Source of the DNA: TPA_inf: Saccharomyces
Taxonomy: Eukaryota
Assembly: GCA_000146045.2 (NCBI GenBank)
Contig: BK006941.2
Span: 384,001-448,000 of the forward strand
Length of the DNA stretch: 64,000 nt
Reading direction: 5' to 3'
The position numbers and the translations under genes are program-made. Positions within the stretch are counted from its first letter, which is position 1. The number at the start of each line of letters is the position of its first letter. The notes beneath the pieces were generated by a model. That model was not told where the DNA came from. It saw nothing but the letters and a program-made list of their open reading frames with translations, and searched no databases. Below, piece after piece: positions 1 to 64,000 of the stretch.

Positions 1-1
1 A

Positions 2-766
2 GAATTTATACTCATTGGTCCACCCCGGAGTTCTCTTTTGCATCGAAACGTGGGGGGATGCTACCGCGAAGACGGCTCGCAAGAGGTGTGGGATACGTTC
101 CTGGAACAGACGCGTGGGAGATTTAGCGGGGATGAGCTGTGCCGTTTGCAGGACACTGCACAGAAACTAAGCGAGAGCGATCCTTTGGTACAAGACTACG
201 TGGGGCTATTGAGCGGTACCCTTAGCGGCTACTGCTTGTCGCCCTCGAAGCTGGACGCGTTTGAGGCAGCCATGCAGGAGTACGTGGGAACGCATAATTT
301 TCACAACTTTACCACAGGAAAGCTTTGGGGGGATCCTAGTGCTCAGCGCCATATCAAAAAGGTTGTAGTGTCGCAGGCCTCACCGGGATGGATATGTGTG
401 CGGATCCACGGGCAGTCGTTTATGTTGCATCAGATTCGACGAATGGTAGCGCTTGCCGTACTTGCAGCCCGTTGCCAATTGCCGCCTAATATTGTACGTA
501 ACTATTTTAACGCCGGGCCTAGGAAATACATTCCGAGGGCGCCCGCACAAGGCCTATTATTAGAGGGACCTGTGTTTGACGGGTATAACACTAAGTTGCG
601 CAATTTGCTGTATTGCGAAATCCGCCCGGACGATATCACTCTTGAGCGCATGTGCCGTTTCCGAGAACGCCAGATCTGTACTGCGATCGCACACGAGGAG
701 ACACAGCGTCACGTGTTTTGCCATTTTGTACGACAAATGAACCGCCTGGCCACGCCTCTAATCTAG
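2..766 (+). CDS. PUS2: tRNA pseudouridine synthase (TruA/Pus1 family), C-terminal ~255 aa only; the 5' end lies before the window start
   Basis: The reading frame is open from the window edge to TAG at 764-766. It contains the GTHNFHNFT region typical of Pus1/TruA enzymes. It sits immediately upstream of PYC1, as YGL063W does on chrVII. Its GC content and codon usage are atypical for yeast (see findings). Confidence 0.7.
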   Translation, partial: EFILIGPPRSSLLHRNVGGCYREDGSQEVWDTFLEQTRGRFSGDELCRLQDTAQKLSESDPLVQDYVGLLSGTLSGYCLSPSKLDAFEAAMQEYVGTHNFHNFTTGKLWGDPSAQRHIKKVVVSQASPGWICVRIHGQSFMLHQIRRMVALAVLAARCQLPPNIVRNYFNAGPRKYIPRAPAQGLLLEGPVFDGYNTKLRNLLYCEIRPDDITLERMCRFRERQICTAIAHEETQRHVFCHFVRQMNRLATPLI

Positions 767-1195
767 CCGCCCAATGTCGCGGGTTGACCCGCGACATTGG
801 GCGGGCAATACTCTCATCTTATTGGCTATTCAACTTAGACAAGCGCCAGTTGCGCGCACAAATTTGGTCATGACCGCTCCACCGGCATGCGTGTCGTCAT
901 CCCGCATCATTCGGGACATTTTGGCCTTTTCCGCAGTGCGTAGTTGACGTGGGGAGAAAGCTAGTGGGCTGTCGCATATGGTTGGTTTTAGGTGGCGAAA
1001 GTTTCGCCGCGATAGCAATCATGTCCTCGACCTTAATCTCAATGGAATGGGTCATGCTCGGTAAGTGAGTCTCGCTGTATATAAGTATATATGTAATCGC
1101 CTAGTTCGATAGATACAAGGAGGTCTTGAGTATGTAGATAAACGAAAAGAAGATAACAAAAGGAAAATCTCAGCCTCTCCCCTTCCTCTTAGACA

Positions 1196-4100
1196 ATGTC
1201 GCAAAGAAAATTCGCCGGCTTGAGAGATAACTTCAATCTCTTGGGTGAAAAGAACAAAATATTGGTGGCTAATAGAGGAGAAATTCCAATCAGAATTTTT
1301 CGTACCGCTCATGAACTGTCTATGCAGACGGTAGCTATATATTCTCATGAAGATCGTCTTTCAACGCACAAACAAAAGGCTGACGAAGCATACGTCATAG
1401 GTGAAGTAGGCCAATATACCCCCGTCGGCGCTTATTTGGCCATTGACGAAATCATTTCCATTGCCCAAAAACACCAGGTAGATTTCATCCATCCAGGTTA
1501 TGGGTTCTTGTCTGAAAATTCGGAATTTGCCGACAAAGTAGTGAAGGCCGGTATCACTTGGATTGGCCCTCCAGCTGAAGTTATTGACTCCGTGGGTGAT
1601 AAGGTCTCAGCTAGAAACCTGGCAGCAAAAGCTAATGTGCCCACCGTTCCTGGTACACCAGGTCCTATAGAAACTGTAGAGGAAGCACTTGACTTCGTCA
1701 ATGAATACGGCTACCCGGTGATCATTAAGGCCGCCTTTGGTGGTGGTGGTAGAGGTATGAGAGTCGTTAGAGAAGGTGACGACGTGGCAGATGCCTTTCA
1801 ACGTGCTACCTCCGAAGCCCGTACTGCCTTCGGTAATGGTACCTGCTTTGTGGAAAGATTCTTGGACAAGCCAAAGCATATTGAAGTTCAATTGTTGGCC
1901 GATAACCACGGAAACGTGGTTCATCTTTTCGAAAGAGACTGTTCCGTGCAGAGAAGACACCAAAAGGTTGTCGAAGTGGCCCCAGCAAAGACTTTACCCC
2001 GTGAAGTCCGTGACGCCATTTTGACAGATGCAGTTAAATTGGCCAAAGAGTGTGGCTACAGAAATGCGGGTACTGCTGAATTCTTGGTTGATAACCAAAA
2101 TAGACACTATTTCATTGAAATTAATCCAAGAATCCAAGTGGAACATACCATCACAGAAGAAATTACCGGTATAGATATTGTGGCGGCTCAGATCCAAATT
2201 GCGGCAGGTGCCTCTCTACCCCAGCTGGGCCTATTCCAGGACAAAATTACGACTCGTGGCTTTGCCATTCAGTGCCGTATTACCACGGAAGACCCTGCTA
2301 AGAACTTCCAACCAGATACCGGTAGAATAGAAGTGTACCGTTCTGCAGGTGGTAATGGTGTTAGACTGGATGGTGGTAACGCCTATGCAGGAACAATAAT
2401 CTCACCTCATTACGACTCAATGCTGGTCAAATGCTCATGCTCCGGTTCCACCTACGAAATCGTTCGTAGAAAAATGATTCGTGCATTAATCGAGTTCAGA
2501 ATTAGAGGTGTCAAGACCAACATTCCCTTCCTATTGACTCTTTTGACCAATCCAGTATTTATTGAGGGTACATACTGGACGACTTTTATTGACGACACCC
2601 CACAACTGTTCCAAATGGTTTCATCACAAAACAGAGCCCAAAAACTTTTACATTACCTCGCCGACGTGGCAGTCAATGGTTCATCTATCAAGGGTCAAAT
2701 TGGCTTGCCAAAATTAAAATCAAATCCAAGTGTCCCCCATTTGCACGATGCTCAGGGCAATGTCATCAACGTTACAAAGTCTGCACCACCATCCGGATGG
2801 AGGCAAGTGCTACTAGAAAAGGGGCCAGCTGAATTTGCCAGACAAGTTAGACAGTTCAATGGTACTTTATTGATGGACACCACCTGGAGAGACGCTCATC
2901 AATCTCTACTTGCAACAAGAGTCAGAACCCACGATTTGGCTACAATCGCTCCAACAACCGCACATGCCCTTGCAGGTCGTTTCGCCTTAGAATGTTGGGG
3001 TGGTGCCACATTCGATGTTGCAATGAGATTTTTGCATGAGGATCCATGGGAACGTTTGAGAAAATTAAGATCTCTGGTGCCTAATATTCCATTCCAAATG
3101 TTATTGCGTGGTGCCAATGGTGTGGCTTATTCTTCATTGCCTGACAATGCTATTGACCATTTCGTCAAGCAAGCCAAGGATAATGGTGTTGATATATTTA
3201 GAGTCTTTGATGCCTTAAATGACTTGGAACAATTGAAGGTCGGTGTAGATGCTGTGAAGAAGGCAGGTGGTGTTGTAGAAGCCACTGTTTGTTTCTCTGG
3301 GGATATGCTTCAGCCAGGCAAGAAATACAATTTGGATTACTACTTGGAAATTGCTGAAAAAATTGTCCAAATGGGCACTCATATCCTGGGTATCAAAGAT
3401 ATGGCAGGTACCATGAAGCCAGCAGCTGCCAAACTACTGATTGGATCTTTGAGGGCTAAGTACCCTGATCTCCCAATACATGTTCACACTCACGATTCTG
3501 CAGGTACTGCTGTTGCATCAATGACTGCGTGTGCTCTGGCGGGCGCCGATGTCGTTGATGTTGCCATCAACTCAATGTCTGGTTTAACTTCACAACCATC
3601 AATCAATGCTCTGTTGGCTTCATTAGAAGGTAATATTGACACTGGTATTAACGTTGAGCATGTCCGTGAACTAGATGCATATTGGGCAGAGATGAGATTG
3701 TTATACTCTTGTTTCGAGGCTGACTTGAAGGGCCCAGATCCAGAAGTTTATCAACATGAAATCCCAGGTGGTCAATTGACAAACTTGTTGTTTCAAGCCC
3801 AACAATTGGGTCTTGGAGAACAATGGGCCGAAACAAAAAGAGCTTACAGAGAAGCCAATTATTTATTGGGTGATATTGTCAAAGTTACCCCAACTTCGAA
3901 GGTCGTTGGTGATCTGGCACAATTTATGGTCTCCAATAAATTAACTTCCGATGATGTGAGACGCCTGGCTAATTCTTTGGATTTCCCTGACTCTGTTATG
4001 GATTTCTTCGAAGGCTTAATCGGCCAACCATATGGTGGGTTCCCAGAACCATTTAGATCAGACGTTTTAAGGAACAAGAGAAGAAAGTTGACTTGTCGTC

Positions 4101-4732
4101 CAGGCCTGGAACTAGAGCCATTTGATCTCGAAAAAATTAGAGAAGACTTGCAGAATAGATTTGGTGATGTTGATGAGTGCGACGTTGCTTCTTATAACAT
4201 GTACCCAAGAGTTTATGAAGACTTCCAAAAGATGAGAGAAACGTATGGTGATTTATCTGTATTGCCAACAAGAAGCTTTTTGTCTCCACTAGAGACTGAC
4301 GAAGAAATTGAAGTTGTAATCGAACAAGGTAAAACGCTAATTATCAAGCTACAGGCTGTGGGTGATTTGAACAAAAAGACCGGTGAAAGAGAAGTTTACT
4401 TTGATTTGAATGGTGAAATGAGAAAAATTCGTGTTGCTGACAGATCACAAAAAGTGGAAACTGTTACTAAATCCAAAGCAGACATGCATGATCCATTACA
4501 CATTGGTGCACCAATGGCAGGTGTCATTGTTGAAGTTAAAGTTCATAAAGGATCACTAATAAAGAAGGGCCAACCTGTAGCCGTATTAAGCGCCATGAAA
4601 ATGGAAATGATTATATCTTCTCCATCCGATGGACAAGTTAAAGAAGTGTTTGTCTCTGATGGTGAAAATGTGGACTCTTCTGATTTATTAGTTCTATTAG
4701 AAGACCAAGTTCCTGTTGAAACTAAGGCATGA
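1196..4732 (+). CDS. PYC1: Pyruvate carboxylase, 1178 aa (ATP-grasp biotin carboxylase, carboxyltransferase and C-terminal biotinyl AMKM domain)
   Basis: Single ATG-to-stop ORF of 1178 aa with a biotin-attachment motif (SAMKME). It is flanked by PUS2 and DUO1, so it is PYC1 rather than PYC2. Confidence 0.95.
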   Translation: MSQRKFAGLRDNFNLLGEKNKILVANRGEIPIRIFRTAHELSMQTVAIYSHEDRLSTHKQKADEAYVIGEVGQYTPVGAYLAIDEIISIAQKHQVDFIHPGYGFLSENSEFADKVVKAGITWIGPPAEVIDSVGDKVSARNLAAKANVPTVPGTPGPIETVEEALDFVNEYGYPVIIKAAFGGGGRGMRVVREGDDVADAFQRATSEARTAFGNGTCFVERFLDKPKHIEVQLLADNHGNVVHLFERDCSVQRRHQKVVEVAPAKTLPREVRDAILTDAVKLAKECGYRNAGTAEFLVDNQNRHYFIEINPRIQVEHTITEEITGIDIVAAQIQIAAGASLPQLGLFQDKITTRGFAIQCRITTEDPAKNFQPDTGRIEVYRSAGGNGVRLDGGNAYAGTIISPHYDSMLVKCSCSGSTYEIVRRKMIRALIEFRIRGVKTNIPFLLTLLTNPVFIEGTYWTTFIDDTPQLFQMVSSQNRAQKLLHYLADVAVNGSSIKGQIGLPKLKSNPSVPHLHDAQGNVINVTKSAPPSGWRQVLLEKGPAEFARQVRQFNGTLLMDTTWRDAHQSLLATRVRTHDLATIAPTTAHALAGRFALECWGGATFDVAMRFLHEDPWERLRKLRSLVPNIPFQMLLRGANGVAYSSLPDNAIDHFVKQAKDNGVDIFRVFDALNDLEQLKVGVDAVKKAGGVVEATVCFSGDMLQPGKKYNLDYYLEIAEKIVQMGTHILGIKDMAGTMKPAAAKLLIGSLRAKYPDLPIHVHTHDSAGTAVASMTACALAGADVVDVAINSMSGLTSQPSINALLASLEGNIDTGINVEHVRELDAYWAEMRLLYSCFEADLKGPDPEVYQHEIPGGQLTNLLFQAQQLGLGEQWAETKRAYREANYLLGDIVKVTPTSKVVGDLAQFMVSNKLTSDDVRRLANSLDFPDSVMDFFEGLIGQPYGGFPEPFRSDVLRNKRRKLTCRPGLELEPFDLEKIREDLQNRFGDVDECDVASYNMYPRVYEDFQKMRETYGDLSVLPTRSFLSPLETDEEIEVVIEQGKTLIIKLQAVGDLNKKTGEREVYFDLNGEMRKIRVADRSQKVETVTKSKADMHDPLHIGAPMAGVIVEVKVHKGSLIKKGQPVAVLSAMKMEMIISSPSDGQVKEVFVSDGENVDSSDLLVLLEDQVPVETKA

Positions 4733-4967
4733 ACCGGTTAGTTCTCATTTATAATGTATAATATACCCGAATCTTATTTATTTACCTTTCCTATTTTTTG
4801 ACGACCAGTAAATACTAATACATAATTAGGAACAAAAGTTAAATAAAAAAAAAAATAATAATTTAACGCATCCAATTAACGTGTCCTTTTTTCATCATTA
4901 ATTTATCTACTATTTCGATTTAAATTCCATATACAATAAATCCTAGATACATTCCCGAAAGCATCTT

Positions 4968-5711
4968 TTAGCGAAACATCTTCCTTGAGCTGCTAGCAGT
5001 GGGCTTAGTCCACCTGTTAGTTACTCTTGGTATACCACTAGGTCTTTTCGAGGCAGGAACATGGGTCTTTCTTACTCTTCCGTTATTTGAAATTCCTGCC
5101 GAAGGAACGGGCCTTCTACCAGATTGCACACCGTACCTTGGATTTAAGCCTTGATTTGGTGGCTTTGCTGGTGCAGCATCCTTTTCACCCTTCCTATTTT
5201 CTAATTTTTGTCTCAAATCCAAGATCTCCTTCTTTTTCAACGCTATCACGTTGTGTAAAGTACTCCCATCTTCATCATTTGTGTTTACATTTTCATTGTG
5301 CAGTCTATCATTAATTAGCTTTAAATAGGTTTGATCGCTCATCAATTTATGAATATAACCAGCTTGAGAATGAATGTTGATCCATGAATCTAAAATGGAA
5401 TTCGTAGATTTACATACCTCATGTACTTGATTAACGTATACTGGCAAGTTATTTTTTAATGCGGCCGTAACATTTTTTATCATTGCTGTTATTTTATCTA
5501 ACGATTCTGATTCTTTGAGTAAGGATTGCGTTGTGATTGAATTAAACGATCTTATAGAATTGCTGTTAGCCGAAATATTATCGCTTGCTCCACCTCCTGT
5601 GCTTTTTGGAAATTTATTGGTCGTGTTATTGAGGTTAGATCTCATCTCATTGAAAATCTGTGGAATCAGTTTGTCTATAGTCGAATCATCTAATTGGCTT
5701 TGCTCACTCAT
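4968..5711 (-). CDS. DUO1: DASH/Dam1 complex subunit Duo1, 247 aa
   Basis: The ORF translation begins MSEQSQLDDSTIDKL at the internal ATG (reverse complement at 5709-5711). The track ORF starts 8 codons upstream. Length matches the expected 247 aa. Confidence 0.85.
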   Translation of the reverse strand: MSEQSQLDDSTIDKLIPQIFNEMRSNLNNTTNKFPKSTGGGASDNISANSNSIRSFNSITTQSLLKESESLDKITAMIKNVTAALKNNLPVYVNQVHEVCKSTNSILDSWINIHSQAGYIHKLMSDQTYLKLINDRLHNENVNTNDEDGSTLHNVIALKKKEILDLRQKLENRKGEKDAAPAKPPNQGLNPRYGVQSGRRPVPSAGISNNGRVRKTHVPASKRPSGIPRVTNRWTKPTASSSRKMFR

Positions 5712-6064
5712 ATTGAAGACTTGTTCAAGTTTCAAATTATCTTCTTTAGTAATACTTGAGTCACCAGTCCAGATTACTTAGCCTATCTTTCTTTATCGCG
5801 TTTGATTTTGGCGTTTGTTTGTAATTATTATTCTTTTTTCCTTCGTTTCGCTGTGAAACTAACTTGCGCTGAGGTCCAAAAACCTCTCATCTAAGAATAA
5901 AGGAAAATACATATTATCCTGGGTCTAAAAGGCTAAAAGAACTCACCGTCAAGAGGAAGGGCTCAGAAAGTATGGGTGAGTCAATTGAAACAATTTGTAA
6001 AAGCCTTGTCAGGGCTTTCCAAGAGGAGAAGGATGATTTTGTCTCACTTGTAACAATCATTGAT

Positions 6065-7990
6065 ATGTACAACGAGCAGGTGAACTCTGGAAAGTCTATA
6101 AAAGAAAAGGAACGTTATTTGGATGCCCTATTGAAAATACTTAAGGATAATCCAGTTACCTTAAAGGAAATTGGCTGGGATCTGCCAAAGGGTTTATTGC
6201 AGTTTTTCTCACGCAAAAACATCAATGTCAATATACATCTAGTTTTTAGTCCCCTTGTTTCTAGTGTGATGGAATGCTTCAATGAGCTAGCCATCAATGG
6301 AAATCCGAAAGAATGCTTGTTGACCGCTTGCGAATTGGTGTCAACACTCCATATAGTCTTAACTGAAACTGGCGACTCCGATGAAGAGAATGAAGATTTA
6401 AATGACTCCAATAGAAATGATGCGTCAAACATTACTGATGAGCTGTCAGTTATCACTCCGGAGATTGGGCACTATATGGCCAAAAATACAGTAGAATTCA
6501 TTCCAAATTTGAAAATTTACGTTCTCTTTGAATTTATGAGTTTATTGTTGAAACGTGTGGACACTTTATATCCATCTAAATTTCTAGCCATGGTAACTTC
6601 TGCAATTATTAAGTATGTAACAACCAACGTTCAGGCTATGGATGATCCACACTTTATTTTGCGCATAGTGTACAATTTTTGTACTAATTACTCTCCAGCT
6701 CAACCATCTGCTAGTCTGACCGATGGTATTAGTACAAACGATCTTGAAAAAATTCATGATGATGAATCTGCCTTACAGAAAAAACTACTGGCTAATCTGA
6801 GCGTATTCGTGATTAGCAACTGCCTAAAAAATCATCCAGGTAATATTGACAAGATATATTTCAAAACATTGATGCATAAAAAAACAGATGAAAATGAAAT
6901 CGATGCTTCAGTTTTACAGATATGCCACCAATACTACGAGTATGTCACATCATTGGATGTCCACATGAAAGAACTTTTAGAAAAGTGCCTGGTAGAATCA
7001 AGAAGCATCTATAACTCTCTTCTCATGAACCCGGCCGCTTCCACGCCCGAATTCAAAGAAGAAATTAACCAACTAGTATATGAGGTATCTTACGCATATC
7101 AAATCAAGAAACTAGCTGACGAAAAGAACTTAGAGCTGGACCAATATGGAGTTGTGATTCTATCTGCAATACATTATTCTAAAAATGGTACTCACTTATT
7201 GCCGCAAATTGATATCCAAAGCGCAATTTACCTCTATCTACGGTGTACGACAGCTTCTTTATTTTCAGAAATATACGAAAATAAGTTTTTGGAAAGTTCA
7301 GTACGCTACTGGCTATGGGTATCCACAACCGAGACTTCCACAGAGAAAATAAAGTGTGCCTTACAAGAACTTCCAGGGCACATTACCACGGCCTTTTTGC
7401 AGATGTTACTGATGAAAACTTGCAATGAATCTAATAACGACACTAAGTTGACCGAAATTACTCTTCTGAGGAGGTTACTCTATCTCATGCCCGAAAGCAC
7501 ATCTTTTACGTTCATCTTTGAAACTCTACTACATTGTCCATATATAACTGCAAAGATTGCTGTTCTTGACATTCTAAGAGATATGATGATTAGATCTCCT
7601 GAGGCTGCTAATCGTGACGAAACTGTCGGTTTAATCGAACAACAGAATCCTGGGAATACCGCTAATAGTGTACCGATAATGCCAACTCTACCTCCAAGAC
7701 CTTACATCACTATTAATGAAGATCGCATGGCTTCCATTCATAGCATTGCTTTAATATGTTTTTCTGCCGCCAAGCAAAAGAAAAGAACGCAAGGTGATTT
7801 ACTCTTGGTACTAACATATATGAAATTTTTTGTTAGTTTAAGGAACAAATGGGATTTGGGTCTGTTAACACTCATCAATAAAGAAATCTCCGAATCATTT
7901 CAAGGAGAAGGTGAGCCTGAATTAGCATTCATCAACATTTCCAATAATACTCTGGGAGAATATATAGAAGAGATGAACATACGCTCGTAA
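6065..7990 (+). CDS. YBP2: Yap1-binding protein paralog, 641 aa
   Basis: Long ORF in the position of YGL060W. The ATG at 6065 gives the expected 641 aa. An in-frame upstream ATG at 5972 would give 672 aa. Confidence 0.7.
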   Translation: MYNEQVNSGKSIKEKERYLDALLKILKDNPVTLKEIGWDLPKGLLQFFSRKNINVNIHLVFSPLVSSVMECFNELAINGNPKECLLTACELVSTLHIVLTETGDSDEENEDLNDSNRNDASNITDELSVITPEIGHYMAKNTVEFIPNLKIYVLFEFMSLLLKRVDTLYPSKFLAMVTSAIIKYVTTNVQAMDDPHFILRIVYNFCTNYSPAQPSASLTDGISTNDLEKIHDDESALQKKLLANLSVFVISNCLKNHPGNIDKIYFKTLMHKKTDENEIDASVLQICHQYYEYVTSLDVHMKELLEKCLVESRSIYNSLLMNPAASTPEFKEEINQLVYEVSYAYQIKKLADEKNLELDQYGVVILSAIHYSKNGTHLLPQIDIQSAIYLYLRCTTASLFSEIYENKFLESSVRYWLWVSTTETSTEKIKCALQELPGHITTAFLQMLLMKTCNESNNDTKLTEITLLRRLLYLMPESTSFTFIFETLLHCPYITAKIAVLDILRDMMIRSPEAANRDETVGLIEQQNPGNTANSVPIMPTLPPRPYITINEDRMASIHSIALICFSAAKQKKRTQGDLLLVLTYMKFFVSLRNKWDLGLLTLINKEISESFQGEGEPELAFINISNNTLGEYIEEMNIRS

Positions 7991-8222
7991 ACTACATAGT
8001 AAATTAGTTGCTCTTCTCTTTTGTTCCCGAGTAAATCGAATTATTCTATTAAAGGGAAACACTATGTTTTGAGTCATCCAAACTTTCATTTTTTTCAGAT
8101 TTCATCGCCCGATCGTCAAGGAATAAAAAGGGAAGGGATGGGATACTTGCATTGGAACCCAGAAAGTACGTAAAAGATGAAGATCGTGAGAGATTGGTCA
8201 ATGGATAAATAGTTCTGTAATT

Positions 8223-9698
8223 ATGTCTAAGTATCAAATTAATTGCATAAGATACCGGCACTTTCTCAGGACATCTAATATCTCGCAGATCCCTGATTTC
8301 ACGAAATACTGCATTGGTCCCGTAAATGAAGAATTGGCACCTTACATCATGGAAACCATGAAGGCATACCCTTCAAATTCCGAATATATCAATCCGCAGC
8401 ATTACTATCATAATAGAACGGTATTAGTAGAAAATTACTTAAAACGAAGTCCAAATCCAGTATCATTAACGCAGTTAGCGCAATATTATGACGATTCTAC
8501 CAAGCTGACCAGAACCAAGATCATCAATTCCGGGAAATTTGTAAAAGAAGAACTGGTAATTAGGATCGCGCATAAATTAAATCAATTGCAACAACTTCCA
8601 TTTAATGTTGTGAACAACTTCCATTTTGTTCAAGTTTATGAGTCATATTACAATATTTTTGAAAGCTTTAGAAAATATCCGACTATAAGAACTTTAGAGG
8701 ACGCTTCTCAATTTGCAGATTTTATCAAAAATATGCTAGAAGGCTTCAATACTCTAAACTTACCACATTTGATAATGGGGGCTTTAGAATGTACAATTTT
8801 GGATCTTTATCCTCGTGAAAAAATGGACCAACTACTATCTGATCTGTTAAGAGCTCGAATATCAAGAAGATTGATTGTAGAGGAACACGTCAGTATCACA
8901 GCCAACTACACTAGTGGTAAGGAGGAAAATACCTTGGTATTGGGTGATATTTTTCAAGAATGTAGCGCTAAAAAATATTTATTGGAAGCCAGTGAGGAAT
9001 CTCAAAAATTTATCCAAGATATGTACTTTAAAGACATTCCCATGCCAGAATTTATTATCGAAGGTGACACTCAACTAAGCTTTTACTTTTTGCCTACACA
9101 TTTGAAGTATTTGTTAGGGGAGATCCTTCGAAATACTTACGAAGCAACCATGAAACACTATATTCGTAAGGGATTAGAAAAGCCGGAACCAATCATAGTA
9201 ACTGTAGTAAGTAACGATGAATCCTATTTGTTTAGAATTTCAGATAAAGCTGGGGGCGTCCTCCATGATGATGAAAATCTATGGTCATTCGGTAAATCGA
9301 AAGAAAGGGCTCAAGAATCCCTAAATAATTTTCACAAGTTACCTGGTTTACAAACAGTATCTATTTATGACGAAGTACATTCCCATACTAAATATAACTC
9401 CAAACTGAAGTCATTGCAGTCAATAACATTAAAACCGTACATGCACACGTCGCTAGAACCAATGAGTTATCCTAGCATCATAAATGGGCACATCAAATAT
9501 GAAACTCCCCTAATTGAATTGTTAAAGCGGTCTTTTAGATACAAGCTTGGGATTGGGTTAGCCATGTGTAAAGTGTATGCTGAATATTGGAACGGCGACC
9601 TTTCATTGCATTCAATGCCTGGATATGGTACCGATGTTGTATTAAAATTAGGCAACTTGATGAAGCATACGAAGAAACTACAATTAGATAAAGTGTGA
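8223..9698 (+). CDS. PKP2: Mitochondrial pyruvate dehydrogenase kinase (BCKDK/PDK histidine-kinase-like), 491 aa
   Basis: 491-aa ORF with a PDK-family ATPase domain, in the YGL059W position. Confidence 0.85.
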   Translation: MSKYQINCIRYRHFLRTSNISQIPDFTKYCIGPVNEELAPYIMETMKAYPSNSEYINPQHYYHNRTVLVENYLKRSPNPVSLTQLAQYYDDSTKLTRTKIINSGKFVKEELVIRIAHKLNQLQQLPFNVVNNFHFVQVYESYYNIFESFRKYPTIRTLEDASQFADFIKNMLEGFNTLNLPHLIMGALECTILDLYPREKMDQLLSDLLRARISRRLIVEEHVSITANYTSGKEENTLVLGDIFQECSAKKYLLEASEESQKFIQDMYFKDIPMPEFIIEGDTQLSFYFLPTHLKYLLGEILRNTYEATMKHYIRKGLEKPEPIIVTVVSNDESYLFRISDKAGGVLHDDENLWSFGKSKERAQESLNNFHKLPGLQTVSIYDEVHSHTKYNSKLKSLQSITLKPYMHTSLEPMSYPSIINGHIKYETPLIELLKRSFRYKLGIGLAMCKVYAEYWNGDLSLHSMPGYGTDVVLKLGNLMKHTKKLQLDKV

Positions 9699-9985
9699 GC
9701 TAACCATGCTTACACTATATACCAAGGAACAAATACATATTCGGAATATTAGTATGGTGACTACATTTCCCGGATTAGTGTATGTATATACAAAAAGGCA
9801 CCTCCGGGTAGCCGGAGTAGAAAGCTGGAAAAATAAAAATGAAAGCGAATGGAATGTGTAAGAGAAAAAAAGGAAAGAACTATCAAGTTGCAGAGTTGAT
9901 GACATAAATAGTAGAGTGGAAAATCAACGAAGATCGAATTCCAAAGATTATTTTTAGGCAGACAGAGACTAAAAGATAAAGCGTC

Positions 9986-10504
9986 ATGTCCACACCAGCT
10001 AGAAGAAGGTTGATGAGAGATTTTAAACGTATGAAGGAAGATGCCCCACCGGGTGTATCTGCTTCACCATTACCTGATAACGTCATGGTATGGAACGCCA
10101 TGATTATCGGGCCAGCCGATACTCCATATGAAGACGGAACTTTTAGGTTATTGTTGGAGTTTGATGAAGAATATCCCAATAAGCCACCGCATGTCAAATT
10201 TTTGAGTGAAATGTTTCATCCCAATGTCTATGCAAATGGTGAAATTTGTTTGGATATTTTGCAGAACAGATGGACTCCAACATATGATGTCGCATCCATA
10301 TTGACATCCATTCAAAGTTTATTCAACGATCCAAATCCAGCTTCGCCAGCAAACGTTGAAGCTGCAACATTATTCAAAGATCATAAATCACAGTACGTCA
10401 AAAGAGTTAAGGAGACGGTAGAGAAATCTTGGGAGGATGATATGGACGATATGGACGATGATGATGATGATGATGACGACGACGACGACGACGAAGCAGA
10501 CTGA
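9986..10504 (+). CDS. RAD6: Ubiquitin-conjugating enzyme E2 (Ubc2) with polyacidic C-terminal tail, 172 aa
   Basis: Translation [28 protein letters not shown]...[15 protein letters not shown]...[14 protein letters not shown] is the Rad6 sequence. Confidence 0.97.
10441..10500 (+). repeat. (GAT/GAC)n codon repeat encoding the Rad6 acidic tail
   Basis: A gatgatgatgatgatgacgacgacgacgacgac run is visible in the sequence. Confidence 0.9.
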
Positions 10505-10965
10505 GAAAAATCAAAAGAATCTTAATGATGAATGCCGAGCCGATATTATGAATTCGATTACCTTTTTGTTCAATCAAATATAGGGCTTCATCGTGAGTTT
10601 CTTTCTCTATCGATCCGTTTGCTTTCTATTCCTCCATCTTCTACTTTATACCGTAAAGAAAATTTAATAATGATAGAAACATTGCATATAAATAATATAC
10701 TAAAAAGAAACACTGCTCTACCATAAATTTCTTTGGAGAAAATAACGTGAAATGAGAAATAAGGACAATTTGTTATCGGTTATAACTGCCGATACCCGTA
10801 TCTTTTGTGTTTGATTCAAGGAATACTTATTTAGAGTAGAAAGAATATATTTACTTAGATAACTTAATGTATAATATATAAAAAAAATCAAAAAAACAGG
10901 AAAAAAAAAAATCATGAGTGAGTGGCACTTTTAACTGCAAGAATGAAGAGTGACCCCATTTTTTT

Positions 10966-11829
10966 TTATTCTGATATTACAGTACTCTTCTGTGCGGGCA
11001 GCTCCTTCGTTTTTTGTTTTGCACTTTCATCCAACCACACATATATGGAAACAAAAACGACGAATGAAATTATAGCTTTGCTGAATGGATCTATGCTCTT
11101 CCAAGTAAACCTTTTATCATCAAGATGAAACACCTTGACCACGTTTTGCACATCAGCAGGTAGTATATTTGCGTTTTTGTTATTTTGTAGGAGAAACCAA
11201 TTATATTCGATGAATGGAAGTTTCAAGAATTGGGACCTAACTGACGGAGAAGAGTTTGTCAGGACAAATTGAGTTCGAGGTCCAAGAAAGCCAAATGACT
11301 TGTAGTACCACAACTGAATGAAATCTTGCTTTAGATCATTCCAGTTTCCTCGCATTTTCTCATTTATGGCAAAATCCAATAAATCTAAGTCATTACCACT
11401 TAACTTAGGAAAATTCTGAAGTAATATATTCGTATCTATCAACTGATTGTTATGTGTCGAAGACGGATTGAAGAATTTGTTCATAATGACACCAAGCTCG
11501 CCGTTGTTTAGACGCTCAGTTAATAAATGATCGCGTTTCAAACCACTTGTTTCGTCTTCATCTAGATCTGGTGCACTTGGCTGCAAGACGCTAAATATCT
11601 CGGACATGGTCTGTGAGAAGGAAATGGGGTTTTCTGTAGATGTAGTACTGCCATTTTGAGCTAACCGTATTTTCTGCTTCAAAAGCAGTGAAGCCGGTGG
11701 AATTCTTTCTAATTTTGGTTGATAAAATCTCTTTACCAAAAGATTTCCTGCGACTGCTTTAATCATGGGACCGATTCTGAAGGCTCTATGCGATTTTAAT
11801 CTGAAGATTTTAACATTTGACAGTACCAT
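10966..11829 (-). CDS. GEP7: Mitochondrial protein, genetic interactor of prohibitins, 287 aa
   Basis: 287-aa ORF in the YGL057C position, called from length and synteny. No strong domain is recognised. Confidence 0.7.
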   Translation of the reverse strand: MVLSNVKIFRLKSHRAFRIGPMIKAVAGNLLVKRFYQPKLERIPPASLLLKQKIRLAQNGSTTSTENPISFSQTMSEIFSVLQPSAPDLDEDETSGLKRDHLLTERLNNGELGVIMNKFFNPSSTHNNQLIDTNILLQNFPKLSGNDLDLLDFAINEKMRGNWNDLKQDFIQLWYYKSFGFLGPRTQFVLTNSSPSVRSQFLKLPFIEYNWFLLQNNKNANILPADVQNVVKVFHLDDKRFTWKSIDPFSKAIISFVVFVSIYVWLDESAKQKTKELPAQKSTVISE

Positions 11830-12034
11830 CTCAATCGGACCTTTTAACTGATTTTAGCGAGAACATGTGTATATATTTCCTCTAAGAAAAGAAAGGGCCT
11901 AAAAACCTCGCCCCAGTGCATAATAAAAGTAAAAAAAAAAAAATCAAACTTTATTGGGATAAAATAAAAATCAGAAAAACCCTTATATATGTATATGTAG
12001 TTAAATGAAGCCAGTTTTTTTCGTCTGGTTTGTT

Positions 12035-13618
12035 TCAGCCTATATGCCCTCTTTGCTTTCTTGCCATCTGCGGATCAATTTCCTTATGATGCGTTTGTTT
12101 TCTTGCCAAAACACTTAATATGTCAGTCAATGACACAACACCTATCAATTTACCTGTTCTATACTCCTTTTCGAAATGTGCTGGAGTTGGAGATGCGGGA
12201 CAATTACTTGGACTTTGAGGTGGTGGCATTGTGGCCGATGGAGACTGTGGTTGAGAAGGTGAGGGACCACTCAAATTTATATTTACATTTATTTTATTGT
12301 TTGATGTATCTGAAGATTTTAGAACAGGAGAGTTGGCCATCCTGGAAGATTGCGTGTTCGAATGGTATGACGACGCAAGCGATGGCAATGTCGTTACGGG
12401 TGGAGTACTTGGTGATGGAGATGAGGATTTTTCGGAAGATGCTGTTGGTTGATTGTCATTTGGTTGTACTATCCATAATCTGTGAGATTTGGTAGCGACC
12501 AATTTGGCAAACGTTCTTGCCAGGGAACTTGTTGGATACACATGGAAAATAGGAAATGAGTCCTTACCGGTCTCTAGGCCCCTTAAATTCAAAATAACCG
12601 AGACAAAATGACGACATGTATTGTGTAATAAAGGATATTGTGAAGTTCTGGTGACGTGTTTGACGTCTGTTACTGAAATATTACCAATCAAGTTTCCCTG
12701 CGGGTCAACTACCGCAATGGAAGAGATTCTTTCGACATACATTTTATGCAGAGCCATAATTAGATGCTCGTCACCTTGGATGGATATGACACGTGACTGC
12801 TTGAATGTAGGTTTATCACGGGCTGCATTTAGTACACCAATATTCAGCTCCTCCAGGGAAGAGTCCAAGAGAGGCTTCAAGTTGGGAAATGATCTCGCAT
12901 TCTCCCACAGATACTTAATCAATCGACGTTGGGAAAGTATACCTTTAATCTGTGTCATTTCCACGTTCGTGATGGCAACACGATGCACACCTGAGCCTAG
13001 TATGCCTATTACCGTCGATAAGTTTTCCGTTTCGGGCAATTTGTAGAATGGATTCTTAGGTGTCAACTTTACTATCTCGCCCACGGGCACGGACTTACCA
13101 TTCTGGCAGTCTGAGGTTATCTTGTCGTTGCTCACCTTGATCCTGTTTAATACAAGAAGAAGGTACGCATTGAGATCATTATAGTCGAATGTTAAACAAT
13201 TCATGTCTCCCGGAAAATTCTCCACAGGCAAAGACGTTAGCTGGTGCTTGACCAGCGTGTTGAATGCTTCCTCTACGGAAATAGAACCTCTGATGAAAAT
13301 CAATTTGTTCTGTTCCACCAAATTTGACAGAGGAGTGTGTTGCCACTCCTGCCTATGAACAGATAACAGATTCTGTGAATTCAAGGTGGACAAGGAGTTG
13401 CCATTATTGTTTGAGTATTCCGTGTTATCCAGCGTGGAGAGAGAAGATGAAGATGACGATTTCGAAATAGATTTATGTAGTGATTCTGTGTCGCTTTTGT
13501 TTGCTTCAGTGTTCTTGTCTGTCTGTTCGCTCAAACTATTTAAATCTGTGGAATTCGGTAATTGAGGTGGGGTAGAAAGCATTTCTACGATGGACGTGTG
13601 TCTTGTATTTTGAGGCAT
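12035..13618 (-). CDS. SDS23: CBS-domain protein Sds23, 527 aa
   Basis: Start at the internal ATG (MPQNTRHTSIVEML...) gives 527 aa. The track ORF is 23 codons longer. There is a Ser/Pro-rich C-terminal region. Position is YGL056C. Confidence 0.8.
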   Translation of the reverse strand: MPQNTRHTSIVEMLSTPPQLPNSTDLNSLSEQTDKNTEANKSDTESLHKSISKSSSSSSLSTLDNTEYSNNNGNSLSTLNSQNLLSVHRQEWQHTPLSNLVEQNKLIFIRGSISVEEAFNTLVKHQLTSLPVENFPGDMNCLTFDYNDLNAYLLLVLNRIKVSNDKITSDCQNGKSVPVGEIVKLTPKNPFYKLPETENLSTVIGILGSGVHRVAITNVEMTQIKGILSQRRLIKYLWENARSFPNLKPLLDSSLEELNIGVLNAARDKPTFKQSRVISIQGDEHLIMALHKMYVERISSIAVVDPQGNLIGNISVTDVKHVTRTSQYPLLHNTCRHFVSVILNLRGLETGKDSFPIFHVYPTSSLARTFAKLVATKSHRLWIVQPNDNQPTASSEKSSSPSPSTPPVTTLPSLASSYHSNTQSSRMANSPVLKSSDTSNNKINVNINLSGPSPSQPQSPSATMPPPQSPSNCPASPTPAHFEKEYRTGKLIGVVSLTDILSVLARKQTHHKEIDPQMARKQRGHIG

Positions 13619-13822
13619 TGGGTGGGTCTTGCTGAAAAGATGATGTTCTGAGGTATTCGTATCGCTAGCTTGATACGCTTTTAACAAAAGTAAGCTTTTC
13701 GTTTGCAGGTTTGGTTACTTTTCTGTACGAGATGATATCGCTAAGTTTATAGTCATCTGTGAAATTTCTCAAAAACCTCATGGTTTCTCCATCACCCATT
13801 TTTCATTTCATTTGCCGGGCGG

Positions 13823-13854
13823 AAAAAAAAAAGGAAAAAAAAAAAAAAAAAAAA
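13823..13854 (+). repeat. poly(dA) tract (A10 GG A22) in the SDS23 upstream region
   Basis: The homopolymer is visible directly. It is a likely nucleosome-excluding element. Confidence 0.9.
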
Positions 13855-14283
13855 TAAATGACACATGGAAATAAGTCAAGGATTAGCGGATATGTAGTTC
13901 CAGTCCGGGTTATACCATCACGTGATAATAAATCCAAATGAGAATGAGGGTGTCATATCTAATCATTATGCACGTCAAGATTCTCCGTGACTATGGCTCT
14001 TTTCTGAAGCATTTTTCGGGCGCCCGGTGGCCAAAAACTAACTCCGAGCCCGGGCATGTCCCGGGGTTAGCGGGCCCAACAAAGGCGCTTATCTGGTGGG
14101 CTTCCGTAGAAGAAAAAAAGCTGTTGAGCGAGCTATTTCGGGTATCCCAGCCTTCTCTGCAGACCGCCCCAGTTGGCTTGGCTCTGGTGCTGTTCGTTAG
14201 CATCACATCGCCTGTGACAGGCAGAGGTAATAACGGCTTAAGGTTCTCTTCGCATAGTCGGCAGCTTTCTTTCGGACGTTGAA

Positions 14284-14292
14284 CACTCAACA
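14284..14292 (+). promoter_or_regulatory. Low-oxygen response element (LORE, ACTCAACAA) in the OLE1 promoter
   Basis: Exact match to the published LORE nonamer, about 340 bp upstream of the OLE1 ATG, within a GC-rich promoter block. Confidence 0.55.
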
Positions 14293-14627
14293 AACCTTAT
14301 CTAGTGCCCAACCAGGTGTGCTTCTACGAGTCTTGCTCACTCAGACACACCTATCCCTATTGTTACGGCTATGGGGATGGCACACAAAGGTGGAAATAAT
14401 AGTAGTTAACAATATATGCAGCAAATCATCGGCTCCTGGCTCATCGAGTCTTGCAAATCAGCATATACATATATATATGGGGGCAGATCTTGATTCATTT
14501 ATTGTTCTATTTCCATCTTTCCTACTTCTGTTTCCGTTTATATTTTGTATTACGTAGAATAGAACATCATAGTAATAGATAGTTGTGGTGATCATATTAT
14601 AAACAGCACTAAAACATTACAACAAAG

Positions 14628-16160
14628 ATGCCAACTTCTGGAACTACTATTGAATTGATTGACGACCAATTTCCAAAGGATGACTCTGCCAGCAGTGGCA
14701 TTGTCGACGAAGTCGACTTAACGGAAGCTAATATTTTGGCTACTGGTTTGAATAAGAAAGCACCAAGAATTGTCAACGGTTTTGGTTCTTTAATGGGCTC
14801 CAAGGAAATGGTTTCCGTGGAATTCGACAAGAAGGGAAACGAAAAGAAGTCCAATTTGGATCGTCTGCTAGAAAAGGACAACCAAGAAAAAGAAGAAGCT
14901 AAAACTAAAATTCACATCTCCGAACAACCATGGACTTTGAATAACTGGCACCAACATTTGAACTGGTTGAACATGGTTCTTGTTTGTGGTATGCCAATGA
15001 TTGGTTGGTACTTTGCTCTCTCTGGTAAAGTGCCTTTGCATTTAAACGTTTTCCTTTTCTCCGTTTTCTACTACGCTGTCGGTGGTGTTTCTATTACTGC
15101 CGGTTACCATAGATTATGGTCTCACAGATCTTACTCCGCTCACTGGCCATTGAGATTATTCTACGCTATCTTCGGTTGTGCTTCCGTTGAAGGGTCCGCT
15201 AAATGGTGGGGCCACTCTCACAGAATTCACCATCGTTACACTGATACCTTGAGAGATCCTTATGACGCTCGTAGAGGTCTATGGTACTCCCACATGGGAT
15301 GGATGCTTTTGAAGCCAAATCCAAAATACAAGGCTAGAGCTGATATTACCGATATGACTGATGATTGGACCATTAGATTCCAACACAGACACTACATCTT
15401 GTTGATGTTGTTAACCGCTTTCGTCATTCCAACTCTTATCTGTGGTTACTTTTTCAACGACTATATGGGTGGTTTGATCTATGCCGGTTTTATTCGTGTC
15501 TTTGTCATTCAACAAGCTACCTTTTGCATTAACTCCTTGGCTCATTACATCGGTACCCAACCATTCGATGACAGAAGAACCCCTCGTGACAACTGGATTA
15601 CTGCCATTGTTACTTTCGGTGAAGGTTACCATAACTTCCACCACGAATTCCCAACTGATTACAGAAACGCTATTAAGTGGTACCAATACGACCCAACTAA
15701 GGTTATCATCTATTTGACTTCTTTAGTTGGTCTAGCATACGACTTGAAGAAATTCTCTCAAAATGCTATTGAAGAAGCCTTGATTCAACAAGAACAAAAG
15801 AAGATCAATAAAAAGAAGGCTAAGATTAACTGGGGTCCAGTTTTGACTGATTTGCCAATGTGGGACAAACAAACCTTCTTGGCTAAGTCTAAGGAAAACA
15901 AGGGTTTGGTTATCATTTCTGGTATTGTTCACGACGTATCTGGTTATATCTCTGAACATCCAGGTGGTGAAACTTTAATTAAAACTGCATTAGGTAAGGA
16001 CGCTACCAAGGCTTTCAGTGGTGGTGTCTACCGTCACTCAAATGCCGCTCAAAATGTCTTGGCTGATATGAGAGTGGCTGTTATCAAGGAAAGTAAGAAC
16101 TCTGCTATTAGAATGGCTAGTAAGAGAGGTGAAATCTACGAAACTGGTAAGTTCTTTTAA
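14628..16160 (+). CDS. OLE1: Delta-9 fatty acid desaturase with C-terminal cytochrome b5 domain, 510 aa
   Basis: His-box motifs (HRLWSH, HRIHHRY, HNFHHEF) and a C-terminal HPGG cytochrome b5 motif, in a 510-aa ORF. Confidence 0.97.
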   Translation: MPTSGTTIELIDDQFPKDDSASSGIVDEVDLTEANILATGLNKKAPRIVNGFGSLMGSKEMVSVEFDKKGNEKKSNLDRLLEKDNQEKEEAKTKIHISEQPWTLNNWHQHLNWLNMVLVCGMPMIGWYFALSGKVPLHLNVFLFSVFYYAVGGVSITAGYHRLWSHRSYSAHWPLRLFYAIFGCASVEGSAKWWGHSHRIHHRYTDTLRDPYDARRGLWYSHMGWMLLKPNPKYKARADITDMTDDWTIRFQHRHYILLMLLTAFVIPTLICGYFFNDYMGGLIYAGFIRVFVIQQATFCINSLAHYIGTQPFDDRRTPRDNWITAIVTFGEGYHNFHHEFPTDYRNAIKWYQYDPTKVIIYLTSLVGLAYDLKKFSQNAIEEALIQQEQKKINKKKAKINWGPVLTDLPMWDKQTFLAKSKENKGLVIISGIVHDVSGYISEHPGGETLIKTALGKDATKAFSGGVYRHSNAAQNVLADMRVAVIKESKNSAIRMASKRGEIYETGKFF

Positions 16161-16870
16161 GTATCACATTACAATAACAAAACTGCAACTACCATAAAAA
16201 AAAATTGAAAAATCATAAATTAAAAAAAAAAAAATCAATTGAATTTTTTTTTTTCATGATTACGTTTTGACATTTTTCCTTTTTTTTTCTCTTATTACGA
16301 TTTACCTTTTTTATTTATTTTTTTCATTTTAGTATTTTATTCTTCGTTATTTATGTATAGAAATTTTCATTTTCATTTAGATTCAGATTTGGTTATCTTT
16401 TTTCATTATATATCTTTTGCACTAAGTTTCAACTTAAGTTCTATTTTTTATTTTTTTTTTCTGGGCCCTGGAGCAATAGATATGGGATGGCTTACTGCAT
16501 CTCTTCAAAATTTCACAGTCATGCTCACCCTTAAGTTCTCAACCTTTTAGTTTTTTTTTTTTTTTTTTTTTATTTTGTATGGCATACTAACTATACAAAT
16601 ATTTATATGTACATTTATACAGTAACCTATTATTTACCGATATTCACCGGTATTTTACTTTAATAGATGCTGGTAATAACGAAAAAAATTGATAACTCCC
16701 ACCGACAATTGAGAAAAAAAGCAAAAAAGGAAAAAAGGGAAGCACGAATTAATACATTCTGTGTATTTATCTTTTTTATCTTCAGTTTTCCTCCAATCTA
16801 TGGGCGGCCATTAAGTATGTCTATTATTCTTGGCCCTTCAGTCTTCTTTGGATTTCAATGTCTTGTTGGA

Positions 16871-17287
16871 TTAGAAGTCATCACCACTTTCAGCAATCAA
16901 AGCCATGATCATTCTGTACAAGTAGAAGAAGAACATCAATAAGTGGAAACCTAACTTTAGGAAACTCTCCCTTTTATGTTTGCCTAAAGTTCTGAATATT
17001 TCGGTAGCATCCAAAAGTTGAACTTTATTGTAGATCTTGTTTAGATTGTAAGCTAGAACTGGTAAGTTCAATAAAAATACAAACCAGTAACCGTTCAGTA
17101 AGAATAGTAATGACAAAGCACCATGCAAGGCGGCTTCAGGGGTAATTAACTTGTTAACTTTAGAACATAATTCAATTGGATTGATATAGTCAGCTTCTAA
17201 ATCAGCGTATAGTATTGTGAAATGCACTTGGCCAAACAAATTGATACAGTTGACAACAACAGCAAGGATAAATAACCAAGCACCCAT
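16871..17287 (-). CDS. ERV14: Cornichon-family COPII cargo receptor, 138 aa
   Basis: Translation [23 protein letters not shown]... is a three-TM cornichon protein in the YGL054C position. Confidence 0.9.
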
Positions 17288-17526
17288 TTTTCTTTTTATT
17301 CTTAATTTTTTTACTTTACTTTAATTGCAGTTCAAAGGTAAATGTCTTTGTTAAGTAGGCAGTGAGACATAATAATATGAGAAAAATCCAGGTCTCTCCT
17401 TCGTATTAAGGAATACATGATCTAGCTATCACTCTTAAATCTTTCTCCTTCCTTGTTTTTTCTCCGAAATGAAGAAAAAAAATTTTCTTCACGGAACTAA
17501 CGTGAAAAAAAACTTTCAAAAAAATA

Positions 17527-17598
17527 CTCCGATACGGGGAGTCGAACCCCGGTCTCCACGGTGAAAGCGTGATGTGATAGCCGTTACACTATATCGGA
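17527..17598 (-). tRNA. tE(UUC): tRNA-Glu (anticodon UUC)
   Basis: The reverse complement reads TCCGATATAGTGTAACGGCTATCACATCACGCTTTCACCGTGGAGACCGGGGTTCGACTCCCCGTATCGGAG, the canonical yeast tRNA-Glu3 cloverleaf. A T-run terminator follows on the minus strand. Confidence 0.95.
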
Positions 17599-17615
17599 AA
17601 CAAATTAACTGAAAA

Positions 17616-17891
17616 TGTTGTATCTCAAAATGAGATATGTCAGTATGACAATACGTCATCCTAAACGTTCATACAACACATATGAAACAACCTTATATCA
17701 AAACGAACAACATGAGATAAAACCCGGCCTTCCCTAGCTGAACTACCCAAAAGTATAAATGCCTGAACAATTAGTTTAGATCCGAGATTCCGCGCTTCCA
17801 CCACTTAGTATGATTCATATTTTATATAATATATAAGATAAGTAACATTCCGTGAATTAATCTGATAAACTGTTTTGACAACTGGTTACTT
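17616..17891 (+). mobile_element. Ty3 sigma LTR, 3'-truncated, beginning 17 bp upstream of the tRNA-Glu 5' end
   Basis: It starts TGTTGTATCTCAAAATGAGATATGTCAGTATGACAATACGTCATCC...GGCCTTCCCTAGCTGAACTACCCAAAAGTATAAATGCC...CAACTGGTTACTT, matching the sigma consensus. The 16-19 bp spacing to the tRNA is typical of Ty3 integration. Confidence 0.85.
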
Positions 17892-17958
17892 ACCATATAT
17901 ATTATTGAGAAATGGGTGGATTTTGAGATAAATGTGAGAAATGGGTGAATGTTGAGAT
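17892..17958 (+). repeat. Short delta-terminus-like fragments between the sigma and the delta
   Basis: The motif gagaaatgggtg is repeated twice. Its reverse complement resembles a delta 3' end (ATCAAAATCCACATTCTCTTCA-like). Confidence 0.35.
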
Positions 17959-18290
17959 TGTTGGAATAAAAATCCACTATCGTCTATCAACTAATAGTTA
18001 TATTATCAATATATTATCATATACGGTGTTAAGATGATGACATAAGTTATGAGAAGCTGTCATCGATGTTAGAGGAAGCTGAAGTGCAAGGATTGATAAT
18101 GTAATAGGATAATGAAACATATAAAACGGAATGAGGAATAATCGTGATATTAGTATGTAGAAATATAGATTCCATTTTGAGGATTCCTATATCCTCGAGG
18201 AGAACTTCTAGTATATTAGGTATACCTAATATTATAGCCTTTATCAACAATGGAATCCCAACAATTATCTCAAAATTCCCCCAATTCTCA
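17959..18290 (+). mobile_element. Solo delta LTR (Ty1/Ty2), full length, about 332 bp
   Basis: It runs from TGTTGGAATAAAAATCCACTATCGTC to ...CTCAAAATTCCCCCAATTCTCA. Internal landmarks GGAAGCTGAAGTGCAAGGATTGATAATGTAATAGGAT and TTCCTATATCCTCGAGGAGAACTTCTAGTAT match the delta consensus. Confidence 0.9.
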
Positions 18291-18588
18291 ACATCCGACT
18301 GCCATGCAATGTGCTTTTCTGGATCTCACTCATGATCATAATGGCCCTGTAAAAGGCTCGTACTGTTATTATCATATCTTCAATTACGTATTATTTCGGA
18401 GGCTGTACCTATTAGTGAAATAACGCCTCTAAAAATGAAAAGAAGAAAAAGAATATGAAAGGGGTTCTGAATTGCTAAAATATTTCGTCAAAGCTCAATT
18501 AGTATCAAGATCAAGTCGTAATTCGAATCAGCATAACAACCTCCAAAACCATATAATAACCTTACACAAGACAAGATATCAATTCAAC

Positions 18589-19302
18589 ATGCAAACCCCT
18601 TCAGAAAATACCAACGCCAAGTCGGATTCTCTCGACGAACCCGGTGCATATTTAATCGAGGAAAATGTGGCTCTTCCTAAGGACATATTCCATTCGTACT
18701 TGAGTTATTGGATATATGAAGCAGCTCACTGTACACCGGTCATGCTTTTGTCTCTAGTAATTGGGGTTTTAATCTCAATAATTATTCTTTTTCATGATAA
18801 CGAAAATTGCGTTGGGGTTTCTGTAGGGTTTCTCCTCATATTCTCTGGCATTTTAGTGATAGTTCTAATACTCAGGTTTGGACCACAGATCAGTGATGAA
18901 GATTTCAAATGTAAGCTACTGATGGAAATTATCACACGGAAACCTACGGTAAAGGGGAAAGAATGGAGGACAATTACATACAAGATGAACCAGTATTTAT
19001 TTGATAACGATTTATGGAACACTCCCTACTACTTTTACCGTGATGAAGATTGCCACCGTTATTTTCTAAGTCTTATTAAGGGAAGAACTTTCAAGAAGCA
19101 AAAGGAATCGTCAGCCAGCAATGTTAAAGACGCACAATCAAATGACGAAACCGCTGGCACACCAAACGAAGCCGCTGAGTCTTCTAGTTTTAGTGCCGGA
19201 CCGAACTTTATAAAGCTCCTCACCAAGGCAGCCGAAATCGAACAACAATTTCAAAAGGAATATTGGCGACAAGAGTATCCTGGTGTCGATGAGTTTTTTT
19301 AG
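18589..19302 (+). CDS. PRM8: DUP240-family membrane protein, pheromone-regulated, 237 aa
   Basis: Starts MQTPSENTNAKSDSLDEPGAYLIEENVALPKDIF with two predicted TM helices and a C-terminal KKXX-like region. It is a paralog of the adjacent MST27, in the YGL053W position. The track ORF begins 39 codons upstream. Confidence 0.85.
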   Translation: MQTPSENTNAKSDSLDEPGAYLIEENVALPKDIFHSYLSYWIYEAAHCTPVMLLSLVIGVLISIIILFHDNENCVGVSVGFLLIFSGILVIVLILRFGPQISDEDFKCKLLMEIITRKPTVKGKEWRTITYKMNQYLFDNDLWNTPYYFYRDEDCHRYFLSLIKGRTFKKQKESSASNVKDAQSNDETAGTPNEAAESSSFSAGPNFIKLLTKAAEIEQQFQKEYWRQEYPGVDEFF

Positions 19303-19686
19303 ACAGAAGACGGGAGACACTAGCACACAACTTGACAAAGGATCTACTTCTCGATTGACGACACTAGTAGGTGTCAAATTTAGTGTCATTTATGATTTTT
19401 TGTAATAGGATATAAATATATACGGCGCTCCAAATAATGCAGTTGCCCCAAAAACACCACGGAACCTCATCTGTTCTCGTACTTTGTTGTGACAAAGTAG
19501 CTCACTGCCTTATTACCACATTTTCATTATACATCACTTCGCAAAATGCAATATTGAAAATGCCTCTAGAGATGAAAAACAATCGTGAAAAGGGTCCTGC
19601 GTTATTAAAACATTTGATCAGTATGCAATGGCACAGAGACAATCAGGAATACTATAGTCATAGACGATACAAGGTATATATTGGTC

Positions 19687-20391
19687 ATGCAGACCCCTCT
19701 AGAAAGTACCGACGTCAAGTTAGATACACTCAACGAACCTAGTGCACATTTAATTGAGAAAAATGTGGCTCTTCCTAAGGACATATTCCGTTCGTACTTG
19801 AGTTATTGGATCTATGAAATCGCTCGCTATACACCAGTCATGATTTTGTCCCTGGTAATAGGGGTTTTGGTTTTATTAATTATATTTTTTAATGACAACG
19901 AAGCTTGTGTTTTCAATTCTGCATACTACGCTTATCTTTCTCTTGTAGTATTGTTAATAATATTAGGTGATGGTAATCCAAAGCTAGTCAGTCGTCGAAA
20001 TTTTAGGACCGAGCTTTTAGTGGATGTCATCACACGTAAACCGGCAGTAGAAGGGAAAGAATGGAGGATCATCACATACAACATGAACCAATATTTGTTT
20101 AATCATGGGCAATGGCATACTCCGTATTACTTTTACAGCGATGAGGATTGCTACCGTTATTTTCTACGCCTTGTTGAGGGAGTAACCCCCAAGAAGCAAA
20201 CAGCCACGTCAATTGGCAATTCTCCGGTCACCGCTAAGCCTGAAGATGCCATCGAGTCAGCTTCTCCTAGTTCCAGACTGAATTATCGAAACTTTTTGCT
20301 CAAGGCAGCGGAGATCGAACGACAAGCTCAGGAAAATTACTGGCGAAGGCGGCATCCCAATATCGATGCGCTTCTTAAAAAGACGGAATAG
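19687..20391 (+). CDS. MST27: DUP240-family membrane protein binding COPI/COPII, 234 aa
   Basis: Starts MQTPLESTDVKLDTLNEPSAHLIEKNVALPKDIF and is a tandem paralog of PRM8, in the YGL051W position. Confidence 0.85.
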   Translation: MQTPLESTDVKLDTLNEPSAHLIEKNVALPKDIFRSYLSYWIYEIARYTPVMILSLVIGVLVLLIIFFNDNEACVFNSAYYAYLSLVVLLIILGDGNPKLVSRRNFRTELLVDVITRKPAVEGKEWRIITYNMNQYLFNHGQWHTPYYFYSDEDCYRYFLRLVEGVTPKKQTATSIGNSPVTAKPEDAIESASPSSRLNYRNFLLKAAEIERQAQENYWRRRHPNIDALLKKTE

Positions 20392-20529
20392 CTTAGAGAC
20401 ACTGCCATACGTAAAGCGAACATAAACTAGAGTATGATATATAATCAGCACTAACTGGCCCGAAAACGGCCGAAGAAGCCTCGAAAAGTCGATTCGTGTT
20501 GGACCCATTTGCTGAACGAAGTGTTCATT

Positions 20530-20800
20530 GCCTACCTATTATGGTAGTAGTCGTGATAATCGTGTGGTTGGTTTTGTCAACGGTGCATTTGCATTTTCAT
20601 GACAATAAGCCTTGCGTTTTCGTTCTCGGGATATTACTTTCCCCCCACTTCTTTCGCCTCGATAGCTCCTATAAGCATTCTCAGGGCGTATGTCGGTGAT
20701 CGAGATTTCCAAGCAAGCTTTTAGTGGAAATCATCGCGCGCAAGCCAGCGGTAAAGGGAAAAGAACGGAGGACGATTACATACAAGATGAACGAATAAAT
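20530..20800 (+). pseudogene. Decayed DUP240-family gene relic, a third tandem copy downstream of MST27
   Basis: Two blocks show clear nucleotide similarity to DUP240 genes. Block 20530-20650 is similar to the TM1-coding region (...HFHDNKPCVF versus FFNDNEACVF). Block 20716-20800 (caagcttttagtggaaatcatcgcgcgcaagccagcggtaaagggaaaagaacggaggacgattacatacaagatgaac) aligns to the MST27 segment ELLVDVITRKPAVEGKEWRIITYNMNQ. Frames are broken and a stop follows. Confidence 0.6.
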
Positions 20801-21003
20801 AAATTAATAATAAATAATAATAGAAAGTACAGTAGCATTAAATATTATTAAGTTTAATGATTAAAAATTGGTTAATTGTCAAGAAAATCTAAGGTATTAA
20901 TAAATAAATAATACTATGACAACTTGCAGCGAAACGATCAGCCCCAATGAAAATTAATCAGAATTGAATTTGAGCGTATCTATTTGATAACGGTTTACGT
21001 AAC

Positions 21004-21145
21004 TGTTGGAATAAAAATCAACTATCATCTACTAACTAGTGTTTACGTTACTAGTATATAATCATATACGGTGTTAGAAGATGACGGCAAATGATGAGAA
21101 ATAGTCATCGTTTTCAATGGAAGCTGAAATACAAGGATTGATAAT
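21004..21145 (+). mobile_element. Delta LTR fragment (5' ~140 bp)
   Basis: It reads TGTTGGAATAAAAATCAACTATCATCTACTAACTAGTGTTTACGTTACTAGTATATAATCATATACGGTGTTAGAAGATGACGGCAAATGATGAGAAATAGTCATC...GGAAGCTGAAATACAAGGATTGATAAT and matches the delta consensus. Confidence 0.8.
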
Positions 21146-21227
21146 TGTTGGAATAAAAATCAACTATCATCTACTAACTAGTATTTACGTTACTAATATA
21201 TTATCATCAAAATTCACCCACTCTTCA
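21146..21227 (+). mobile_element. Second delta LTR remnant with a large internal deletion (5' ~60 bp joined to the 3' terminus)
   Basis: It reads TGTTGGAATAAAAATCAACTATCATCTACTAACTAGTATTTACGTTACTAATATATTATCATCAAAATTCACCCACTCTTCA. Confidence 0.7.
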
Positions 21228-21453
21228 GTTACTTATCTTATATATTATATAAAATATGAATCATACTAAGTGGTGGAAGCGCGGAATCTCGGATCTAAAC
21301 TAATTGTTCAGGCATTTATACTTTTGGGTAGTTCAGCTAGGGAAGGCCGGGTTTTATCTCATGTTGTTCGTTTTGTTATAAGGTTGTTTCATATGTGTTT
21401 TATGAACGGTTGAAGTATTGTCATACTGACGCTTCTGATTTTGAGATTCAACA
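21228..21453 (-). mobile_element. Ty3 sigma LTR, truncated, inverted relative to the sigma at 17616; its end lies 17 bp upstream of the tRNA-Arg 5' end
   Basis: It is the reverse complement of the sigma consensus (...GGCATTTATACTTTTGGGTAGTTCAGCTAGGGAAGGCCGGGTTTTATCTCATGTTGTTCG...TTTTGAGATTCAACA). Confidence 0.85.
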
Positions 21454-21469
21454 CTTCCAACAAACAGTA

Positions 21470-21541
21470 GCTCGCGTGGCGTAATGGCAACGCGTCTGAC
21501 TTCTAATCAGAAGATTATGGGTTCGACCCCCATCGTGAGTG
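21470..21541 (+). tRNA. tR(UCU): tRNA-Arg (anticodon UCU)
   Basis: The sequence GCTCGCGTGGCGTAATGGCAACGCGTCTGACTTCTAATCAGAAGATTATGGGTTCGACCCCCATCGTGAGTG is followed by a T7 terminator. Confidence 0.95.
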
Positions 21542-21775
21542 CTTTTTTTGAATAAGCTTGAAATTGGTAAGACATGCCAGCGTACCATAGTATTTCGCTT
21601 TACTGAGGTAACGACAGCAGATATCAAAAATTCATTTTTTCTTACCCAGAACAGAGCTCTTCTTCCACTAACGCTTTTAGTTAGGAATGTATACATTAAC
21701 AGTCTATTTTTTTTTGAAACCTTTCTTCACTGAGATACAACAGATAGATACCAACCAGTAAGATTTAAGTAACTC

Positions 21776-22597
21776 ATGGCTGCGCAGAATGCCTTTGAAC
21801 AAAAAAAGAGGGCAATTTTGAATGAGATAGACTCAACCCAACCAGATTTGTCACCAAAAGGCACTATAGATGAACTATGCCTTCCAATAATTGATCTTAT
21901 CAACGCAAGCGCTGATATGGTGACAACTTCATCGTGTTCCGGTAGAGTCAGTGTATTCTTGGAAGGTACTAAGTCATATAACGGGGAGGTCAAGATAGGT
22001 GGTAAGGGACAAGGCGGTAAATGGCTTTACGTCACTCATGATCGTGAGAAAGTTATTGGCTGGTTAGATGAGTTGAAATCAAAAAGTGAGTTTTCTTTTG
22101 AACTATCTGGCAAGGAGATACCAACAGAGAAAGTAACGGGGAGTATCAGATATATACTTTATAAGTATGAGCCTTTCATATTGCACGTTAAATGCAGAGA
22201 CTTTCAAGCAGCATCCAAGTTATACAACACAGCCATGTCTTGTGGTTTCAGAGAAAGTGGGATTGGTTCGAACAATCTGGTCGCAATCAGAATAAATATC
22301 AAGCTGGACGTACCGCTCGGTTATTTAGATGAGACTTCAGGCACTTTGAAATTTTTTGTAACTCCAGAATACGTAAGCGTTCTGGATTCTTTATCGTTAA
22401 GCAAATTCGATGAGAATACCAGGAAAATGCAAGCACTATATGATAGAATTGAAAAAGAACTCATAAATTGTGCGCCGGATGTAAATTCTAAGGTCAATAT
22501 AACGCCAATCGAAACAAAGGAAGAGAGGAGAGAACGAAAGAAAAGAGAAGGTATGGAGAGACAACGTCAACTTAAGAGCCCACAAAATGTGCTATAA
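21776..22597 (+). CDS. TYW3: tRNA-yW synthesising methyltransferase (wybutosine pathway), 273 aa
   Basis: 273-aa ORF in the YGL050W position with a TYW3-type fold signature (SCSGRV region). Confidence 0.8.
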   Translation: MAAQNAFEQKKRAILNEIDSTQPDLSPKGTIDELCLPIIDLINASADMVTTSSCSGRVSVFLEGTKSYNGEVKIGGKGQGGKWLYVTHDREKVIGWLDELKSKSEFSFELSGKEIPTEKVTGSIRYILYKYEPFILHVKCRDFQAASKLYNTAMSCGFRESGIGSNNLVAIRINIKLDVPLGYLDETSGTLKFFVTPEYVSVLDSLSLSKFDENTRKMQALYDRIEKELINCAPDVNSKVNITPIETKEERRERKKREGMERQRQLKSPQNVL

Positions 22598-22859
22598 GAA
22601 AAGGGGACATACCAAGAATTACTCAGCCTTTATTTTTCTTTCTTGTGGCTCTTGCGTTCATTTTTCGTTGTTATATAATCTTGTTAATCTTTGACGGGAT
22701 AAAAGCGTTATTATTTTGTAATATACACATTAAAACTTATTTTTTTTCTTAAATTTATCTGTATATGATGAAAGATCAGGTCTAGTTAATGCACAAAAAG
22801 GTTTAACACATGAATTAAAAAGGAAAAAGACTAGCTTATCGTTTCTAAAAGAAAATCTT

Positions 22860-25604
22860 TTAATCACTGTCCCCATCGTTATTCATTAATGCGTCGAACA
22901 TATTAGCTCTTGGAGCTTGAGAAACTTCTTCGACTTTACGAGCATTTCTTTGGTTATTTCTGAAAGAACCTGTTTTCGTGGAAGCAAAACTATCTCTTTG
23001 GGTGTTTTGCATGTTCCTTCTGTTAGAAGAATATCTGTTGCTGTTCGATTGGTTGTGATTGTTGAATCTAGAATTTGATCTCTGACTGTTCTTTTTCTGA
23101 CGTAATTGTTCTTCTTCTTGGTGGATTTGTTGAATTGTCTTTGGTCCGGCGTCTTTCTTAGCGCTGTTCCAATGCTTAATTTCCCTCAATTCCTTCACGT
23201 CTATCAACTTGAACTTTATTCTGTTCGATATGGTGCCACCGTCAATGATATGTTGTAACAACATAAATAGATTGTCGAGTAGTACCGAACCTTCAAGAGT
23301 TGCCTGAGGCGTAACAAATTTATCATGTTCAAATTGTTCACCCACAGTATTCAGTAATTCAATAACGGACTCTAATGTCTCCTCGGATGGATCGTTGTTT
23401 AGATCTTTCATTAATCTCCGGAAGCACTCAAACATCATCTTACCAGTTAATAAGTTCAAACAATATAAGTACCCTATGAAACGTACTAAACCTAACCCTC
23501 TTCTCTTGGCGGCAGCCGCAATATAATACTCATCGGACATCATTTCAGGTTCTAGTGGATTACCATCTTCTCCTGCAGGCAACTTATCAGCCCAACCTTT
23601 CTCAAATTCTTCGTGACATCTTGCCACTAAATAATGCAACACAAGCTTTGGTCCATTCTTTCCTTCGTTCTCTTTATCTTTAATGTTTGGGTCAAGGTCT
23701 TTGACCACTTTGCCACATAACTGAGCATACATTGAAGACCAATGAGGTTCATCACAAGCCTTGTGGAAAATTTGTTCAATAACTATTTTCAATGTTTCGC
23801 CATCATCTTCCCACTTTGATTGGTTTGCTATATCCAAAATCTCAGAGGAGATTGAATCAAACATTTCTAAAGTTAACTTGTTTAATAGAGACTTCATTTT
23901 TCGTTCTACTTCTTCCTTGTCAAATAATTCAGTTTTGCCGTCAGGAGCTAACTTCTTTTCTGTTTTTTTAACCCTTGATTTAGGTATCCATCTATTAGCA
24001 CTCGGAACCAACGGGGCGATTTCTTCCTTTGGAGCTTGCTCTTCTGCCTTTTCTGCAGCTTTTTCGCGATCTTTTCTGGAGGTATATCCTCTATTAGATC
24101 TTCTGTCGTCACCCATTCTCTTTGATCTTCTTTTCGATGAAACTCTTGAACTGGAAGTATGGTCCATACCGCGCATAGATGGACTTCTGAAATCGCCTCC
24201 AAATCTGCCACTATCTTTTGGTTTATTTCTGGCTATATGAGGAGGTATAACAATTTTCGAGGATACAGCTTCAACCCACGCAGGATCAGGCCTGAATTTT
24301 AGTTTATCTTTGAATTGCAGTAAGAAGGTAGGGCCATAAGTGTACTTAACGCTTGGTTTCTTGTATTTGATATCAGGCCTTTCAACATTTTCCGGATAGG
24401 CAAACTCATATATGTCAGAAATTGGTTGAGCCTTACCTAAAGTTTCAAGTAGTTGAGATACAGTTGGCATCTCAATATCGGAAGTGGAAGGTTCTGTCTC
24501 CTTCACTGTGTTCTCCTCTGTGGTGATTACGGAATTTATTGTTTCGTCGTCACTTTTATTTACAGTTTTTCCACCAGTCGTATCCGAAATTTCAGTAGTA
24601 TCATCATCTTTAACAAGCTCATCAACATCCTGAGAACTGCTCTCATTCTCGGGTTCGTTAAAAGTCACGGATTTAGTTACACTTCCAGTTACATGTTGTG
24701 GAGTTTTGACACTTGCCCCTGATTTTCCATCAATCACAACTTCATTAGCTTCTCCCGTTGGTTTCGGCGCTTCCTTAATAGGTTCAGATTCAATAACCGA
24801 GTTGGGCTTAGTTGTATCAGTATTATCATGATTTGAAGTTTCTTGCTTCTTCTCAGTTTCGGAGATTAAACCGTTTTTCTTTCTTTCCATGGCAGCTTTG
24901 CGCAATCTCACCTGCTCTAAAAATAATCTCTTAGTATTTTCCGCTTCAGAGGTAGATTTTTCATTAGATGTTTCGGTTAACGTATCTTTAACTGCTTCAT
25001 TAGCAGGTAGTACAGGAGTTGCCTCCTTTTCAAAAGGGGTTCCTGATTTAGATTTCTGCTCTACCCCATCATTCTTCTCTTCACCTTTCGAAGCTTTCTT
25101 TTCTTCGTGGAATTTTTTCAAATTTAAACGTTCACCAGTTTTCGTAGTGATTTCTATTTTTGTAGTTTTAGGTGTAGAGGGAGGTTCGGGATTAGTGTTG
25201 AGTGGTTGGTGTGTATATGGTGGAGAAGCAACTGGAACCATTTGTTGGGGTATATAATACATCTGAGGAGCATAGTAGTTAGCTGGCCATTGCATACCTG
25301 GCAACATTGCCGGGTTATAGTCGTTGTTATTCAGTCTGTAGCCATTATTGAATCTGTTATTGTAGTACTGTGCATTTCCTTGACTATTATTACGATTATT
25401 GTATTTATTTGTCCCGTATTTGCCATTTTTCGACTGGTATTGCTTGTTATTGTGAGGTTCCCTTGCACTGTAAAGATTTTCATTGTAGTGGTTATTTGGC
25501 TGACTATTATTGGCTCCAGAGTATTGGTTATCATGAGGAGGAAATTTCTTGTAGCCATTGGCTTGCTGCGGGTGTGGGGGCGGTGGACCTCTTTGGTCAG
25601 TCAT
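22860..25604 (-). CDS. TIF4632: Translation initiation factor eIF4G2, 914 aa
   Basis: It has an N-terminal Asn/Gln/Tyr-rich region and the eIF4E-binding motif KYTYGPTFLLQF. The MIF4G domain is present, and length and position match YGL049C. Confidence 0.9.
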   Translation of the reverse strand: MTDQRGPPPPHPQQANGYKKFPPHDNQYSGANNSQPNNHYNENLYSAREPHNNKQYQSKNGKYGTNKYNNRNNSQGNAQYYNNRFNNGYRLNNNDYNPAMLPGMQWPANYYAPQMYYIPQQMVPVASPPYTHQPLNTNPEPPSTPKTTKIEITTKTGERLNLKKFHEEKKASKGEEKNDGVEQKSKSGTPFEKEATPVLPANEAVKDTLTETSNEKSTSEAENTKRLFLEQVRLRKAAMERKKNGLISETEKKQETSNHDNTDTTKPNSVIESEPIKEAPKPTGEANEVVIDGKSGASVKTPQHVTGSVTKSVTFNEPENESSSQDVDELVKDDDTTEISDTTGGKTVNKSDDETINSVITTEENTVKETEPSTSDIEMPTVSQLLETLGKAQPISDIYEFAYPENVERPDIKYKKPSVKYTYGPTFLLQFKDKLKFRPDPAWVEAVSSKIVIPPHIARNKPKDSGRFGGDFRSPSMRGMDHTSSSRVSSKRRSKRMGDDRRSNRGYTSRKDREKAAEKAEEQAPKEEIAPLVPSANRWIPKSRVKKTEKKLAPDGKTELFDKEEVERKMKSLLNKLTLEMFDSISSEILDIANQSKWEDDGETLKIVIEQIFHKACDEPHWSSMYAQLCGKVVKDLDPNIKDKENEGKNGPKLVLHYLVARCHEEFEKGWADKLPAGEDGNPLEPEMMSDEYYIAAAAKRRGLGLVRFIGYLYCLNLLTGKMMFECFRRLMKDLNNDPSEETLESVIELLNTVGEQFEHDKFVTPQATLEGSVLLDNLFMLLQHIIDGGTISNRIKFKLIDVKELREIKHWNSAKKDAGPKTIQQIHQEEEQLRQKKNSQRSNSRFNNHNQSNSNRYSSNRRNMQNTQRDSFASTKTGSFRNNQRNARKVEEVSQAPRANMFDALMNNDGDSD

Positions 25605-26068
25605 AGTGCCTACAATTGATCTATTGTTCTTTGTAATAAATTCTTTCTTTCAGGAACAGTAAAAACAGCCTAAAAATATGAAGTCGCCGTAGTAAACGTT
25701 ATCTTCTAGTTACTATCAACACAGACGCCTTTTTAAATTCGAGGGTCAAGGCTGCTAGGCTGAGTGGTCGTTTGCTGTGTTTACCTCTAATCAAAAACTT
25801 ATTATCTTTTTTTTTTCAGTCCTTTTTGCAAAGCAGGTACCTACTATTTTTCAAAATACACTAAAGGAACGGGCCCCCCGGCTTACTATTAATAAGGTCA
25901 GGACGGGGAAAAAGCAGCAATGCTCTGCCCCTCTGTTCTCGAAAAGACAAACGGTTGTTATATCCTGTATATCCAGCGGTATAATTTTGCCTCTTAGTTA
26001 ATGCTAAACTATGATATTATACACATACACTAAGTAACATATACAATGAGCCAAGTGAAACGAATACA

Positions 26069-27286
26069 TCACTTGAACAGCTTGGCGACAGAAATGGCCG
26101 TTTCTTGGTTCTTGTTCATAACCTTACCCACAGCGAGTTCGAAGTCTTCTTGAGTAACGTGTATTCTTCTTTCTCTTAAAGCATACATACCAGCTTCTGT
26201 ACAGACACCTTTGACATCGGCACCAGAACAACCGTTCATCTTTTCAGCAACCTTTCTCAAGTTGATACCACGAGTTAGATTCATTTTTCTGGAATGGATT
26301 CTTAAAATTTCAGCTCTAGCTGCGACACTTGGAGGTGGAAATTCAATCTTCCTATCTATTCTACCGGGTCTCAAAAGTGCTGGATCTAGAATATCTAGTC
26401 TATTCGTGGCCATTATGATCTTGATATTTTTAGAAGTTTCAAACCCGTCCAATTGGTTTAGTAGTTCTAACATTGTTCTTTGAACTTCTGAATCACCACC
26501 ACCAGAACCTTCTACACGAGTAGAGCCAATGGAATCGATTTCATCCATAAAGATAATTGAGGGAGCATGTTCTCTAGCCATCACAAACAGCTCACGGACC
26601 ATACGGGAACCTTCGCCGATATACTTTTGTACCAGTTCCGCACCACTGACCCTGATGAATTTACAATCAGTGTGATGTGCGACAGCTCTTGCCAATAAGG
26701 TTTTCCCTGTACCAGGGGGGCCATATAAGATGACACCCTTTGGTTGCGCAATACCCAAACTTTCAAAAAGTTCAGGATGTTTTACGGGCAATTCAATAAC
26801 TTCTTTAATCTCCTTTATTTGCTTTGTCAAACCACCAACCATATCGTATGTGGAATCAGGAACTTTTTCCACCATCATCAACGAAACTAGTGGGTCAGCC
26901 TTATTCTCAAGAACTTTATGCAACATATAAGAGTCACTCCTTAGACAAACTCTTTGAGATGCCTTTAAGTCCTTCACGTTTATATCTTTTGCAACATCCA
27001 CGATGTATTTTCCCTCAGGTTGCACTTTAACGAGAACTTTTTTGTCAGACACGATCTTTATAACTTCACCCACATAAGATCCAGGTTCCTGTAATAGACG
27101 CAGTTCGTCCTTGATAAAACGTACTTTGTCATTCAATGCATTCCTTTGAGCTTCCAGTCTGCGAACATTTTCTGTTTTGGAGCGGATCTTTAATTCTGTT
27201 TCTTGGATCTTCTGTTCAAAATATGGTTTGATACCACTTTCGTGGGTTTCTAATACTATATTGGAGGATGTTACAGCAGCTGTCAT
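26069..27286 (-). CDS. RPT6: 26S proteasome regulatory AAA-ATPase subunit Rpt6/Sug1, 405 aa
   Basis: Walker A (GPPGTGKT) and Walker B (IIFMDEIDS) motifs plus an N-terminal coiled coil. Confidence 0.95.
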
Positions 27287-27551
27287 TGTCGTGATAGTAT
27301 CCCACTATACTGTTGTTCCGTTTACATAAAACCTAACCTAACTGTTACTGATATTACAACTTTTGCCACCTCGCTCGCATTTTGACAGTTTTAAAATACG
27401 AAAATTTCCGAACAAGAATAAGGGTAGAGAAGTATGCAAAATATGATTTCATATTAAAAAACCCAACCGAAGAAAAAGGGAAATAGAAAAACAAGTTTTC
27501 AGTCGCAAAAAGAGGTTAAACAAACGAGTCAGAAGCCAGCTCTTTCAAACA

Positions 27552-28160
27552 ATGGGTATTATTGAAGAAAAGGCTCTTTTTGTTACGTGTGGGGCAACGG
27601 TGCCATTTCCAAAGCTCGTCTCATGTGTGCTAAGCGACGAATTCTGCCAAGAATTGATTCAATATGGATTCGTACGTCTAATCATTCAGTTTGGGAGAAA
27701 CTACAGTTCTGAATTTGAGCATTTAGTGCAAGAACGCGGGGGCCAAAGAGAAAGCCAAAAAATTCCAATTGACCAGTTTGGCTGTGGCGACACCGCAAGA
27801 CAGTATGTCCTGATGAACGGGAAATTAAAGGTGATCGGGTTTGACTTTTCGACCAAGATGCAAAGTATTATACGTGATTATTCAGATTTGGTCATATCAC
27901 ACGCTGGAACGGGCTCTATACTAGATTCTCTACGGTTGAATAAACCGTTGATAGTTTGCGTAAACGATTCTTTGATGGATAACCACCAGCAGCAGATAGC
28001 AGACAAGTTTGTAGAGTTGGGCTACGTATGGTCTTGTGCACCCACTGAAACAGGTTTGATAGCTGGTTTACGTGCATCTCAAACAGAGAAACTCAAACCA
28101 TTCCCAGTTTCTCATAACCCGTCATTTGAGCGATTGCTAGTTGAAACTATATACAGCTAG
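27552..28160 (+). CDS. ALG13: UDP-GlcNAc transferase catalytic subunit Alg13, 202 aa
   Basis: 202-aa glycosyltransferase-28 C-terminal domain protein in the YGL047W position. Confidence 0.85.
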   Translation: MGIIEEKALFVTCGATVPFPKLVSCVLSDEFCQELIQYGFVRLIIQFGRNYSSEFEHLVQERGGQRESQKIPIDQFGCGDTARQYVLMNGKLKVIGFDFSTKMQSIIRDYSDLVISHAGTGSILDSLRLNKPLIVCVNDSLMDNHQQQIADKFVELGYVWSCAPTETGLIAGLRASQTEKLKPFPVSHNPSFERLLVETIYS

Positions 28161-28293
28161 TTAGTAAGATTTTAAAAGACGAAAAGAACGGAAAGTAGGA
28201 CAACTACCAAAAAAAAAGATGGAAGGTTTCTTTGGTTAGTTAGCAGTATCCGCGTAATGCCTTAGACGTTTTTGATCAGAAAAAAATAAAACT

Positions 28294-28367
28294 TGATTTC
28301 GCCCAGGATCGAACTGGGGACGTTCTGCGTGTTAAGCAGATGCCATAACCGACTAGACCACGAAACC
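28294..28367 (-). tRNA. tV(AAC): tRNA-Val (anticodon AAC)
   Basis: The reverse complement reads GGTTTCGTGGTCTAGTCGGTTATGGCATCTGCTTAACACGCAGAACGTCCCCAGTTCGATCCTGGGCGAAATCA. A T-run terminator follows on the minus strand. Confidence 0.95.
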
Positions 28368-28455
28368 AGTTTTTTGATGTTTCGTTTAGGGACAAGAGTC
28401 CTATGAGAGTCCACTAAAATTCTAAAAATAATTGTATCAACAACCGTCATGCAGC

Positions 28456-28793
28456 TGTTGTATCAAGAATCGACCACCATCTATAGACTATTGTTCATAG
28501 CTGTATTACAATATCATATAAGATGTAAGGATAGAACGTGAAGATCGAGAAACAGTCAGCAGATTTAATGGAAGCTGAAATGCACGGATTGATAATGTAA
28601 TAGAATAAGTGACAACATAAGAAATGAAAGAAAAAAAATAACATTAATATAATTTAGAAATGTTAGTTTCCTTCTATGAACTCTCGTATCCCTGGGGAGG
28701 ACTTTCAATATATTCAGTATACCTACCGTTCAAATGATACTCTAAAATATCATCTATTAAGTGGTATTCAGGTTTTTCCCACGCAAGATTGAG
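28456..28793 (+). mobile_element. Diverged solo delta-like LTR about 90 bp upstream of tRNA-Val
   Basis: It starts TGTTG and shows delta-consensus blocks (ATATCATATAAGATGT..., TAATGGAAGCTGAAATGCACGGATTGATAATGTAATAGAATAAG, CCTGGGGAGGACTTTCAATATATTCAGTATACCTA). It is diverged, so the end coordinate is approximate. Confidence 0.55.
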
Positions 28794-30101
28794 TGCGTCA
28801 GGCAAAGCCACGATCGCAGATTACTCTCCTAACAATATTAAGATCGTCAAGAACATCCGGTTTTACTCAAGCGCTTAATACAACACGTCGGCTTTCGCTC
28901 AACTGCAGTATATTGTGTCTGTAACCTCTCCCGTCAAGTTTGCGCCACGGGCCCAATAACCAACTTCTGCGCCATTGTTACGGAAAAGTGGCCATCTTTG
29001 CTATGCTCGTAAGGCTAGCGCTCTCTAAGTACGCCAGCCCAAAAACTCCGTATCGCTCTTCATCGGAATTGCTATATCTACAGCCGACGGGCACTCTATG
29101 TATACTCATATCACAGCCACTGTTGCACTACATTATTCGCAGGGACTCCGAGATCGCTGAGCATGTTGCTAAGCAACTTACCAAGGTTGGAATGCATTAT
29201 ATAGTCCGATATAGACCCCGCTCGGACTATATTATATAAATTCAAATAGCACTTTCAACGAGTGTCTTAATCCGTCCTAGTTCCTGCTCTCGCTCCACGT
29301 TGTCATCCCACCCATTCGCACGGGTCTTCTGTGCGAATGAGCCACAACGGGGCCGAGTTCAGCGCGTGTCCGCCTACAACGTCCGCCAACTAGTGGCAAT
29401 TGCTAGGCTACGCCGACCACGCTGACACGCACCGTTCTACTCGCTCTATGCTGCGGTGTGACGTGTGAACGCGCGATCGTTCGCAATCGTATCGTTTGCC
29501 AAGAAAAAAAGCCAATCGGAGAATCTGAAAATCGCTATTCGGCTTGCAGGTCGCACGCACTCAGAGTACGAAATGCCAAGTACCGGAATTTCCTTGGCCT
29601 TTTTTAAGTTTCTTCTCTTCTATTCTTTTTCCCCTTTCTTTCTTCCTTTGCTATCTGTCTGGTTTAAATAAACATAGTATTTTTTTGTGTCTAAGCCTCT
29701 TCCTCTTCTCTCGTACTTGCTCTACTACCACTTTACTTAATCGCCTTTCTTTGTTTTCTTTCTTCGTTATTTGTTCTTGGACTTTTCCGCTCCAATCCCA
29801 ACGATTGGCTTCAAAACACGTTCTACTGTCTAGCAATTTCTGCAGGTGCCATTTTTCTTAGGCTTATACCCTTTCCTTTTCCCCTTACATTTGATTTCTT
29901 CTTCAAAGTTCCTTATAGTATTATTGTCTAAGCTCTATTGAGTCAAAAGTAACAATCTAGACGAAGAAAAAAAAAAAATAGAAAATAGACATCCCCGAAT
30001 ACGCATCATCTCACGCACGTACAAGATTTTAACGTTAAAGCCAAAGTACGCTAGTATAGTATCATCAGCATCACCCTCACTATCGGTAGCATTGACCAAA
30101 C

Positions 30102-31730
30102 ATGTCGTTACTGAGACTGTGGAACAAAGAATCAAGGGCACCATCAAAAATAAAGAGTCATGGTATTGTTGGCAGTTACGGCAACAGCATGCTGGCCCAT
30201 AACAACGTGAAGCAATTTCGTATAGACATAGACGAACCGCATAGAGTATGGAAACCGAATGAAAGCATAACCGGAGAAGCGGTCATTGACATAAAGAGAG
30301 ACATAACTAACGTAGCGATCAAATTATCGCTAGTATGTGAGGTTCGCGTGAAAACGGGGAACAGTCCAACCTCCAAGAATAAGAGAATTGAGAAAACCTT
30401 AGAGAAGTCGACGTTTCTTTATGGACAGGACTACGTAAAGACAGCTTTTTCGGCTAAGGAAAAGAAACCGCATGTTGACAAAACCACCATTCTCAATGGT
30501 TTAAGCAAGGGGGAACACAGGTTTCCCTTTAGGATACGAATACCACGAGGCAGAGGAATGTTGAGCTCTATAAAGTTCGAAAGGGGCTCGATAACATACT
30601 TCCTCTCTTGCACTTTAGAATCCCTCAACAACATCAACGGATTAAAAAAACCGGAAGCAAGATGCGAACGTGAGTTTGCAGTCATAGTTCCGCTGGACGT
30701 CTCGAGGCTGCCCAAGCCGAAAACTAAGACAGTGGTTTTACAATCAGCATCTATGGTCCAAAACAAAAAGAACAAATCTACAGAGGACGAATCCTCATCG
30801 TATACACAATTAACTCAAAAGTCTACTACTTCTAATTCTTCTAGCAGTTCAGTAAACTCCAAGACGTCCCCCTTACCAAATAAAACGGTGACTATATCCG
30901 TAGACATACCGCAGGCTGGATTCATGATTGGTGAAATTATCCCTATAGACGTTAAGATTGACCACTATAAGCCTTTCTATGCCCCTGCGGGTCTCACCAC
31001 CACTTTGGTGAGGATATGTAGGGTGGGCGGTGCAGGCAAAGATGATCCTATGGAGACTTTCAGAAAAGATATATGTCAGAGTATCTCTCCTATATATATT
31101 AACCCTGAAACGTTGCAGTTTCAATCTAGAGTTTATCTGAAAGTGCCCCTTGATGCATTTTCGACCCTTACTACTGTGGGAAAATTTTTCTCCTTCCAAT
31201 ACTATATCGAGGTTATGGTTAACTTATCAAAAAAAAACGTGGTTTACACAGAATCTAATAGAATAATAGGAACTCCTATTGGAGAACAAAATGGCTTGGG
31301 CGTAGAGAATAATATCAACCGTATCCAAAGGAAAATGCTACGTATGGTCAATCCAGAAACGTTGGAGAACGATTCTGAGGGTTATGAATCCAGTATATTT
31401 TTCAAAGATATGGTAAATGTGGAAAAGCTAAAGAGACTGAGGAATGTAACTGGTATGTCCATAGAAACCGTCATAGGAACGACGAGATCCGAACAGCAGC
31501 AATCTGATGCAAGCATCCCATCCCAATCCTCAATCACGGCTCCTCAAAATTCTCCATCGAATTTAAGAGATTGGTTGGCCCCATTAAATGCATATGATAG
31601 TGACGATGTTCCAGTTCCAAAGTATTCGCCAAATGATAAAGTCAGTGTACCGTCGGAAGACAAACAAGAACTTGAACAAAAAAGACTACAACAGTTAGAA
31701 AGCGATCCTCCCCCTTGTGATGACTATTAA
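30102..31730 (+). CDS. RIM8: Arrestin-related protein of the Rim101 pH-signalling pathway, 542 aa
   Basis: 542-aa ORF with arrestin N/C-like regions and a C-terminal PxY-like region, in the YGL045W position. Confidence 0.85.
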
Positions 31731-32145
31731 AAAGTGCAGGTAACAAGTCATATACTCGCAGCTTGCGCCGTGTTGGAACTAGGCGCCTTAATCATGTTTG
31801 CATATTTCCACTATCCCAGCCACGTAATGATCCATGACATTAACATAGAAAAAAAAAATCGAAGCATGCACAAACCTGAGATTTATATATGTTCATGTGT
31901 ACTTAATATACGTTTAATGATTAAAACTATAGCCGTCCTCAGGCAAACTGAGATAAGAAACGAAAAAATAGCAGTAACGTAAACGTTATTCTATATTTAT
32001 AAAGACGTCAAAAAAAAAAGTGATTGTGATATTGAGATGTAAGCTATATACCGAACTTTGAGCTCCCTCACGTGGAAAATATGATAGATTGTTGCCTCAT
32101 CATTGCGGAACCGCATTTTTTTTTTGTATTTTTGCCTCCCTAGTT

Positions 32146-33036
32146 TCAAAATGCACCAAATTCTCCCCTTAATGCTTTTTGTTTTAAGTCCCAAATAGCC
32201 ATCCTTTCATCATCGGGCAAGATAGAAATTTGACTGTCATTCAGTTGTAACACCTGTTTCAGTAGTTCTTTCTGTTTGTTAAGCACAGCTGGATCCACCA
32301 CCTCGTTCACGCTATTGTTATTCGTAGCCGATGCCTCTTCTTGCGGCCTGGAAGCTAACGGGATCAAATCATCCACTTTACATATCCCATTCGTTAGCAA
32401 TAATTCAGCCGTAACAAAACTCAACTGTGGACACAGCTCTAATAGCGAAACAGCATCTTCAGGATGCGCTCTTGTCCATTCTTGGAATTTTTGTAAAAAT
32501 TTCAACTGCACCTCTTTCGGTTTTTTAGCTAGTTCGCTCGATATCATCATAGCAGGGGTGGTCATGTTTATGTTAACGTCGATACCAGAGGGCAATTCTG
32601 GAAACTTTTGACTTAGAAAATTGGCATTTCCGCTGTTTTGAAAGTCCGGCCCATTACTATTATTATTATTATTTCCATTGTTGTTATTGTTCCCATTAAT
32701 GTTGTTGTACTGTTGTTGTTGCTGTTGTGAAACTCCCGATATATCACTATTGCTGGAGTAACCGCATTTCAAAAACCTAGAGCCTAATTGGTATCCATTC
32801 AAATTACGTACTGCGCTGGCACTGGACTCTAAATCTCTAAATTCAATAAACGCGTACCCTTTCGACCTACCAGTTTGGGGGTCGAACATCATTTTCAAAT
32901 TGATCACGGGCCCAACATTACTACATAAATCAAGTATCTGCTCCTCTGTTTGATCGTATGGTATAGAACCCAGATACACCACTCGGGATGGTGGGTTGTT
33001 CTGTACCCCCGCATTCACACCGCTCTGCCTATTCAT
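32146..33036 (-). CDS. RNA15: Cleavage factor IA subunit with N-terminal RRM, 296 aa
   Basis: RRM (VYLGSIPYDQTEEQILDLCSNVGPV...KGYAFIEF) followed by an Asn/Gln-rich linker. Confidence 0.9.
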   Translation of the reverse strand: MNRQSGVNAGVQNNPPSRVVYLGSIPYDQTEEQILDLCSNVGPVINLKMMFDPQTGRSKGYAFIEFRDLESSASAVRNLNGYQLGSRFLKCGYSSNSDISGVSQQQQQQYNNINGNNNNNGNNNNNSNGPDFQNSGNANFLSQKFPELPSGIDVNINMTTPAMMISSELAKKPKEVQLKFLQKFQEWTRAHPEDAVSLLELCPQLSFVTAELLLTNGICKVDDLIPLASRPQEEASATNNNSVNEVVDPAVLNKQKELLKQVLQLNDSQISILPDDERMAIWDLKQKALRGEFGAF

Positions 33037-33482
33037 TTTATCGTTTTCGTCTTTTCTTTCAATGTATTGATAATTAACGTGTCTATGTGATGCTATTGGT
33101 ATATAGCCTTTCTTGTATATCCCTCTAACAATTATTACAAGTGTTTCTGTTTAAAGCAAGTGCTAGAAGTGACTCGGTTCTCTTAGGAAATTCTAAACGC
33201 AAGATTTCTCTTATGGTGATTGTAACAATTATGAGATACTTCACTAGCCCACCTTAACTTTACGGACCTTCTTTTGAAACGATGCTTCGAATGACAACGC
33301 CTTTTTGATATATAATATCCAATTTCATTATAGGGAAATTTTCAACTCTTACCCGCCCCACTGTGCTGATATGACCAAGTGATCACTCGATGATGGGACT
33401 ACGTATTGAAAAATATTGAATGAAAAATTACTCAAGCAGCAGAACATTCACAGTGTAGTCAGTCCGCATAAGAGCATTCATC

Positions 33483-34412
33483 ATGGATAGTAAGGAAGTA
33501 CTGGTACATGTTAAGAATCTAGAAAAGAACAAAAGTAATGATGCTGCAGTTCTAGAAATCTTACATGTCTTGGATAAAGAATTCGTCCCCACTGAAAAGT
33601 TACTGAGAGAAACAAAAGTTGGTGTGGAAGTCAACAAGTTTAAAAAATCCACTAATGTAGAGATCAGCAAACTCGTGAAGAAAATGATTAGCTCTTGGAA
33701 AGACGCAATTAATAAAAATAAGCGTTCCAGGCAAGCACAGCAGCATCATCAAGATCATGCGCCAGGCAATGCAGAGGACAAGACAACTGTAGGTGAGTCC
33801 GTGAATGGTGTTCAACAGCCGGCCTCCTCCCAGTCAGATGCCATGAAACAAGACAAGTACGTCAGCACTAAACCAAGAAATAGTAAGAACGATGGTGTGG
33901 ATACAGCTATATACCACCACAAATTACGTGATCAGGTACTAAAAGCACTCTACGACGTTTTGGCCAAGGAAAGTGAGCATCCACCTCAATCTATTTTGCA
34001 TACTGCAAAGGCCATAGAAAGTGAAATGAATAAAGTTAACAACTGTGACACCAACGAAGCCGCTTACAAAGCCAGGTATCGTATAATTTATTCAAACGTC
34101 ATATCAAAGAATAACCCAGATCTCAAACATAAAATTGCCAACGGTGATATAACACCTGAATTCTTAGCTACATGCGATGCCAAGGATCTGGCACCAGCGC
34201 CCTTAAAGCAAAAGATAGAAGAAATTGCCAAGCAAAACTTATACAACGCACAGGGTGCCACCATAGAAAGGTCAGTCACCGATAGATTTACATGTGGTAA
34301 ATGTAAAGAGAAGAAGGTATCTTACTATCAATTGCAAACAAGATCTGCGGATGAACCATTGACCACTTTCTGTACATGTGAAGCATGTGGTAACAGATGG
34401 AAATTCTCTTAG
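33483..34412 (+). CDS. DST1: Transcription elongation factor TFIIS, 309 aa
   Basis: The C-terminal zinc ribbon (CGKCKEKKVSYYQLQTRSADEPLTTFCTCEACGNRWKFS) is diagnostic of TFIIS. Confidence 0.93.
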   Translation: MDSKEVLVHVKNLEKNKSNDAAVLEILHVLDKEFVPTEKLLRETKVGVEVNKFKKSTNVEISKLVKKMISSWKDAINKNKRSRQAQQHHQDHAPGNAEDKTTVGESVNGVQQPASSQSDAMKQDKYVSTKPRNSKNDGVDTAIYHHKLRDQVLKALYDVLAKESEHPPQSILHTAKAIESEMNKVNNCDTNEAAYKARYRIIYSNVISKNNPDLKHKIANGDITPEFLATCDAKDLAPAPLKQKIEEIAKQNLYNAQGATIERSVTDRFTCGKCKEKKVSYYQLQTRSADEPLTTFCTCEACGNRWKFS

Positions 34413-34824
34413 AATAGAAAAAGATGAGAGTAGCCACGGACAGAGCAAAGGAAACAATAGGAGGAAGGGACAGAAAAGCCTGTTCTGACTCTATTCGTAG
34501 TAGTATTTGACAGCCGGAATCCAGGAAAAGAAAAAGCCAAACATACAACCATATCCAATTTGTTGAAATGGCATATTCATATACGATGTACATATATACA
34601 TATACTGCTGGTGTTAATTTTTTTTGTCTGTCTCACGTAAAATCTTTTGTTCGTCCAGTTACTTTTAATTATTTATGATTTTCATGTTTTCTTTATTAAT
34701 CTTCTATGCATTAAATATGGCTCGGTCAGAACTAAAGAAATACAATTTAAGATGTAACAAAACCGACGAATAAAAAGTTAGAATAAACACAAGAAGCAGA
34801 AAGTAGATACTACAGCCACACATA

Positions 34825-35289
34825 ATGCTAAGAGTTATATGGAAGCATAGTTCCAGAGTCACTCGTTCGATAGAACTATCGAACATTTCTACCACTAATC
34901 ACACCAGGAGTTTAAGGAGGCTTTCCTGGATTTCTCCGAGAAGATTTTACGCTCAATCTTGGGACGACAGACAGCCTAATGACAAAATAGATGCACACAT
35001 AAAGGTGCAGAAACTCATGGATCAAATAAATTCGAGGCCTAATGTTCTGGAAAAGTTAGAAAAGGTTAGCAATATCATGATCGAAAAAAAATTGGTTAAT
35101 CTAGATGGGACTTCTGCCAATGAAGAAAATACGATGAAACCATGGCAAATGATTAAGATCTTAATGGACAGAGATCTGAGACACGCTATGAAGGAATTTA
35201 AATTGGAATTGGAAAAATCTGGCATACAGTTAGGACCTGAACAACTGGCCCCGCTAATGACCGTTTTAGGCCTTGAGAAGAAAAAATGA
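34825..35289 (+). CDS. Small (154 aa) protein with an Arg/Ser/Thr-rich, acid-free N-terminus resembling a mitochondrial presequence
   Basis: ATG-initiated 154-aa ORF corresponding in position to YGL041W-A. It is called on ORF integrity and position only. Confidence 0.45.
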   Translation: MLRVIWKHSSRVTRSIELSNISTTNHTRSLRRLSWISPRRFYAQSWDDRQPNDKIDAHIKVQKLMDQINSRPNVLEKLEKVSNIMIEKKLVNLDGTSANEENTMKPWQMIKILMDRDLRHAMKEFKLELEKSGIQLGPEQLAPLMTVLGLEKKK

Positions 35290-35526
35290 GAGGTGAAAGT
35301 AAAAAAACATTACCTATCTGTCTTACTAGCGCCTTCCGTGTATAAATATTACGTACTACTACATAAATACTCATTAGGAGGATTACATAATTTCCATTGT
35401 ATCGTATACTAGGTCGCATCTTTGCATATTATAAAGCTTGCCAAATAGGGATATACTGCCAGCACTGTTACATTTGTCATATTGACATCATTATTTTTAC
35501 TATTCACAAGGTAAGCACGTTTTTTT

Positions 35527-36570
<1,044 letters not shown>

Positions 36571-39090
36571 CTAGGTATGAATTACTGGAGTAAGCAATAA
36601 TATGAGTAAGCAGTAAAACTTTTTTTTATTTGGCTGATTGGGCAAGAAAATCAAAGACAATAGAGTGGCGCATAGATGTTGCTAGCATTTATTAGGTTGC
36701 CTTACTCTTATATAAATCAAGCGGGAAGCTTGCCTCAAGCCAATCACCGCACCGAACAGGGATTGCTCGTTTACCCGTATTTTGATTTTTTTTTCACCTT
36801 TTCCAATTTTTTTTTCGGCAACAATTTTTTGGATGATTTTTATCGTCGATCTTGGAATGATGATGTATTTCGGCGTCTCTACAAGACCCAATAAAGTAAT
36901 TCGGTGACACAGGCTTGTAGCAGATAGAAAACGTTCCGAAAGATGGGTTCCAATTGATGTAACACTTCTTTTTTATATATTCATGTGGACGTGTACGCCT
37001 TCTTCCCTTCTTTGCCTCTTGTGCCACTGTTAATCCTCTTAAGCATATTGTTTTTATTTACAGACATTGGCTGACTCACCAGAAACTATAATTGACGCTG
37101 ATTTCTAGTTAATTAAAAATAAAATATATGCAAGAATTAGCACCAGGCAGTCATTTCTGTAAATTGCTTTGTTTTCTATTTCAAATTTGTTTTTTGTATA
37201 TGTTTCAATGTTCTCGTGACAATGCAGGCTTTTTTTTGTGCGAATTAAAGTAAAGCTAATCAAAACTAAACAATAATTTATCTTGTTCCCGAAAGAGTGG
37301 ATCATGAGGAGGAAAGCTAACCGTCCAAGATCCTATATAATTTTTGAACTGAAAACCAACTGTTCACCTAGAAGACAGGTATCTGGATATGTAACTACAC
37401 GCTCTATAAATACAGAAATCGTAAGCTAATCAATATAAATGTAAAAGAAAATAGGAATTGCTGTCGATAGATTTATTTACTTTTGTATTGTCATCTGTGT
37501 TCTGTGCCAGTACACCGGACTCGTATGAGCTGTATGGTGTCGTTTCAATAGAATCTACTGTAATAATCACACAGATTAGAAATTATTTTCAAGATTAAAT
37601 ATGACAATACACCTTGGAATAAAAACACAGGATCTAATAGTGGCCCAAAATGAAGCTCGACGTGAAAATAATAGAGCCGTGATTTTAATTTCATGATTGG
37701 AAGACGTTTTCAAGGATGGTTAGACTTTGGGTCTGAAAGCACTGTCTCGTAGTCCATATATAAAGAAAATCTTATGGGAAACTGGTTACATTCTAATGAT
37801 TTTAGCAACAAGTTGCAGCTAAGAGTTTGAATATCTGAACGAAGTTGTCGGTACTTCTGCCACTATCAGTATAAATAATTGCCGCCGTTCCATGATATGG
37901 AGAGCATGGCAAGGTTTACTCTGATCTTGGCCATTCTTCATTAATTTGTCGTGTGAAATGCGCAGTAATCAACCAATTTTCTGTCAGCGGTATTTGAAGC
38001 CCTAAGATGACACAAATGAGAAAGCGTTTTCTCAACTAGTAATGCCAAATTCCTCCCTTCTATAAAAAGCCCCTAACTCCGCTGCATTCAATTGCATTTT
38101 TCATTAAAAGAATACCTTGAATAAAACCATGCGGGAACATATAGATATATAAAGCAGAACATTTTTGCTCAAGAACAGAAAGTTCCAATGGTTATCTATA
38201 GGTTCCGTTTCAGCTTTACGTACCTCCCAGTCAAGGTACGATTCAAAGCCTTTTAATTTTTTATCCCAAATAGAGCACGATGTCGCAATCTTCTGAGTGT
38301 TAAACTGTCGCCAAATCTGTATTTGGGTATAGCCATTTCTTCCAAAATTGCTAGGAATGGCCTTATAAGCTATATTGTGCTTGTGCTTGCGTTTGCGTTT
38401 GCATTTTTTTTTTTGTTATTTTATTACTTCGTCACAAGGGGTACAAGAGAACTCTTATCCAACTGACCACAGCTTTGTCACTAATTTCTCTCCAGAGGGG
38501 AATGTCCCTTTGAGATTATCGAACAGGAATGATTGGATCTATTGCACTAAAATGACCCAAAAACGCTCTAGTCCATGCTGCATCCTATCTTCCATCAATA
38601 CAGAAAATAACAGAAGGTTCATCAGCTCATATATAGAGAAGAAAGAAAAGAAAGAAAAAAAACTCTGTGTAGTGTAATACAACTGACTAACGCACCCACC
38701 GAAAGAGGGTCCACGAGGAATAGACAGTGCATTATACAGAACGTGCTGAAAATGTAGAACCTTCCTTGTGAATTTTACTCCTTGTACTTCCTGAGATAAT
38801 ATATGACCTTCTGAAAGGTAAAAGAGCGACCTTGATCCTGCAAATTTAGCGAATATTTGAATCGATTTTCATATTTTTTCTATATTAAAGCCCAACTACT
38901 GGGACCGAATATTTTCCCCTACAAAGGCTAGAAGACGGTGAAGCCTTCTTGTAATTTTTATTTCGTTTTAGTTTAGTTACAAAGTGCTTTTGCCATTGCA
39001 TAGACGAGCAGCTTATCCCATAATGAATAAATTCTATTCAAACTAATAATAACTAATAGTTGCTATAGTCACACCTTTTCAACAGATAAG

Positions 39091-39204
39091 TGGTTGTTTG
39101 GCCGAGCGGTCTAAGGCGCCTGATTCAAGAAATATCTTGACCGCAGTTAACTGTGGGAATACTCAGGTATCGTAAGATGCAAGAGTTCGAATCTCTTAGC
39201 AACC
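39091..39204 (+). tRNA. tL(CAA): tRNA-Leu (anticodon CAA) with a 32-nt intron at 39129-39160
   Basis: GGTTGTTTGGCCGAGCGGTCTAAGGCGCCTGATTCAAG[aaatatcttgaccgcagttaactgtgggaata]CTCAGGTATCGTAAGATGCAAGAGTTCGAATCTCTTAGCAACCA. A T-run follows. Confidence 0.95.
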
Positions 39205-39960
39205 ATTATTTTTTTCCATTTAAAATGATCTTTTTACCGACCAGGCGTCACTAACCACGAAAACATAGTTTAAGGTATTTTCCGTTTTAGGCGCAATGAA
39301 TATACTGCAACGTGCCTATTGAATCCTATTCGAAATCACCTCCAAAGTTATGTTGCCGATTAGGCAAATACTCTAAAAGTATAGTACTAAAGAACTACGT
39401 AAAGGTAAAATAAAACACCTGAATTTCATTTCTGAAATGAAGTACCATCATGAAATATGATGAAAGTCAAGACTCGTTGGGTCAATATACACCACAAAAA
39501 AAGGTACACACGAATGGTTTAACCCTTTCGGTTCCTTCTGTAAATCGAAAAATGCCCTTTATACAGCGGGTTGGTCTCCCATCAAAGTTGAGAAGCGATT
39601 AGAAATTAGGTTACCTAATGAATCCATAAATAAATGGAAAACGCTATTTTGTTCGAACGATGGAATAAAAATATGAACGGGTGTCATTGAAATTCGGTGT
39701 ATTTTTTGATCGGGCCTGATCTGGCTCGGGTTTGGCACAATTTGGCTTGGTTAGTTCGGCAAAGCTTATTTAAAGAACCTTTTTGGATAGCCAATTGAGA
39801 GACTTGAAATAGAAAGATCGTAAGTATTTTTATGAACGCAAAATCAATCTTGGTAGCCCAGTTAGTTTCTCTTCACTAATTCCGGAGAACAAAAACATAT
39901 CATACGATTGTGTGAGATTCAACAAAAATCGATCAGAAATTTTTTTTGAACAGAATAGTC

Positions 39961-41007
39961 ATGACTACTGAAAAAACCGTTGTTTTTGTTTCTGGTGCTA
40001 CTGGTTTCATTGCTCTACACGTAGTGGACGATTTATTAAAAACTGGTTACAAGGTCATCGGTTCGGGTAGGTCCCAAGAAAAGAATGATGGATTGCTGAA
40101 AAAATTTAAGAGCAATCCCAACCTTTCAATGGAGATTGTCGAAGACATTGCTGCTCCAAACGCTTTTGACAAAGTTTTTCAAAAGCACGGCAAAGAGATC
40201 AAGGTTGTCTTGCACATAGCTTCTCCGGTTCACTTCAACACCACTGATTTCGAAAAGGATCTGCTAATTCCTGCTGTGAATGGTACCAAGTCCATTCTAG
40301 AAGCAATCAAAAATTATGCCGCAGACACAGTCGAAAAAGTCGTTATTACTTCTTCTGTTGCTGCCCTTGCATCTCCCGGAGATATGAAGGACACTAGTTT
40401 CGTTGTCAATGAGGAAAGTTGGAACAAAGATACTTGGGAAAGTTGTCAAGCTAACGCGGTTTCCGCATACTGTGGTTCCAAGAAATTTGCTGAAAAAACT
40501 GCTTGGGATTTTCTCGAGGAAAACCAATCAAGCATCAAATTTACGCTATCAACCATCAACCCAGGATTTGTTTTTGGCCCTCAGCTATTTGCCGACTCTC
40601 TTAGAAATGGAATAAATAGCTCTTCAGCCATTATTGCCAATTTGGTTAGTTATAAATTAGGCGACAATTTTTATAATTACAGTGGTCCTTTTATTGACGT
40701 TCGCGATGTTTCAAAAGCTCATTTACTTGCATTTGAGAAACCCGAATGCGCTGGCCAAAGACTATTCTTATGTGAAGATATGTTTTGCTCTCAAGAAGCG
40801 CTGGATATCTTGAATGAGGAATTTCCACAGTTAAAAGGCAAGATAGCAACTGGCGAACCTGGTAGCGGCTCAACCTTTTTGACAAAAAACTGCTGCAAGT
40901 GCGACAACCGCAAAACCAAAAATTTATTAGGATTCCAATTTAATAAGTTCAGAGATTGCATTGTCGATACTGCCTCGCAATTACTAGAAGTTCAAAGTAA
41001 AAGCTAA
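39961..41007 (+). CDS. NADPH-dependent aldehyde reductase of the Gre2/dihydroflavonol-reductase-like SDR family, 348 aa
   Basis: Rossmann motif [11 protein letters not shown] and the YxxxK region. Position and length match YGL039W. The ATG at 39961 gives 348 aa; the track ORF starts 5 codons earlier at a non-ATG codon. Confidence 0.8.
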
Positions 41008-41361
41008 AATTAAGCTTTCGAGAAAAACTTTCTTTTAACCCCTCTAATCTAAATATAAACATATAGCTTATAGAAATGAATGAATATTTTAAATAGTTAC
41101 GGATACAAAGAGTTCATTATAGTGCGGGCAGTTAGTACGGTATCGATTTATCATTGGAGATCTGCAGTGTTACAGAAGCACTGCTCACCAGTTGTCTACG
41201 GAAGGACGTTGAGATAGTTTTACCACGTTTGAGCTAAAAGTTTCTACCACAAGAGCCTTTATTTGCACATGGCAGTGAATGCATGATTAAGGATATGAAG
41301 AAGAAAGGAATAACTAGGAATAAATTTTATTTAGAGAGGGTATGATGAAAGGAGAGCCTCG

Positions 41362-42804
41362 TTATTTATGACCTGCATTTTTATCAGCATCTTCTTTCCA
41401 GCTCCCGCTAAACATGTGCTTTACAAAAGCCATTTTGTCGTCACTAGACTGGGCGCCCATCTGCCCCACATCTGGTGAAAAACTTGTTATTGGTAGAACC
41501 ATCACATCATCAACGATAACTGGTTCTTTCAAAAAAGAGAAGAATTCCCAGGGCATTGAATTTGACGATTGCAAAGACTCTGATATTTTCTTATAAAATT
41601 TTCTTGTTGATTTGGACAGCGTATCGTTATCAACATCTTTTGCTGGTGTGGTGGCACTCTCACTACCTTCTTCGTCGTTCTTGTTTAGGTTTGGGTTGAT
41701 TAACAAGATATCGCTATTGTATCGGAGCACATTGTTCATGTATTCGAAAATAATGTCGGAGAAAATACCTGGACCCGTCCAATTCATTATATCTGAGCCA
41801 TCAACATTTTTGTTATTTTTCAATTCGGAGTGTTTGTAGGTCTCATCATGACGTCTTTTGTGCCTATAGTTTACGTTGTAGTCTTCTTCAAATCTTGGAT
41901 CAATCATTTCACTGACAGGAACTCCTGGGTTTTGTACGCTCGCCAAAGTCGTTGCAGTAATATTTAAGATCAATTCTCTTAGAATTGGGTGACCTGGTTT
42001 GGCTTGGATAGTCCATTGACAAAACTGGATCCTACGAGCATACCATTCACTCCAATCATCTCTGTCCGGATCTGCCTCAATGCCGATGACCAAACCTGGC
42101 TGGTGTGATATCTCATCACTTGAGAGAAGTGAGGGCTTTGAGTTCTTATAAGGAATAGGTTTATTCAAATCTATTATGTTGTTTAGCCATGACTTATTCT
42201 GAGAAGGCCATGAATCAATTGGCTTCAAAAGCATAGTATCCATATCTGAGTAAATACCACCTCTTGCAAATAATAATAGGTACCTTAAAAAATCTGCCTT
42301 TAGGATATTTCCAGGCATCAATTTAAACGCTTGGATGACTATCGGAACGGGTGCGTAAAGATTCTCCAAAAAAGGGATAATAGAATCATCCGAAATCAGA
42401 GAATATTGGTAATCCGGTGAATACGAACCAGACCATGTTTTTTGATAGGTTCTGAACGAAGAGGGAAAATTCTTATCATCTGCGCCGACTTTCCAGGTCT
42501 GCCACACCCTTTGCGGGATGGGGGCCTGAGAGTCGTAGGGAAACGCAAACGATAATTGATCACGTAAATTATGCAATTGATTTTTTTTCTTGTTAACTGT
42601 AATTTGTTTCTTCAAATTTATATCTTGTGAATGAGAAGTCGTAGGGAGAAGAGTTTGCTTGAAATCATCTTTGCTAGGGTAAAACTGAGAAAGCAGCCTT
42701 TTGTTTGACAAGTGAAATGTCAACAAAGAATAAATAAGAAGTACGGTTACGACTATTGTTTTTGATTTCCTTGTAGCGATCAGGTGGGACAACTTCCTAG
42801 ACAT
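41362..42804 (-). CDS. OCH1: Golgi alpha-1,6-mannosyltransferase initiating the outer chain, 480 aa
   Basis: N-terminal signal anchor and a DxD-containing glycosyltransferase domain (IYSDMDTML). Length is 480 aa. Confidence 0.9.
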   Translation of the reverse strand: MSRKLSHLIATRKSKTIVVTVLLIYSLLTFHLSNKRLLSQFYPSKDDFKQTLLPTTSHSQDINLKKQITVNKKKNQLHNLRDQLSFAFPYDSQAPIPQRVWQTWKVGADDKNFPSSFRTYQKTWSGSYSPDYQYSLISDDSIIPFLENLYAPVPIVIQAFKLMPGNILKADFLRYLLLFARGGIYSDMDTMLLKPIDSWPSQNKSWLNNIIDLNKPIPYKNSKPSLLSSDEISHQPGLVIGIEADPDRDDWSEWYARRIQFCQWTIQAKPGHPILRELILNITATTLASVQNPGVPVSEMIDPRFEEDYNVNYRHKRRHDETYKHSELKNNKNVDGSDIMNWTGPGIFSDIIFEYMNNVLRYNSDILLINPNLNKNDEEGSESATTPAKDVDNDTLSKSTRKFYKKISESLQSSNSMPWEFFSFLKEPVIVDDVMVLPITSFSPDVGQMGAQSSDDKMAFVKHMFSGSWKEDADKNAGHK

Positions 42805-43296
42805 GATCTCTTCTTTCTTTTACTTGCTTTCTTTTTCCAAATTGCTATTATTGCTCTTGAAATGAAAACGGAATCAAAGAACTAAAACAACCTATCCCTA
42901 TTAAATATAAAAGGATGCAGATGGGGAGAGAGAATGTGGATTGGCGAGAAATAATGTCGGTATTCGAAGAAGGCAGAAATACTAAAGTGGCTACCAAGCT
43001 ACCAAACTACCTTAATGCAGAAGTTTTGACGTTGCTGTCCCTGCAACGTGAAAAGTCCAAAAAGGCGCGTTTAGTTGAGGCCCAGCCAAATCTTTTCGCG
43101 GTGGGCCGGCCAAATAGTTTAAGCAATTTACCCAAAAAAGAATAAAGAGAGGCGTAAAGACGTTAGTTAATATTTTATTATTCCTTCTCCATATGTCGGA
43201 ATTCGGTGTACATACATATATATAGATATTGTTATATAGATTTGTGCATTTGCAAGCCACCCTAGTTCATCAGGTTGAAGAAGTATTATTCAGCTC

Positions 43297-43947
43297 TTAT
43301 TTATCCACGACATTGATGTTGTGGGCCTTCAACTCTTCCTTAACCTTATTGATGACTTCGGGATCATCGCTGATGGGTCTTGTGTAATCCAGCAGGACAG
43401 TGGTCTTATAACCTAGTTCTGCAGCGGAAATGGCGGTGGCTTTGACACAATACTCCAAAGCTACACCGACAATGTAAACCTCGTCTGTATGATGCTTTTC
43501 TAAGTACTTGTTCATGTCGGTCTTATGGAAGTTCCAGATGTCGTGGAAGGCGGAGTAGTATTCACGGTCAGTCAAGAAACCCTTGTCGACAATCTTAATA
43601 TGCTTAGTGACCACTTGGTCCATTATTTGGTCAACCAATTGACTACCCCAGGTGTTTTTCACACAGTGTACGGGCCACAAAATACCCTCTTGCGTGGAAT
43701 CATCGCCTGGCCTTGGAGAGTGGTAGGTGTATGTTGAATAGGGTTCTTTATCTTTATGGTTCTTTGCGAACGAAATATGTCTGGAAGGGTGCCAATCTCT
43801 GGTGACCACAATCCTGTGCCAGTCTCTATCAGCATCTTGCATCAAATCCGAGATAGGATTGATTAATTCCTCACCTTTTGGAACAGTCAAGGAACCTAAA
43901 GGTGAAATAAAATCATTTTGCATATCAACAACAATTAAAGTCTTCAT
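43297..43947 (-). CDS. PNC1: Nicotinamidase, 216 aa
   Basis: The internal ATG gives MKTLIVVDMQNDFISP..., an isochorismatase-fold nicotinamidase. The track ORF extends 72 codons upstream from a non-ATG start. Confidence 0.92.
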   Translation of the reverse strand: MKTLIVVDMQNDFISPLGSLTVPKGEELINPISDLMQDADRDWHRIVVTRDWHPSRHISFAKNHKDKEPYSTYTYHSPRPGDDSTQEGILWPVHCVKNTWGSQLVDQIMDQVVTKHIKIVDKGFLTDREYYSAFHDIWNFHKTDMNKYLEKHHTDEVYIVGVALEYCVKATAISAAELGYKTTVLLDYTRPISDDPEVINKVKEELKAHNINVVDK

Positions 43948-44600
43948 TTTTGTACTGTATTTTATTCTTTCTAACAAAGATATAGATAATCGTAAAAGAA
44001 AGTTTTGTTTGAAGGTTTCCTCACCTATTGCATCCAACCAGGTACCAGTTAAGAGTACATTGTATATGAAAATATATATATGAGTAATATATATATATAT
44101 AGTTTTATTAATAACTATTAGCACATCATAATCGTATCTGGAGACACATACATAGTGGGCCAAACGGAAACCCCTGCCCCTTGAAGAACTTTTTTTTCAT
44201 AATTCACTTTTCCAGTACGTAACACCACGCGGCGCCCCTTTGTGGGGCCTGCCCCTTTTTTTTTTTCTTTCTTTTTTTTCGGAAACATTCCGCGAGATTT
44301 CGGCACGTCCCAAATGATATCGAGCTAACACGTATAAAGCGATAACGTATATAACGACGTATGATTTTAGCAACGGAAGACGTTAACAATGACATATGGA
44401 TATTTATTTATATATATAATATAAAAATTTCATTACCCTGTGTGCCACCTTGATCCTTGACTTAATATATTTTTTTCTGCTTGGATCTCGGCGGCAGTTT
44501 TTTCTGTTTCATATAAGGAGGATCGTAGGGAAAGAGGAAAACAAAAGGCATAATTAACCAATAGCAACAATATAAGCAGTACAGAACCCTCACCACCAGA

Positions 44601-47330
44601 ATGCAGAAGTGTGCTGGCCATGCACCACTGGTGACTGCAGCCTCGCGGGTCTCCCAAGACACCGTAGACGCTCTTTTGCAAGCTATTTTAAAGGCCTACC
44701 ATAAATTAGCTTCGATCGACAGTCACATTAATGATCCTGTTGAAATAGCCTTCAAGCTCATAAACTCTTTTAAGTATCTGCCAATTTCAGGCTCTTCTGT
44801 AAAAGATTTTGAGTCGGAACTGCGGGAGTTAGACGTTTTTTCTCCCCTTTTGCAGTCAGCCGTTACTGCTGCTAATAATAGCAATATCATATGGGACCTT
44901 ATAGCGGTGTTATTTGCATACATTTCCATCCATAAACAGCTCCATCCTTTGATCCTGCACAATCTGAACATATGGAAGGATTTTATGGCAGATAATGACG
45001 AAGAAACGGCGACAACCACGGACGGGGACTCAATGAATTTCGGCGTACTGTCGCTTCTTTCCATTGTTCAAAATTTTGAAGAAATAACGCCAAATCTATT
45101 TGAGTTTCTAAAGCTCGGTTTGAGATCCACTTTACTCAAGATATGGGTAGCACAATGGCAAAGATACGATCCTTCGGCAACGAACTTAATCAACGGTGAT
45201 GAGAAAATTTCTAGCTGGATAACAAAGGATTACCAGGTGGATTTTTTTATCATCACTTCATTAGCATCAACGTCCTCATTAGAAGTTTTGCCATCTCATT
45301 ATTTTGTGTACAAGATCTCTAAAAGGATCTCTCACTTCCCAAATTTAATTGATCCTAAACTATATCGATCTGCAATTTCTACAATAATGGAAAATGGGAT
45401 TTCAGACAATGGTGGTGGTGAGAACTCCAGCGACAAAATTGATCCGACTGATTTGTCCTTTCACTTACAAGTTTTAATGGAAGTTATTGACCATCCTGAG
45501 TTGAATTATTTGCAGGAAAATCGATTAATTTTGTTGCTCGACATTGCATTAAATTATTTAATCCTGGTTCCTACTCACTGTTTACATTCAAACTTTGGTG
45601 AATTGGGCTCTACTCAAAGTTTAGCATCCACTTTAAATATCATTCAGTTCCTTCTATCGAAATTCTTAATCAACATGGGCAGTATTTCGCAATTAATTAA
45701 TCAATACAACAGGAAATGCATCACTACTAATAACATCAATAATAACAACATTAACAACAATGGCGTTATTAATGGTAGTACTAACACCACTAGTACTACT
45801 ACTACTACCATCACTAATAACAATAATAATAGCAATAATAGCAGTATTAGTAATAATAACAGAAAAATAGACTGGACGCAATCATATCAAACGAGGTACC
45901 AAATTCCATACTGGTTTGAGGACTCAATTTTGCCACCAATTCCGCCTATTTCGAAATCGCTTTTCACTTTTGACAAGAACCTAGACCATGAGTCGGATTC
46001 AATTATGATTGTAAATGATGTATTACGCTGTTTGAATTTAACCATTCTTTTAATTTCTAAACTTCTAAGGGATTATGATGACCTGAAGATTAACCCACTA
46101 ATTCAATCATCAGATGATCACAGTAATGAAGACAATCATGTGATAATAGAACAATACATGCAGCTTTATCTCGTTCCATTATTTACTTCATTATTATTGG
46201 CCCAACAATTAAAAGACCGAGGCCAAGAACGAGATGAAGGACATAAAGAGAAAGAGGAAAATATAAATCTCATCGGGTCTTCCTCAGTCAAGAAATTATT
46301 TTCTCAACTAATTTTTTTTAGCTCTTTGAAATTGTGTGAAAATTTGGTCATAAAGGAAAAAAATTTAGCACTATATCATTTGATCAAATTCGCGACAAAG
46401 GTTTCTCTGGATGATTTGATTTTACAAAAAATATCCATAAACTTATTGAATCATTTGTTCTTCCATCAAATTAGGGATGGAAGTGATGATGATAATTTAA
46501 TTAAAAAGTTATGTTTAAAAAATCAACTTTCTTTCCAAGCTTTGAAAGATTACATCACATTGTGGAATGACGGTTCTGAAGTTTATAATGCATTTTATAA
46601 GGAGCTTTTCTATGAAGAGCAACCAAAGATTAAGCCAATAAAACTAACAACATCTGACTTGCTGAAATTATTCCCTGAGGATGTTCAATTTGTGATATCC
46701 ACTCCACCAAATACAATAACTTCAGCATCAACAAGCGATAATTGTACATCATCACAATCAGCTGCGCAGAAAAATATTGAAAACTTTACTACGTTATCGA
46801 AGTACGATGTCTACTCGTCCACATCTTTCATACCGTCCACGTCGAAAAACACTAACACTAACGTTAGTAAGCAGCAGCAGCAGCCTCAAAACTCTACTCC
46901 ATGTTCTTCCAACAGGTTTTTGTTCAACAAAAGCAGCCTAATTTCTCAGGAAAGTAATGGTAGCAACAATAACAGCGGCACACAAGGACCTGGTTCCATG
47001 AATGAGAGTTATTCTCTTGACAATTCATTCAACACAACCAATACCAATATGACGAGACAACCAACCACCTTAACTAGAGCAACCGATGCTATGACTACGG
47101 CACCTACGACACCAATTCCATACAAGAACACTAGTGGAAGCAGCAATAACAATCTATGGATTGAATCGCCCATGACAAATTTCAAGGGTTCCACCATCAG
47201 TAAAAGTACTAATAAGAGCAAAATGGTTAATACTGGTAAAAATTATATTTTAGGGGGCCACAATAAAGTTAAAAACAACAGTAGAGCTCAATCAATACAT
47301 ATAGATGACTTTGAAAATGAGAACAATTAA
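44601..47330 (+). CDS. Uncharacterised 909-aa protein with an internal Asn/Thr/Ser-rich low-complexity region
   Basis: Intact 909-aa ORF in the YGL036W position. No catalytic motif is recognised. Confidence 0.75.
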   Translation: MQKCAGHAPLVTAASRVSQDTVDALLQAILKAYHKLASIDSHINDPVEIAFKLINSFKYLPISGSSVKDFESELRELDVFSPLLQSAVTAANNSNIIWDLIAVLFAYISIHKQLHPLILHNLNIWKDFMADNDEETATTTDGDSMNFGVLSLLSIVQNFEEITPNLFEFLKLGLRSTLLKIWVAQWQRYDPSATNLINGDEKISSWITKDYQVDFFIITSLASTSSLEVLPSHYFVYKISKRISHFPNLIDPKLYRSAISTIMENGISDNGGGENSSDKIDPTDLSFHLQVLMEVIDHPELNYLQENRLILLLDIALNYLILVPTHCLHSNFGELGSTQSLASTLNIIQFLLSKFLINMGSISQLINQYNRKCITTNNINNNNINNNGVINGSTNTTSTTTTTITNNNNNSNNSSISNNNRKIDWTQSYQTRYQIPYWFEDSILPPIPPISKSLFTFDKNLDHESDSIMIVNDVLRCLNLTILLISKLLRDYDDLKINPLIQSSDDHSNEDNHVIIEQYMQLYLVPLFTSLLLAQQLKDRGQERDEGHKEKEENINLIGSSSVKKLFSQLIFFSSLKLCENLVIKEKNLALYHLIKFATKVSLDDLILQKISINLLNHLFFHQIRDGSDDDNLIKKLCLKNQLSFQALKDYITLWNDGSEVYNAFYKELFYEEQPKIKPIKLTTSDLLKLFPEDVQFVISTPPNTITSASTSDNCTSSQSAAQKNIENFTTLSKYDVYSSTSFIPSTSKNTNTNVSKQQQQPQNSTPCSSNRFLFNKSSLISQESNGSNNNSGTQGPGSMNESYSLDNSFNTTNTNMTRQPTTLTRATDAMTTAPTTPIPYKNTSGSSNNNLWIESPMTNFKGSTISKSTNKSKMVNTGKNYILGGHNKVKNNSRAQSIHIDDFENENN
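45720..45870 (+). repeat. Asn-codon-rich (AAT/AAC) low-complexity tract inside YGL036W
   Basis: It encodes NNINNNNINNNGVINGSTNTTSTTTTTITNNNNNSNNSSISNNN. Confidence 0.85.
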
Positions 47331-47400
47331 TTATCTCTGCGGAAGACTAAGACAATCAAAATATGTATTCTTACTATCATAATTAAATATTTTTATCGTT

Positions 47401-47421
47401 ATTAATTATTATTATTATTAC

Positions 47422-47458
<37 letters not shown>

Positions 47459-47460
47459 TA
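47401..47460. repeat. (ATT)n trinucleotide microsatellite, about 18 units, in the convergent YGL036W-MIG1 3' intergenic region
   Basis: An attattatt... run is visible, with ATT/TTA variants at the edges. Confidence 0.9.
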
Positions 47461-47547
47461 TTATTTATTAATTATTAATTGTTAATATTATTAATTCTTG
47501 TCTATTGTCTTTTGATTTATCTGCACCGCCAAAAACTTGTCAGCGTA

Positions 47548-49062
47548 TCAGTCCATGTGTGGGAAGGGCAACGGTAAACTTCTTATGGGTGGTAATGTTT
47601 CCAGTTCTTGAACTTGTGAATCCGACTGAGAAATGGGGGTTTGTTGGGTGGATATAGCAGTATTAATCATATTCACCCTTGGTGACAATAATAACGGGGT
47701 TGTACTTAACGAACTACTGGAAGCCATCATTTGATTTTGATTTTGATTTTGACTTTGGTTTGACGTATTTTGTGATTGCAGTAGGGTATGTTGCTCTTGC
47801 TGCTGTTGTTGAACGTTCAGTAATCTGTTGTTCAACTCCTTTTGGAAATCAGGAGATGATGAGGAGAAATGCAAGTGATTTTGGTTCATTACATACCCCA
47901 AAGTGTGCAAATTCGTACCACTAGTGGATCTACTTAGCATTGTCGTGGGCGTGGAAGTCTTAGATTTCTTTCTTGATTGCTCTTGCAAATAGTCTTGCTC
48001 AAGGTTATCGATACTAGAGTTAGACGGGTCCTTTAGTCCGTCTTCTTCATCCTCACCACCAGTAGTAAAATCAGAGTCAGATTCGTTGGTATTTCTTTGG
48101 CCAACCAACAAGTCGTTCAAACTTAAAACTGAACTTGGTCTCTTCAACTGTACGGAACTCTGAGTTTGTGCTCTGAGACTTCCATTGTTGTTTGGATTTG
48201 CATTGTTCAATCCTTGAAAATCCGTTAAAGATCGCGGCCTTGGTAATATAACAGTGTTGGAATAACGTGGTGAAAGAGAATTTTGTTGTTGTTGTAGTTG
48301 TTTCTGTTCAGGACCGTCTATGAAAACAGTCCTTGGCGCACTGCTAGCAATGGGCGTCATCATTTGTAGGGACGATAACGCGTTCAGTTTCAGTCTACTG
48401 CCACTATGGCTATTGCTCAACGAAGACAAAGCAGTGGAAGCGGATGAAGTTTGGTAGTTCATATTATTCAGTGCTAAAGAAGGTGGAGGCTTCACCGAGA
48501 CGGGAATCTTAGCCATCGTTTTGGGAGAAGAAACCATATATGGGTCATTCCCACCACTTTCGCCGATTTCGAATTTGGTTTTTCTACCTTTTCTTGTAGA
48601 AGATCGACTTGAATTTTCTTTCGGAGCAATAGCAATAGGAATTAAAGGCGATAGGTGTTGCTGTGGTAATGGCGGTGAAAAATTTGCCGTATTTAAATCT
48701 GGTATACTGGTAGCACTAGAACTAGCACTATTTATTGGAGAGCCCACAACCTTCTTCTTTCTGCCTCTTTTACCTCGAGGGTGGGAGTTTGTATGAATTC
48801 TTCTGTGTCTCGTCAGTTCATCGCTTCTACTGAACCTTTTCACACATCCGGGGAAGTCACACGCGTGAGGCTTCTCACCTGTATGAATTCTCATGTGTCT
48901 CGTCTGATGTTCCAGTCTGTGAAAAGCTCTATGACAGATAGGACAAGCATGTGGTCTTGGCGCCTCTGACTTCGCAGCTACTTTGGACTTGCTTTTACTC
49001 TCCTTCAATAGTGACCCATCATCAACGTTAGACACTTGTGTCATTGGATATGGGCTTTGCAT
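47548..49062 (-). CDS. MIG1: C2H2 zinc-finger glucose repressor, 504 aa
   Basis: Two C2H2 fingers ([53 protein letters not shown]) and Ser/Gln/Asn-rich regions. Confidence 0.95.
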
Positions 49063-49521
49063 GGCTATGGTAGTATGTCGTCTCCACTATACTCAACTCT
49101 CGTGTAGTTACAAGCGAGCTAGAATAAATGGCTCTCTTATCTTCGAAATGCTTTACCGGGCTTTCTTACTCTCCTTTGTCTTCGTTAATGAGTACTGGGG
49201 TGAAAAAAAAGGGTTATAATAAATAAATTATCCAAGAACGACTATTCTCTTTTCTTTTTTCTGCTTGCTCTTCCCCACTTTTCTCGTCCAGCCTGTTGTA
49301 AAAATTTGTTGTTGCTTCTTTCGTATTAGTTTTTCCGAAAGAAAGCGCCGCAGGGCCTTTACCATCACTCCAGGTTTTCCCGGAGTGGGGTGGCAGTCCG
49401 CAGTCTCTCGCGAAATCAAAGGCAACAAGCAGACACGTGGAGAAAAGCCAGGAGAACTCAAGAGCTCGAACAAGTATGCTAGCAACTAAACAAGCCGGCC
49501 TACGCCACTCTGGAGTTTCTC

Positions 49522-49527
49522 GCGGGG
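49522..49527 (+). promoter_or_regulatory. Candidate Mig1-type GC box (GCGGGG, with AT-containing flank AGTTTCT) about 460 bp upstream of the MIG1 ATG
   Basis: Match to the Mig1 core GCGGGG. A second, weaker GTGGGG lies at 49375-49380. Both are sequence matches only. Confidence 0.3.
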
Positions 49528-51624
49528 CCCGGCCGCTACAGGTTTCCTGAGAAGCCATTATAATGGCAACTACATTCATCAACACTCCATAAAATCCTAT
49601 CGAGTTACACTGCTAGTGTCGCAATTGCGCTTTTCTGCTGCTTAATTGTGGGCCCCAAGCTCTTATCACTTGCTACCATCCTATAAACTGTATGGAATGC
49701 CATCACAACTTTCGGAAAAATAAAGCGCTTTTTTACGCTATCAGTGGAGATATTACGAATTAGGCACAGGGAAGAAATAGATAAAAAATTCATGGGGCCA
49801 ACCCCAGACGTCAATCTTCTACACGTCAAGTTTTGAAAAAAATTAAATAAAAAATAAAAAAAAAAACCGGCGCGAAGGAAACGTGCTGGCTCGCTAACTT
49901 CTAGTCTTACTGTACTGACTACCTTCCAGTCCTACTGGTTATACTGCATTGTACGGCAACTTACACACCCCACGCACTTACTTTCCTCCACAATGCCATC
50001 TAGAAAAATCGATTACCCGCTAATTTTCCGGGAAAAAGTCGATTAATGTAGGTTAGTGGCAGCTATGCTAAGCAATGATAAAGGAACCATACACGATATT
50101 TCTACAGAAGGCTATTAAATAGGGTGAAATAGGATGAAGCAACAATCAAAAATTATGAAAGCATCCGTTTTCTCGCTATTCTAATAATGGGACAGAACTG
50201 CCAATTCTTGATCTGGTGATCCATACGATTAAAATAGGGGTTCATCGCATGGAAAGTCTGTAAATCACACTTGCCTACCATAAGGAAGTCATCAATTCCC
50301 GAATTTTAAACGGGTTTCTATGAGTATTTGGAGGATGTTCATTCTTGGTAACATTACTGATGACATTCAGTGATACACTGCCTTCAAGGAAACACACGCG
50401 ATAGAGGCAAAACAATGTTGCAACGGCAATTAATTTCTGTCATTGTAATGAATTTCTGCTCGTTGCTTCTAACCATATCTTGTGTAACGCTTGCGTTGAT
50501 ATGCAAAAATAACGAGATGGAATTTGCTGCCCTCTTTCAGCCATATGATGGCGGCAAAAACTTTGAAATTTGTGCACAGGATATAATAAGCTACTTCTTG
50601 ACTCTAACGCCGTACTACAGTTTACAAAAAATGTATACAAACTCTTAGGATTGGTCAAGAAAAGTAAATGTTGTACTGCTCCAAAGATATTGCGATGCCG
50701 TGATAATTCAAAAGGGTCGACCCAGTCTATTTCACTCGCGCGATAATCGTTCGTTATCCGAAGCTGGCCAATTGATACAATTAATTGACATCAGCAGACA
50801 GCAAATGCACTTGATATACGCAGCTTAAAGCAAGGGTAAATTATCTGAAAAAGGATTGAATACAATCAAAACCTTCACATACATTGGTAGTAATATCGAG
50901 CATCGCTATTAGCAGAGTATCTCGAAGTCTACCACGGCGAAAGTTGATTTTTTATCTGAGGTGCTGATCTTCGGACGCAATGCGCAAACGTAATTCCGTA
51001 GTTTTCCCAATTATTTTATTTTTTAAATTACACGTACCAGGTAGATCACATACATATACCCAACACCTGTTATATAGTGAATTGAATTATTCGGAACATC
51101 AATAATCCTTTGCTTATAATTCTTGTTATCATCCATCTTGCATCTTTATTTAATTATATTTTGCACAATAAGCTATCTATGTGAGCTGCGTACGGTGACT
51201 CCAAACAATCTGTTAATTTCCATATAAATAACTTGTAGTCGGATCGTACAATGGCTCTATATAGGTTTGGACCGGTATGTAACCTAATATGGCTGACTCA
51301 AAACCTGCTAGATAGTTATCCAAGTGAATTTGAGTCTCGTATCCTTTATCACATTTTTACAATAGTGGCTAGCTATCTTTTTCATGTTAGGCTCACCCGG
51401 TATTCTCATGCAAGATCAAACAAAAAATGGTAAAGTTTTGGACTTTACATTGCTTACAGTTGCTTTTTTATGAAGATTCAAAAGATTATGTCCTCGGCGG
51501 CTAAATTTTCCATTAATAATATTATCCTTTTACGCGACCGAAAAAGAGAAGCGTTTTAAGAGTTGTTTCTAACAAATATTAATAATAAAGCTAACGTGAA
51601 CTGACCAGGCTCTATTTGAAAGAT

Positions 51625-52401
51625 ATGGCACCGAAAAAGAAATCAAACGATAGAGCCATTCAGGCAAAAGGCTCAGAAGGTTAAGTATTTTTTTACATGC
51701 TCATCAAATACCGCCATTACTAACAATTGTACCCCGGGTATTTTATCAGCTGAACAATTAATAGAAGATTACTTGGTGTCACAATATAAACCATTTTCTG
51801 TAAATGATATAGTTCAGAATTTGCACAATAAAGTGACAAAAACAACAGCAACCAAAGCATTAGAAAATCTCGTTAACGAGAAACGCATAGTGTCTAAAAC
51901 CTTCGGAAAGATTATAATTTACTCTTGTAATGAACAAGATACAGCATTACCAAGCAATATTGATCCTTCTCAGTTTGATTTTGAAACTGTATTGCAACTG
52001 AGAAATGATTTAATAGAACTAGAGAGAGATAAATCAACGGCCAAAGACGCTCTTGACTCTGTAACTAAAGAACCTGAAAATGAAGATCTCCTAACAATCA
52101 TTGAAAACGAAGAAAACGAGTTGAAAAAGATTGAATCAAAATTACAAAGTCTACAGGATGATTGGGATCCAGCAAATGATGAGATTGTCAAGCGGATAAT
52201 GTCTGAAGATACGCTGCTACAAAAAGAAATCACGAAGAGATCAAAGATTTGCAAAAACCTAATTGCTACAATAAAGGACTCAGTGTGCCCGAAAAATATG
52301 AATGAATTTTTGGTATGTATTTTGAACATTTTTCGAGACCTTTTCTTTTGAATATACTAACGAAATCTTTACAGGAAGAAATTGGATTTGAGGACATTTG
52401 A
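51625..52401 (+). CDS. HOP2: Meiotic homologous-pairing protein Hop2 (TBPIP family), three exons: 51625-51679, 51750-52312, 52375-52401
   Basis: Exon 1 ATGGCACCGAAAAAGAAATCAAACGATAGAGCCATTCAGGCAAAAGGCTCAGAAG is followed by GTTAAGT, branch TACTAAC at 51718-51724 and a 3' CAG at 51747-51749. Intron 2 has GTATGT at 52313, TACTAAC at 52355-52361 and a 3' CAG at 52372-52374. The phases are consistent and give about 214 aa ending EEIGFEDI. Confidence 0.75.
51680..51749 (+). other. HOP2 intron 1 (70 nt) with a rare GUUAAGU 5' splice site
   Basis: Splice signals are listed under the HOP2 entry. Confidence 0.7.
52313..52374 (+). other. HOP2 intron 2 (62 nt), canonical GUAUGU...UACUAAC...CAG
   Basis: Splice signals are listed under the HOP2 entry. 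Without splicing the frame runs into a stop after ...NEFLVCILNIFRDLFF. Confidence 0.75.
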
Positions 52402-52569
52402 TGTGAAAAGCAATTGGTTGTTCCGTACCGGAACACTTGCTATTTTACTTATCATGATTGTTTTTTTTTCTTATTCTTTGCTATTATTATCAAATTATAT
52501 ATAGGTAAATAATCTTACACTAGTTTATAAGTGTCACGAACGATGAAATGGAAACTTGGGGGGGAAGGC

Positions 52570-52833
52570 TCAAAAAACATACTGTGTGTTTATGGGGCTG
52601 CCTTTGCTAGTTGTTGAGGGGTGAGAACCGCAATTACTGACAAACGTTACTGATTTGTAATATTCAAAAACTCCTTGCATTGCCTTCCCGTTGGCCAAAA
52701 TAGTAGTCGTTGACAAAGAGTACGGCGTCGATTCTAAAGTTGGTGAGGGGATTTGCTCGCATATAGTTGTCAGTTCCTGTGCTAAAACTGAAGCAATAAC
52801 AGAAAATATTGAAAAACAGCGAAGTAACTGCAT
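52570..52833 (-). CDS. AGA2: a-agglutinin adhesion subunit, 87 aa
   Basis: MQLLRCFSIFSVIASVLAQELTTICEQIPSPTLESTPYSLSTTTILANGKAMQGVFEYYKSVTFVSNCGSHPSTTSKGSPINTQYVF is the Aga2 sequence, read from the internal ATG. Confidence 0.92.
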   Translation of the reverse strand: MQLLRCFSIFSVIASVLAQELTTICEQIPSPTLESTPYSLSTTTILANGKAMQGVFEYYKSVTFVSNCGSHPSTTSKGSPINTQYVF

Positions 52834-53466
52834 CTTAATTGAAAATGTATGAAGTAGGTATAATATTTTGGCACACAAGTGACTGTTGAGAGCTTACAAT
52901 CATTCTAGAATGAGGAATACGTCAAAATGGAAACTTAACATATCACCTCTTCTTACAACTATTTATATTGTATATTTACAAGGGAAATCAATTGCCTGAT
53001 ATTCAGTATATTGGATCTGAAGGTATGAAACAGTCCCTTAATTAAGCTTTAGATGCGGACAGAAGTTTTTTTGTTAAACTTGCATGTCAAATTTCAAACT
53101 GCGTGTAATTACCGTATTCGGAAATTACATGGTTTCAGTAATTTTGCAATAAACGCAGCAACCGGTGATGGCGAAGTTTTACCATCAAACAATAACTTAT
53201 AATAACTGAATGCCGGCAGGTTGAAACAAATTCTTGAAAATTAGTCATTTATTCTATTGTGCGAATGTAATCCACTGAAATCATCTAAAGCACCATTACC
53301 ATTGTCTAGCCTGTGAATAAAAAAATATGGGAGTATAATGATAGAGAAGTGGATGGTAGATTATACCTCGCGAATGAATTATACAGAAAATAATACTAAA
53401 TTGAAATATTTAAAAATGATTTAAAAGAAAAATATTCATTGTACATAATAAGTTCGAGCATAAATC

Positions 53467-53934
53467 TTAACGAGAAGTAGCAGCAACCTTTTGGAAAGCA
53501 CCCTTAGCTTGTTGCTTGGAGAACTTAGAACTTTGAGTACCAGCAGACTTAGCCTTTTCAGCCTTTCTAGCAGCCTTTTCAGCCTTCTTCTTTTCTTTGT
53601 TGGCCTTCAATTTTTCTTCTCTGTTAGCCTTTCTAACTTCTGGCTTCAAAGATCTTCTTTCCTTGATCAAGTCCAAAGAAGCACCGGTAATTGGTCTTTG
53701 GGCCTTAACGGTTTTTCTAGATCTCTTCTTAGCAACTTCTTCGGTGATACCCTTCTTGTGATGCTTTCTGAATAAGACAGTCCAAGCGATTCTTCTTGGG
53801 TTCTTTCTTTGCTTGAACAAAGAGGCAGATTTGGAGTTTTGGAATCTGAAGATTTTGGAGTCACCACGGACAAACAAGGTACCTCTGCCTGGGTAGATTT
53901 TGGCACCTGAAAAAGAATCGATTTCAACCTTCAT
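53467..53934 (-). CDS. RPL24A: Ribosomal protein L24e, 155 aa
   Basis: MKVEIDSFSGAKIYPGRGTLFVRGDSKIFRFQNSKSASLF... is intronless. It is the A copy by position (YGL031C). Confidence 0.93.
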   Translation of the reverse strand: MKVEIDSFSGAKIYPGRGTLFVRGDSKIFRFQNSKSASLFKQRKNPRRIAWTVLFRKHHKKGITEEVAKKRSRKTVKAQRPITGASLDLIKERRSLKPEVRKANREEKLKANKEKKKAEKAARKAEKAKSAGTQSSKFSKQQAKGAFQKVAATSR

Positions 53935-54756
53935 TTTATCACTATATTAATCCACGTTTTTCAAACATATTTGAAAAAAAAAATGTTAGTAAGTCTATGC
54001 TTTTCATAGGTAGCCATCTTGTCAATATAAATAATGGTAATCCGCATGGTTGTTCAGGCGTTCGCAAAATTGTAGGAAGAGGAGAACGTGGAAATATGGA
54101 CTTTTTGCAAATTCAGAATTCATTTTACTAGGTTCTTGCAACATGGATAACATCTCACGCTGTTATTTTTCATGCTTCTCCATATCGTATATATGTAATG
54201 AAGCATTTTCATTGGGTTTCCTGCTCAAAGGTTGACATATATTATAAGTTATACTGGAACAAGCCACAATCCTGTCAAAGTCTAAATTCCGGTGTATTGG
54301 CTATCTGAAGCTCTCTCATATATTAATACATTGCTTTCTAGCACAACGCTGCCCTCGGTCGCCATTAATTATGAATCATCATCATATAGGGACATACCTC
54401 TCAAGTTATTGTCTTGGTGTCTTGCTTAACTTGGCAATAGCAACAGCGCAAACTGCGTAAACGTACTAAAATACACACCATCCGTTGAATATATCATGCA
54501 GTACATTGACAGTATATCACTTCTGGATAGGACGCCAACCGCCAGTCTGTGTGGTATTTCCTCCCGTCTCTGCGTGCCAGACGGGATCAGCCCGTCTATT
54601 CTCGTGTCGTCCTGCCTGGAGAGACTGAACCCCCATCTAGCACCGCAGTAAGGATCATTACTTTGTAGGCGGGAAATAAGAGGTTCAACAAGGACCAAAA
54701 AAAAAAACACTAAAATCTGAGATCAAAAATATGTGGTGCACAGATGTAACGTTCCA

Positions 54757-54776
54757 AAATGTATGGATGGTAAGGT
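54757..54776 (-). promoter_or_regulatory. Candidate Rap1 binding site in the divergent RPL24A/RPL30 promoter region
   Basis: The plus strand reads AAATGTATGGATGG. Its reverse complement CCATCCATACATTT matches the Rap1 consensus ACACCCATACATTT at 12 of 14 positions. Rap1 sites are typical of ribosomal protein gene promoters. Confidence 0.4.
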
Positions 54777-55090
54777 CTTTTTCCAAGAAACGTATCTTTT
54801 TTTCAGCTAGGGCCGCATTTAAATTTTTTTTTTTTTCAATTTTTTTTCCTATTGGAGACGGAATGGCAAAGCTCACGCTGGGCGATAGCACGTAACCACG
54901 CTGGTGTATTTTCATCCTAATCATTCTCTTTCATCTATTTCGATAAGCTACTTAATGTCGAAGTTTTAACTTCCATTTGTTGGAATGTTCATTACAGTTT
55001 ATACTTACTCCTTGCTCTTTTATAATATAACCAAACAGACCGGAGTGTTTAAGAACCTACAGCTTATTCAATTAATCAATATACGCAGAG

Positions 55091-55638
55091 ATGGTCAGTA
55101 TAACATGATTTTATAACTATTTCGCTTTATTCTTTCATGGGATTAGCAAGAAGGCTTGGAATACAAACATGAATTTTCAAAGTTTATTCCTGCTCTTGTG
55201 TTTGAGAGAGTCCGTTCAAAGGATGCTTCTCCATGACTGTGAAATAAAAGTGAGATATGCAAAAACTTTGAATAATCTACTAACAAGTTAATACGTTATT
55301 TTTTATCGTTTACATTTCAACAGGCCCCAGTTAAATCCCAAGAATCTATCAACCAAAAGTTGGCTTTGGTTATCAAGTCTGGTAAGTACACCTTAGGTTA
55401 CAAGTCCACTGTCAAGTCTTTGAGACAAGGTAAGTCTAAGTTGATCATCATTGCCGCTAACACTCCAGTTTTGAGAAAGTCCGAATTGGAATATTACGCT
55501 ATGTTGTCCAAGACTAAGGTCTACTACTTCCAAGGTGGTAACAACGAATTGGGTACTGCTGTCGGTAAGTTATTCAGAGTCGGTGTTGTCTCTATTTTGG
55601 AAGCTGGTGACTCTGATATCTTGACCACCTTGGCTTAA
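55091..55638 (+). CDS. RPL30: Ribosomal protein L30, 105 aa, two exons: 55091-55093 (ATG only) and 55324-55638
   Basis: The ATG is immediately followed by the non-canonical 5' splice site GTCAGT. The branch TACTAAC lies at 55278-55284 and the 3' CAG at 55321-55323. Exon 2 encodes [28 protein letters not shown]... The 230-nt intron matches the known RPL30 intron. Confidence 0.93.
55094..55323 (+). other. RPL30 intron (230 nt) with GUCAGU 5' splice site
   Basis: Splice signals are listed under the RPL30 entry. Confidence 0.9.
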
Positions 55639-56062
55639 ATAAGGTAAGTTCAAACGATTTGTTGGAAGACAATTGGTTTGATGTGTATTTTTCTATAATA
55701 TATAAATCTTAGACTATTCATTAACCTTATTTTATTTACCTTCTACCCGAAAATGGGTTTCTTTTGCTGAAATAGTTCTTTCATGTAAATATTGTTTAAG
55801 CAGAAGGCATTCTTTGCCCTCTTGCTCGTGTGGGTTCCTTTCCGCTAATAATCAATCATTCTCATACTGTTCAATATCATAATTATCTCTGCGACGATTT
55901 TTCATCCGCCTCCTCCGAAACTGGAAAAAGCGATGAGATAAAATTTTCAGGAATCCATCAGCAATTTTATATGATAGATAGAAGTCTATTACGTTGAGCT
56001 TCCAATTTTAAAGGAATACTGTCCATATTCATTGAAAGCAAAATAAAACATAACCAGGAAAT

Positions 56063-56425
56063 ATGGTGAATGAAACAGGAGAAAGTCAAAAAGCGGCAAA
56101 AGGCACTCCAGTTAGTGGGAAGGTATGGAAGGCAGAAAAGACACCGCTGAGGGCCAAAAGCAGAGTCGTTAAGAACAAGAAGTTAACATCATGGGAGTTG
56201 AAAAAACAAAAAAGACTCGAAGATAAACAGTTCAAAGAAAGATTGAAGGCTTTGAAGGATGAGAAGGAAGAAGCTCGTCAAGCTAAAATAACCATGTTAA
56301 AGGAAAGAAGAGAGAAGAAGGAAGAGAATGAAAGATACGAACGTTTGGCTGCTAAGATGCATGCTAAGAAGGTTGAAAGAATGAGAAGAAGAGAGAAAAG
56401 GAACAAGGCTTTAAAAGAACGTTAG
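56063..56425 (+). CDS. CGR1: Nucleolar coiled-coil protein, 120 aa, Lys/Glu/Arg-rich
   Basis: 120-aa highly charged ORF in the YGL029W position. Confidence 0.8.
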   Translation: MVNETGESQKAAKGTPVSGKVWKAEKTPLRAKSRVVKNKKLTSWELKKQKRLEDKQFKERLKALKDEKEEARQAKITMLKERREKKEENERYERLAAKMHAKKVERMRRREKRNKALKER

Positions 56426-56715
56426 ATCGAAATTCTTTCTCAAAAAAAAAAAAAAATAAATTCATATGGATAAGCACAATGGTATAAAGCATTATAGAAG
56501 GCTCATAGATACACAGGTCAATAACCTACAATGGTTAATATCTTAGCAGTAATTGTATAGTAATTTTATTTAAGAAATATCTCTTTAAGAAGAAAAAGAG
56601 GTGCGGACTCATTATTAAGTCCTGACAAGGAGAAAATAAGGGCATCCCTAGACAGTTATTATTCACTAAAAACTGGAAAAAACTAAAAATTTTTTGAAGC
56701 CCGTATGGCTTATTA

Positions 56716-56807
56716 TGCGAATTCTGTGGATCGAACACAGGACCTCCAGATAACTTGACCGAAGTTTTTTCTTCAGTCTGGCGCTCTCCCAACTGAGCTA
56801 AATCCGC
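56716..56807 (-). tRNA. tF(GAA): tRNA-Phe (anticodon GAA) with a 19-nt intron (plus-strand coordinates 56752-56770)
   Basis: The reverse complement reads GCGGATTTAGCTCAGTTGGGAGAGCGCCAGACTGAAG[aaaaaacttcggtcaagtt]ATCTGGAGGTCCTGTGTTCGATCCACAGAATTCGCA. Confidence 0.95.
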
Positions 56808-57280
56808 ATATATTTTATAGGAAAATCATCAACACGTACAAACCACATAAAGCGTAAGGATAAAATCAAATAACGTTTGAACTGACACTAATCGGGCCAA
56901 ATAATAGGAGTATTTATTTTAATTTATTCCTTGACTTGAATAAGTATGAAATTTTAACAACCATTCTAAAAATTAAAAATTGATAATTACCTGAATGTTA
57001 TAATATACAAAGTGAAATGATAATGTAGATATGTAAATGAACTGAATAATCCCGTATATAAGAAGAGTAAGAAGTACTCGTGCACATTTCAATGCCAAAC
57101 TTACATTCTTGCTTCCTGTCTTCTTTATTTTATCTTTAACCTATACCCTGGTGTATTTGTAGTTAGAAATTAGAACCGCAAATTTGTAAAACATCTATAT
57201 CGTTAATGTCGTAATGGAAAAGATCTAATTACTGTTTTCTGATCTTTTATATGCATGTTTCTCTATTCGATTTAGAAAAC

Positions 57281-58909
57281 TTATGGAAAATATTCAATCA
57301 CACCGAAAGATTGTTCGATACCGTAATCACCGGGAGCCTTCCAGTAATCATTGTAAGTCGATAAGATTGTAACATCCAAGTCCATTTCATTCAAGATGTT
57401 TTGGACTGCAGTAATTTGGTTAGCAGTGGATGGAATGTTGCCTCCATTTTGAATACCAGACGATGGGTAACCTGTTTCCGTGACGAAAACATTAGAAGTA
57501 CCACAAACACCTTGAATTAATTCAACTTGACCCTTAACAAATGTACCGGCAGTTTCAGCACTGGCGCTAGTATCAAAGTAGGCATGTGGGTTGATACCAA
57601 CGAAGTCAATATCAGATTTTTTGCACAAATCAGGGTTATTTTCAAATGAGACAGGGGGCTCACTGGTAGTAATTTGGCCAGAATAGCCAGCTTCGCTTAA
57701 TTTGGATTTGACAGAGGAAATTTTACTAATCAAATCAGAAACTGAACACCAACCATTATTGATAGCTTCATTTCCAACAGTAATGAAATCAAAGACATCC
57801 CAACCGTTAGTTTGACCATATTGAATCAATGTGGTAACAGAATCATCTATGGAATCAACGCCGCTACTGGTGATATACAAACCTTGGTTAATCTTAATAC
57901 CTAGTTTTACGGCTGCTGGTTGGACGGTTTCAAAGGAATTACAGTCGGTGCCATAAACACGGATTTTGGAAATACCTTTAGATTTGATCAACGTTAAGTC
58001 AGAAGAGACAGCGTCTGCAGACTTACAAGAGCCATCATCATTATATGGTGAATATGCAATAGCCTTTGGAGAAGAAGTTATAGCAGCGCTGCTACTAGAG
58101 GAACCTTCAGAGGTGGTAGCGGCTGTTTCCTGTGTGGATGAAGTAGAGGACGAAGTAGAGGACGAAGTAGAGGAAGAAGTAGAAGAAGAAGTAGAGGAAG
58201 AAGTAGAAGAAGAAGTAGAAGAAGAAGTAGAGGACGACGTAGAGGACGACGTAGGTGTATTGGTTGATTCGGTGGACTCCTGAGAAGCAATTGAGGTACT
58301 CGTTTGTTGATTCAAAGTTGAAGTCGCAGCTGCTTGGTAAGAATGATGCTGACTTTGAGTGTTGCCTTCAACATTGGCTTCACCGACACCACTCACGATA
58401 TTTTGTGTGGAAGTAGACGTAGTGGTAGGGGAAGGAGAGGAGGAGATAGAGGTAGAAGTAGTAGCTAATTGTTGCACATCCTCACTAGTACCTGCAGAAA
58501 CAGACATAGCAGTTTGTTGCGTAGAGACGGCTTGCAAAGTAGATTCTGCTTGAAAAGAGGAGGTTGATTGTGGAATAGTGCTTGGCTGCAAAGTAGAGGT
58601 TGGCTGCGAAGATGTACTCATTTCAGCCTTTTTTAAGAGAACTTTAGTGATAGTCGTAGTTGGTTCAGCTGTTGGGTTCACACCTTGTGGAATTAAGGTT
58701 GTTGTAAAGGTAACACTATCGCTTATTAGGAATTCGACAGTTGGGGCAATAACAACTTCGGTAGTAGTGGAGTAAAAATCAGTCACAACATTAGTTGTGC
58801 TTGCTGTGTGAACTCTCGTTACAACTTCTCTCTTAGGAAGAATCGGTAAAGCTGAGGTTAGATAAGTTAAGCATAGCAGCGATGATAGAAAGCTTATGGG
58901 TGAAATCAT
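57281..58909 (-). CDS. SCW11: Cell-wall glucanase-like protein (GH17) with a Ser/Thr-rich repeat region, 542 aa
   Basis: N-terminal signal peptide, Ser/Thr-rich tracts including an (SSST)n run, and a C-terminal GH17 domain. Position is YGL028C. Confidence 0.85.
58139..58253. repeat. About nine tandem 12-bp units (gaagtagaagaa / gaagtagaggac variants) encoding (SSST)n in SCW11
   Basis: Direct tandem repetition is visible. It is an intragenic minisatellite. Confidence 0.9.
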
Positions 58910-59641
58910 GATGGTTTTCTATTAGATATTATATCAATGAGTGTAGCGTAATAATAAGTCGATAAACAGTACAGAGAATAGAATAGATTTATTACAGTGG
59001 AGGTATGTCAGTAAAGGCTTATTCTTCTAAAAGAGTGGACTGTCTTTGTTGCGTAACTGACGATTATAGTACTGTTGCCTTAATATATAACAGTGTATTT
59101 GGATAAGCAGAAGGAAAACACGATCATTGAACTTCAATTTTCTTTCCACTTAAATAGTCCCTCCTCAGATTCTTAATTTGTTTTCGGTGCAGCATATTTT
59201 GTTGTCAGTCCTTACACTTTAACATTTTGAGATCTAGTATCCAGCTTGTAAACAATAACATTCCCTAACTTTTATTCATCTTACCGCAGTAAATAGAAAA
59301 GACCTCACTTCGCAACCATTAATCCCCAAAAGAAAAAAAAAAATGTGACATTTCATAATGCATGTTTCGAGTGTGTTTTCGATTGTTTATTTGTCTGGCT
59401 TTTAGCTGCAATGGCCCAGACTGCTAGTTACCAGTTGCTGGTTTCCACGATTTTTTAACTTTTTCTCACAGCCGCATCGAAATGTAAATAAACGCGAGAA
59501 AAAAAAAGCTGAAAATGCTGGCTCTAACTAAGAGATGCGAGGCCCTTTTCGAATAGCTGGAACATTTATAATTTTCATCCTGCATACTGGTACATATCTG
59601 GTTACATATCTGTTTATATGACTGAAAATATCTACATAGAT

Positions 59642-62143
59642 TCAGAAGCGTCCAAGGATGTTGACAACAAGTGCTGTCCAGCCTGTGAAATGCTCAGCAC
59701 CAGTACCATGACCATCTATCGGACTGTAATTTTCATAACAATAACCTTGTTCTTCCCAAACTTTGTATATGTTGTTACTGAGATTAATCTTTAAACTTTG
59801 GTACAGTTTCTTGGCATTGCTAGCCTCACCAGCCACGTCGAGAATCACCTCTGGGTAGTAGTATCTCATTGCGTCAAGACACAAGTAATTAATATTCATC
59901 CAAATTGGGCCTCTCCAATAGTTTTCATCCTTGCCGAAATAGTCGTCTTGTCTCGATAGTGATAACAGCCCGTAGTCTGAAAAGATTTTTTCTGGGTCAC
60001 TCATCAAAGCAACTACTTTCTCTAGCTTGGGTGAGTTTTTGGGGATTAGCTTCAATGCAAAGGGCAATACGGAGACGTAACCCTCATGACATACAAACTC
60101 CCTAATCTCATCGTCTTCTGGATCGATGCTAATATCACAGTAGCAATTGTCATTTTCACTCCAGTGTAACAAATCCAGATTCTCGACCACCTCTTGCTCA
60201 ATTTGTGCATATCTTTGCTCGTCCTGTGTTAACTTCAACACGTGAGCAATTTGCTTCATGGATCTTGTCATAACGCCCACCCATGCTAATGCGTCTACGT
60301 TCAATTCTGCTACATCTGGTGGTTGTGCTCTAGGATAGTCATCCATACCGCTTGGCAAACAATGAGTGAAGGTACGCCCAACCCATCTATAAACTTCGTT
60401 CTTATGAATCTTATCCCATATTCCTTCATCTTCCAATATTTCCTCATATTCATCAATAAGTCCTGTTTGAGATTTTCTGAACCAATTATAGTGCTTCAAT
60501 AGCTTAGGATAAATTTTCTTGGCATATTCGGTTAGCAAGCCAGGATTGGCTTCTAGATTGTTCGTCATAAACTTGGCTGTCCTACTATTGAACATGACTT
60601 GGTGGTAGCTGTCACTGTTGAAATCGCCGATGTTTTCAATGGCCCTAGAAAGCATTTCACTAAATGCTAGCAATAAAGTTGGCGGATTAGCAATATTGGG
60701 ATTTTGCACCTGAAATTCCTGCGGAACTTTACTCCTTGCCTCATTACCCAGTATAATTTCTCTAGCAATCCAACCACTATCATCTTCGATCATTTCAAAC
60801 CAGCTCGCTAAGATTTCAAAGGCAAGGTCAAAATCATACTCCATAATTTGTAGAAGATGGAAACCTTCATCCCAATAGAATCCACGTGGGAAAAAGCCAC
60901 GGCTCGGAACGCTGGTAAACAGTTCAAATGGACCTTCCTCTTTTGCATTCAGCAGTTTGATCTCTGTAAACTGGCTCTCATCAAATTCTGTTTCACGATC
61001 AATTAGTTGATTCCCATAGAAATAACCGATTCCTCCTAATAGGTTTGATAGCGTCTCTAAAGCAAATCTTCTTTTGACCTCCACGCTTTCAATTGAGTCG
61101 GGACCTTCTCCAAAACTAAACTGCTTATCAAAACGCGCGTTTATCTCATTTAGTGACCAAGTAATCAACTCCGTAACTTGTTCCCTGGTGGAAATACTTT
61201 GAGTAGTGCCAAGTTTATTGTAAGTGATATCAAATTGGAACCCATCTTTTTTGGTCAAATCAAATGTCTTTTGTATATAATGAAAATTACCAGGATTAAA
61301 ATTGTACAAATTTCTAATAGTTAAAACACTTGGTATTAAATCAGCAGGACGCTGCTTTGTCTCTTCCTTTTCCAGTATATCACGTATCGAATCGCTAACT
61401 AGAGATTGGAAAACATCACGAGCCTTCCAAACTTCTTTATCCGGGATTTGAAGTGATAAATGACTTGTTTTAGAGCAGTCACTTCCTGGTGCTACTTCCA
61501 TGGTTTCATATTCCGGATTTTTGAAGTAGTGACCAAAATTGTCCTTTACTGTAAGATGATACTCGCCTAATTCTTTAGAATATCCGAAGAATTTCATGTC
61601 ATTAGGGCCGTCATGACCTATCATTGCTAAGGAAGATTTTCCATCTATCTCGCCACCATTTTGACTAAAGTACAATACGACAGATGCTGTAGATGGTCTC
61701 TTGGGATCCAAAGGCTCACCTTGAACTCTCACTGACCAATTTTCCCCGTTCTTGCTCTTTACAAAATAAACAGTCAAGTTCAAGTTATTTTTTTCATCAA
61801 TAAAAACTTCTTTACCACCAATTCTTGGATCATACACTTCCCAACCATACTTTTGCAATTTATCCTGAGGCGTTGCAAAATGTCTTAACGAATGTAAGCC
61901 ATCCTGACTCAAACTGTTGAACCACATGATACCCATAATTAGTGGACTTTCATGGACATATCTGGGCCTCATACCAAAGTAACAATTGGATCTATACGGT
62001 GCCCACAGTAAAGATTCATTCGTGAACTTTTGATATTCTTCGAATTCTTGTAGTTTACTAATATCAACGGTGGCAGATGCCAGGAGAACTATGCTGGTTA
62101 GTATCCAAAATGTTTTAAACATCTTAGATTTTGAAATAAGCAT
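59642..62143 (-). CDS. CWH41: Processing alpha-glucosidase I (GH63), 833 aa
   Basis: Starts MLISKSKMFKTFWILTSIVLL at the ATG whose reverse complement lies at 62141-62143; a GH63 catalytic domain follows. The track ORF extends 10 codons upstream. Confidence 0.9.
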   Translation of the reverse strand: MLISKSKMFKTFWILTSIVLLASATVDISKLQEFEEYQKFTNESLLWAPYRSNCYFGMRPRYVHESPLIMGIMWFNSLSQDGLHSLRHFATPQDKLQKYGWEVYDPRIGGKEVFIDEKNNLNLTVYFVKSKNGENWSVRVQGEPLDPKRPSTASVVLYFSQNGGEIDGKSSLAMIGHDGPNDMKFFGYSKELGEYHLTVKDNFGHYFKNPEYETMEVAPGSDCSKTSHLSLQIPDKEVWKARDVFQSLVSDSIRDILEKEETKQRPADLIPSVLTIRNLYNFNPGNFHYIQKTFDLTKKDGFQFDITYNKLGTTQSISTREQVTELITWSLNEINARFDKQFSFGEGPDSIESVEVKRRFALETLSNLLGGIGYFYGNQLIDRETEFDESQFTEIKLLNAKEEGPFELFTSVPSRGFFPRGFYWDEGFHLLQIMEYDFDLAFEILASWFEMIEDDSGWIAREIILGNEARSKVPQEFQVQNPNIANPPTLLLAFSEMLSRAIENIGDFNSDSYHQVMFNSRTAKFMTNNLEANPGLLTEYAKKIYPKLLKHYNWFRKSQTGLIDEYEEILEDEGIWDKIHKNEVYRWVGRTFTHCLPSGMDDYPRAQPPDVAELNVDALAWVGVMTRSMKQIAHVLKLTQDEQRYAQIEQEVVENLDLLHWSENDNCYCDISIDPEDDEIREFVCHEGYVSVLPFALKLIPKNSPKLEKVVALMSDPEKIFSDYGLLSLSRQDDYFGKDENYWRGPIWMNINYLCLDAMRYYYPEVILDVAGEASNAKKLYQSLKINLSNNIYKVWEEQGYCYENYSPIDGHGTGAEHFTGWTALVVNILGRF

Positions 62144-62411
62144 TGTGAAGCAACCTGAACCGTTATTATCCACTACTTCCTTATTAACAGTTGACGCTAA
62201 TATAGTGTGTCACGCATACAATAATTGAACTTTTAAATTACGCGAAAATGTGGCTGTTCTGACCGAAATGATCTAAAATTGGTCACGATACTAATCTTGA
62301 GCAAATTGAGAGGTAAAAGAGCTGAATATGCTAATGTATCCCGATCGTATATTATATTCGTCTATGTAGTTAAAAAGCTAAATAAAAGCGTTCCTTATCA
62401 GATATTACTCA

Positions 62412-64000
62412 TTAGGCAGATGGGTCTTCTTCGAATCTCAAATCCCAACCTATCTTTGGACCTAATTTCGGCAAGACTTCAGCGACACTTTGGACATCTT
62501 TATCACCTCTACCAGAAATATTGATAACCAAATGTTGATCAGGCTTCATCGTCTTAGCCAATTCGCAAGCGCCATAAACAGCATGAGAAGATTCCAAAGC
62601 GGGAATAATACCTTCTAATTGAGATAATAATTTAAAGCCAAGCAGAGCCTGAGCGTCAGTAGCTGCAATGAATTGAGCACGGCCAGTAGATTTCCAATAT
62701 GCCAATTCTGGACCGACACCTGGGTAGTCTAACCCAGCAGAAACAGAATGAGTATCATGGACTTGACCATCACTATCTTGCAAGACATAAGTCTTGACAC
62801 CATGGAAGACACCAGGTCTACCGGCAGTTAGAGTAGCAGAGTGGAACTTTGTATCTACACCATCACCACCGGCTTCCACACCCAATAACTTAACGGAAGT
62901 ATCATGCTCGAATGGTGAAAACATACCTGTAGAGTTGGAACCACCCCCAACACATGCAACAACTGCGTCAGGTAATTTACCATTGTTCATGGCAGCAAAC
63001 TGTTCCTTGGTTTCTTTACCAATGACACTTTGGAAAGTTCTAACCAAAGTTGGATATGGGTGAGGACCAATGGCAGAACCGACGACGTAGTAAGTAGTTT
63101 TCAAGTTAGTAACCCAAAATCTGAATGCCTCTGAAGTAGCGTCTCTTAGAGTCTTTGTACCATTAGTAACAGCAATTACTTTAGCACCGAGAATTCTCAT
63201 TCTGAAGACGTTTAAAGCTTGGCGACGAACATCTTCTGCACCCATGAACACAGTACAGGTTAAGCCAAATTTAGCACATGCAGTGGCAGTGGCAACACCG
63301 TGTTGACCAGCACCGGTTTCAGCAATAACGTTCTTCTTGCCTAATCTTTTAGCTAGAAGAACTTGTGCTAAAGCATTGTTGATCTTGTGAGATCCCGTGT
63401 GGTTAAGATCTTCTCTCTTCAACCAGATTTGAGCACCTTGACAATGCTCAGTTAATCTCTCAGCTTTGTGTAGTGAAGAAGGACGGCCAATATAAGAATA
63501 CAAGGATTTGAAGTCTTCCCAGAATGTGGGATCGGCGACAGCTTCATCAAAACCCTTTTCCAACTCTCTTAGACATGCATGAAGAGCTTCTGGGACATAC
63601 TGACCACCAAAGTCCCCAAATCTAATTGGGTGCTTGTGATTTTCATCAAATTCGTCCAGTATTTCCTTCTTAACGTTTGCGGACTTCAAGGACTCTTTTT
63701 GAAAGGCAAAGAATTCGTCCTTGGACAGAACCTTATGCTTAGCACCATTTAGAATTCCCTGTACATATTCCTTAGCAACGTCGTACCTTTTGCCCTCTGG
63801 AGCATCTCCACATAATGTGACGATTTTGGAACCAATCACTACACCGTCAGCAACACTACCAACTGATTGGAAATGTTCTCTGGTAGAGACACCAAACCCA
63901 ACGGCCAAAGGAGTATCCTTGGTGTACTTTCTGACTCTAGAGATGAGTTCATCCAAATCACTGGCCACAGAACTTTGAACACCAGTAGTACCCATTCTAG
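62412..64000 (-). CDS. TRP5: Tryptophan synthase (alpha-beta fusion), C-terminal ~529 aa; the N-terminus lies beyond the window end
   Basis: The beta domain carries the PLP-lysine motif (HTGSHKINN). The frame is open to the window edge, and the full protein is 707 aa. Confidence 0.95.

Follow-up and report, generated by a model that had tools for sequence, protein, structure and literature searches.

Why is the 3’ part of PUS2 so much richer in GC than the DNA around it, and why is its stop codon directly followed by a palindrome? Positions 2–763 of the window, by which we mean the whole 64-kb stretch of DNA analyzed, encode the final 254 codons of a pseudouridine synthase of the TruA family (Pfam PF01416) whose translation matches S. 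cerevisiae Pus2 (YGL063W) with 100% identity, and the stop codon TAG occupies 764–766. This PUS2 part (1–766, + strand) is the GC- and CpG-rich coding portion of an island: its GC content is 0.527 and that of the adjoining non-coding DNA at 767–1050 is 0.535, compared to 0.384 for the remaining window, and the GC-richest 1-kb stretch of the entire 64 kb starts at position 1. The CpG observed/expected ratio amounts to 1.11–1.18 in the GC-rich region versus 0.80. The original prediction from the sequence had rightly called the PUS2 part GC-rich, although its estimate of 55–60% exceeds the measured 53%. The composition switch it placed near 1050 agrees with our profile, in which GC falls from 0.53 to 0.42 across about 1000–1100 and stays at 0.36–0.42 from about 1078 on.

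The enrichment extends beyond synonymous sites. GC is raised at every codon position of the PUS2 part (GC1.58, GC2.43, GC3.575) and in the adjoining non-coding DNA (.535 at 767–1050), while GC3 of the other 29 long ORFs of the window lies at only 0.30–0.45. Among the arginine codons of 2–763 we counted CGC 7, CGT 6, CGA 5, CGG 2, AGA 1 and AGG 2, i.e. 20 CGN versus 3 AGR, and the numbers given beforehand were nearly exact.

An island of this kind is present at the syntenic PUS2 in 7/7 Saccharomyces species, with GC/GC3 values of.53/.58 in S. cerevisiae (3’ part),.52/.60 in S. paradoxus-like contigs,.52/.57 in S. mikatae,.56/.67 in S. kudriavzevii,.57/.69 in S. arboricola,.63/.82 in S. uvarum and.60/.74 in S. 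eubayanus, compared to a GC3 of only.34–.41 for the neighbor ALG2. It is strongest in the last two species (GC3 0.74–0.82), where it widens to a dome of about 6 kb that includes the 5’ half of PYC1: GC3 is.52–.73 in MRH4,.75–.95 in PUS2 and.55–.72 in the 5’ half of PYC1, from which it drops to.33–.48 in the 3’ half. The DEAD-box gene upstream of PUS2 was first labeled DBP3; from its position and length we take it to be MRH4 (YGL064C). The peak thus occupies the same place in related species and declines over kilobases to either side, most clearly in S. uvarum and S. eubayanus, and the MRH4–PUS2 intergenic region is AT-rich. An exact look-up with the PYC1 protein returned no match and PUS2 homologs were used in its place. 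The PUS2 genes of two Kazachstania species are without a GC island: in K. africana GC3 is.43 with CGN 5 versus AGR 13, and in K. naganishii the gene is no outlier relative to its neighbors. The Gly/Ala/Arg/Pro fraction of Pus2 is.27–.32 in Saccharomyces versus.17–.23 in Kazachstania and Candida. The GC island is a vertically inherited local peak common to the genus, whose origin falls between the divergence from Kazachstania and the radiation of Saccharomyces.

This history bears on introgression or horizontal acquisition of the segment, one of three explanations offered in the original prediction, for which the donor would have been GC-rich. Codon usage and composition are indeed atypical for S. 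cerevisiae, and the composition changes downstream within about 100 nt. However, all seven species carry the island at the syntenic site, with orthologs at least as GC-rich (GC 0.52–0.63, GC3 0.57–0.82), and nucleotide identity of PUS2 to S. cerevisiae declines in the order of the species tree (0.89, 0.84, 0.82, 0.78, 0.75 and 0.74), which is the outcome named beforehand as arguing against introgression. The order ALG2-MRH4-PUS2-PYC1 is preserved among Saccharomyces species, its upstream part ALG2-MRH4-PUS2 is shared with Kazachstania, and the best non-Saccharomyces match among 5.8 billion proteins reaches 43% identity. Kazachstania Pus2 proteins are mutually 37% identical, as distant from each other as from the Saccharomyces proteins. 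Judged from these alignments, introgression into S. cerevisiae is effectively refuted and we consider it extremely improbable; the accompanying view of a native location with a compositional anomaly and no insertion was correct.

[quoted passage not shown] PUS2 is short and weakly constrained and lies between two promoter-containing intergenic regions, the kind of region in which yeast meiotic breaks fall. A drive from AT to GC is expected to produce CGN arginine codons, high GC3 and a shift towards Gly, Ala, Arg and Pro jointly; the CGN codons follow because turning AGR into CGR exchanges AT for GC without altering the amino acid. GC3 peaks that are conserved among Saccharomyces species and amplified in S. 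bayanus have been attributed to gBGC, and for PUS2 the accompanying regression, y = 1.592x - 0.163, yields a predicted value of 0.72 (Lynch et al. 2010, PMC2997560). How average GC3 varies among S. cerevisiae genes is fitted by a published model with conversion tracts around intergenic breaks (Marsolier-Kergoat 2011, PMC3020949). Nothing usable on a hotspot at PUS2 or PYC1 emerged from a literature search.

Polarized substitutions indicate that the drive may have weakened in some lineages. GC-to-AT versus AT-to-GC changes in PUS2 number 43:12 in S. cerevisiae compared to 165:164 in the neighboring genes (Fisher p = 1e-4) and 38:8 in S. mikatae, counts in which GC-to-AT can come out inflated since parsimony polarization was done against GC-rich outgroups; S. 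uvarum alone leans in the opposite direction (6:11). The excess of AT-to-GC fixations that would signal active gBGC was not found in PUS2 of S. cerevisiae or S. mikatae, and at conserved arginine positions of S. cerevisiae PUS2 we observed CGC changing to CGT or CGA and CGG to CGA. The GC island is now eroding in the S. cerevisiae lineage, a substitution bias compatible with a past but not a present GC drive. We propose that the drive has since weakened in the lineages of S. cerevisiae, S. paradoxus and S. mikatae, where the island would decay toward AT.

Against gBGC it can be held that present-day substitutions in S. cerevisiae run contrary to active conversion, that the S. uvarum dome is broad with a non-monotonic decay from the intergenic regions, and that the MRH4–PUS2 intergenic region is itself AT-rich. 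The latter, together with the coincidence of the island’s coding part with the PUS2 ORF, would fit a cause other than conversion, either a local mutational bias linked to the context of replication or transcription, or selection favoring GC-rich DNA, which might for instance position nucleosomes between the two promoters; the poor fit of recent substitutions to active gBGC is already noted in the literature (PMC2997560). We regard such a cause as unlikely. The effect spans three codon positions, amino acid composition and, in S. uvarum and S. eubayanus, the flanking genes, as expected of a regional neutral drive rather than of selection on a single gene, and a fixed local mutation bias would not let some lineages lose GC while others gain it.

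The second feature of the locus is the inverted repeat at 767–804. The original prediction of a perfect 38-nt palindrome was correct as to position, but the repeat is not strictly a perfect palindrome and is built as 18+2+18, not 17+4+17: a left arm of 18 nt (767–784, CCGCCCAATGTCGCGGGT) and a right arm of 18 nt (787–804, ACCCGCGACATTGGGCGG), 100% complementary, enclose the 2-nt center TG at 785–786, giving a hairpin loop TTGA at 784–787. It is the sole perfect inverted repeat with arms of at least 14 nt in the 64-kb window. Since 60 random resamples of 64 kb gave longest perfect arms of only 8–13 nt, a chance origin of the 18-nt arms is excluded. Folded into a hairpin, the repeat is predicted to reach -38.2 kcal/mol in RNA form (z = -7.9) and -25.2 kcal/mol in DNA form (z = -8.9). 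The fragility ascribed to the palindrome is not supported, as fragility in yeast is associated with palindromes of roughly 100 bp or more, far above 38 nt. Readthrough of the PUS2 stop codon was dismissed, since the next in-frame stop (TGA at 785–787 in the allele of the window) lies 6 codons on and allows no meaningful extension.

The palindrome is found in five species, namely S. cerevisiae, the S. paradoxus-like contigs, S. mikatae, S. kudriavzevii (imperfect) and S. arboricola, with 66% of its columns invariant. It had been argued beforehand that absence from other species would speak against a function; by that standard its retention argues against an accident. The outer right arm is missing in S. 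uvarum and S. eubayanus, which retain 15 of the first 17 nt of the left arm, which points to a constraint on sequence and not on pairing. The 39-nt difference to these two species is equally compatible with gain and with loss of the right arm. A metagenome scan with an invariant 15-mer returned chance bacterial matches, and the sole yeast contig (L049) ends inside the palindrome.

The center of the palindrome has flipped repeatedly, between strains and between species. Strains L001 and L004 of S. cerevisiae carry TCAA, the reverse complement of TTGA (CA instead of TG at the center), an observation that rests on two long-read assemblies in which a polishing artefact is possible; both strains have one nearby SNP in common, so that a single origin followed by recombination may be involved. 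Comparing S. paradoxus-like L136 with S. mikatae, the center matches at 5/12 positions directly and at 11/12 when flipped, and for S. kudriavzevii versus S. arboricola the corresponding values are 4/12 and 10/12. The arms show a single concerted change of two adjacent pairs (ATG/CAT versus ACT/AGT), a mirroring that is not significant versus shuffles and to which S. kudriavzevii, with its mismatched arms, is a counter-example. Loop inversions and multi-base compensatory changes are described as signatures of template switching (Monttinen & Loytynoja 2022, PMC8794818). Intrastrand template switching during replication would flip the center and copy one arm onto the other, and a constraint on the half-site sequence would further keep the arms alike.

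Alternatively, the palindrome could act as an RNA hairpin in the PUS2 3’ UTR, starting at 767, with a role in termination, mRNA stability or localization of the mRNA of a mitochondrial enzyme, and its arms kept complementary by selection for base pairing. The prediction for S. cerevisiae is highly stable (-38.2 kcal/mol, z = -7.9), hairpins are also predicted in S. paradoxus (-32.4), S. mikatae (-36.3) and S. arboricola (-34.1), and the two-pair change is compensatory. Inspection by eye revealed no AT-rich poly(A)-type signal from 805 to about 1075, which makes it probable that the hairpin is part of the PUS2 transcript. On the other hand, 11/17 pairs never vary and the covariation is not significant, with 121–389 of 500 shuffles equaling the observed measures. 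S. kudriavzevii has 3 mismatches (-23.8 kcal/mol), and S. uvarum and S. eubayanus are without the hairpin yet retain the left-arm sequence. Wobble pairs were rejected as evidence for the RNA strand: the G:T pairs of S. mikatae turn into the A:C mismatches of the flipped S. paradoxus center, so that this equivalence leaves no strand-specific signal. The loop reads UUGA on the + strand or UCAA on the - strand and in the flipped allele, not AGNN, which dismisses a cleavage hairpin with the AGNN tetraloop recognized by Rnt1. An Rfam scan of 1–1300 gave only chance-level matches, none better than E = 0.6. The RNA hairpin suggested originally as a structural element is supported neither by covariation nor by Rfam, and we consider an RNA function improbable.

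Gene order suggests another origin. PUS2 is followed by RSM23-CEG1-SNT2 in Kazachstania versus PYC1 in Saccharomyces, which places the palindrome at an inter-genus rearrangement junction. It might be a functionless repair scar of the inversion by which PUS2 and PYC1 became neighbors in the ancestor of Saccharomyces, sealed by fold-back synthesis in which the PUS2 flank had its last ~17 nt copied in inverted orientation. The GC island and the palindrome are both Saccharomyces-specific. Short templated inverted duplications of about 5–34 bp arise by fold-back at repaired yeast double-strand breaks (PMC11724301). A neutral scar should decay, yet 66% of the palindrome columns are invariant in five species, and the perfect URS1 match of the left arm described below would remain an unexplained coincidence. 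Furthermore, the breakpoint is not placeable to the nucleotide, and the polarity of the inversion presumes ohnolog pairs that we take as given. A scar devoid of function appears quite unlikely.

We favor a reading in which the palindrome is a conserved, regulatory-looking element. A putative URS1-type (Ume6) site spans the PUS2 stop codon at 764–773 on the - strand, reading TAGCCGCCCA on the + strand and TGGGCGGCTA on the - strand. TAGCCGCCCA, composed of the stop codon and the first palindrome bases, is invariant in 7/7 Saccharomyces species, and TGGGCGGCTA shows 10/10 identity to the URS1H sites of DMC1, MEI4, SPO16 and REC114 (Table 6, PMC1698483). The GGCGGC core of URS1 lies at 766–771 with flanks as in proven sites, and the sole other TAGCCGCC in the 64-kb window is located upstream of HOP2. 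The match is 423–432 nt upstream of the PYC1 ATG, and PYC1 is listed, at gene level, among the direct targets of Ume6 (PMC7869214). We infer that Ume6 may occupy this site. The right arm of S. cerevisiae is without the GGCGGC core, and two URS1 sites occur only in S. mikatae, S. kudriavzevii and S. arboricola. Accordingly, the regulatory region of PYC1 would have its far-upstream end in the palindrome, whose left end forms the URS1 site together with the stop codon and whose right arm represents an inverted copy of that flank.

The remaining GC-rich region upstream of PYC1 (805–1075, + strand) contains phylogenetic footprints that include 866–934 and 991–1008 (GGTGGCGAAAGTTTCGCC); in the seven-species alignment, 77% of the positions of block 871–935 are invariant in 5 species and 58% in 7. 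A likely PYC1 TATA box (TATATAAG, 1078–1085, + strand) is invariant in 7 species and marks the end of the GC island. PYC1 itself (YGL062W) follows as an ORF at 1196–4732 (+ strand) with the Pfam architecture of its orthologs. Candidate sites for Reb1 (TTACCCG), Adr1 (TTGGRG), a Ppr1-type CGG-N6-CCG, CCAAT/HAP and an MSE at 855–863, for which we assumed the consensuses, were discarded as mismatched or unconserved across species. A literature search for a dissection of the PYC1 promoter yielded nothing usable.

Taken together, GC-rich PUS2 and the palindrome behind its stop codon are both real and both instances of known processes. We give slightly better than even chances to the joint explanation of an inherited GC peak caused by gBGC and a palindrome forming the URS1-bearing far-upstream end of the PYC1 region. 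A bolder proposal, to which we assign a low probability, regards the palindrome as a naturally active nuclear ‘flip-flop’ site, a hairpin born at the PUS2–PYC1 inversion junction that carries a Ume6 site and whose center is still inverting by template switching, at a frequency sufficient for polymorphism in S. cerevisiae. If true, the locus would be tractable for studying template-switch rates and their genetic control at a native site, and might regulate in an orientation-dependent manner between the termination of PUS2 and the promoter of PYC1. The region also illustrates in compact form how non-adaptive compositional drive may reshape a weakly constrained gene, altering codon usage and even amino acid content, and then fade. 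PUS2 looks foreign but is not, which calls for caution when horizontal transfer is screened for by composition. The rarer item is the inverted repeat, which is nuclear and conserved, has undergone several center flips and is still polymorphic; if confirmed, it would allow template-switch mutation to be assayed at a native locus of yeast. The locus also flags a candidate Ume6 site overlapping a stop codon.

Compared to published GC3 peaks of Saccharomyces, the PUS2 peak likewise lies at one place in all species and is tallest in the S. bayanus group, with a lower value in S. cerevisiae roughly as given by the regression and GC not replenished recently. Unlike the published profiles, which are 15-gene moving averages, it is one gene wide in S. 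cerevisiae; it also alters protein composition, and its link to a hotspot is presumed. The site at 764–773 shares with early meiotic URS1/Ume6 sites the identical 10-mer, a position upstream of a reported Ume6 target and genus-wide conservation. It differs from them in that the gene about 430 nt downstream is a metabolic one, that it overlaps the preceding stop codon and that it is embedded in a 38-nt palindrome, with binding presumed. The palindrome has the inverted-repeat geometry and predicted hairpin extrusion of the fragile, break-inducing long palindromes of yeast, but comprises only 38 nt and is stably inherited in the five species carrying it. It resembles template-switch hairpins (Loytynoja & Goldman 2017, PMC5453318; PMC8794818), including classical quasi-palindrome correction, in its perfect stem and its loop inverted between related lineages with stems retained, to which the one multi-base change mirrored in the arms may be added. 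In contrast to the template-switch hairpins of RNA genes, it is a nuclear intergenic or 3’-UTR site of yeast, and its flip is polymorphic within one species, a pattern from which template switching is the probable mechanism.

At its 5' end the window holds the 3' part of PUS2 (YGL063W), where positions 2–763 code for the last 254 residues of a pseudouridine synthase of the TruA family (Pfam PF01416), a product 100% identical to S. cerevisiae Pus2. The stop codon TAG lies at 764–766 and the PYC1 ORF starts at 1196. The original prediction had described PUS2 and its 3' flank as an island of elevated GC content, which holds, although the level is 0.53 and not 0.55–0.60. GC3 reaches 0.575 in the PUS2 part compared to 0.30–0.45 in the 29 further long ORFs that the window contains, and the observed/expected ratio of CpG is 1.11–1.18 in the island versus 0.80 elsewhere. 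A recount of the Arg codons in 2–763 (CGC 7, CGT 6, CGA 5, CGG 2, AGA 1, AGG 2) bore out the proposed bias towards CGN. At position 239 the window strain carries T (TCG, Ser), whereas all six other S. cerevisiae strains carry C (CCG, Pro), a private, nonsynonymous GC-to-AT change at a CpG. The opposite extreme is found 4 kb from the island, in an AT-rich trough (GC 0.27–0.28) at 4700–5000 between PYC1 and DUO1. Upstream of the window, automatic models in telomere-to-telomere S. cerevisiae assemblies (L001–L006, 4001–5357) give a spliced Pus2 of 424 aa as opposed to the 370-aa ORF; a PUS2 5'-UTR intron has been confirmed by PCR (PMC4607428) and PUS2 upstream ORFs are translated (bioRxiv 10.64898/2026.03.05.709866).

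We compared orthologous loci of six S. cerevisiae strains, two S. paradoxus-like contigs, S. mikatae, S. kudriavzevii, S. arboricola, S. uvarum and S. eubayanus. The order ALG2-MRH4-PUS2-PYC1 is retained in all these loci wherever the contigs extend far enough to show it. Each species has a GC-rich PUS2 (GC 0.52–0.63, GC3 0.57–0.82) with CGN:AGR ratios from 23:6 to 26:7, while GC3 of ALG2 is only 0.34–0.41 in the same species. In the syntenic PUS2 of Kazachstania africana these values are ordinary (GC3 0.43, 5 CGN versus 13 AGR), and PUS2 of K. naganishii is not GC-richer than its adjacent genes. The island thus arose after the split from Kazachstania and before the Saccharomyces radiation; it is ancestral to the genus Saccharomyces and not an import. 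This agrees with its earlier characterization as anomalous in composition but native in location. Introgression, offered as one explanation at the time, was rejected: orthologs are GC-rich as well and nucleotide identity to S. cerevisiae drops in species-tree order (0.89, 0.84, 0.82, 0.78, 0.75, 0.74), the very outcome named beforehand as counter-evidence. A search of 5.8 billion proteins yielded no candidate donor, the top match outside Saccharomyces having 43% identity. Pus2 proteins of the two Kazachstania species are 37% identical to each other, as distant as from Saccharomyces Pus2.

The long inverted repeat proposed directly after the PUS2 stop codon is present, with perfect 18-nt arms at 767–784 and 787–804 and a centre of 2 nt. 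Random resampling of 64 kb, repeated 60 times, gave longest perfect arms of 8–13 nt. Predicted hairpin energies are -38.2 kcal/mol for RNA and -25.2 kcal/mol for DNA (z about -8 to -9). Long perfect palindromes had been called fragile in yeast, an argument not applicable at 38 nt. It is found in five Saccharomyces species: perfect arms measure 14–15 nt in both paradoxus-like contigs (RNA hairpin -32.4 kcal/mol, L007 only), 14 nt plus G:T pairs in S. mikatae (-36.3 kcal/mol) and 15 nt in S. arboricola (-34.1 kcal/mol), and the arms of S. kudriavzevii contain three mismatches (-23.8 kcal/mol). In S. uvarum and S. eubayanus the left arm is retained (15 of its 17 leading nt), as is an inner stem of 6 bp, whereas the outer right arm is missing, a length difference of 39 nt that is not polarisable as gain or loss. 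A metagenome-derived S. cerevisiae contig (L049, 12–26) stops inside the palindrome after ...GTCGCGGGT, suggesting that assemblers break at the repeat.

A function as RNA hairpin is unsupported: 11 of 17 pairs never vary and only two change on both sides, shuffled controls score as well for covariation as the real alignment, an Rfam search of 1–1300 gave no match, and the loop is not of the Rnt1-type AGNN. Since the left arm is conserved where its partner is missing, we read the constraint as acting on sequence, i.e. protein binding, and not on pairing. The stop codon together with the first seven left-arm bases forms TAGCCGCCCA, base-for-base the DMC1 URS1H site, and its reverse complement TGGGCGGCTA matches the MEI4, SPO16 and REC114 sites (PMC1698483, Table 6). 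This URS1-type (Ume6-type) sequence shows no variation in seven species. Its 8-mer core has only one further copy in the 64-kb window, the canonical URS1 TCGGCGGCTAAAT at 51494–51506, about 120 nt upstream of the start codon (51626) of meiosis-specific HOP2; this copy can be regarded as an internal positive control. HOP2 contains an intron, and its second-exon ORF (51773–52351) matches the Pfam TBPIP/Hop2 domain. PYC1 is listed as a direct Ume6 target (PMC7869214). The most fitting description of the palindrome is a conserved element, far upstream of PYC1, that contains a URS1-type site and also behaves as a probable template-switching hairpin.

The centre of the palindrome flips. Within the species the indication comes from long-read assemblies: of the six from S. 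cerevisiae, L001 and L004 read TCAA and the other four, like the window, TTGA, so that the two forms are precise reverse complements located precisely at the centre. As L001 and L004 lie on different flanking haplotypes and have only one other SNP in common, 1.2 kb away, the centre has either flipped more than once or been transferred on a conversion tract that spans PUS2. L004 follows the L002 haplotype over 9 kb with two exceptions, position 4175 and the centre of the palindrome, where it matches L001; a past conversion event over PUS2 with a tract of 1.2 kb or more could have left this pattern (L002 positions 4175–5377, six-strain alignment). Between species the flip is unmistakable: over the central 12 nt the paradoxus-like contig L136 matches S. 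mikatae at 5/12 positions directly and at 11/12 when flipped, S. kudriavzevii matches S. arboricola at 4/12 and 10/12, respectively. At least two or three independent inversions are needed on the species tree. The three bases at the middle of each arm also vary in step: the cerevisiae-paradoxus-mikatae group has ATG/CAT, S. arboricola has ACT/AGT, and S. kudriavzevii shows a mismatched intermediate. Inverted loops and mirrored multi-base changes are hallmarks of template switching (PMC8794818), from which we infer fold-back of the DNA during replication; such fold-back may contribute to the lasting similarity of the two arms.

The genes next to PUS2 are RSM23-CEG1-SNT2 in the two Kazachstania species (L013 4001–8320, L015 4001–8087) but PYC1 in Saccharomyces (window 1–4732). 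One inversion of about 66 genes (YGL128C-YGL063W), with one breakpoint immediately downstream of PUS2, would account for the difference. Judging by the ohnolog pairs AFT1/AFT2, ITC1/YPL216W and PCL10/PCL8, the Kazachstania order looks ancestral; if so, the PUS2-PYC1 junction is derived in Saccharomyces and of about the same age as the island and the palindrome. The palindrome, sitting at a junction that would then be a derived feature, could have originated there as a fold-back repair scar, and PMC11724301 describes short templated inverted duplications of this kind at yeast breaks. We consider this origin improbable, however, as it leaves the URS1 identity unexplained and a neutral scar would be expected to have decayed.

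Invariant columns in five species make up 51% of the whole PUS2-PYC1 intergenic region, 66% of the palindrome and 77% of block 871–935, so that phylogenetic footprints lie densely packed over 767–1075, upstream of PYC1. GC content is similar in invariant (0.50) and variable (0.47) intergenic columns; constraint alone therefore does not account for the GC-rich intergenic DNA. A block at 866–934 is nearly invariant in seven species and includes the 10-bp palindrome GGTCATGACC (866–875) and an everted CCG-N7-CGG (902–914), presumably PYC1 regulatory sites. At 991–1008 the 7+7 palindrome GGTGGCGAAAGTTTCGCC is invariant in five species; its counterpart in S. uvarum and S. eubayanus, GGTGGCAAAAATTTCGCC, contains the Rpn4 PACE consensus GGTGGCAAA.

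In S. uvarum and S. eubayanus GC3 forms a dome about 6 kb wide, with 0.52–0.73 in MRH4, 0.75–0.95 in PUS2, 0.55–0.72 in the 5' half of PYC1 and 0.33–0.48 in its 3' half. The compositional drive affected the Pus2 protein too, not codons alone: Gly, Ala, Arg and Pro make up 0.27–0.32 of Saccharomyces Pus2 versus 0.17–0.23 in Kazachstania and Candida, and the Arg/Lys ratio is inverted. Constraint on PUS2 is weaker than on its neighbours (dN/dS 0.12–0.15 versus 0.01–0.10). According to parsimony-polarised substitutions, decay of the island is under way in the S. cerevisiae clade, with 43 GC-to-AT versus 12 AT-to-GC changes in S. cerevisiae PUS2 and 38 versus 8 in S. mikatae, in contrast to 165:164 in ALG2, MRH4 and PYC1 pooled (Fisher p = 1e-4). 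Conserved Arg codons in S. cerevisiae PUS2 have changed from CGC to CGT or CGA and from CGG to CGA. A preference for CGN is what an AT-to-GC drive yields, since replacing AGR by CGR is synonymous and itself an AT-to-GC change; in today's mixture of CGT and CGA we see the eroded leftover of that drive.

GC-biased gene conversion (gBGC) was the best of the three explanations proposed originally, as a past and now decaying drive and not a present-day one. GC3 peaks have been ascribed to gBGC at hot spots conserved among Saccharomyces species, as are the peak positions, and recent substitutions were already noted as not fitting active gBGC (Lynch et al., PMC2997560). In the same study GC3 of S. 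bayanus is systematically above that of S. cerevisiae, most strongly at peaks, and median GC3s in S. cerevisiae is 36% with the richest genes near 67%. From an S. cerevisiae GC3 of 0.554 its regression predicts 0.72 in S. bayanus; we observed 0.74–0.82 for PUS2 in S. uvarum and S. eubayanus. Marsolier-Kergoat (PMC3020949) modelled GC3 from conversion tracts decaying with distance from intergenic breaks, which fits S. cerevisiae genes and would suit the 1.1-kb PUS2 between two promoter-containing intergenic regions. We infer that a recombination hotspot caused the PUS2 peak. Compared to the published GC3 peaks, PUS2 represents a sharp, single-gene case of a known phenomenon.
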